DNA from: Gracilinanus agilis
Lineage: Eukaryota
NCBI RefSeq assembly: GCF_016433145.1
Contig: NC_058133.1
Span: 172,855,964 to 172,919,963, forward strand
Reading direction: 5' to 3'
DNA length: 64,000 nt
Position 1 is the stretch's first letter, and every line of letters starts with the position of its first letter. The notes below the pieces were generated by a model. That model was not told the DNA's origin, made no database searches, and saw only the letters and a program-made list of their open reading frames with translations. Below are positions 1 to 64,000 of this stretch, piece after piece. Made by a program: the position numbers and the translations under genes.

Positions 1-11729: not shown

Positions 11730-12500
11730 GTAATAGTCTGCTAAAACAAACCCAAGAACTACAAGAACATAATTATAAAAGCCTTTTTACACAAATAAAA
11801 TAATATTTAAATAATGGAGAAATATTCATTGTTTATGAGTGGGCAGAGCCAAAACAATTAAAATGATAAACTAATTTATCCAATGCCATCACAATTCAAA
11901 ACAAAAAATTATTTTATTGAGCTATAAAAAATAATGATAAAATGCATTTCAAAGAACAAAATCAGAGGAAACGATAGAAAAATGTGAAGGAAAGAGATCT
12001 AGAAGTGCCAGATTTTTAATTGTAATTATCAGAATTATCTGGTATTGGCTAAGAGATCAAAAGGTAGATTAGTGGAACAGAATAGACATACAACAAACAG
12101 GAATTAAATATTATACTAACTCTGTATTTGACAAGAGTATAGATCCAAGTTTGGGGAATAAGAACTCATTATTTGGAAAAATTGCTGGGATAATTGGAAA
12201 GTATTTTGAAAGAAAGTAGATATGGACCAATATCTTACACCATTCACTAAGATTAGATCAAAATGGATTCATGACATAAAAGGAGATATCATAAGCAAAT
12301 TAGAAGAACAGAGCATATTACCTATCCGATTTATGGATAGAAGAGAAATGTATGGATAAACAAGAGATCAAAGCAGTATAAGATGTAAAGTGGATAATTT
12401 TGAATGCATTAAATCAAAAAGGTTTTGTATAAATAAAACTAAGTGTGGCCAAGATTAGAAAGAAAGCAGAAAGTTGGAGGAGGAAGTTTTATAGAATAGA
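11730..12500 (+). mobile_element. L1 ORF2 fragment (CA4 intron 7)
   Basis: Degraded marsupial L1 ORF2 sequence (cacaaataaa...gggcagagccaa...ccatatcttacaccattcactaag); similar to 63170-64000. Confidence 0.8.
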
Positions 12501-12721
12501 CAGTTTGAAGAATAACTTTCGAATCTCTACTTACAGAGAAAGAATTAAAAAATAGAAACGTGAAAGACAATTTATATGTACATATCTTTTTGTTAGGTTA
12601 TTCCTTCTATGATGTGGGAAAGGGAGGGAGAAGGATGAGATATCTGGGCATAAACCTATAAAAATGTAATTTAAAAAATAGAAGGCTTTCACCAGTCACC
12701 AGAATCCCTGGTCTTTTACAG

Positions 12722-13048
12722 ATCTCGAAATTTTCCCAAAAACTGTTCTATAATGAGAAGATTTTGAAAAAGAACAGCACGAACAGCACGATCAGCTCGA
12801 ACAGCACGATCAGCTCGAACAGCACGATCAGCTCGAACAGCACGATCAGCTCGAACAGCACGATCAGCTCGAACAGCACGTCCAGCTCAGAGCGCAAAGA
12901 TATGCCCATCATAGACAACTTCCGGCCAATACAGAAGGATGGGGGCCGTTCAGTCTTTCACAGTGGGGTGGAAGGACTACTGCCCCATACCTGGCCCACG
13001 TTTCTGGCCCCTCTGCTGACCTACCTCCTGGCCGTCCTCCTCTACTGA
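12722..13048 (+). CDS. CA4: CA4-like terminal exon 8 with (NSTISS)n insertion and GPI-anchor signal
   Basis: Acceptor gtcttttacag. Reads ISKFSQKLFY...DNFRPIQ...HSGVEGLLPHTWPTFLAPLLTYLLAVLLY*, with the DNFRP motif and a hydrophobic C-terminus typical of a GPI signal. Exons 2-8 total 1001 nt in one frame without a premature stop. Confidence 0.95.
   Translation: MSKFSQKLFYNEKILKKNSTNSTISSNSTISSNSTISSNSTISSNSTISSNSTSSSERKDMPIIDNFRPIQKDGGRSVFHSGVEGLLPHTWPTFLAPLLTYLLAVLLY
12773..12889 (+). repeat. Coding 18-bp tandem repeat (AACAGCACGATCAGCTCG)x5 with flanking partial units
   Basis: AACAGCACG, then five identical 18-mers (12782-12871), then AACAGCACGTCCAGCTCA. Encodes NST-(NSTISS)5-NSTSSS. Confidence 0.97.
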
Positions 13049-13143
13049 AAGGTCCTGGACTTGGGTCTTCTGGAGCCTGGACATTTGACCTGCTGGCCTC
13101 TGAGTTTTCACAGATATACTGTATAACTGTATATATATTTTTA

Positions 13144-13149
13144 GATAAA
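13144..13149 (+). terminator. Candidate non-canonical poly(A) signal GATAAA for CA4-like
   Basis: About 95 nt after the stop codon, preceded by a TGTA/TA-rich stretch and followed by pyrimidine-rich sequence. The first AATAAA I found downstream is at 14570-14575. Confidence 0.3.
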
Positions 13150-16100
13150 CTTTTCCTCTGCACCTCACTGCTGCCCTTGACTGCCACTATTCTCTGTTAT
13201 AAGCTTGACATCTCTTATCTCACTTACACTCATTGCCCAAATCAAACCTGCCCCAGGGCTCCTGGGTAGTTAGAGTGGATGAATATCACCTGAAGTTTCC
13301 GGCACCCCTGGCTGCAGTCCCTGCTCCATTTCCCTTCCCTCCCACCCCCACCCCCTCCCCATACGGAAAGACTAACGTTTCTTTTTGCTGGCCTTTCTCC
13401 TACCTGCCCTTTCAGCCTATCATATATCCACCCTGGGATGCCAGGTCCAGCCTGCCCTATTCTCAGCCGGTTCATCTGACTGAAGTTGTAGCCGCTAACA
13501 GAATATCCCGTGCCAGGGTTGGCTCCATTTTATCAAAGTCCTTGTGACAGCAGAAAGAGCATCATGACCTAAGGAAGTTTCACTCTCAAGAGACTTTCCA
13601 TGACCCAACTCAATGAAACATCTAGCTAACCCATCTCAATCAAAAAATGAGCGCGTTAAGGCAGCCTCTTAACTACCCTGGACCAGGCACTGTCCTAGGT
13701 GCTGGTCGTACAAAGACAAACTTGACTGTGGGATAGATTGCTTATTCCAAGGCCACTTCCAAATGCAGGGGATGTGGAGGAGACAATGCCCGCACCCACA
13801 AGGGTGCCCCAACCTCTTCTGAGGACCCTGGAATGTCAGAGTTGGAATGGACCGTAGTCCAGCCCTATCATTTTATAGGACAGGAAATTGAATGCCACAG
13901 AAGAAAGGACTTAGCTAAGGTCACACACCTGTAGAAATCAAGTCTGGATCACAACTCAGTTCTCCTGACTTCCGGCAGCAGTGCAATTTTTTTCCTCTCA
14001 TACAATACTAGGAGGAGAGGAGAGGGAAGAGGAGGAGGGAGAAGAGAGGGTAGGAACAGGAGCTAACTCATATTAACTAACATATCCATTTAAATTTTAC
14101 AAAATGCCTCCTTTGAGAATCAGGACAAACCTGTAAGGTGGGTATCATTATTGTCATTTTCCAATGAAGAAATCAAGGCTTGGAGGTCATGTGTGTAGTC
14201 CAGAGTTACACAGCTAGTAAGTGTCTAGGGCTGACTTTGCAGGAAGACCATCCTAATTCCAAATCCAGCATTCTAACTACTAATATGCTTCCTTTCAACA
14301 ACATGGAGTTTTTTCTGAATAATGGGGAGCAGTCTCCAAAAAAGCCCCTGAAGAAGCATGTGAGTGAGCATTTTCCTCTTTCTCCAGAGCAGATGTCTCT
14401 GTTCTTTCCTTCTCCATCAGTGGGACAAAAGAGGTAGGGGTGGGAGGCAAAGGATTGGCCCTGGGAGTGGAGAGTCATAGGATGTAAGTCAGCAGACCAG
14501 AGAGACAGAGAAAGGAGTGAGCCCAGGAAAATAACAGGGCTGGAGAGGGAAGGCAAGAAGAAAATGGAAAATAAAAGAGGTAGAAACTGCCCTTCCCAAA
14601 CCTGCCTGGATCTCCTCAGGCCACAGGTACACCCTCCTCTCTTCAATTTTGCCCTTCCTGCTTCAGCTTTCTGACCCCCTCCCTGCCTGAGTCACCCCTA
14701 AAAGAGACCCTCAGTGAGCATGGGAAGGGGGGCTGAGATCACAGGAGACCATCTGCTCTGGGCTTTCAAACAGCTTTGTATGGGGAGGAAGAGAGGAAGT
14801 GAGAGGAGAGGGATGATCATACAGCATCTGAAATGCTTACTTCTGAGGACTTAAATTTGAAGAAAGAACTTGACAATGGGAAGTGGGTCCTGGGTGATAG
14901 GAGCAGACATGACCAGCACTGGAAGTATCAAGCCTGGAGACAGAGTCATTTAAGAAACAGTTGTAAGATCTGTGGACTTTTAGCCAAGAGAGGAGAAGAA
15001 ATAGGAGAAGAGAGGGAAATGTGTCTTCAAATAGCTGAAGGGTTGTTTCAGGCATGTTGAGGGAATTGATCTGTTTGATTCTAAAAGGCAATGGGGCTGA
15101 GATGTTGGGGGAGATGAGGACAGGGAAACAGGATTTGATTTAACCTAAAGAGATTTCTAACAGTTCTTGTAACAATAACAACTAACATTTCTATGTTAAA
15201 TACTATGTGCCAGACACTGGGCTAAGCACCTTAAAGTTATTGTCTCTTCTGATGCTCTTGATAACAAAGTAGATGCTTTTATTGTCCCTGTTTTACAGGT
15301 AAGGAAACTCTGCCAAAAAGGGTTTTAGTGACTTGCCCAGGGCCACACAACTAGTTAGTACCTGAGGTAGAATTTTAATTGGAGTCTTTCTGACTCCAGG
15401 CCTGGCAGTCTAAGTGCTTTGCAAGATTTTAATTTATGGAATCTGGGTTTGAATCCCGGGCCTCTCTTTTATTAGCTGTGCAATTTTTGGCAAGCTGCTT
15501 AGTTAATAAGCATTTTTTAATTTTACTGTGTGCCAGGCACTGTGCTAAGTGAGGGACAAACACAGCCCCTTCTCTCTAATGGGGCAAACAAGAAACATAC
15601 AGAGTAGATAGAAGCTAATCTCAGAGGTAAAGAACCTCTCTGCTGCAGGCTCTTCAACTCTAAAATAAGAGGGTTGATTGAACTAGATGACCTCTAACGC
15701 ATAAATATATGGCTATAAACAAACTTTTAATTTTTAAAAAATTTTGTTTTTATTCTGAACATGACAAACACCAAATAAAACATGTTTCTAAGCTGTGTGA
15801 CCCTGGGCAAGTCTCTTGTCCCCAGTTGTCCAGCCCTTATTCTTCTTCGGCATTGGAATCTATACTTATATAAGACAGAAGGTAGGGTAAGGGCTTATTA
15901 AAAAACATGCATTTATATATATATATATATGTATATATATAGTACAGAATCAGAGGACTATATATGAAACAGTAGATCTGTATTCCATGAAACTGTTTAA
16001 AAAAAAACATAGTAGGATCAACCTCTGTAAGGTTTCACAGCTATCCTGTTTGTCTGGTTTTCCTTCTGGCCTTCCTTCTGTCTTTCTCCCTGCATTTTTG

Positions 16101-19100
16101 AAAAATGTGCCTAAGTGACCCTTTTTTCATTTGTTATTCTTTCTGTCTTGTCTTGTCTTTTCTTTTTTGGTTACTCTATCCAACCTTCACCCCCACCCCA
16201 CCTTTTCACTCTCATATAGAAAAAAGAAAAAAAAACAAACAAGTTTCCTTTCCAAAAGGTAATAAACTCTGAATCAATGGTTGCTTTGAAGTAGACTAAA
16301 TGATGACCTTTCCAGAGTGAGGAGAGGATTTCTGCCTTCGGAGGGAGCATACCAATTGTCAAGTATACTGTTACAACATGATTTAGTACAATCTATCAAA
16401 CATTTGCGAGATCTGCAAGGTCGTTTTTTTCCCCTTGAGATGCCTTACAGCAGGAAGAATTTGCTCTAGATGAACTTTAGGGACCCCTTTAGCAGACCTG
16501 GGGTCCATTTAGCCTTTTTCCAAGTACCTTGGTTTCTCCAGTTCAGCCTCGGGGGAGCCCCAGCAAGAACTCAAAAGGAATAAATAGTCTTTCCTTGCTG
16601 ACCTTACCACCATCTCCACCTGGCGTGACTACCAATAAACAGCCATGGGAACAGCCCTCTACCTCCACAACCCTTCTGCCCCCCTTCCTACATACACAAT
16701 TTCTAGTCACCACTGACCCCATGTCCTGAGCTCCCAGCAACAAGCTGGTTTCCATAACAGCAGCAGTAGGGCCTGGGGGCTTAGACATTTTATTCCAGTT
16801 CTCCCTTGGGTTTTTGGTTCCAGTTTGTGAGGAATAGGAGAATGGTTGTGGTTGGTGTAGGGTCTACCTGTGTATGTTGGAGGCACTGGTCACACCTAGA
16901 ACAAAGCCAGGGGCCTAGACATCCTCAGGCCGAAGCACTTTCGAAGTCAGAGAGCTCCTTCCTTTGAGGTATGAATGGACCTTCTGCCTCTCTTTCCACT
17001 GGAATGTATTAGCTACCGAGCTGGATTTGGAGTTAGAGGACTTGGGCTCCAATTCTCCCCTGATTGTGTAGTACCTATATGACTCAGGGCAAGTCACAGC
17101 CCCTCTGGGCTTCAGTTTCCTCCTCTATCAAATAAGGAGATTGGATTAGAAGACCACTAGGGTTTCTTCTAATGATCCCTTAAATCTCTGAGTCTCCGAT
17201 TTCAAAGCCACAAAGAGAGTGAACCCTCCTTTACCCTGGACACCCATCTCAACAGGCCTCCCTCAATAAAACAATGCAGTGGCTCAAGAAGCTCATAAAT
17301 CTCTGGAAGGGGTATCCTTTGCACCCCTGTCTTCAATATGAACTTAATTAAGTAGTAGATACAATCCCAGGCAGAAGAAGAGATAAAGATACCAGGACAA
17401 TGTCTCTGGGACTAATTGGAACAAAAACAGTATTAGCCAAGAAATCTTTACTCTTACACTCTCCCAGCCATTCCCAATCACCAGGCCCCTCCCCATCCCT
17501 AAAGGGTGACCCTCAAATAATAACTTGCAGAATCAGCCCTGGGTTTCCCCATCACACCTCTGTTTGAGGTCGGGACAGTCCAGGGGCTAGAATGAGCATA
17601 GCTTGTCCAGTGACAGGGAACAAACTAGCTAGACTCTATTCTAGTGCACATGAGAAAATCAAGGAAGAAGGTGGGGGGTAAAAGGGAGAGGCGTGTTGGG
17701 CCAGAGAAGCAGTAACTGGTGCCAGCTCATTCATTGACTCTCACCCAAGGTCACCAGGGGAGAGGCCAGGGAAGGGGAAAGGACACCCAAGTGTCCTGTC
17801 TCCCAGCCCAGGGGTTCCCAGGAGAGGTCTGGGATTGCTAGTTCTATCTCCAATGGGGAATTCCAACTGTCAGAACCAGGAGACAAGTATCTACCTCCAG
17901 GGGTCCTGGAATGACCACCCCGGCTGGTATGTGGAAAGTCTCTCAGAGGTTAATTAGCCTTTTGCCCTCCAGTTACCTCAGGTGAAGGGGAATCTTTTTC
18001 ATTTTGTCAAATACCTTCTTCCCCATCAAAGATTATGTCTATCACTATACTTCATTGTGAACTTCATTCCATTTGTTATTAATCACCATTATAATAATAA
18101 CAACATTTATATGTTTAAGGTTTACAAAGCACATAAATACCTGTTTCACAACAACTTTGTAGAGTAGGTGCGATTATTATCACCTCCATTTAAAAAACAC
18201 TTTAAACTTATTTTGTTAAATATTTCCTAATTCCATGTAAAATTATTCTAACATTCATTTTTAATATTTTGAGTTCACAATTTTCCCTCCCTCCCACTAT
18301 TCCCTCACCCCTAGAGAAGGCAAGCAACATGATCCTGATTATATATGTATCACCTCCATTTTATAGAGGAGGAAACAAGGCTGAGAGAGATAAAGTGACT
18401 TGCCCATGGATAAGCTATTCACATCCTATTAGCTAAGATACTTTCTCAGGCATCTTGTCTGTATTTCATGGTATGTACTCTCATCTCCTCCCCAAAATCA
18501 TTTCTCTGTGCAATTACACAAAATTCAGATCCAGAAACTCACAGAAGCCATTGCAACCCAGAATGGGGATCAAGCAAAATGATGTCTTTAGTTTAGTTTG
18601 ATGTCCTGGTTTCTCAGGACAGGAGTTAATTTCCTTAGTAATGGGTGTTAGTTCTCATTCTTGGGGTGACTCTTACAAGCTCTCATTTTGGCCCTGAGGG
18701 AATGAGTACAGAGGAATTTTATATGTGTAACTGGACTTTCAACCCGACTTGTTACATTTTGCCATGCAGCTCTGTGGGAGATTAGATTCTGAAGTGCTGG
18801 AGAGACTGATTAATTCAAAGTGACTAGAGGGATCTGAGTAAGGGGCAGAGATGGTTCCAGAAGTGTTTCCAGAATTCAGAAGAAACAAATGGAAAGATTT
18901 TGGAAGCTGCAGATATGAAGGGGAAGATGGTTCCTTAACATATCCCTGATTTCTAGCTTGTCTCCCTAAATACTTCAGGAAATAAACTATTAACAGTTGA
19001 TCATCATACAATAATGATGTTTCCATGTACAACGTTCTTCTGGTTCTGCTCATTTCACTATGCATTAGTTCATGGAAATCTGTGTTTTTCTAAAAGCAAC

Positions 19101-20655
19101 CTGCTCATCATTTCTTATAGCACAATAGTATTCCATCACAATAATATACCACAACTTGTTTAGCCATTCTCCAATTGATAGGCATCGTTTTAGAGTTGGT
19201 TTTTGGTTTTTTTTGCCACCACAAAAAGAGCTACTATAAATATTTTTTCCTTTTTCTAAGTTATCTTTGGGATACATACCTAGTAATGCTATTTCTGAGT
19301 CAAAAGTTTTGCACAGTTTTAGAGCCCTTTTGACATAGTCCAGATTGCTCTCCAGAATGACTGGATCAGTTCACAATTCACCAACAGTGCATTTGTATCC
19401 CAGTTTTTCCACATCTCCTCCAGCATTTGTTGTTTTCCTTTTCTTTCATATTAGCCAATTAATAGGTGTGAGGTGGTACCTCAAAGTTGTTTAAATTTTG
19501 GTTTCTCTAATCATTAGTGATTTAGAGCATTTCATTTGACTATAGGTAGTTTTGATTTCTTCTTCAGAAAAGTCCGTTTGTATCCTTTGACAATTTGTCA
19601 GCTGGGGAATGACTTAAATCCTTATAAATTTGAATCAGTTCTCTATATGTCTGAGAAATGAAGCCTTTTTCAGAGAGGCTTACTATAAAAATCCCCCCAA
19701 TTTCCTGCTTACCTTCTAACCTTGGCTGCATTGGTTTTGCTTCTGCAAAACCTTTTTAAATTGATGTAACAAAAATTATCTTATTTCATCCTGTAATGCT
19801 CTCAATTTCTTGTCTGGTCATAAATTTTTCCCTTATCCATAAATCTGACAAATAAACTCTTCCATCCTCCCTTAATTTGCTTATAATATCACCCTTTATC
19901 TAGATCATGTACCCATTTTGACCTTACCTTGATATAAGGGGTGAGATGTTGGTCTATCTCTAGTTTCTGCCAAATTGCTTTCTAGCAATTTTTGCCTAAT
20001 GATATCCTGGCTCAAAATCTTGGATCTTTGGGTTTGTCAAATAATAGATTACTACAGTCATTTACTACTGTGTATTACGTATTCAACTTATTCTCCTGAT
20101 CTACCACTCTATTTCTTAGCCAATACAAAAAAATTTGATGATTTATTTCTGTCATTCAGTCATTTCAGGTATGTCTAACTCTTCATGACCATATTTTTGA
20201 ACAAAGATATTGGAGTGGTTTGCTATTGCCTTCTCTAGCTCATTTTACAAATGAGGAAACTGAGGTAAATAGGGTGAAGTGATTTGCCCAAGGTCAAATA
20301 GCTAGTAAGTTTCTGAGGCTGAATTTGAATTCAGGTCTTCCTGACTCCAGGCCTAGAGTCCTATTCACTAGTTTCCATTTTGATGATTTTTTGATGATTA
20401 GAAGTCATTGTAAAATATAGTTTGAGATCTGGTACTGCTAAGTCACATTCCAGATAAATGTTATTATTATTTTTTTTCTAGCTCTACAAAATAATTTTTT
20501 TGGTAATTTGATTGTTATGGCACTGAATAAATGAATTAATTTAGGTAGAATTGTCATTATTATTATATTGGCTCATCTATTCACAAGCAATTAATATTTC
20601 TTCAATTGTTTAGATCCTTTCCCACCTGTTTTTTTCCTTAATAGTTTATATAATA

Positions 20656-20854
20656 GGGGGCAGCTGGGTAGCTCAGTGGATTGAGAGCCAGGCCTAGAGA
20701 TGGGAGGTCCTAGGTTCAAATCTGGCCTCAGACACTTCCCAGCTGTATGACCCTGGGCAAATCACTTGACCCCCGTTGCCTACCCTTACCACTCTTCTGC
20801 CTTGGAGCCAATACACAGTATTGACTCCAAGACGGAAGGTAAGGGTTAAAAAAA
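20656..20854 (+). mobile_element. Young SINE1_Mdo-like SINE
   Basis: Near-consensus sequence, A-tail, TSD aatagtttata. Confidence 0.92.
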
Positions 20855-23529
20855 TAGTTTATACAATATTGGAATAAATTATTCTTTAAATGTTTGGTAA
20901 ATTTTGCTAGTGAATCCATCTGATCCCAGGGATTTTTACTTAGGGAGTTCACTGATGGCTTGTTCCATTTCTTTTTCTAAGATGGGATTATTTAAGTATT
21001 GTATGTCTTCTTCTGTTATGTTAAAAATAATTTATATTTTTGTAAATATTCATCTATTTCTCTTAGATTGTCAGATATATTGGCATATAATTAGGCAAAA
21101 TACATCCCAAATATAGCTTTAATTTCCTCTTCATTTGTGGTGATATCATTTTTGATATTGATAATTTGGTTTTCTTCTCTCTCTTTTTTAACCAAATTAA
21201 CTAATAGCTTATCTATTTTATTGTTTTTTCCCCATAAACCAGCTTCTAATTTTGTTTATTCATTCAATTATTCTCTTTCAGTTTTACTATTGTCTCCTTT
21301 GATTTTCAGGATTTCTAATGTGATGTTTAATTGGGGATTTTGAATTTGTTCTTTTCCCAGTTTTTTAGCTGTATGCCCAATTAATTGATCTGCTCTTTCT
21401 CTATCTTATTAATAGTAAGTGTTTAGAGATATACATTTTCCCCTAAATATTGTTTGACTGCATCCCATAAATTTTCAAATGTTTTCTCATTGTTATCACT
21501 CTCTTTAATGAAATTCTTTATTATTTCTATGATTCATTCTTTTACTCATTCTTTTTTAATTTTTTAAAAACTCCTATCTTCTGTCTTAGAATCAATACTT
21601 AGTATCAGTTCCAAGACAGAAGAGTAGTAAGGGCTAGACAATTGGGATTAAGTGACTTTCCCACAATCACATGTTTAGGAATGATCTGAGGTCAGATTTG
21701 AAGCCAGGGCCTGTCTCCAAGGCTGACTCTTCACTGAACCACCTAGCTGCCCCAGTTTCCAATTGATTTTTAATCTATGTTTCCATTGCCATTTATTGAA
21801 TATAAATTTTATTGAATAGTCTGAAAGGGATACATTTAATATTTCTACTTTCCTGCATTTGGCATAAGGTTTTTTATATCCTAATACATGGTCAATTTTT
21901 GTGAAGGTGCCATGTACAGCTGAGAAAAAGGTAAATTCTCTTTTATTCCCTTTCAGGTTTCTCTAGAAGGCTAACATATCTAAATTTTCTAAAGTTCTAT
22001 TCATTTCTTTCAAGTTTTTCTTATGGTTAGATTTATCTAATTCTGAGAGGAGAAAATTAAGATCCCCTGCTACTATAGTTTTGTCTATTTCCTCCTTAAC
22101 TCATTTAACTTTTCCTTTAAGGATTTGGATGCTTATTTAATGTTGATATTACTTCATTGTCTGTGGTACCTTTCAGCAAAATGGAGTTCCCTTGTTTATC
22201 TCTTTTAATAACGTCTATTTTTACTTTTCCTTGATCTGAAATCATGACAGAAGAAAACAAACTTTTGAGGAAAAACAGGATAAAAAGAAAGAGAGAAAGA
22301 TAAATAGGATCTGAAATTATGATTACTACCTATACTTTTTTTTTTTACCTCAGCTGAAGCATAATAGCTTCTGCCTCTTATTTTACTCAGCATGTGTCTC
22401 TCTGCTTCAACTATGTGTCTTATAAACAATATATTGTTGGATTTTTGTTTTTAGTCCATTCTGACATCCACCTAAGTTTTATGCTTTTTGGATGAGTTCA
22501 TCTCAATTCATATTCACAATTACAATTATTAACTGTATGTTTCTTTCCATACTATTTTCCCTATTTATCTTTCTCTCTTTCTTTTTACTCTCTTCTTCCT
22601 CAAAAGTTTGTTTTCTTCTGTCCACAGCTTCCCCCAATCCGTCCTACTTTCTATTAGTTTCCCATCCTCTTCCCTTCCCATTTCCCTGTAGGATAAGATA
22701 GATTTCTATACCCAAATGACTGTTTATGCTATTCCTTTTTTGAGCTGATTCTGATATGAATGAAGTTCAAGCATTGCATACTCCTATTTTCTCCTCTATT
22801 ATAAAATCCCTTCATTTCACACCTCTTTAAGTGAGATAATTTTCTCCATTCTTTCTCTCTTTTCTTCCTTTTCCCAGTATATCCCTCTTTCTCACCCCTT
22901 ACTTTTACTTTTTTGAAGTTATCCCATCTTAGTCACCTCATACCAGTGCACTATCTATACATTTTAACTTCCCTAATAATGTTAAAGTTTTTAGGAGTTA
23001 CAATTATCATCTTCCCATGTAGGAATGTAAACATTTTAACCTTATTGATTCCTTATGTTCTCTCTTATTTTTCTTTTTATGTTTCTCTTGAGCCTTGCAT
23101 TCAAAAGTTGAATTTTCTGTTCAGCCCTGGTCTTTTCATTAGGAATGCTTGACAATCCTCTAATTCATTAAATATCTATTTCCCCACCCCACCCCCAAAG
23201 GATTAGACAGTTTTACTGGGTAGATGATTCTTGGCTATTATCCTAGTTCCTATACCTTCTGGAATATCATATTCCAAGCCCTCCAATTCTTCTATGTAGA
23301 AGCTGCTAAATCTTGTGTTATAGTGATTATAGCTTCATGGTGTTTGAATTGTCTTTCTGGCTCTTTGTAGTAGTTTCCCCTTGATATGGGAGCTCTAGAA
23401 TTTGATTATAATATTCCTGGGAGTTTCATTTTGGGGTCTCTTTCAGAAGGCAATCAGTGGATTCTTTGCATTTCCATTTTATGCTCTGGTGATGAAATGT
23501 CAGGGTAGTTTTCCATGATAATTTCTTTT

Positions 23530-23728
23530 TTTAAAAACCCTTATCTTCCATCTTAGAATCAATACTATATATTGTTTCGAAGGCAGAAGAGTGGTAAAGG
23601 CTAGGCAATGGAGGTTAAGTAGCTTGCCCAGGGTCACACAGCTGGGAAGTGTCTGAGGCCAGGTTTGAACCTAGGACCTCCAGTCTCTAGGCCTGGCTCT
23701 CAATCCACTGAGCCACCCAGCTGTCCCC
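23530..23728 (-). mobile_element. SINE1_Mdo-like SINE
   Basis: Reverse complement of the consensus with TSD tccatgataatttctt. Confidence 0.88.
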
Positions 23729-24235
23729 TCCATGATAATTTCTTGAAAGATGATGCCTAGGTTCATTTTTTAACATGATTTTCAGGTGGTTCAATAATTC
23801 TTTTTAAAATCCTTACCTTCTATCTTAGAATTGATACTAAGCATTAGTCCCAAGGCAGAAGAGTAATAAGGGTTAAGAAATGGGATTTAAGTGACTTGCC
23901 CAGGGTCACACAGCTAGGAAATGTATGAGGCCAGATTCAAACCTAGGATCTCTCATCTCTCATTATTCATTGAGCTACCTAACTGCCCCCAATAATTCTT
24001 AAATTATCTCTCCTTAATCCATTTTCTAGGTCAGTTGTTTTTCCAATGACATATTTCACATTTTTTTCTATTTTTCTCCATTCTTTTTATTTTGTTTTAT
24101 TGTTTCTTGGTGTCTTATGAAATCATTCACTTCTACTTGCCCAATTCTAATTTTTAAAATATTATTTTCTTCAATGAACTTTTGTACCTCTTTTTCTATT
24201 TGGCCAATTCTGCTTTATAAAAGCAAAAACAAAAA

Positions 24236-24430
24236 CAAAAATAGCTTACCTTCCATCTTAGAATCAGTACTGTATATTGGTAGTGTGGTAGAGTGGTAAG
24301 GGCTAGGCAATGGAGGTTAAGTGACTTGCCCAGGGTCACACAGCCAGGACGTGTCTGAGGCCAGATTTGAACCTAGGACCCCCTGTCTCTAGGCCTGGAT
24401 CTCAATCTACTGAGCTACCCAGCTGCCCCC
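24236..24430 (-). mobile_element. SINE1_Mdo-like SINE
   Basis: cttaccttccatcttagaatc...ctactgagctacccagctgcccc. Confidence 0.85.
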
Positions 24431-27239
24431 TATTGGGCAGATAGTCTTTTAAAGCCCTTTGGGCATAATTCTAAATTGCCATCCAGAATGCCCCCTTCTC
24501 TCTTAGAATTGAGGAGAACAGGGTCCCTTCTCCCCTGTGAACAATCACGAGCACTTTTCTCTCCCCTGGAACTCTGACAGAGCCCTTGTTTCCTTGCAAC
24601 TGCAACTGCTATCACTCCTTTTGGCCCTGGAACTGTGACCCAGAACTGTGTAGGAGCTATGCAACTGAACCAACACTAGCAAAATTTTCTTTGCAATCTC
24701 CTTTCATATAATTGTTTGACACCCCTCCCAAACCCTCACCATCTGTGGGCTGAGAGCTCCCAAAGATACCACAATGGCTCCTCTATTCCACCATTTTGGC
24801 TTCTTGTTATATCAAAAGTGCTTTCTCTCAAAAGGCCTAAATTTTATTTTCTGGTGTAATTGGATAAATCATAGCTCACAGTTCTATGAGACCTTTCAAT
24901 TTAAATTTTTTTTTTGGTCAGATCTTCACCACACTCCTCAAGGTCAAAGTCAAGAGCAGGCTGCCTATGAGTGTGATCAGATTCCTCTGCATTTCTCCTT
25001 AGTGGCTGTCTTAAGTCTCTTTTCTCCATATATTTCCTTGAGCACTTCCTCCAGCCTCTCTTCCAGCAGAGAACCTCTATTTTAATTGGAATAAAGTCCT
25101 ACCTTCAAGCTCTCTTCCTCTTCCAATCCATATCTCACAACCCCTCTTCATAATCTCCTATGGTCTCTTTTGCACCAGTTTCCAATTAATAAGCAGGACT
25201 CCTTGCCAAGGATAAATATACATAAAATCATAGGTTTAGGGCTAAGCCATCTGATCCAAATTGCTCATTTTTCAAATAAAGAGCTGAGGATAGAAAGGTC
25301 AAGTGACTTCCTTAAGGTCTCACAGATAATAAGTGGCAGAGAGATTTTTAAACTCAGGACCTTTAGATCCAAATTCATCCTTTCCACCGTATCTGACTGT
25401 TTTTTTTTTTAACTCTTGCTCCTGAGGAAGAAAAATCTGTAGTTTGCATTTTAGCCTGAGTCCATTAGGGAGAATTTATTAATATTTATACGACTACATG
25501 GAGAACTGTCCAAATGGGCACAGTTCCACCCTTCTTGATTAGAATTTTCTCTGACCCAAACAATATCAACCTATATTTTGAAGTATTGAGGAAACAAAAA
25601 CTGGAAATTTTCCTAAGGAAAAGAAAATACAGAGTTTAGAGTTAATTTAAAAAAAATTTTTTTGAAGCAAACCAAGGCAGGCTGCTGACTACTTTCCCCT
25701 TCTCCAATGCAGTGCATGTGCGTGCACACACACATACACACACACACACAGGAAGGACAGAAAAGAGATAAAGCTAGGAATATCTCCGCAGAACTTCGGG
25801 TAGATTGATAGGCCTTAGTAGGAGAAAATTGTCCCTGACAACTTGAGAGGCTTTTGTTCCCAGGTCATTGTGTGTTACTATACCAAATTCTCCCCAATCT
25901 TTATCCCTTGTGTTAGGGCAGCTTGGAAAAGTGGTAGAGGCCCAGAAGTTTTTTTTTTTAATACATTTTTAATAATATAAAAAAGATTTTTTTGCTAATA
26001 CAGAAAAATATTAATATGAATATAGGCACATCCTTAGAATTATCTTCCAGAAACCAAACACTCACTCATGATCCTCTCCCTCTAATCTCTTTCAGATTGA
26101 TCAAAGGTAGACAAAGAAATAATCCTTTTAGTTGGATTTGTCAGACAACATTTCCACTATTCATTTTCTTATAAAACAGAAGTCTCTCTAATCTTAGTTT
26201 TAGGAAATTAATAAAGCCTTATACCACCTGACCTTTTTCTATCTTTCCAGTCTTCTGGAGTCCCTTTAGAAACCCTCTGTGGAATTAGATAAACCAGAAA
26301 TAAATGACCTTCTTCCTATTTCTTCCATTTACCACTCCATCTCCCAACTTTTACACTGCATTCCATGTCTGGAATGCTCTCCCTCTTGGCTTCCTTCAAG
26401 AGTTTTGTTTTTTTTTCTCAGAGTTTAATTCCTCCCCTGTTGCTAGTGCCTTCCTTTTGGGATTTCCTCCCATTTACACTTTTCTTATTTGTACATAGTT
26501 GTTTGTATGATACCTCTCCTATTAGACTGCAGGCTCCTTGAGGGAGCTATTCTTTGTATTACCAGAGTTTGGCACAGTGCCTGGGACATAGTAAACCAAA
26601 TCCTTAATAATTTCTTGTTAACTGACTGATTTTTTTGTTTTCAGTCCAAAAAATTGATTAGCTGAAACCAAGGGTTTCATATTAGGGCATTGCCTCCTTA
26701 ACCTCCTAGCTAAGTCTTTCGTTCAAGAAAGACTGACAAGGTTTTTCATTCTGCTGAGACCTAGGATGCTGAGCTCCAGCAGTATAAAAGGATTTCTTAA
26801 TATTTTGTAAAACAAAAAGAGTGCATGGTACTCTGTTTCCACAATCCTCTCCCTTCTCATCTCCTCCAGAAGTTTGCCTTCTCAGTCATTCCTTCTCATT
26901 CTCTTATCTTCACCTTATCCATTGGCTCCTTCTATTCTTCCTCCAAATATATCCAGGTATCCCTGGCCTTCAAAGGAGGATACTGATTCTCTACATGAGC
27001 TTGCCATTTCTTCAGATTATTATTCTTTTTCTTTTCTCTTGCCCTCAGTGAATTCAATTTCTGCCAGAATGTTAGAGTGTATTTTTAAGGGCTGATTAGT
27101 GAATGTCTAGAAAAGAAAGCAGGAACTGGTGCAGAATAAAGTGAGTAGACCAAAAAACAACAGCATACATAATGACAATAGCATTGTAAACTAGAAGAAC
27201 CAACCAAATAAATAAATAAATAAAATATTAGGTTATTAT

Positions 27240-27800
27240 CACGACTGACTGTATCCCAAAGAGATCAAGGAAAAATAAAAGGAACAAAAATATTTATCAC
27301 ATAATTCTTTTTTGTAGTGGAAAAAAATTAGAAATTGAGAGGATGTTTGTCAGTTGGGGAATAAATGAACAAGTTGTGGCATATGAGCATGATGAAACAA
27401 ACACTACTGTGCTATAAAAAAATAATGAGCTGGATAGTATTGGAAAAACCTGGGAAGACTCATGTGAACTGATGAAAAGAGAAGTAAGGAGAACATTGTA
27501 AACAGTAACAGCAATACTGGAACCAGTTTCAATTGTGAAAGACTTAGCTACTCTGATCAAGACAATGATCCAAGACAATTCCAAAGGACCCATGATGAAG
27601 AATATTATCCATCAATTGAAGTAATTTTTTCACTGTCTTCATTTTTTCTTGCCTTTTTGGTAACATGACTAGTATAGAAATAATATCTCATATGAGTTCA
27701 CATATGTAATTGGTATATCATGTTGCTTGCCTTCTCACTGGATAAATGGGATTTGGAGGGAAGGAGAGGATTTGAAACTTAAACTAAAAAAAAAATTTTA
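27240..27800 (+). mobile_element. L1 3' fragment
   Basis: ctgtatcccaaagagatcaag...gacttagctactctgatcaagacaatgatccaagacaattccaaaggac. Confidence 0.75.
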
Positions 27801-28089
27801 AATAAAATTAAAAAAAATTTCATGACCAAGTTTGGTTCCAAAGTAGAATTGAGAAAATATATTTTCCTCCCTTCTTTGTGGAGGTGAGGGATTTTTGTGG
27901 TGAATACACCGCGAAACATGGTCCACATGGGTTAGTTTTAATGAACTGTTGTTTGTTCTTTCTCTTTGCATCTTTGTTACAAGAGATGACCCAACGAGGA
28001 AGGACGTGTTCAGAAATGAATGTGATATTGAAAAAGGAGGTAGAAATAAAAGTGAGTAAATTGTTTAAAAGAAATTAGTAACCACAAAT

Positions 28090-29470
28090 ACTTAGCATTT
28101 CTTTATCAAGAATGCATAATGTCAGACTAACTTCATTTCTGTTATTAGTTGGATAGATCAAGGAAATAGTATAGTCATGTTTTGCCCAGATTTCATCAAA
28201 ACATTTGAAAAAACCTTTCATATTGTTCTTGTGAACAAAATAGAGACGTGTGGGCTAGACAATAGTATAATTAGGTGGAATCAGCACTGGTTTGGATAGT
28301 TAGCTAAAAGGAGAAGTTATTAATGGTCCATTGTCTCCTTGGAAAGACATCTCTATTGGAGTATCCCAGGAATTTGCCCTTGACCTTCTATTGTTTGACA
28401 TTTTTATCAATGATTTTCATAAAGGAATAAATAGTATGCTTAACAAATACGCAGGTTTTCCAAAGCGGGAAGAGATAGCTGGCATCTTGAGTGACAGAAT
28501 TAAGATCCAAAAGATATCTCCAAATTAGATCATGGGGCAGAATTTAATAAAAATGAAACTTAATAGGGATGAATGCCAAATTCTACCCTTTGGTTCAATA
28601 AGGCAATGAGTTTTACCAGTAAAAGATGGGAGACATTTGGCTAAAGGAGTAGTTTGTTTGGAAAAGATCTCAGCATTTGAATTTACTGCAAACTCATTCA
28701 TGAATCTCATACACACTCAATATGCATCAACAGTGCCATATGGCAGCAGCTAGATAACACAGTGGATAGAGAGCCAGGTTTGGAGACAGAAGGTCCTGGG
28801 TTCAGATATGACCTTGAGATATTTCATAGTTGTGTGACCTTGGGCAAATCACTTCACTTGGTTGCCTAGTCCTTACACTCTTCTGCCTTGGAAATGATAC
28901 TTAGTACCAAAAAAGAAAAGGAGGTTTTGTTGTTGTCGTTTTTACTTTTAAAAACAACAAAAAGCAGTACAAAATGGCAGCTAAAAAAAAAAAAAGCAAA
29001 TATGATCTCAAGCTTCATTGAAAAAAGCACAGCATCGAGGAAAATGGAAGTGATTGTCCTACTGATATACTTTGCCGTAATCAGATAACAATCTGGACTA
29101 TGGTGTTCAAGACATGAATGTACTCCTTTGTGAGTTTTTTTTACTTTTCCATCGTGACCTCCGCAGTTATTTCCCCCCCTCCCTTTTCAGCTTCTTTTTG
29201 TGTGTTGTCTTCCCTTGTTAGATTGTTAGCTTCTTGAGGACAAGAACTGTGTAGTTGGTTTTTTTCATATTTGGGTCACCAATACTTAGCACAGTGGCTG
29301 GCACATAGTAGACACTTAATAAATAATAATTAACTGCCTAATTAAGAAGCTGAAGAGTGTCCAGATGAGGGCAACTAGGATGATGAATGATCTCAAGAAC
29401 TCTGTGAAGATAAATTGGATGAACTGAAAGTTGTTGAGCTTGGAGAAAAGAAGACTTTGGGAATATTTTC
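28090..29470 (+). mobile_element. CR1/L3 LINE RT fragment interrupted by SINEs
   Basis: Degenerate GV(S/P)Q...LFDIFIND RT motif at about 28355-28415, followed by CR1-type sequence that resumes after the SINE at about 28740-28920. Confidence 0.7.
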
Positions 29471-29519
29471 TGTCTGTCCTCCAATTCTTTAAGGACGTAC
29501 TAAGGGAGCATACATAGTA

Positions 29520-30010
29520 CTGTGCTAGGTGGTACAATGGAAAGAGCACCAGGTCTGGAATTAGGAAGACCTGAGTTCCAATCTGGTCTTAGATCCTGAC
29601 TAGCTGTGTGATCCTGGGCAAGTTACTTAATCCTATCTGTCTCCGTTTGCTCATCTGTCAAAGGAGTTGGAGAAGTGTGGAGGTTCAAAATCTCCATTTA
29701 TACAGAAGGAAATGGCAAATGACTCCCGAATCTTTTCCAAGAAAACCCCAGATAGGGTCATAAAGAGTTAGACACAGGGGGCAGCTAGATGGTTCATTGG
29801 ATTTCAAGACAGGACTAGGGAGTAGGTCCTGGGTTCAAATTTGACCTCAGACACTTCCTAACTGTGTGACCCTGTGAAAATCACTTGACTCTCATTGTGT
29901 AGCCTTTGCTGCTCTTCTGTGTTGGAACCAATACACATTATTGATTCCAAGATAGAAGGTAAAGGTTTTAAAAAAAAAAAGAGTCAGAGGAGACATGACT
30001 AAACAATAAT
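29520..30010 (+). mobile_element. MAR1-like SINE with nested SINE1_Mdo-like copy (about 29779-29980)
   Basis: The MAR1 tail ggaaatggcaaa...ccaagaaaacccca...aagagt resumes after the nested SINE. Confidence 0.7.
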
Positions 30011-33000
30011 GGGAGTATGTTAGAGGTCCTGAAACACTGTAGAAAAGGAATTAGACTTGTCCAAGTTGGCCCCAGTGAGCATTTAAGTAGGAGCAATAGA
30101 AATTAGAGACAGACAGATTTTTTGGTCCTAATATAAGGAAATATTTTAAATGATTAGCATTATTGAAAACTAGAATGGGCTGTCTCTGGAGGTAGAGTCT
30201 GCCCTCAGTGGAGGTCTTTAGAGAAGTAGCTGGCCCCTCCTCGGTGGTTTTGCAGAGGTGGTCTTGGTCTAGGCTAGACTAGATGTCCAGTGAGGTTTCT
30301 CCCAACTCTGAAATTCTAGCATTCTACAGGAATGATCTAATAATGAGAAATTTCATGGACAAGCTAGGGAAACTGAGTCATAGAGCTAGGGAATATGGGA
30401 TGGGCACCTAATTTGCACATCGTGGATCAGAATAGAGCTACAATTGGAATACACAGGCTCCTCTTCCTCTAGCCTACTAGCTGCCATCTACAGACTCAGT
30501 GCTGTCTGGAGGGACTTCTCTCTGTTGTTTAGATCAGGAATCCGGAAGGGAGTCACAGTCTAAAAATACCCTCCATGTATTTAGATGTTATTTGGAAAAT
30601 AAACTTCCTTGTCTTAGCTCTTGGTTTCCATACTCGCCAGCCCTGTTTCCTGAAGCAGAGGGTGGAGTGGAGAGGGTGAGCTATCTGCCAGCAAGAAACC
30701 AGACCCAAGTATCCTTTTTCTACCCCACCACTGGGGAGTTGGAGGGCCTTGGGTCAGGGCTTGGCAAGGACAACATATTGCAGAAGTAGGGAAAGATAGA
30801 GAGATCAGGCTAGAAATTTAGAGGACTTGATGGACGGGGAAGACTAGGTACTGATCATTCTGACCCTTATCAAAGGTATCTTGATGTCACAAAAAGAATA
30901 CTGCAATGGAAGTCAGGAGATCTGGGTTCTAGTCTCAGCTTGCCATGAATGAGCTGTGTAACCTTAATTAAGCCACTTGCCTTCTCCAGCCTCAACATCC
31001 TTGTCTTTAAGATGCCTGGCAAAGCGGCCGAGTTAATAATCTCATCTCAGACACTTACTGTGTGACTGTGGACAATTCTCTTTACCTCAGTGTCCTTATT
31101 TGTAAAGTGCTGGATTCTGAAGTCTCTTTCAGCTCTGAGTCTATAATCCAAGGATCCCAAGAAGAGACAGAGTAGATTCAGTGGTGTCTAACACAGACCC
31201 CTACTGGGGCAATATCTTAATGCTTTCAGCTCTAACGTTTTGATTTTATTATAATTCCCAGCCTTGAATTTTCTTCTCTGAAAAATAAGGAACTGTCCTG
31301 CCTTGGCCCCAGCCCAGCCCAGGCGCCTGATCATGACTTTGATCAGGAGGAAAGTACAAAGTGGGAGGGAACAGGGTGAGGACCAAATGGAGACATTGGG
31401 TCTTTAAAGGATTGGGATCCTGTCCCAGGGCCTGTGTCCTGCACACGTCTCAACTGCTCTGTTTATTTACAGAGGTGGGGACAATGGCCATCCCTGGAGA
31501 CACAGGAAAACTAAAGGAGGGGGTCAATGAGGATATGCATGCAGGAATCTTCCATTTGGGGGAAATGATAGGAGAGAAAAATAGTTGACCGGGGGATGCT
31601 CCCCAAATTGGGAATGGGGCTGACCCAAGGGTCTCTCCATAATTCATTCCAATGGCTGTCCGAGAATGGACGTGGCCCAAGCAGGTCAGGTTTCAATCTT
31701 CTCACGACCAGTTTCATATAGGTTAGAATTTGGGGTCGAGTATGGAGAGATTAGGAAAATGAAGAGAAGTGTAGAATGGAGAGATGGAAGCTCAGAGACA
31801 CCAAGGAACAGGGCTGAGAGGTAGGAAGGAGGAATTTGCGGGGTTGAAGATAATCTTATGTGGATAAACTTAGTCATCATAAATGAGACCAAACATTCAA
31901 ATGGGGGAGGGAATCTAGGCATATTTCATACTAGGGTAAATGTGAAAATAAAAATGATAACTAGCATTTACATTGTGTTTTTTCCAGTGGTCAGTCATGA
32001 TTCTAGATCAGTGATGAAGAGGGCCCTCCCAGTTGAGAGATGATGGACTCAAGATGAAGACTGAGACACTTATTTTCAGAACTTGCCAATATGGAGATTT
32101 GTTTTGCTACGCCATGCTTATTGGCCATTCTACTGGTTTTTTCCCCCCTCAGGCAGGGGGAGGTAGGAAGTAAAGAAAATAAGTGCTTGCTAACAACTAA
32201 AAATATATGGGGTGGGGGGAGAAAATTTGTAAAAGTAATTTTTATTGATTTCCTTTTATTTCAGTCATTTCTAGATGTCTTCCCCTTTACCCACCGAACT
32301 CTCCCTTTTTAAAATTAATTCTTATGGATATCTTTTGTTATTACATTGTCTTAGTTTCTCAATGCATGCCTTCCCCCCATCCTCACCCAGAGAACTAACT
32401 ATCCCTTACTACTAAGATGAAAGAAAGAGAAAGCCAAGAAGTTTAGCAAAGCTAATTAGCAGCAAGGCTAATTAGCATACCAGTCTAGTACCTTCTTCCT
32501 CCCAATTTCCTGTAAGGGATCTATAGTAGCCCCCTACAAAGAAGAGAGAGGAACACTGTCAGATGTCTTCCTTTGAACCTTCTCTTGAAACAAAGAAAAA
32601 CAGGAAAGTTTGTAAACCACTTTTAAAAAAACTTGACCCTGTTTGAACCTCAAGACAAATGGTTTCTATAAGCCCTTCTTATCCCCACCTACTCTGTTTT
32701 GTTTTTTAAAATTGGAAACTTGGAGATCATTAAAATTAAGTGGCTTGCTCATAGGCTCACAGCTAAAAAAAATGTCAGAGAGGCATTTGAACCAAGTTTC
32801 CTTGACTTTGGAGTCAACATTTTATTGGCTGCACTCTGTTGCACCTTCTACAAAGACACTCTGGTGCCATATATTAAGTCCTGGACTTAGAGTCAGGAAG
32901 ACTTGGGTTTGAATCCTACCTTGAAACTTATTTAGTTGTGTAACTCTGGGTGAGTCACTAAACTTACCTGAGCCTCAGTTTCCTCGTATTTAAAAATGTG

Positions 33001-33164
33001 GTGGATATGTTGAAGTAAAAGCCAAATGGATGGCAGATGGCTTCATCACAGAAGAATCAGAATCCTCAAATCTCAGGGTGAGAAGGGATCTCAGTAGCCA
33101 CTGAACCTAACTAATAATATCTGAAAGGATCCTTTTTGCAATATATTTGATGATGGATGCCTAG

Positions 33165-34485
33165 TGTAGGAAAACCCAGATTGCATCCCTGGAGTCCCTC
33201 ATTGGAGACTTCCAACCACATTGGCGGGTATGTGGAGTGAGAAATTAGTGTGTTATTCTCAAGTTATTAAGAATTACTAACATCTCCAAAAAGTTAGTAA
33301 AAACTGGTCCCCCCACCATCCAATTCTCTTACAAGATTACTCCATCCTTCTCCCTGTAGGACAAAGTGTTTTGAATTGAGCCTTTTGAGTCCGTTTGGGA
33401 ATTTGCCTGGAACAGGTGTCCCAGACTGACCCAGTGATCAAATCTTTAGTACCAGTTTTGAGTACCCTTCTGTCATAGAAGTCTCTTCCATTATATCAGA
33501 GGCTTCTTCCAGGTAGTTAAGCCCAATGGCCTGACATCAGCCCCACCTAGATAGCCCAGCCCTGACTTCCTTTTCTCTTTTTTTTTTTTAAACCCTTGTA
33601 CTTTCAGTGTATTGTCTCATAGGTGGAAGAGTGGTAAGGGTGGGCAATGGGGGTCAAGTGACTTGCCCAAGGTCACACAGCTGGGAAGTGGCTGAGGCCG
33701 GGTTTGAACCTAGGACCTCCTGTCTCTAGGCCTGACTCTCACTCCACTGAGCTACCCAGCTGCCCCCTCCTTTTCTCTTTGTAATATTCCTGCCTTTTTA
33801 TTTCTGGATTCAAACCTTTGTCTTGAACCCATGACTATTTCTTTAAAATATCAGCTTGCTTGAATGTACCTACTGTAAAGCTATTCTCTGATTTCTTTTT
33901 TTTTTAACCCTTACCTTCCATCTTAGAGTCAATACTGTGTATTTGGTTCCTAGGCAGAAGAGTCATAAGGGCTAGGTAAAGGGGGTTAAGTGACTTGCCC
34001 AGGGTCATACAGCTGGGAAGTGTCTGAGTTCGTATTTGAACCCAGGACCTCCCATCTCTAGGTCTAGGCTCTCAATCCACTGAGCCACCCAACAGCCCCT
34101 ATTCTCCAATCTTGAAGATGTTTATTTGCTTGAATGTGTCCTTTGTAAAGCTATTTACCCAACCTCTTAAAATGTAAATTTCTATAAATTGGAAGGATCT
34201 TTGGAAACCAGAAGACATTTGCCAGATAGACTGTGTCAAGCTCTAGTCAGTGTGTCCCTGGTACATTCGGGGCAGACATGGCTAGATCTCTCTCTATATA
34301 ACTTTGGGGATGTTTGTCTTGGGTCAGTGACTTGAGGCAGTGCCCCCACATCTCTCTTTCTCTCTCAGCCTCTCTCAATCTCTCTCTCTCCCTTTTTCTC
34401 TCTCTCTCAATAAGGCATTTCATTTTAAGTGATGGTTTTCCCTGGTCATGTTTTTAATAGTGGTTAAAGAGGGTATACTTTGACA
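33165..34485 (+). mobile_element. LTR-like sequence interrupted by two SINE1_Mdo-like copies (33578-33767, about 33897-34090)
   Basis: Begins tgtagg, has tatataa, a CT-rich tract and aataag, and ends tttgaca. No TSD found, so the ends are uncertain. Confidence 0.4.
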
Positions 34486-34737
34486 TTTTCAAGGTCCCCT
34501 CAATTTCCACTCCACACAGAATTGAATAATTAACGATTACTCTTTGGAGTCTGAATCCATCCAACTTTTTGTTTAGTCAACATCTTTCCATCACCCCTGA
34601 GGCAACCCATTTCATTTTTGGACAGCTTTAGTGGTTGGGGTAGCTCATACAGTGGATAGAGTTCCTCTGGGCCTGGAGTCGGAAAGACCTGAGTTTTAAT
34701 CTAGCCTCAAATCCTTCCTAGCTGTATGACCCTAGGC

Positions 34738-35194
34738 CAGTGATGGCGAACCTACGGCACAGGTGCCAAAGATGGCACACAGAGCACTCTCTGTGGATAC
34801 TAGACTGCCCTCCTCTCCCCCAGAGTTCATTACTAGAAAGGCAGAGGGGCTCAGATGGAGCTGCTCTCCTCCTCCTCCCACCGTGCCTGATAACATTTTT
34901 TTCACATCCCCTGCCCCTCTGCCCAGCAGCCAATGGGAGCACACAGAGGGTAAGATGGGTGGCTCACAGGTGGCAGAGCTGGAGGGGAGCAGAGTGCTCA
35001 GGCCACTCCCTTCCCCTTCTCTACACTTGCTGAGGACATTCCTCACTTCACTAGCCCTTCTACCCAGCAGTCCAATGGAAATGCTTCCTCCCTCCCCTTT
35101 GTGGAGTAAGGGAGGGGCATGGCACAGGTTCTCTAGAAGGGGTGAAGTGGGGGGGGAGCTTGGTATTTCATCTCTTAAAGGTTCACCATCATTG
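34738..35194. mobile_element. Non-autonomous hAT DNA transposon (MITE; OposCharlie/OC1-type TIR)
   Basis: 16-bp TIR cagtgatggcgaacct / aggttcaccatcattg (14/16 match); 8-bp TSD ccctaggc/tcctaggc; 457 bp. Confidence 0.88.
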
Positions 35195-35289
35195 TCCTAG
35201 GCAAATCACTTAATCCATTTCATCTCAATTTCTTCATCTGTAAAATAAGCTGGAGAAGGAAATGACAAACTGTTCCAGTGTCTACCAAG

Positions 35290-35874
35290 TGAAAGAGAAA
35301 GTGAAATAATACTGAGTGTAACAATTGGTCAAATTTGCTCAAGTTTCCATTTTTCCAGGGGTTTCTGATATGTAAAAACAATCTTCTGTGGACTATGGAC
35401 TAAACTTAAGAAATGGGAACCTACCCACTGAACCCTGCCCTAACTTCACCAACAGGACCTGGACTGAGAACAATCCTAGGAACCTTTCCTGATAAGATGA
35501 TGGGTATCTCACCAGGAGAGGTTCCAGAGAGTTCTAGATTAGATAATTGTTATTAGCCTGCCTTCTCCAGACCCCAAAAGTCACTCCAACGAGTTACTGT
35601 CAAGAATTTTCAGTTATTTCCTCAAGCCACAATCTGGTTTGTTTGTTTGTTTTTCTTTTTCTCTTCCTCATCTTTCAAACCATAGAAGTTGGCTAATTTC
35701 TGTATCTAAGGGGCTCCTCTCCTTAGGAGAGGGGTCCCCACATGCAAGCTCCTTCTGCTGAAAAGAATACATTAAAATACTCTTTGCTTCTTCCTCAGTT
35801 TCTAATGTCTTTCTCTCATTCAATTGGCCTCTGGTCCAGTGGGGTCAGACACTTGGGAAGATAATGGGTTGACA
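35290..35874 (+). mobile_element. Solo LTR (585 bp)
   Basis: TG...CA termini, perfect 5-bp TSD ccaag (35285-35289 / 35875-35879), internal attaaa; splits the MAR1 tail. Confidence 0.8.
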
Positions 35875-36779
35875 CCAAGAATACCCCAAATGGGGCCAAA
35901 AAGAGTTTGACATAACTGAAAAATGACTGAGCAAATGGTTGGGAAGTTTTTCCAGTCATCCGACCTCAACTGGTCTCTTTACAACTTCCAACCATTGAAA
36001 TAGAACAAGCCCAAAACTTCTTTTATATTCCAGTCTTCCATCTATATACTACAACATAATTGTACTGTATTCCCTCCATCTCTCCATCCTCCCAGTCTTC
36101 TCTTTTTTGTATTAAACATGCTCAGTTCTTGTAACTGGTCTTCATGTGGCATAGACCTTGGCATCTTGATCTTCTCTGGACACTGTAGCTTATAATAATA
36201 ATGATGATGCTATTGCTGTTATTGATTATGATAATGATAATTAGCATTTACATAGAACTTGAAGGTTTACAAAAAGCTTTATAAATATTAGCTCTTTTGA
36301 TCCTCAAAACCACTCTGCAAGGTAGGTGCTATTATTATTATCATCCTCATTTTACAGTTGAGGAAACTGAGGCGGAGTTGAAGTGCCTTGCCAGAGGTCA
36401 TCATACAGCTAGAAAATATATCTGAGGACAAATCTGAACTTAGGTGCTCCTGACTACAGATCCAGCTCTCAATTCATTGTGCTCTAGCTTATTAGTGTCC
36501 TTAAACCCAGGATGAAACACTGTAGTCCAGAAGTGATCTGATGAGAGAATTTCACTAATTTATTCCTAGATATTATTATTATTATTATTATTTAAAACCC
36601 TTGCCTTCTGTCTTAGAATCAATACTGGGTATTGGTTCTAAGGCAAAACAGTGGTAAGGGCTAGGCAATGGGGTTCAAGAGACTTACCCAGTAAGTGTCT
36701 GAGGCCATATTTGAACCTAAGACCTCCTGTCTCTAAGCCTGGCTCTCAATCCACTGAGCCACCCAGCTGCCCCCTATTC

Positions 36780-37400
36780 CTAGAAATCAAAGATGCCTCT
36801 CAGGGCAATCCTCCAACATTAGCTTTTTGGGGGCTGCCACATGTTCCTAAGTAGCATTGAGCTTGCAATCCACTAAAGCCTCCAGATCTTTTTTAATGCA
36901 ATTTCTTCCATTCTACATTTATGATGTCATTTTGAACCCCTGTAAGATATTTACATTTATTCCTATTGAATTTCATCCTCTTAGATTCACCCAATGCTTG
37001 ATTAGGTCAAGATCTTTTGGAACCCAACCTTCATCCCGAGTGTCATCCATCTCACTCAGCTTGATGTCATCTGTAATGATGATAAGCATATAATCTATAT
37101 TTTCCAAAGTCCCTGGTAGAAATGTTAAATAACACAGAGTCAAGCACAGTTCTCTGTGTTGTCCCACTCAGGATGTTTGATCAATCTGAGGTTGAGCCAT
37201 TAGCCAGCAGTGCTCTTTGAGTCCAGCCACTCCACCTTGTTCTGAATCCTTCTCGTTCTATTTTTTTTGTCTAGTTCACATTTCTCCATTTTCTCTTTGA
37301 GGACCATACGACATGCTTTCCTTTTTAAAATGCCTTTCTAAGATCTGAGTAAACTATGCTGAGAGTATTTCTCTCACTTACCAGCTTAGTATATTAGAAC
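36780..37400 (-). mobile_element. CR1/L3 fragment
   Basis: Antisense CR1-type sequence (ttcctattgaatttcatcctcttagattc...cagcttgatgtcatctg). Confidence 0.6.
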
Positions 37401-39823
37401 TGGAAGAGATCATTGAGGCTGTGTAATTAATCTAGCACTTTCCTTTTCCAAGAGAGCAAAAAACAAGCCTCAGAGAGATGATGTGACTTGCTCCAAGTCA
37501 CACAAGAAGTTAGCCAATCACTTAATCAATAAACATGTATTAAGCAACCAGAACCCAGGTTACTAGACACCTCTCCCCCCAGTCATATCCTTTTCCACTC
37601 ACACTTTAGCACCAGGGAGCTCTATTTCCTTGGGAAAGGCCAAGACGGTACCTTTACCAAGTGCCCCAAACTATAAATTCCGTATCTTCTATTTCCAGAG
37701 GACATCATCTCTCTCCTTTCTCTTTTTTCTTTCTTCTTTTATTTTTAAAATTCTCATCTTCTGCTTCGGAATCAACACTGAGTATTGGTTCCAAGGCAGA
37801 AGGAGAGTAAGGGCTAGGCAATGGGCATTAAGTGACTTGCCCAGATTCACACAGCTAGGAAGTGACTGAGGTCAGATTTGAACCCAGAATCACCTGTCCC
37901 TAAACCTGGCTCTCAATCCATTGGACCACCTAGCTCGCCCCTTTATTCCTTTCTCTTTTTACTGTTCTTTCTCTTTACTTTCTTACCCACTTACATACAC
38001 ACTGACTAGTCTGTGGAAGTCTAGAGAAGTGCCTAACACTAGTCCAGAGAGGTCCAGCCAGACACCTAAGATCACACAGCACATCAGTGGGAACACAAGA
38101 TTAAGGATTTTGTAGCAAGACCGGCAGCTCCCGCTTCCCTGAATTGTTGGGATGGAGAGGGAGGCAGGACTTTCACTGCTCCACCCCTCTCTGCACAGGA
38201 GGTGGGGAAGTAGGAAGAGTGGAGCTCAGTGCAGACACTGGATCTCAGGCTGAATATAGAAATAACTTCTCTGGGCTGGCGAGTCACAGTCACTGCGATG
38301 GAAGGGGCACATTTCCTGTTTATCTCAGAGATCCCTCACTTTCTGGGTGAAACTTGGGGACTCAAGAAAGCTTTTATCCTTTTTTAAAAAAAAAAACCTT
38401 ACTTTCTGTCTGGGTAACAATTCTAAGACAGAAGAGTGGTAAGGTCTAGGCAAATGGGGTTAAGTGACTTGCCCAGGGTCATACAGCTAGTAAGTATCCA
38501 AGGCCAGATTAAAACCCAGGACTTCCCAATACCAGGCCTGGCACTATATCCACTGTACTACCTAGCTGCCCACTGCTAACCTTCTGTACTACTCCGGCAA
38601 TCATTCTCATCACCCTCCCTCCTCACCCCATCCCCAATTTTGGATGCCTCTGGGTTGCTAGGCTTCAGAGGGTGAACTCTCAACTTATCATGCCTGCAGT
38701 CAAGACACCATGCTACTTCCAGGTTTTCTCCACACTATGCTATCCCTTTCTTTTTCATTCACCCTTTGGGTGTTTTGTCTTCCCCCATTAGAATATAAAT
38801 TCCTTGAGGAAAGAGACTATCTTGCTTGTATTTTCATATCCTATACTTAGCACAATACTTGGCACATAGTAAGCACTTAACAAATGTTTATCTATCTATC
38901 CATCTTCTATCCATCCATCTACCCATTCATTTATCTCACNNNNNNNNNNNNNNNNNNNNNNNNNNNNNNNNNNNNNNNNNNNNNNNNNNNNNNNNNNNNN
39001 NNNNNNNNNNNNNNNNNNNNNNNNNNNNNNNNNNNNNNNNNNNNNNNNNNNNNNNNNNNNNNNNNNNNNNNNNNNNNNNNNNNNNNNNNNNNNNNNNNNN
39101 NNNNNNNNNNNNNNNNNNNNNNNNNNNNNNNNNNNNNNNNNNNNNNNNNNNNNNNNNNNNNNNNNNNNNNNNNNNNNNNNNNNNNNNNNNNNNGACCAAA
39201 AGGCTTTTGTGTGTAGAAGTGCTTTAAGCTCTATAAAGAAGAGACTTGACAGTACTTCTCTTAGAATGTGTCCTGCTTTCTCTATCTCTCAGCACCTTTC
39301 TCTGGTTTTCCCCATCCCTACCTTGTCAAAGACAGATTTTCCTGCTATCTTGCCTCTGTACATAAACACATGCTACCATCTGAAGCCTCTTGGGGAAGGA
39401 ATTTCTCTTTTCTTGGCTGCACATTACCAAATTGAAGCTGGGTATTCAGGATAGTAATGGGACCAAATACCATGCCACAAAAAGACTGACCAAGGGGCAG
39501 CTGGGTGGCCAGTAGATAGAAAGCAGGCCTGAAAATGGAAGATCCTGGGTTCAAATCTAACCTCAGATGTTTCCTAGCTGTGTGACCCAAGGCAAGTCAC
39601 TTGACCCCAATTGTCTAGCCCTTACTGTTATGCCTTAGTAATGATCCCAAGGTGGAAGGTAAAAGTTTAAAAGAAAAAAAAAAAAGATTGGCCAGTTGAA
39701 GAAAATGGGCATATTTCTCCTGAGGAAGAGAATCTTGGGTATGTGTATGGAGTGGGGTAGAGGTCACAAATCACTATCTTCAAGTGTCTTTTTAAGTTTT
39801 CATTACTCTCAGCTTCTGTCACC

Positions 39824-40115
39824 TTTTTTTTTGGAGACTGTGTGTCCCTATCTGGCCCAGACTAGAAGTGTAGTGACCACTCACAGGCCTGATCCCACTG
39901 CTGATCAGCTCTGAAATTATAACCTATTTTGAAACCAATCTGGGATGGTTGGACACTCCTTGGGTAGCCAGGTGGCCCCTGAAGGTTCACCATAGTGGAA
40001 CCAGAGTCAGTGCAGACGCCTCCTCAGCTTTAGCCCTACTGCAGCTCAGGACTGTCAAGCTCAAATAATCCACCAGCTTCAACAACCCTATAACAGGGAT
40101 TAGTTATGCCACCAT
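39824..40115 (-). pseudogene. Decayed full-length 7SL (SRP) RNA retrocopy (P7SL-type)
   Basis: The reverse complement follows 7SL: ggtggc...gctggtggattatttgagc...ctatggtgaacc...gctgatcagcagtgggatcaggcctgtgagtggtcactacacttctagtctgggc...gtctcc plus poly(A). The SRP54-binding GGAAA loop is destroyed. Confidence 0.82.
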
Positions 40116-40249
40116 GAATGATCTCTGTTACTTTCTAGAAAATGTACGTGTATTGGGGGAAGAAGGGTTCAGAAAAATGGAGGGAACTGAGTGACAGAGA
40201 GGGAGTCACAGATTTCTGCTCTACATTAAGAAAAATCTTCTTAATAATT

Positions 40250-41510
40250 AGAGCTATCTAGAGCTAAGAAAACAATACAAACAACAAATATAAATAGAAA
40301 GATCAGAGTTGAAAAAACAATTGAAAGCGAACATTGTTTACATCATATTTCTCAGATAAAAGGGTTTGGTGTCTAAGCTACACAGACAATTTATGAATCT
40401 TACACATATGACATATGTACATGTATGACACATGACAGGTGGTACATGCATGTGTATGCATGTACATAGATCACATGTACACACATGAGTGTTCATATAC
40501 ATGCATATCACCCAGAATCTATTCCCCAATAGATAAGTGGTCAGAGGATATGAACAGCCTCAGAAGAAAAATATTAAACCATATGCAAAAGGATGGAAAT
40601 CACTAATAATGAGAAATACAAATCAAAACACCCTAAGGGGTTTCACTTCACACCTAGCAAATTGACAAAGTTGACAAAAGATGCAAATAGCTGAGTTAGA
40701 AGGACTGTGGGAAGACAGGCCCATTGGTGTGCAGTTGATGGAACTTTGAATAAGTACAACTATTTTGAAAAGCAATTTGTGACTAAATTGCTAAAAGCTA
40801 AGTGACTAAAATAGCCATCCCCTTTGATCCAGAGATTACACTAGGAGGCGTATACTTTAAAGCAGTGATGACAAACCCTTTAGAGACCAAGTCCCCGAGC
40901 TACAAGCCTCACACTGCACGTGAGCATGTGAGCCTTACCCCAGGCAGGGGAGGGAGGCAGCACTCCCACTGGGCCACCGGGCAGAGGGGCCAGCAATGGG
41001 AGAAATGTCCTCAGGTACTCATGGAGAGGGAGAGGGGAACAGCCCTCTCAAGCATGCGTGCCATAGGTTTGCCAACTAAAGATATAAAAAAATTCCTCCA
41101 TGTTCGCAAAAAAGTTTTATAGCAACATTTTTATGGTAACAAAGAACTGGAAACAAAACAGATGTCCACAGATTGGGGAGTGGCTAAACAAATTATAGAA
41201 CGTGAATGCTATAAAATATGATAGGATGAAAAAAGAGAAACTTGGAAAGATTTACATGAACTGATAGAGAAGGAAGTAAGGAGAGCTAAGAAGACGATAT
41301 ACAATGAACACAATGATGTAAGTCAGGAGATCCATCACCAATAGTGTTAAAAATGGCCAAGAACAAGTATGACTCCAAAGAAGAGACATGAGAAGACACT
41401 TTCCTCCCATTTCTTCACAGAGATTATTTGTTATATTAGATGGCTCTCTAGAAGGGGGTAAGGAAGAGTAAAAATACAGGATGAAATTCAGTTTATGTAA
41501 AAATAAAAGG
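40250..41510 (+). mobile_element. L1 3' fragment containing a (TG/CA)-rich patch and a MITE insertion
   Basis: ggaaatcactaataatgagaaatacaaatcaaaac..., aaatagccatcccctttgatccagag..., gaactggaaacaaaacagatgtcc. Confidence 0.75.
40863..41076. mobile_element. Short hAT MITE (same TIR class as 34738)
   Basis: Left end cagtgatgacaaaccct, right end ataggtttgccaac (degraded); partial TSD taaag; GC-rich insert inside AT-rich L1. Confidence 0.6.
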
Positions 41511-41530
41511 TATCAATGAGATGTTTGTTG

Positions 41531-41710
41531 TTTTTAAACCCTTAACTTCTGTGTATTGGCTCCTTTGGTGGAAGAGTGGTAAGGGTGGGCAATGGGGGTC
41601 AAGTGACTTGCCCAGGGTCACACAGCTGGGAAGTGTCTGAGGCCAAATTTGAACCTAGGACCTCCCATCTCTAGGCCTGACTCTCAATCCACTGAGCTAC
41701 CCAGCTGCCC
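41531..41710 (-). mobile_element. Young SINE1_Mdo-like SINE
   Basis: Near-consensus; TSD tgtttgttgtttttaaa. Confidence 0.9.
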
Positions 41711-44004
41711 TGTTTGTTGTTTTTAAATAGAGGAATTTATTGAATGGATGGCCAGGAGGCAGGTGGGGTCCAGGATTTTTATACCTTAAGGGAACAGAGG
41801 CTACGTGACCCAGTAAGGAAAGTGGAGAGGGGGACATACAGGGAGGANGGAACAGAGACTACGTGACCCAGTAAGGAAAGTGGAGAGGGGGACATACAGG
41901 GAGGATTCCCATATGTGGTGCCTTGGTGTCTACGGGTAGAAGCTCAGTTTTGCATTGTTTTTCTTAATTGATAAGGATAATAAGATGTATTTTTAGACAT
42001 AATTTGGACTGTCCAAAAGTGTAATGGTGTTAACTCAAAGGGTATGGGATTCCCCTTAATTGGAAGTATTTGGGTGAAAGTTGGATGATGTTTTGTTAAG
42101 GATATCACAGAGGAGATCTTAGTTGGACCAAATGTTTTCAGGGGCCCCCTTCTAACACTGAAATTCTCTGAGAGCATGAGAAAGGAAGGAACCATGGCAG
42201 AGTAGGACTGGGACTTTGGCCTCTTTTAACTCAGATCTGATTTGTGTGCATGACTGCTCTTGTGCCTCCTTTTCCTCCCCTCTTCTCTTTCCATTTTACC
42301 CATAAACCTTTTGGCAGGACCTTCCTGGAATTGATTCCAAATAGGTCAAGATTCAAAAGGATGGGCAAGGAGAGATTTCCCCTAGTGAAGTGATCCTGGT
42401 ATAAAAAAAAGAGGCCATGTGCCTCTTCCCATTTTCAGGCTTACTGGGGTAGGAAAAAAGATGGAGGCTGGTTAAATAATTAGTCTTTAGTAGGTTTCCG
42501 GACTCAATCACACATTTTCCTCATGGGATGTTGGAATAGGGTGAAATGTCATAGGAGCATAGATGGGGAAGCAGAGGGGACTGAAGAAGCCCTTCAGTTT
42601 TTAGATGAGAAAATTAAGGCCAAGGAAAGTCAAGAAACTTTCCTATGGTTAACAGGGAATAATCCTGAGCTGTGGATTTTGAATCCAGATTCTCTGATTC
42701 CAAAGTCTGTCTTTTTCCCACTATACCTGTTCTCCAGCTTCCTTCTCTCTTCTAGGAACCTGACACTGTTTCAGGTGAGATAGATAATATGTCATTAATG
42801 AGAGAGATAAAATGTTAAATTAAGGGCTTACCCTACAGGCACCAAATCTGCCTTTAGAGCCTCTGTTACAAAGTTCAACCTGCTCCTGTTATAGGCAGGA
42901 AGGACTCCTTCCAGAATCTGTGCTTCCCAATGGGCCAGCCAGGGAGGAGATGGTTGCCTTGGCTCCATTTATTATAAACCGAGGAGAGAAACAAAAGAAC
43001 TGAGTCAGAGGAGACTCTAGGAAGTCTTCACACACACACTGGGCAGTGTCTTCCCTTGTCCTCTCGCTTTACTTACTAGAGCCAGAGTGGTGGGAAGGTC
43101 CCTGGTCCCAGGGATGGGAGATGATGTCTTCCTGTCCTTACCTGCTAGCCAGCCTCTGGAAGAATGTTTTCCTATCTCTGGGTTGCCCTTATATTTCCTG
43201 GCCCTTGGATCCTTCCACCATCATGAAGAACCTAGAGGCTGAATCAGGTGGGGTGGGGAGGAGGGGATTCCTTAGACCCCTTTGGCTGACTAGCAAGTGT
43301 CTCTTGAGACTAATCCAAACCTTTCCTGCTACATTTCCCTTTGGTTTCTTCCCTCTTTGCCCTGTAGATACAGAGAGGAGTCAGACTTCCATTTACAATC
43401 TATAGTTCTTGAAAGTATAAAGAGAAATCCAAAGTTGTTTCAAAGGAGATGAGGAACGCCACATTTTAGAGGGCTCCAAAGAAGCAGTGGACCCCCAAGG
43501 ATCAACCAAATCAGAAGCATGGCGGAGTGGGGAGTGGGGGGCTGCCACCCAGTCTTCCTCTCTGCATGGAGTCTGGGGGTGTCTTTACCTGGCCCCTCGG
43601 ACCTGAGAAGGGAAGCCTAGCCTAATCCTTATCAGCCTTTTATCTGGGGAGATACTATTTCCTGGAGGTGATTCATCTCATCCCAGCAACAGACCTGGAG
43701 AAGGGAATGAATGCTACTCCCTTTACCAGGAAGGTCAAGCCGAGGGCCTTTCCCCTAGGCACTGGCATGAAGGAGAGCCCTGGGAGTCTTCCTTCCCTAC
43801 CTCCTACCCACAAACCCACACTACTGCCCTTTCTGGTTTCTGGACCTTCCCATCTATCTTGCCTATTATTGCCCCATTCATGCCCTCCAGTCCGCTCAGC
43901 AATAACTCGGATCCTCCCAGGGGAATTTCTTCTCTTTTGTGATCATTGCAGTTCATGTTTGTCTTTTTTTAGTACTTCCTGGGGACAAAGCACTTCAGAT
44001 CTAA

Positions 44005-44352
44005 CAAGGAAGTCAGGAGTGATACAAGAACACTCTTAAGGTCTCTCTGAAGGACTTCGGGAAATACTGGCATAGGACCATTCAGCCTGGCAAACCCGTA
44101 TCCAAGAAAGTGCTGTGCTATATGAGCAAAGCAAAATTGTTGTAGGAGCAAGAAAATATGCAAAATGGCAAAAGAAATATGAAGGTGCAAATGCAGAGAC
44201 ATCTTCATCCCAAATGGCTCTTTGTGCCCTACCTGTGGTAGTATTGGTGCCAAGATGCTGTTGGTCCAATCAGCAATGGCCAGACAGCCAGACAATACAT
44301 TGACCTAAACATAAGGACGCCATTTTGGTCCTCTCAGAGTACAAACAACCAA
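44005..44352 (+). mobile_element. RTE LINE 3' fragment (RTE_Mdo-like)
   Basis: gatacaagaacactcttaaggtctctctgaaggacttcgg (YK.TLKVSLK.FG), gtgctgtgctatatgagcaaagc (AVLYEQS), tgccctacctgtggtag (CPTCG), and the tail gacgccattttggtcctc...aacaaccaa. Confidence 0.8.
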
Positions 44353-44554
44353 AGCACTTCAGTGCATTTAAGTCTCATTTGAGCCCCAACTTTTGCTCCT
44401 ACCAGGTAGCTGTGCAAATGTTATTAACCCTCACTTTCCATATAGATAATCAATACACATTTATTAAGCCCCTACTATGTGCTAGGCACTATGCTAAGTG
44501 CTGGGGATACAAAAAGAGGCAAAAGAGAGTGTATGCCCTCAAGGAGCTTACAAT

Positions 44555-44790
44555 CTAGTCATTTTTGTTGCTCTTGAATCATTTCAGTGGTGTCTGACTC
44601 TTTGGGACACTATTTGGGGTTTTCTTGGTAGAGACACTGGAGTGGTTTGCCATTCCTTTTTCAGCCTCTTTTTTGCAGATGAGGAAACTGAAACAAACAG
44701 GATTAAGTGACTTGCCCAAGGTCACACAGGTGATAAGTGTCTGATTAGCACTCTATCCGCTGTGCCACTGAGCCACCCACAATCTAAGAA
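44555..44790 (-). mobile_element. MAR1-like SINE
   Basis: gtctgactctttgggac...ggagtggtttgccattcc...gaggaaactga...gtgacttgcccaaggtcacaca. Confidence 0.75.
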
Positions 44791-46936
44791 CAGCTAGCCT
44801 TTCAACTAAGGTCTGTAAAGCACTTTATATACGTGAGCCTCATAACAACCTTTTGAGGTATGTGTTATATTTAATCTCATTTTATAGATGAGGGAAAATG
44901 AGGCAGAAAAAGGCCAAGGGATGATTTTGCCCAGGGTCATATAATTAATGTCTGAGGCTAGATCTGAATTCACATGTAGCTTGACTCCAAGATCTGTGCT
45001 CTCTCCCCAGTGCTACTCTACTGCCTACGATGAGACCACTGAAATGAGAAGAACTCAAGTACTTTCCAGAGCAGAGCCCCAGCAGGTTTTTTGACTATGA
45101 ATCTGTTGTTCATTCCCCACTATCAATGAGGCATAATTTCGGTGGAGCTGGAGAACCTGGGTTTGAGTCCTGCCTCTCTCACTACCTTTGTGATCTTTGG
45201 CAAATGCCTCCTTCATGCCAGGCACTGTGCTAAGTGCTGAGGATGCAAAAAGAGGGCAAAAGACAGCCTCTGTTCTGGGGGAGCTTCCAGCCTCTCATTT
45301 CCCTGTGCTCTCTGAGCTTCAGATGAACTAGATGTGGCCTCTCTCAGCCTTGCCAGCTCAAGAGCTATGATGACCTCGTGGTCCAAAGTCATAGGTGCTT
45401 CTTCCTCCACCAAAACCTTTATGAAGGGCTGAGTGCTGGAGAAGCTCACAGGTTGAATCCACAGACCTCCAGACCACAAGATCACTACAATAGTGAGCTA
45501 GCCCAGACCAAGGCCAAATAGGAACCTCAATGGAGATGTCTTCTCTAAACACTCCAGAGAGAAAGAGCTTGTTCTGAGCTTGGCTCACCAGCTGTTTTTT
45601 CATACAGTACTTTGTAAGGTTGATCCAGTAGGGCCACTCTTCTCCATTTATTACTTCTGTCATTCTCTTGTAGTCATTTCATCTCTGGTAATGTGAGTAG
45701 CCCTTGTATCCTTCATTTAAGTCCCCGTGGAGAACAGACCTGAGCTTCTGTTTCCCATGTTGCTGCAAGAAACCTTCCTTAATTGAGATGCCCTCATTCA
45801 GGATTCCTAGGGGATTCCAAGCATGAGGGATTGTGTAGAGAAAGGGTATTCTTAGGAAACTCAAATGTGAACAAGAGCATGAGGGAAATGTCTCACTAAA
45901 GACTTTGGCCCAGTATGTAAAATATTNNNNNNNNNNNNNNNNNNNNNNNNNNNNNNNNNNNNNNNNNNNNNNNNNNNNNNNNNNNNNNNNNNNNNNNNNN
46001 NNNNNNNNNNNNNNNNNNNNNNNNNNNNNNNNNNNNNNNNNNNNNNNNNNNNNNNNNNNNNNNNNNNNNNNNNNNNNNNNNNNNNNNNNNNNNNNNNNNN
46101 NNNNNNNNNNNNNNNNNNNNNNNNNNNNNNNNNNNNNNNNNNNNNNNNNNNNNNNNNNNNNNNNNNNNNNNNNNNNNNNNNNNNNNNNNNNNNNNNNNNN
46201 NTTGGCTCTAAGGCAGAAGAACAGTAAGGGCTAGGCAATGGGGATTAAGTGACTTGCCCACCTTCACATAGCAAGGAAGTATTTGAGGCTAGATTTGAAT
46301 GCAGGCCCTCATGACTCCAGACTTAGTTCTCTATCCAGTTATCCACCTAACTGTCCTTTTTCCTTTATTTATTAAAGCAGGTTCTGTAAAACCTTTATTA
46401 GTTGGAGGACTTTTGGCATTTGGAAGTGTAAGAAAAGAAAAAGGATGAAACTCATTTCATCCTTTTTCCTTCCTTACAGTTGTAATAACATCTTGCTTTT
46501 TCTTAATTAATTCTTTTATTTTCTTTATTGATTAATTAAGAAAATTTTTCTGTGGTTACATGATTCATGTTCTTTCCCTCCCCTCCTCCCACCCCGCCCC
46601 TTCCATAGCCAACGAGCATTCATTAATTCTTTTAAAATCTCAGACACATTCTAATATATTCTCTCCTGTCCACAAATTGAACCATTCTTTCAAACAAAGA
46701 AAAATAGTTATGCAAAATCAGCATCTGCTTGTGGGTTCACTCACTGACCCATTAGCAAAGCAAACATATCCAAAAGCATAGGGAGCAATCAGGGATGGAT
46801 TTCAGTCATTCAGTAAACATTTTTCAAGTGTTTACTATTGACCAGGAATTGTGCTAAGGATACAAAAAGAAACAAAAGACAGTCCTTGTCCTCAAGGAGC
46901 TCACAGTTTAATGGGAGACAATAAAAAAACAGATTT

Positions 46937-46939
<3 letters not shown>

Positions 46940-46972
<33 letters not shown>
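46940..46972. repeat. (AC)n microsatellite
   Basis: Direct reading. Confidence 0.95.
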
Positions 46973-46976
<4 letters not shown>

Positions 46977-47499
46977 AGTTACACATAGGATCAATAGGAA
47001 ATCATTAAAAGAGGGAAGGCACTAGAATCAAGAGGAGTTGGAAAGGGCTTCCTGTAGATGGTGAGGTTTTAGGTGGGTCTTAGAGGAAGCTAGAGAATAG
47101 GTGGAGATGCCGAGGGGGAGCCTTCCTGGCAAGGGAGACAGATGCTTGTGTTGCCTTCTGTTATCTGGAACCAAAAGATTGTTCTATGAAACTAACTGGA
47201 AGCTCGGCAGTCTTTCTGCACTGCTATCGCTTACCTGACTATGGTCGCCGTATGTTTTGTTTTTCTGTCTTTAATCTATTACTTTACATGAATCTTCCCA
47301 TGTTTCTCTGGATTCCCAATATGCATCTTTTCTTTCAGCACAATAAAATCTCATCACATCTATATGCCATCAAATGATTCCCCAGTGGTGGATGTCAACT
47401 TTGTTTTTGGTCTTTTGAGGTTTTGGGGGGGAGGAGAGTGCCATTAGCTATCAATATCTCTCTATATAGGTTTAAATGGGGCCTTTCTTTCTTTCTTTT

Positions 47500-47710
47500 T
47501 TTTTAAACATTTATTAACATTTATTTTTTAGAAAAGTTAACATGGTTACATGATTCATGCTCTTACTTCCCCCTTCACTCCCCTCCATAGCCCATGCGCA
47601 TTTCCCCTGGCTTTAACATGTGTCATTCATGGAGACCCATTTCCAAATTGTTGATAGTTGCATTGGTGTGGTAGTTTTGAATCTGCATCTGGGGCCTTTC
47701 TTTTTGTCAG
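47500..47710 (-). mobile_element. L1 3' terminal fragment (related piece at about 46500-46630)
   Basis: Poly-T followed by catggttacatgattcatgctc...ccatagcc, the antisense L1 3' end. Confidence 0.65.
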
Positions 47711-48889
47711 TGACTTCCTTGGGGCACTCGCCCAGCACTGGAATCACTGGGTCAAAGGTCTTTCTATTTGAATAGGATTTTATGATTTACAAAGCTCTTT
47801 ACATATATTATCTCATTTAATCCTCCCAATAACCTTGTTATTACTTAGTAACCTTGTTATTCTCAGGTTTGGACCCAGGCCTGAGAAAACAAATAAATGA
47901 CAAAGGAAGAGATTTAGAAGGCTAGATAGGCCTCTGCCCTCTGCCCTCTGGACCCCCTTAATCAGAATTGAATCTAGTATCTGAAAAAGGAAGGAGGAGG
48001 GATAGATAAGGGGCTGGACTTATGTATGTGAGATATGTGAGAGCAGAGCTGGGATTCGGGCCTAATTGACATGTGGTATTTGGTTCAGAGTCCATGCTGG
48101 GGATGCAAACACCTGGGGAGATAAAGGCTTTTCAGTTCAATTGTTCTCCCTCTCTCCCAGTGGAAATCAGGAAGGAAAAGGCCCCACATCATCAAGGGAG
48201 AGGCATTGTACTAAATGGGTTAAACATTGTCAGGTAACCCGGTTTGGCCAGAGGCCAAGTGAGAACAGAGGAGCCCCAAACAGCCACAGTGGAAACTGTC
48301 CCAGGAGCAGTTAATCCAAACTTTGACTTTCTGATCCCTTCCTTCTCACCATCTGGTCCAACATCTGTTAAATCCCTGATAAGATGCTATCTGAAACTAA
48401 GAGTGCAAAGCTCCAGGCAATTTCACTGAATTTTTTCTTTCTGTGATTACACATATTTCTCTTCGGCCTCTCTTGGAGGTTCAAGCCCCTAAGGGCCCAG
48501 AATGCCAGGAGAGCTAAGGATAAAGATGGCCCTGATTGTTCCCGGGAGTTATCTTGACTTTTCCCCAGGCAATTGTGTTTTTCCCTCCAAGCCTCAAGCC
48601 TGGAGAAAGGAGGAGGAGAAGGAGGAGGAGGAGGAGGAGGGAGGAACATTGTTGGTCATTTATCTGAATCCTAGATGCCCACAGTGCTAGACTTTTGCTA
48701 CTTTGAGTCCCTGCCCTTTCTTCCTACCTTAAATGAATGCAAGCCTCACAAGCCTTCTTCCTCTCCTATTGTGTGAGAAGGCATTTATTCTGCAGGTTGC
48801 AGTGGTGTAAAAGGGCTCCTTGCCTGTGGGCACAGATTCCTTGGAGTGGTATCAGGGCCTGAGGGGTTCACTACCATTCATTAGAATCC

Positions 48890-50350
48890 CCTACTCTCCA
48901 TTCCCATAACTGCCACTCTAGTTTAGGCTTTTATCACCTCTTACCTAGGCTATATAATCTATTGGGCCTCTTTTACTCAAGTCTCTCCCTACTCCAATTT
49001 ATCCTCCACAGAGCTGACAAAGTGATTTTCCTGAGGGGGGACCTGATCGCTTCTCTCTGTCCTACTCAATAAACTCCAGTGGCTTCTTCTTATCTCCAGG
49101 ATCAAAAAGAAACTCCTCTTTTGGGAACTTGAAGTTTTTCACGACCTGTCCTCTTTCTAACCTCTCCATTCTTCTTACACATAACTTTCTTGACTTTCTC
49201 TAAGGCCTGTTTATAGGGTTGTCCCTCACACACATTGGCTTTCCCCCATGTTTAAAATATTCTGCTTTATTCTTTTGGAATCCATGATTTCCTTCAAGGA
49301 AACTTTAGCTCAAATGTCGACTTCTGCAGGAAGCCCATTTTGGGTGCTTGTCTCCTTGGTTTTTTTTCCAAAGCTTCCAACCGTGCCTGAGGTTCCCTGA
49401 TACTAAAAGACCTTGTCATTCCCAATCTCTCAAGCTGTTTTCCTACCTTTCTGCTCCTTCTTTGTCTCCTTTACTGGTTCTTCTTACACATCATGACTTT
49501 TAACCCTGCTATTCTTCTAGATTCTACCCTACACCGTCTTCTTCGGCAATTCTCTCTTGGTAACCTCATCCATTTCCATGGGTTTAAGTATAATTTTTAA
49601 ACAAATGACTCCCAAATCTATATATTTAGTCTCAATCTCTCCCCTGAGCTTTAGTCCTGCAATACCAATTTCCTTTTGGACATTTCAAATAGGATGTCGT
49701 GGAGATATCTCAAACTCAACACATCCAAAACTGAGCTCATTATCTTTCCCAAGCCATTCCCTTCTTCCAAACTTCCCTTTTTCTGTCAAAAGCTCCACGG
49801 TCCTTCCAGTCTTCTAGGTTCATAATTACTAGAATCTTTACCCTCTCTGGTTCCATATATACATATATCCATATATAGTGACTAAATCTTTCTTTCTACC
49901 AGTGGCTTCTTTCTCTCTATTCCTGCAGCTATCACCTTGTTTTCAGGTCCTTATTGCTTCTAACCAAATCATTGCAATAATTTCCTAATTAGTCCACCTG
50001 CCTCAAGTCCACTCCAGTCTATCTTTCACACTGGTGCCAAAAGTAATTTTCTGTAAGCACAGATCTAATCATATGACTTAACTACTCAACCAGCTTTCTT
50101 AGTGATTCCAGGATAAAATATAAACTCTTAAGTTTAGCTTTGAAAACTTTACACAGCTTGGCCCCAACCCATCTTCTCAGACCTTTTGAACATTACCCTC
50201 CTTCCTGTACTCTTTGATGTAGCCAAATTGAGCTTCTCTCTCTTCCTCAAACATGAGGCTCTATCTTTGCACTTCTTGTCTCACATGCCTGGAATGTATT
50301 CCTCTCTCTTTACCTCCACCTCCTAGAATTCCTCTCTTCTTTTAAGAGGG
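48890..50350 (+). mobile_element. L2 LINE fragments
   Basis: ctcaaactcaacacatccaaaactgagctcattatctttccc, ttcaggtccttattgcttc, cctgcctcaagtcc...ccagtctatctttcacac. Confidence 0.65.
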
Positions 50351-50759
50351 GATTCAAGATTGCTTGTTAGTTTCAAGAGGGGGGAGCAAAGAAGGGAGGG
50401 AGACAATCTGGATCATATAACATCAGAAAACTTATGCGGAAATTTATTATTAAAATTAAAAATAATTTTTTTAAAGATGGAATTCAAACCCATCTTCTGC
50501 CTTTTGTTTTTGATCTCCTCGACTGCTAGTGCTCTCCATCCCAAATAACCTTATATTTAACTATCTTGTATACATTTGTATTTATTCAATTTATATTTAT
50601 GCTGTGCAGGTGTTTATGTGTACTTTTTGTCTCACTAGAATTTAAGTTCCTCATGAGTGGGAATAGTTGCATTCTTTTTATTTGTATTTGCCAGCATTGG
50701 GCACAGTGCCTTGCACATAATGTAACTTAATATTTGTTGAATGAGTTTAGAGTGGAATA

Positions 50760-51290
50760 TAGACTTCTTTTTTGTTTGTTTGGTTTTGGTTTTATAAAGA
50801 TATTTTTACCAATTACATGTTATAACAAATTTCCACATAAGTTTTTTAAAGTTATATGTTCCAAATTGTCTCCTTCCCTCCTTTCCCTTCCCTCTCCTGG
50901 AGCCAGCAAACAATCTGGTCTGGGTTATACATGTTTTATCACACAAAACACATTTCCATATTGTTCTTTTTTATAAAAAAATAATCACACAAAACCAAAA
51001 ACCCAAATAAACTTAAGTAAAAAATTGCATGCTTTGATCAGCATTCCAATTCCAACAGTTCTTTCCCTGGATGTGAATAGCATTCTTTGTCCTAAGCCCC
51101 TCAGAATTGTCCTGGATCATTGTATTGCTGTTAGTAGCAAAGTCTTTCCCAGTTGATCATTCCACAATATTGCTGTTACTGCTGTGTATAATGTCCTCCT
51201 GGTTCTGCTTACTTCACTCTGCATCAGTTCATGTAGGTCTTTCCAATTCTTTCTGAAATCAACCTGTTCATTATTTCTTATTGGAGAATA
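50760..51290 (-). mobile_element. L1 3' fragment
   Basis: ccaattacatgttataacaaatttccac...agttgatcattccacaatattgctg...ctggttctgcttacttcactctgcatcagttc. Confidence 0.7.
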
Positions 51291-52329
51291 AACTTCTTGA
51301 AGGCAGATACTATTTCACCATCAGCTTTTTTTATATCCAGCAGAATGCTTTGGCAAATGATAAATGCTTTTCTTAGGATCATAGATTTAGAGCTGAAAGA
51401 GACCTCGGAGGTCACCTAGTCTAACCTCCTCATTTTGTATATGTGCCTAGTGCCACACAGGCAGTAAATGGTGGAGCAGGATTTAAATAAACTGAGATTC
51501 CCTGATTCCATAGCTATCACTCTTGCCATTGTTATTGTTGTTTGGTTATGTCTGATTCTTCCTGACCCCATTGGAGGTTTTCTTGGCAAAGCTTCTGGAG
51601 TGGTTTGTCATTTCCTTCTCCAGCCCATTTGACAGATTTGATGACTAGTAAGTGTCCAAGGTCAGATATGAACCCAGTTCTTCTTGATTCTAATCTAGAG
51701 TTTTAACTACTATACCACCTAGTTGCCTAACTGATTTTAATTCAATGCAACAATTTGTTAGGCACTCATTGTGTGTGGTGGTGGTGATGGTAGGGAGATG
51801 GAGATTATAGAAAGGGGTAGGCACAAAGGTTTAAAAAGACATAAACCCTTGTCCTCATGGAGGTCACAAATAACTAATGTTCTGTATTGAGATCATAAGA
51901 CTTAGAGCTAGAAAGAACCTTAGAGTGCTCTCATGCAAGCTCCTCATTTTATAGAGCAGGAGTTTGGGAAGGAGAAAGTTGGCCTCAAAATGGGAGAAAC
52001 CAAGACACCATCCCTTACATGTACATATGCCCACGTAGATACAGGTATATATACATATACATGTATGTGTATTGTGTATGTGTGTGAATGTGTGTATATG
52101 TATGCATGTGTGTGTGTGTGTGTGTGTGTACTACTATTTACCAGATGCTTTGCTAGGGCATGGATATATAAAGACAAAAAATACAACAATTCCAGCTTTC
52201 ACCAAACAATCTAATTCTGTTAGAGGAGACAGCTTGTATAATTATAAGCATGTACCAAAATAAATGCAGTTAATTTTTTTTTTTTTTTTGCTGGGGACAG
52301 GATGAGGGGGAGAGGTACTAGCAGCTGGG

Positions 52330-54130
52330 AGGATCTAGAAAGGTTTCATGTAGAAGGTAGTGGTTGAATTGAACTTTGAGAGAAACAAGAAGTTCTAAGA
52401 GGTCTAAGTGTGGAACAAATGCATTCCTGGATTGTGCCTTAATGCCATAGGTGAGTTAGAGGGGTGTCTATCCCAGGCATGGGAAGACTTCCCCCAATGA
52501 AAGGCAGGGATGAGAACAATTTGTTCCAAAGTCCATGAAGGCGGCTGAAGCAGGCACTAAGGAAGGCTTAGAGCACCAGTTCCTTTTGGGTTCTCTTCAA
52601 GGTACAAAGGGCAACAACCACTAGGTCATCAAGTAGGAAATAACCCAAGAAGACAGTGATTTGGAAATGGAGCTTAGGAGAAAGGCTAGGGATGGTTATA
52701 TTCAATTTGGGAGTCATTTGCATAAATATGATCATTAAAGTAGGGGTTGATGAGGCCCCTAAGTAAAAGAGTGTAGAAATTGAAGAGGGGACATTCATGG
52801 TTAAGGGGTGGGATTCAGATGATTGATCTCTCTAGTAAAGGAGACTGAGAAAGAGTGGGTTCTCAGGTATGTAGGAAGAAAGCCAAGAGAGAGATATATT
52901 AGAAAATTCAGAGGAGAAAAGGAGAGTTGTCAGCAGTGTCAAATACTGCAGAAGGTTCAAGCAGGATAAAGATTGAGAAAAGGCCATCAGATCTGGCAAT
53001 AAAAAAGTCATTGGGAACTTTGGAGAAAGAAGTGTCAGTTGAGTAATGAGGTCAGTAGTTAAAATTCCTAAATGTTATAGAGGTGGAAAACAGAGTAGAA
53101 CCAGTGAATGTAGAAAGTATTTCCTAGGAATTTAGTTGTGAAAGGGAGGAGATAGAGAATGATAACTTGAAGGCATACTAGGTTCAGATGAAGGTTTTTG
53201 TTTGTTTTTTTAAAGAATTTGGGAGACCTGGGAATTTTTGCAGTCAGCAGGGATGTAATCAGTAGAAAGAGAGATTAAAGATTAGAGAAAAAGGGGGATG
53301 TTTATGGGAACAATATGGCAGAGGAGGGATAAAGGGTACAAGGAGAGTTTCTGGACTTGATAAGGAAAAGGGTCATGTTTTCTTCTGAGACAAGAGCAAA
53401 TACGGAGATAACGATTGATATCAAAGAGCTTTGGAAGGTAGCTTAGAGAAGAGGGAACTCGAAGCATATGGACTCTATTTTCTCCGTGAAATATGAGGCA
53501 AAGTTCTCAGTTCAAAGGGAGGGGAAAACGTTAGTGGAAAGAGAAGGTTTGGGATGGTCCTGCAGGGAGAAAAATAGAGAAATCTTTTTAAGGAAGGATT
53601 GAGATGATTTTCCTGCTAAAGTGGAAATCCAGTTAAGATTGGATAATATAAATTTGCAGTGGAGCCAGTCAGCATGGATGTGATTTTCTTCAGCATTTTT
53701 TAACTACAAGTCAGGAGCAGAGAAAATAGATGGTGAGAGGAATACAGAGTGGGATTTGGCAAGTATGAATAAAAACAAGACAAAGGGGCATGAGTTTTTA
53801 GAGTCAAGGATGATCTAATGTTTAACTGGTTAAGTGGAGGGTCAAAATATTGGGAAGGGGAGAAAATGAAGCACGGGCAAGAAAAAATACTGAGTTGGGG
53901 AGGTATGGGCAAATAATAGGTTTAAGAGGAGTGAGACCTAGGGAAATATGGAATGAGAGTAGGTTATGGTTGAATAAAGGTATTTTAGAATTCTCCATCA
54001 GAGAAATGGAAAACTAGTGAGTTATAGTGAGAAAGTGAGATCAAGGGTATGGTTGATCCTGTCTGCAGCTGTGGTGGAGTGAAAGCATAGGTCATGTGAA
54101 CTGAAATTTAGAAACTGGAAAGTTAGGGCT
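52330..54130 (-). mobile_element. L2 LINE fragment (long, purine-rich)
   Basis: gatttggaaatggagcttaggagaaaggctaggg...gggagtcatttgcataaatatgatc...cagtgtcaaatactgcagaagg. Confidence 0.65.
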
Positions 54131-54262
54131 AAGGGACAGGCAGATAGCAGCAGTGGATAGAGGTCCAGATCTGGAGTCAGGAAGATGACCTGAGTTCAAA
54201 TCAATTAGTTGTTTGATCCTGGACAAGTCCTTTAACCCCATTTGCCTCCGTTTCCTCATTTG

Positions 54263-54755
54263 TGCAGAAATATTTCTGAAATTAATGTCTATTTTCCATG
54301 AGCTACCTCACTATACAGATGCACTAGACAAAGAGTAAATCTGTTTGCAGGAAAGAGCCAATTAGGAGCCTGCAATAAACCAGACATCTCGCTTATTCTC
54401 AGATACTTTTGCCAAGTTTGTTGGCTGACTTCACAGAGCAGTCCATCTACCTGAAGCAGCCTAAGCCAGTTTGCACCAGCCTTGTGGTTGGCTGTTGCTA
54501 CCAAACATCCCAAAACATCCTGCTTCTGTATTCCACTTCTTCCTGAAAGAAGCTGCTCATTCTTCACCCCTAACTCCTGCCCAAACCCCTCTCTGTGGTC
54601 TACAAGTTTAAATTGTCCTTGTCCACCCTTAGGCTGTGGGCTCCATTTAATTTCCTGACACACATGTCTAGGTTTCTTTTCCTTTTTAATAAATCTTTGT
54701 GGCTATCTCAACCAGGACTCCTCAGCATTTCGAGGGGTGGGATACTCAGATGACA
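54263..54755 (+). mobile_element. Solo LTR (493 bp) inserted in a MAR1-like SINE (about 54140-54870)
   Basis: TG...CA ends, 4-bp TSD tttg/tctg, aataaa near the 3' end; the host SINE cctca[tctg]taaaa resumes afterwards. Confidence 0.75.
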
Positions 54756-57700
54756 TCTGTAAAACGAACTGGAGGAGGAAATGGCAAACCATTTTAGTGT
54801 CTTTGCCAAGAAAACCCCAAATGGGGTCACAAAGAGTTGGACACAACTGAAACCACTAAACAACAAGGGCTAAGGTATTTGGGGGACATAACAGATCTCT
54901 ACTGAAATCCCTTAGGATAAGGGCAGGGGTTGGAGTGGAGAGGAAGACTGTAAGCCAAGTACTGAAATCAATCAATTAGTCAATAAACATTTATTAAGTG
55001 CCCGTTATGTTCCAGGTGCTCTGCTAAGTGTTTCTTCAAGAAATGATGAAGAGACTTGAGACATAGTGGATTATAGTTTGGGTGTTATTCTGCCTCCATC
55101 ACTTAATATCAGCGTGATCTTGAGTCCTCTCTGGGTTTTAGTTTCTTCATTTGTGGAAAGGAGTTGGATTATGACAACTAAGACCCCTTCTCTAGTTCTA
55201 GCTCTATGATTCTATGAACCTGGATGTGGAAGGAAAGGGTTCTCATCATCAACCAAAAGGATAACTCAACTAGAGGGCAACAGAGCCAAGCTCCCCTGCA
55301 TGATTTTGTTCACTGGAATCCAGGCTGCTGGAGATGGGTTTTTGCTGCTCGTTTGATTGGATCAGCCACATGTTGCTTATCTTTTAGAAGACAATGGTCT
55401 AGGGTCTTTTGCTTCTATACACTTAAATATTCTCTCTGGACAATAAAGGTCCATCACTAGCCTACTAAATGGCTAGATTCCTTCTTCCCTTATGTCCTGT
55501 CATTCTGAGAAGATAAATGAAGAAAAACAATTCTCTGTGATAAGGTGCCATTGGACATAGCCTCTTCCCTCTGATGCCTGGGTCCAAGGCCTCTGAGGGC
55601 CTGGAAGGCCCTACTGTTCCTAGGCTCCTCTCACCCAATCTGCATAGAGAACCTTGTGATATGACCTCATACTGAATTCAGTACTCTGGCTGACAGTGGG
55701 GCACTTGGCATGGACATCCACAGTCACCAGGCTCCAGTGTAATTTGGAGGCCTCACTTTCCATGGGCTGGACTTTTCTTTTCTGGAATCCCATCAGTTCT
55801 TTAGGACACTATTGGTGCTATTACCACCCAAAGATGAGTCAGGCAAGCTATCAATTGTCAGAGGGACAGTTGTACAGAGAGGGCTTTAAACATGTCATTG
55901 TCCATCATTCAGTGAAGGCTCATTTCTCTTTCCCAGGTCCTGTTCTCAGTAAATATTATAGAATCATCTTTCCTAGTCATTTCCTTATCTCTTTTGCTCC
56001 ACCCAACCCTGGTCACATTAGTCCTGGTTCTCCTGCTTTTCTGTCTCCTCTTCTTCCTGAAAGCTCAGTCCTTTGCCCTCTGCTCGTTTCCTCTTCTTTT
56101 ATGTTTTCAATTTGAACTTCAGCATGAAGGCCAAATTAAGACCTTTTCTTACCTTTTCCCTGAGTTGCAATGGAACCTCTCCTATTTGGTTATTCCTGCT
56201 GCTTACAACAACTTACAACTCAACATACCTAAACCCTACCTCACCAGCATACCCGATTAGCAACTATTTGTTTTTACTTTATAACATCTCTTACATTTCT
56301 TCCTTTATACCTCTAACATCCCATTTTAAACTTCATTGCTTTGTGCATCCTAATAGGTTTCTTTACCTTCTCTCCATTTTAAAGGTAAATTCAGCCCATT
56401 CCTATTTGTGGTTGACTGTTGTTTCCTCAAGAGAGATATCAACTCTTCTCCATTGCTGCAAAGTGCCTGAAGATCAGTAGGTTTTGGTCCCTGCTTACTG
56501 TAGCTTGAGTTGGCTTCTGTTCTCTTTTGTGGGACCCCTCTGCCAGTACCTGCATCTTCTTGTGCAATCCTAGACTAAATGTGCTGTTTATCTTTGGACT
56601 TATCGATCTTTGTTCTATCTGATGCTCTTTTATATTTCTGATGGAGAAAGCATAAAAGAGCTGCTCTCTTTCTACAAATCTTCCTTTCACCATTTAATCA
56701 TGTCTATTTAATGTCCCTTAGGCAATCAGCTCACTCCTGCACAAATGTCTTTTCTGCCTATCTTCCTAGGATGTTCTTTTCCCATTTCCTTTCCCATCCA
56801 ATTCCTAGTCTTCTTTCAAGGTCCAGCTCAATTTCTTCTTCCCTGATGTCCTACCTAACTATAGGCAAGAGCTACCTCCTCTTAAACATTCCCATTATTT
56901 ATTGGTTATGACACACCATTTGGTACTCATCTTAAAACTATCTTGTAAAAGGCTATAAAAATATCAACTAGAGAGCATATTTTCAAGGCCAGACTCTGAG
57001 ATTTTGGCTGTATAACACTGGGCCAGTCACTTTCTCTCTCAATGCCCCAGGTAACTATAAGAAGTCACAGGTCTAGTCTCAATCCTTTTCTCCCCTTTGC
57101 AACTATGTGCCTTGTCTCTCCTAAGACTCAATTCCTTAAAGCAAGGAATATCTTGTAAGATATTTGCATTCCTCATGGCACAACACTTGAAACAAAGAAG
57201 ATTCAATGAATGATTTTTGAATGTATATTGGTCTGGATTTGGTTTGTTCTAGTTCTCCTTACCAATGGGCAGAGATTTCATACTTGCCTTATTTCAGAAG
57301 ACAAGCAGTTCATTTCACAGTGTGAGCTCCTTTGTTGATGCTTTTTAGTAGTACTCGTTCAACTGGGACATGTGACAAAGTATGTCAGGAGTACAACAGC
57401 TTGTGCTCCTGTCAAATCTAGCTTTATTTAATACACTCCCTCTTTCTGTCCTCAATTACAATTACAATTACAATTAAAATCAATGCAAGTCTGTCCCAGT
57501 CATAAACAGTTTAAATAACCATCAGATAATACACTGAATTAGATATGACAACCAATTAAATGGAGCTAATAGCAAGCCCTAGAAAAGTTCCTTTGTTTAA
57601 TGAACAGCACCACCCTGTGGCAAGTCTAGTACATTACAGGATAATCACCACCAGCAACCTATTAGTAAGCTATTAGATTATAGAGATACTATAGAGATCC

Positions 57701-58244
57701 TCTTGACAGAGACAAGACAATGTCAGAGCTGTAAGGTCTCTCTCAAACTGCCCCCTGGAAATGAGAAGTTTTTCCTCACCCTGCCTAATTCATCCTACCC
57801 TCAGAGAAGATGAATTGAGGCAGGGTGAAGAGAAACTTCTCATTTCCATAGATCCTTAATCTTCTTTGCATTCCCTCCACAACATCTTAAGCATAGTAGA
57901 TAGCAGACAGTTGCTCAGAACCTGCTTCTTGATGGCACATGGAGGTGGCTGAATAGGGTACTCAGTTCTGCTCATTCCTGTTCTCTTATTTTGCTCCAGC
58001 CCCTCTGCTTTTCTTCTGACATTTCCTGTAGGTGAGTAGGGCCTTCATACTTACCTCTCCACAATCAATGGCATTTTGTTCTACTACCAATACAGCTGTT
58101 TACAGGTGGCTACCACAGGGACTCAGTACAGACTCTAAATGTCACATGGCCATTATTCACAATGGAAGAGAAACACATGGTCATAGAAGAAAGCTCTTCA
58201 GTAACTTTCTATTCACACTCCAATAATAACAACAACAAAAAGCC

Positions 58245-60395
58245 ACACAGGTGCATCCACAGTATTTAATTTGTTGTAATAATAGTTACAGATAAACAGG
58301 TTCACTCCATATACAATTACTGATGCTTTTTTATACAGTTTATATTTCAATACCATCAACACTATTTTATTTACACTGTATTTATATACATTAACATCTT
58401 TCTAAAGTCAGTGCATTGTCAATAAGTTTTATACAGTAATTTACAAAGTGAATGTAATTAATATTAATAGTTAATTTAATAAATTTTCTGCTAATTCATG
58501 AATTAATTTAATTAAAAAATAATTACAACCAATAACAAACACAGATCAAATAACATTAGTAGATTGTGTGCTACCTGCTTAAATAAAACATTGGTAAGGA
58601 AATTATTGAAAATCTTTTACTTTTTCATGGAGTTTGTCCAAGTAGGAAAAGACAAAATTTTTGTGTACTGAAAGTTCTAAAACCAGAAGTCTGTATTTTG
58701 CTTTATTTCACCAGCCTCCTAAATCCTGCTGTTTACTTATGTCACTTTATTAAAATAAAATTTCATTCTGAATTGGCAAGATTATCTTCTCCTTGTGAAA
58801 TGACATGACTTTTTTTCAATTCTTAATTCTTAATGGAAATTCTTAATTGGAAAAAAAGATTGCAGGCAGATTAAGACACTGTTGTAAAATGCACAAAAGG
58901 GAAACCAGATATTAACCAGACTCAGAAATCAGAACACAAATGTTGATCACATCAATAATGATCTCCTACCTCTAAGGAAGGGTGATGGAATTTGGTAGTG
59001 TAGTGATTAATGACAGTTAACACATCAGGATTTAAATCAAACAAAGGAAGGCTGAAAAAAATAAAACATTTACTTCAAAAATATTTTAAAATATCAACAC
59101 TGGAAAAAATGTTAAAATGCTTTCTCAAATAAATAATGTATATACCTTTCTTCCAGTCCTGAATAATTAGAGGAAAGTAAAGGAATCACAAAATATTATG
59201 ACTAGTAAATATAAAATTTTAAAAGCCCTAAAAATTGTCAAATGCCAAAATGGGTACAGCAATTCTTTATTTTATAAATGAAAAAATGCAAACCAATAAA
59301 AGATTTATTCTATACCAAGTATTGAATGATAAAAACATATTCACCAATTTCATGAGAACTATCTAGAAATTATCAATGCTTCGGTATTGTGTTATTTTTA
59401 AATTTCATAGTAGGGAACACAAATACTCTAGTCACTTTAGAGCCACCAAATAGGAGGCTTTTGAACATTAAGCTGTATGAATTATTTTTGTTTTTTAAAG
59501 TGCAAAAAAAATTACCAATCATAAAACACAACTTAGCTCTTGATACAACTTTTCTTCCAGGAACCCTCTGTGCAATATGTGCATTTTGATACAAGGTGAA
59601 AAACTGCAAACATCCTCCAGCATCAAACTGTTGGGAAATGGATACATGTTGGGTGTATCCTAAACCAAAGTGCCTCTGCCTGGACAACCATTCTTCAGGT
59701 GTCTCTCCCTGCACATAGCTCCCAAAAGCCTTTTAGCCACTGGCTGGAGATTAACCAACTGAGAGAAAATCCTCTCTGGGCAGATTACAACATACCTCTG
59801 CCACCGGTTTCAGTTGTGTTCCAAATACAAAAACAAAACAAAAATCAAAATAGACATATAAATAGTGGCAAGATGGTCTAAAAAAAGTGCTCATACCAGA
59901 GTCACATATACACCTTTTCATGATCTTGCTTTCCACTTCTTGTCAATATAATGGAATAAAAATTCAGGAAAAAGGAGGTAGCAAATCATGTCGTCTCCAG
60001 ACAACACTACAAATTTTTTTTTTTGTTTTATTCTTACTCTAAGGAGACCCTTCCTATTTTGTTAGGATAACCAGTAGATTCTACACATTACAGACTAGCT
60101 CTTACTTGGTCCTAGTTGGCTGGCATGCCAAACCATTTTGTTCACCAGACAATGGCAGCTTCTGACTGTCACTCCCATCAAAGCACTTGTGTGAGCTTGT
60201 AGTGAGTTATTCCCAAAAGAAAACAATCCTATCATTATGTTAACAGCTATTTAATTAGGCTTTTCATTTTGTGCTTCAGGGTCACAGGATAAAATAACTA
60301 TTTAGTTTGCCCGCTTCAGTGATGCTTTTGACAAAAGTCAGTTGCAAGGAGCTGTTTTCCCGATATCCCCTTGCCCTACAGGAAGAGTTATGAGT
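58245..60395 (-). other. USP32: USP32 3' UTR (about 2.1 kb, AU-rich, no recognisable repeat insertions)
   Basis: AT-rich sequence continuing from the stop codon, with several minus-strand poly(A) hexamers. The distal end is inferred from ATTAAA at 58265-58270. Confidence 0.65.
58265..58371 (-). terminator. USP32 distal poly(A) signals (AATAAA 58366-58371; ATTAAA 58265-58270)
   Basis: Plus-strand tttatt and tttaat at these positions, near the end of the AT-rich tract. Confidence 0.55.
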
Positions 60396-60569
60396 TTACT
60401 GTAATACGCAGTACTTTTTGTAATCAGACTCAAAGTCTTCATCCATGCTGCTCGTGTCTGCCATCTTTTTGCCATCGATCTTTGGCAGAAATTGTGCATA
60501 GTCCATTCCCTGTTGCTCATAGAAAAGAATGTAGGCAGAGTCAGTGTCAATTTCATCTGGGTGGAGTTC
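60396..60569 (-). CDS. USP32: USP32 terminal coding exon (ELHPDEIDTDSAYILFYEQQ...DYKKYCVLQ*)
   Basis: Acceptor ttcactttcag; AYILFY motif; ends in the CaaX motif CVLQ and TAA. Confidence 0.96.
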   Translation of the reverse strand, partial: ELHPDEIDTDSAYILFYEQQGMDYAQFLPKIDGKKMADTSSMDEDFESDYKKYCVLQ

Positions 60570-60893
60570 CTGAAAGTGAAAAAGACACATTCAATAAAAA
60601 TCCTAAAACCAAAAATCCTAAAATCCATCTTTTAAAAGGAGTATATAGTTTCTAAAGAGGAAAATGAAATTACTTAGAAAACATTCCAACTATAGGTAAA
60701 TGCAAACCATGACATCTGAAATAACTCTTCATTCCTGCCCCTCCCCTCTCCAAAGTGAAAGAAGCTATATATATTTTAACAGAAGCTATTTTTAATATCA
60801 AAATTTTTATATCATTATTTTGAGTATATTCCCCCAGCCCTCCCCAGCTCTTGCTTCTATTTTGCCTTCCTACCAAAGACTGGAGACAGTTAC

Positions 60894-60986
60894 CTTGCAG
60901 CTGCTGTCATTGTAGCAGTACCACTTGTTGTTTGGATTTTTGGCATAAGTGACGTAATGGCCCCCACCCATAATTCCTGAATGGCA
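60894..60986 (-). CDS. USP32: USP32 His-box exon (CHSGIMGGGHYVTYAKNPNNKWYCYNDSSCK)
   Basis: Acceptor tttatttcttcag and donor gtaac; 93 nt; USP His box GGGHY and WYCYND. Confidence 0.96.
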
Positions 60987-61140
60987 CTGAAGAAATAAAG
61001 AGAAAAATGATGGCATGTTAAAAGTCACTGCAGACAGAGCAAAAATTTCTCATCTTTATGGCATGAAAGAATGGTCTAGAGAATCAGCATATATTAATTA
61101 AACTTTGTGGGCAATAAGCCATTTCAGCAGGACATCATTT

Positions 61141-61344
61141 ATTTTATTTAATTTTATTTAATTTTTTTTAAACCCTTAACTTCTGTGTATTGGCTCCTAG
61201 GTGGAAGAGTGGTAAGAGTGGGCAATGGGGGTCAAGTGACTTGCCCAGAGTCACACAGCTGGGAAGTGTCTGAGGCCAAATTTGAACCTAGGACCTCTCG
61301 TCTCTAGGCCCGACTCTCAATCCGCTGAGCTACCCAGCTGCCCC
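61141..61344 (-). mobile_element. Young SINE1_Mdo-like SINE (USP32 intron)
   Basis: Near-consensus reverse complement; flanking cat(c)atttattt duplication. Confidence 0.9.
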
Positions 61345-61536
61345 GGCACCATTTATTTTAACCACTTACTACTAGCAATATTCTCATTCTCTTACACTCC
61401 CTGAAAATGTTGTGGAACTTTTTTACCTGAGAAAACAACTATGAATAGAATTAATTTGGGGATGGGAGGTGGGGTGACTTTTTGATGTAGATTCAAATTT
61501 GAAAAACAAAGCAAGATACAAAACATTATAATTCTC

Positions 61537-61737
61537 GGGGAAGCTGGGTAGCTCAGTGAATTGAGAGCCAGGCCTAGAGACGGGAGGTCCTAGGTTCAAA
61601 TCTGGTCTCAGCCACTTCTCAGCTGTGTGACCCTGGGCAAGTCACTTGACCCCCATTGCCTAGCCTTACCACTCTTCTATCTTGGAGCCACTGGCTCCAA
61701 GACAGAAGGTAAGGGTTTGAAAAAAAAAGAAAAAAAA
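61537..61737 (+). mobile_element. SINE1_Mdo-like SINE (USP32 intron)
   Basis: Consensus head, A-tail, TSD acatta(t/c)aattct. Confidence 0.88.
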
Positions 61738-61845
61738 CACATTACAATTCTGACTTGAATTTTGGATCTTTCTTTGAGAAGTGCCAAACTAGAATGATCC
61801 AAAGATCCATCCCCCATTAAAGACTCAATTTCATGGCCTACTTAC

Positions 61846-62270
61846 TGAAATTGCATATAAGTTGTAAATAGGTTTAACACAGACATCTTCTCTTTGGTCA
61901 TCCACGCTATCTTCCTCACTGTGGTTTTCCATATGACCATTGCTGCAGCCATTATTATAAGCATCATGCTCATAAAGGAATCCGTTAGTCAAAGTGGTCT
62001 CATGATCCTGAAGAGTGAATAGTTCAGGTTGGCTGCCACCTAATACATGCCCTTTGCTCATGGCATCTGCCAGATCAAAAGGCTGGTCAGTGCCATTCTC
62101 TCTACTGGCATCCAAGTTCTCTTTACTATTTGAGAGTTTGTTTTTGCTGCCAATTTGGGGCAGTCGAAGCCGCCCTTTGCACCTTCCTAAAGTCCGTGGG
62201 CTGCTATTTGGGCTGCTATTTTTGCTTGAAGGACAACTGGTACCACTTTTCCTTGCTAAAGAAGGCGAAC
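61846..62270 (-). CDS. USP32: USP32 exon (GSPSLARKSGTSCPSSKNSSPNSSPRTLG...KPIYNLYAIS)
   Basis: Acceptor tcttttacag and donor gtaagt; 425 nt, phase 1/0; Ser-rich insert and YNLYAIS motif. Confidence 0.95.
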
Positions 62271-62734
62271 CTGTAAAAGAGGATGAATTCACAAGAATTA
62301 ATTTATCCATTAAAAAATAAATAGGAGCCGGCTTAAAATTCTTATTTGGAAAGAGGATAATGAGAACACTCAGATTTGTAGCTATTTATCTTGCATGCTA
62401 CAGAAGAAACAATTTCACTTCCTCTACCAGGTCACTCCAAACTGAGTGAGATTTATAGAAAGATAGAAAAATCTTAAGACATAATGATTCAAAGGCAAGA
62501 AAGTCCTGAAAATGTTCCCTATAAGGATATGAAGGTGAGATATTTTGGTCTCAATTCAATATAACAGAACACTTAGTCTAAGAGTTACAAATATACACTC
62601 CTCTCTCTAGACCAAATCAAAGGCAAATATTAAAAGAAAAGATTGTTGTTTCCAGGAGTCTCAACAAAGCTTACCTAGTGTGATTAGTAAGGTGACTCAT
62701 AATGGTTTTGTTATCTTTGCCACAGATCTCTTAC

Positions 62735-63026
62735 CTTTTGTGTTACAGATGATGTTCCCACTCAGTGAGGATGGACTCTTGCTCAACATATCCCCCTCCC
62801 CTGTAGTCCATGTGTTCTGGAGATCCACTTTCTTTACTTCTCCCTGTATAATCCGTGGCTCAGAAAGATCATCCCCTTGGGGTGTGAGTAGTTTTCGTTG
62901 GCACAGAGCTGGATCCCTTGGCACAAGAAAAGCACTGGGGTCGAAACTTTCACGAGGAAATTTAACTATTTTCTGTGATTTTATCCAGCGACCATTCACA
63001 AACTGAAATCGTTTTAGATGAATTAT
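62735..63026 (-). CDS. USP32: USP32 fourth-from-last coding exon (IIHLKRFQFVNGRWIKSQKIVKFPRESFDPSAFLVPRDP...NTK)
   Basis: Minus-strand acceptor tttttccctcag and donor G|gtaaga; 292 nt; matches the USP32 catalytic domain. Confidence 0.95.
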
Positions 63027-63169
63027 CTGAGGGAAAAACAGTAAAAAGCATCTGTATCCAAAAGATGTGACCAAGGTAGCTCTCTAAAATCAAAGTGATA
63101 TAACATGGTAAGATAATAACAATTTGGAAATTTTAGAAATAATTTTTCTTTAAGTGCCTCAAAATATCA

Positions 63170-64000
63170 ACTATGTAAAACACTTTTCACACAAATAAAG
63201 TCAGATCTAAATAACTGGAGAAACATTAATTGTAGGATGGGCAGAGCCAAATAATTAAAATGACAATTCTATCTAAGCCAATCTACTTATTCAATGCCAA
63301 CCCAATTAAACTACTAAAACATTATTTTACTGAGTTAGAAAAAATAAAAAAATTCACCTAGAAGAATAAAAGATCAAAAATATCAAAAGAATTAATGAAA
63401 AAAGCACAAAGGAAGGATATCTAGCAGTCCCAGATTTAAAACTTTATTATAAAGCAGTAATTACCAGAAACATCTGCTACTGGCTAAGAAATAGATAGGT
63501 CATTGGAACAGAACAGATATACAACAAACAACAGTAAAAGATTATAGTAATTTTGTATTTGACAAAATCATAGATCCAGGTTTTAGAGATAAAAAATCAC
63601 TATTTGGTAAAGATTGCTGGGACAACTGGAAGCTAGTTTGGCAGAAAGTAGGTATAGACTCTATCTTACACCATTCACTAAGATAAGATTAAAATGGATA
63701 CATGATCTAGACATAAAAGGAGATTCCATAAGTAAATTAGAACAGAGAACTTACTAACCTATCAGATTTATGGCTAGGAGAGGAATTTATGAATAACAAG
63801 AGAAGGAGAACATTGTGAAATGTAAAATAGATCATTTTGAGTACATTAAATTAAAAAGATTTGGGACAAATAAAACAAACGCTGCCAAGATTAGAAAGAA
63901 TGTAGAATAGTGGTTAATTGTTTTTATATGTAGCCTCTCTGAGAAGAGGTCTCATATCTAAAATATATAGAGGCGTGTCAAATGTATAAGAATAAGAGCC
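63170..64000 (+). mobile_element. L1 ORF2 fragment (USP32 intron, runs off the window)
   Basis: cacacaaataaagtcagatctaaataactggagaaac...gcagtcccagatttaaaactttattataaagcagtaatt. Confidence 0.85.

Follow-up and report, generated by a model that had tools for sequence, protein, structure and literature searches.

The last exon of a carbonic anhydrase 4 (CA4) gene in the didelphid marsupial Gracilinanus agilis contains a tandem array of short repeats whose translation is rich in Asn, Ser and Thr. This locus raises the question of whether the array is a genuine part of the coding sequence and, if so, how it arose inside an enzyme fold and what the encoded cluster of N-glycosylation sequons would mean for carbonic anhydrase IV (CA IV). 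The stretch of DNA analysed comprises 64,000 nt of contig NC_058133.1 and is called the window below. All coordinates are those of the window, and features lie on the plus strand unless stated otherwise.

Results and Discussion

A seven-exon CA4 gene with an intact core

Seven plus-strand exons were rebuilt, with AG/GT borders and compatible phases throughout. Exon 1b (5428-5469; DWCYESQKDSHCPG), which encodes the first disulfide pair, is bordered by AG and GT, fits the phase of the next exon and aligns with exon 1b of marsupial CA4. Exon 2 (7923-8078) contains the equivalent of Cys23, the motif QSPIDIV and the motif NNGH with His64; besides its splice sites, it is identified by a match to Pfam PF00194 (Carb_anhydrase; E 4.7e-11). 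Exon 3 (8206-8351; PF00194, E 1.5e-14) provides FHFHW with the zinc ligands His94 and His96, and GSEH with Glu106. MHIVH with His119 is located in exon 4 (9112-9210; PF00194, E 5.9e-5). The assignment of exon 5 (9665-9731) rests on its AG/GT borders and on tblastn matches to Monodelphis CA4-like. Exon 6 (10195-10358; SLTTPNCDEKVVWTVF) carries the equivalents of Thr199 and Cys203 and matches PF00194 with an E-value of 3.1e-16. The last exon (12722-13048) was delimited by translation, splice acceptor and alignment; it encodes the end of the last helix, the insert, the DNFRP strand and the GPI signal, and closes with the stop codon at 13046-13048. Exons 2, 3 and 6 score above the PF00194 cut-off and exon 4 just below it; jointly, the matches cover profile positions 5-253.

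The core of the enzyme is intact. His64, His94/96, Glu106, Glu117/His119 and Thr199 are all present, in the motifs NNGH, FHFHW, GSEH, EMHIVH and SLTTP. Four Cys residues at the aligned positions DWCY, HCPG, GSCQ and PNCDE constitute the two-disulfide set of CA IV, which corresponds to C24-C36 and C46-C229 in the human precursor (PMC7470082). By homology, a GPI signal is predicted at the C-terminus (12962-13045). It consists of the putative attachment Ser (12962-12964), which is part of a Ser-Gly pair shared with other CA4s, and a 27-residue propeptide that closes in a hydrophobic run. The Ser-Gly pair aligns with S284/G285, the proven GPI site of human CA IV (PMC7470082). The preliminary description of this DNA had listed His64, His94, His96, His119, Glu106, Thr199 and four Cys as present; all of them were found in the upstream exons, and the intact GPI signal that it had reported agrees with the alignment. 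In an alignment with 20 other CA4s from bowfin to mammals, 41 of the 42 invariant columns are kept by the window protein, despite an identity of 65-66% to its nearest relative, which argues against a decaying pseudogene. The mass of the encoded polypeptide is 33.8 kDa.

Human CA4 is located at 17q23, where USP32 is its tail-to-tail neighbour. Near the far end of the window, on the minus strand (61831-63074), there are two open stretches reading HLKRFQFVNGRWIKSQKIVKFPRESFDPSAF... and ...SSPNSSPRTLGR...KPIYNLYAIS, which we take to resemble the C-terminal exons of USP32. Support for this identity came from none of Pfam, PDB and Atlas.

A didelphid branch of the CA4 family

Relatives were collected by means of a representative search with exon 6, which led to P0091, a Monodelphis "carbonic anhydrase 4-like" protein. 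The hits of this search were mostly multi-domain CA fusions, and its use lay in reaching P0091. The onward search from there yielded isoform X2 of Monodelphis domestica CA4 (P0153), the CA4-like protein of Gracilinanus, the CA4s of seven Australian marsupials, and sequences from rodents, birds, a lizard, frogs and fishes.

In the maximum-likelihood tree, the window protein is placed inside mammalian CA4 (100/99), within the marsupials (95/89), and in a didelphid group of four (97/97). The other members of this group are Monodelphis CA4 and the two CA4-like proteins, and its three lineages form a trichotomy. The nearest protein is Monodelphis CA4 (P0153), with 66% identity over 287 columns. Pfam, the tree and the matches to PDB entries and folds thus agree on an alpha-carbonic anhydrase of the CA4 family, as had been proposed.

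The window protein itself did not turn up in searches of a collection of 5.8 billion clusters; the blank obtained with the last-exon ORF as query is weak, as low-complexity words saturated that search. In the databases and literature searched, neither a description nor a database model of a CA4 with such an array was found, which is in line with the earlier remark that no description of it was known.

The array is a coding minisatellite

The array spans 117 nt (12773-12889). A 9-nt half unit (AACAGCACG) is followed by six 18-mers, of which the first five are identical (12782-12871) and the last has diverged. Tandem Repeats Finder (TRF) reports it as 12775-12888, with a period of 18, 6.3 copies, 96% matches and a score of 207. 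When counted as copies of the 18-mer AACAGCACGATCAGCTCG, the five exact copies are flanked by one copy with two mismatches and one with three; these seven copies compare with 0.02 expected from shuffles. The translation of the array is NST-(NSTISS)x5-NSTSSS, that is, 39 residues with 27 Ser/Thr and seven N-S-T sequons.

The array is open in all three frames, and its coding frame therefore rests on the flanks, both of which are CA4 and in the same frame. Translated from 12722, the last exon reads ...KLFYNEKILKK, then the array, then ERKDMPIIDNFRP..., and it ends in LLY before the stop. The DNFRP motif (12914-12928), which corresponds to residues 243-247 of CA II, comes directly after the insert, and the Pfam profile resumes there with positions 219-253. 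Since the unit is 18 nt long, the frame would be kept at any copy number. Only one GT dinucleotide occurs inside the array, so that its removal by splicing is unlikely. TRF, translation and flank alignment agree in every detail that had been claimed for the array: 117 nt in frame within the last exon (12722-13048), 39 residues, 27 Ser/Thr and seven sequons. In-frame head-to-tail units of 10-60 nt within an exon define a coding minisatellite, and the array is of this kind.

The insert expands a variable surface loop

Across 21 aligned CA4s, few residues separate the last helix (...FSxKLFYNE) from DNFRP, except in the window protein and in Monodelphis CA4. At the same spot, the latter has a 10-residue Ser/Pro-rich extension, QSTPSPSSSP, and this extension closes in SSS before (P/E)(I/R)KD, as does the last repeat unit of the window protein. 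The didelphid CA4-like proteins have no loop extension. The shared loop indel suggests that the window gene and Monodelphis CA4 are sister genes, and that a Ser-rich seed is older than the array.

The expansion can also be expressed as the distance between the motifs WTVF and NxR. It is 75 residues in the window protein and 42 in Monodelphis CA4; with few exceptions, it lies between 24 and 35 in the other 160 single-domain relatives. The few relatives with a longer distance look like intron-retaining models, and the loop of the window protein is the longest among the 162 relatives. The corresponding loop contains a single sequon in bird CA4 (NST) and in wallaby CA4 (NES). The insert had been regarded as lineage-specific. 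This is correct for the array itself, which is absent from the 20 other CA4s; the site is not wholly new, given the Monodelphis extension and the single sequons of birds and wallaby.

The insert corresponds to about positions 234-236 of CA II. It is thus located inside the 230-240 loop and within the CA domain, after the last helix. According to a review, residues 230-240 of CA II form an extended loop on the surface, which is mobile and tolerates deletion; the thermostable SspCA lacks it (PMC4519908). The preliminary description had likewise spoken of a surface-exposed loop that varies in length among alpha-carbonic anhydrases. As a stand-in for the window protein, the structure of its nearest homologue P0153 was modelled. 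The AF2 model has a mean pLDDT of 89.9; among its structural matches, human and mouse CA IV rank highest, with TM values of 0.92-0.96. A helix at residues 243-252 is followed by coil, and the pLDDT is 75 over the extension.

Age and origin of the array

The 18-mer is made up of two 9-mers that match at seven of nine positions. A period of 9 (80%) is listed by TRF as well. The apparent history is therefore the duplication of a 9-mer, divergence of the two copies and amplification of the resulting 18-mer. The array contains 12 CpGs in 117 nt; for the whole window, the observed/expected ratio of CpG is 0.108. Because five units are identical and all CpGs are intact, the last amplification or homogenisation must have been recent. 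In general, the copy number of minisatellites is expected to vary among individuals. It is likely that it varies among animals here as well, judging from the perfect units and intact CpGs of one haplotype.

We propose the following course of events. The surface loop that joins the last helix to the DNFRP strand would already have contained a Ser-rich stretch. A 9-nt motif would then have been duplicated and have diverged into the 18-nt unit, which would recently have been amplified to about six copies by replication slippage or unequal exchange. Most likely, this expansion of a dispensable loop was tolerated and nearly neutral, and the array is probably polymorphic in copy number. Any gain in solubility or in shielding from proteases would be secondary.

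Predicted glycosylation of the loop

Of the 10 sequons of the window protein, seven belong to the array; the family median is two. The preliminary description had inferred a lineage-specific, heavily glycosylated variant. Heavy N-glycosylation as such is not unusual in the wider CA4/CA15 family, in which some fish members have 10-13 sequons. In these CA4-like proteins, however, the sequons are scattered, and no relative has more than five within any 45 residues.

The STT3A complex, which is associated with the translocon, can glycosylate adjacent NXT sites, and occupancy is less frequent where no more than about 70 residues separate a site from the C-terminus (PMC6761772). The sequons of the array are 57-90 residues away from the C-terminus of the precursor, the last three at 57-69. 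In the ER, most array sequons, perhaps not all, would thus be N-glycosylated. On the upstream ones, the STT3A complex would act co-translationally, and the last three would be more dependent on STT3B.

In the predicted product, a GPI-anchored CA IV, the catalytic core would be unchanged, and a flexible, N/S/T-rich loop of 39 residues would bear seven sequons. The glycans would add roughly 15 kDa to the protein surface, and the apparent mass would presumably be well above that of human CA IV. These properties presuppose that the array-bearing CA4 is expressed, as we presume.

The first exon and other upstream stretches

A search of positions 1-5427 by regex and tblastn revealed no clear signal-peptide exon (exon 1a). 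The gene for the CA4-like protein of Gracilinanus spans 17.5 kb and has its first exon far upstream; the absence of exon 1a from 5.4 kb of flank is therefore to be expected. Exon 1a may lie upstream of the window or inside the N run at 556-787, one of four N runs in the window. A weak candidate found by regex and tblastn (MSALFLTPFLIS...; 499-555) abuts this run. It starts with ATG, is pyrimidine-rich and loosely resembles the signal peptides of marsupial CA4 (MSLFL...) before it runs into the Ns. The stretch 4281-4353 was rejected as exon 1a, because its matches are weak (E 0.8-7), fall in two different frames and lack a usable donor; they were taken as chance.

The first coding exon of the NCBI model for Monodelphis CA4-like (P0091) is matched by tblastn at 3069-3137, with 18 of 23 residues. 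The translation of this stretch is MDPRILDLELESLREGSSSPEEG, without a signal peptide, and exon 1b follows 2.3 kb downstream. It may represent a first exon that the paralogues share and that is either alternative or spurious. Two long tracts of simple sequence were noted in the same region. One, with GA/GT-type repeats, occupies the start of the window (1-207); the other is a TG/TA-rich tract upstream of the CA4 gene (3471-3937) that reads CVYICV....

Alternative explanations

The explanation that we prefer, to which as a whole we assign a probability of about 0.6, is that the array is a real coding minisatellite inside an intact didelphid CA4 gene, where it expanded in a tolerant loop. Alternatively, much as the preliminary description had it, the dense cluster of N-glycans could be an adaptation, selected for protection from proteases or acid, for apical sorting or residence time, as lectin ligands or for masking the surface from pathogens. 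The strong N-S-T form is kept in all seven units, including the older, diverged end units; the didelphid CA4 genes are duplicated and combine a fast-evolving surface with a conserved core; and Monodelphis CA4 acquired an extension of this loop independently. Against this, the units are identical in DNA, so that the sequons persist without selection, and low-complexity expansions are common in tolerant loops. The rate of coding evolution does not decide in favour of selection either. Two faulty Monodelphis models translate intron stretches beside exons 6 and 1b (10359-10436 and 5374-5427), which made it possible to compare these with the window by means of P0154. Relative to Monodelphis CA4, 105/299 exon residues (35%) and 10/43 translated intron codons (23%) differ; the odds ratio of about 1.8 is not significant, and the intron sample is small and adjoins splice sites. 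It may be that the coding sequence of didelphid CA4 evolves at least at the neutral rate, with its invariant core preserved. An exon divergence that at least equals the intron level could be a sign of positive selection or of relaxed constraint, as opposed to an insert that is simply neutral. Taken together, we regard an adaptive glycan cluster as unlikely, if worth bearing in mind. One version of it goes further: duplicated didelphid CA4 genes would diversify on their surface, and the array would have been selected as a shield of N-glycans that covers the luminal side of CA IV and is tunable by copy number. Proteases, acid, a surface-binding pathogen or an altered apical residence are possible drivers. 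We give little credence to this version.

The remaining alternatives question the protein, the assembly or the fold. If the gene were an unexpressed or decaying duplicate, the insert would have no meaning at the protein level. This would be compatible with the missing signal-peptide exon, with the fact that its protein, annotated or derived from transcripts, did not turn up among the 5.8 billion clusters, with the high residue divergence and with the existence of a CA4-like paralogue in didelphids. However, a silent copy would hardly be expected to show seven open exons with canonical splice sites and to retain the deeply invariant residues, the catalytic residues, the Cys set and the GPI signal; the missing exon 1a loses its weight in view of the distant first exon of Gracilinanus CA4-like. 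We consider such a copy quite improbable. The array or its copy number might also have been mis-assembled from a shorter Ser-rich stretch, as five perfect 18-mers are hard to count from short reads and the window contains N runs. Yet the edge units are diverged, the clean and unique flanks carry on the CA4 frame, and the Ser-rich extension of Monodelphis demonstrates that the site is truly expandable. Moreover, an error in copy number would alter the count of sequons and not the finding, which makes an artefact very improbable. Finally, the ISSNST hexapeptides could form a short left-handed beta-helix instead of a disordered glycan carrier. The array (12773-12889) has a weak match to Pfam Hexapep (E 0.0013; 18.7 bits compared to a cut-off of 27), and there are weak PDB matches to GlmU and to the gamma-carbonic-anhydrase-like subunits of mitochondrial complex I. 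These scores stay below the curated thresholds and are explained by low-complexity bias; furthermore, two turns of a beta-helix are unstable alone, and glycans at every sixth residue would block its packing. A folded mini-domain is thus scarcely credible. When the last exon alone was compared with the PDB, no carbonic anhydrase and only weak hexapeptide-repeat proteins were matched, and a beta-helix deduced in this way was dismissed as low-complexity noise.

Comparison with known glycosylated and repeat-bearing proteins

The closest counterpart of the expanded loop is that of Monodelphis domestica CA4 isoform X2 (P0153, an automated NCBI model). Both proteins share the flanks KLFYNEKI ... PIIDNFRP, the GPI tail and a Ser-rich extension at the same position of the loop. 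The extension in Monodelphis differs in being 10 residues long and Ser/Pro-rich, which is more of the O-glycan type; it is not visibly repeated and contains no sequon. Human and mouse CA IV (PDB 1ZNC, 5IPZ, 2ZNC, 3ZNC) resemble the window protein in fold, zinc ligands, proton-shuttle His, the two disulfides and the GPI Ser-Gly. In contrast, the loop of human CA IV is short (YYDKEQT...) and without repeat, and no N-glycan is listed for this enzyme (PMC7470082), just as had been stated in advance. CA IV of rodents and CA XV are N-glycosylated (PMC7470082; PMC2835753). The single-sequon loops of bird and wallaby CA4 correspond to the expanded loop in location and differ from it in having one site and no repeat.

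A site that we take to be equivalent is N256 of human CA VI, just before the motif HNDYRR. N256 is a proven N-glycan site (PMC7470082). The proteoglycan-like domain of CA IX is likewise a repeat-rich, glycan-bearing extra segment on a membrane-bound alpha-carbonic anhydrase (PMC7470082). That domain is, however, a separate N-terminal module with glycosaminoglycan or O-glycan, old and conserved, whereas the insert is a young minisatellite in a loop and encodes N-sequons. Classic PTS mucin domains also differ from the array, which has no Pro.

In-frame coding VNTRs whose copy number sets the number of glycan sites on a secreted or membrane protein are found in MUC1, GP1BA, CEL, the salivary PRB3/PRB4 and LPA KIV-2. 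These VNTRs are located in tails, stalks or whole repeated domains and carry mostly O-glycans, whereas the CA4 array lies inside a globular enzyme fold and encodes N-sequons.

Implications for the CA IV family

The CA4 array, a likely coding VNTR that would make glycan sites inside the CA IV fold, is probably a minor, lineage-specific oddity. It has no bearing on any long-standing carbonic anhydrase question. If the idea of a tunable shield were true, this would be the first alpha-carbonic anhydrase with a glycan load that is set by a coding VNTR inside its fold.

Provided that the protein is made, the locus would cleanly illustrate how a young coding minisatellite adds N-glycosylation sites, each unit contributing one sequon. 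Furthermore, it would amount to a natural experiment, in which the 230s loop of an alpha-carbonic anhydrase accepts an insert of 39 residues that is probably heavily glycosylated. Such tolerance would be useful for the engineering of carbonic anhydrase surfaces and for understanding the origin of species differences in the loops and glycans of CA IV. Differences in the surface of CA IV matter for the species-specific binding of engineered AAV capsids (PDB 8JIF was among the structural matches).
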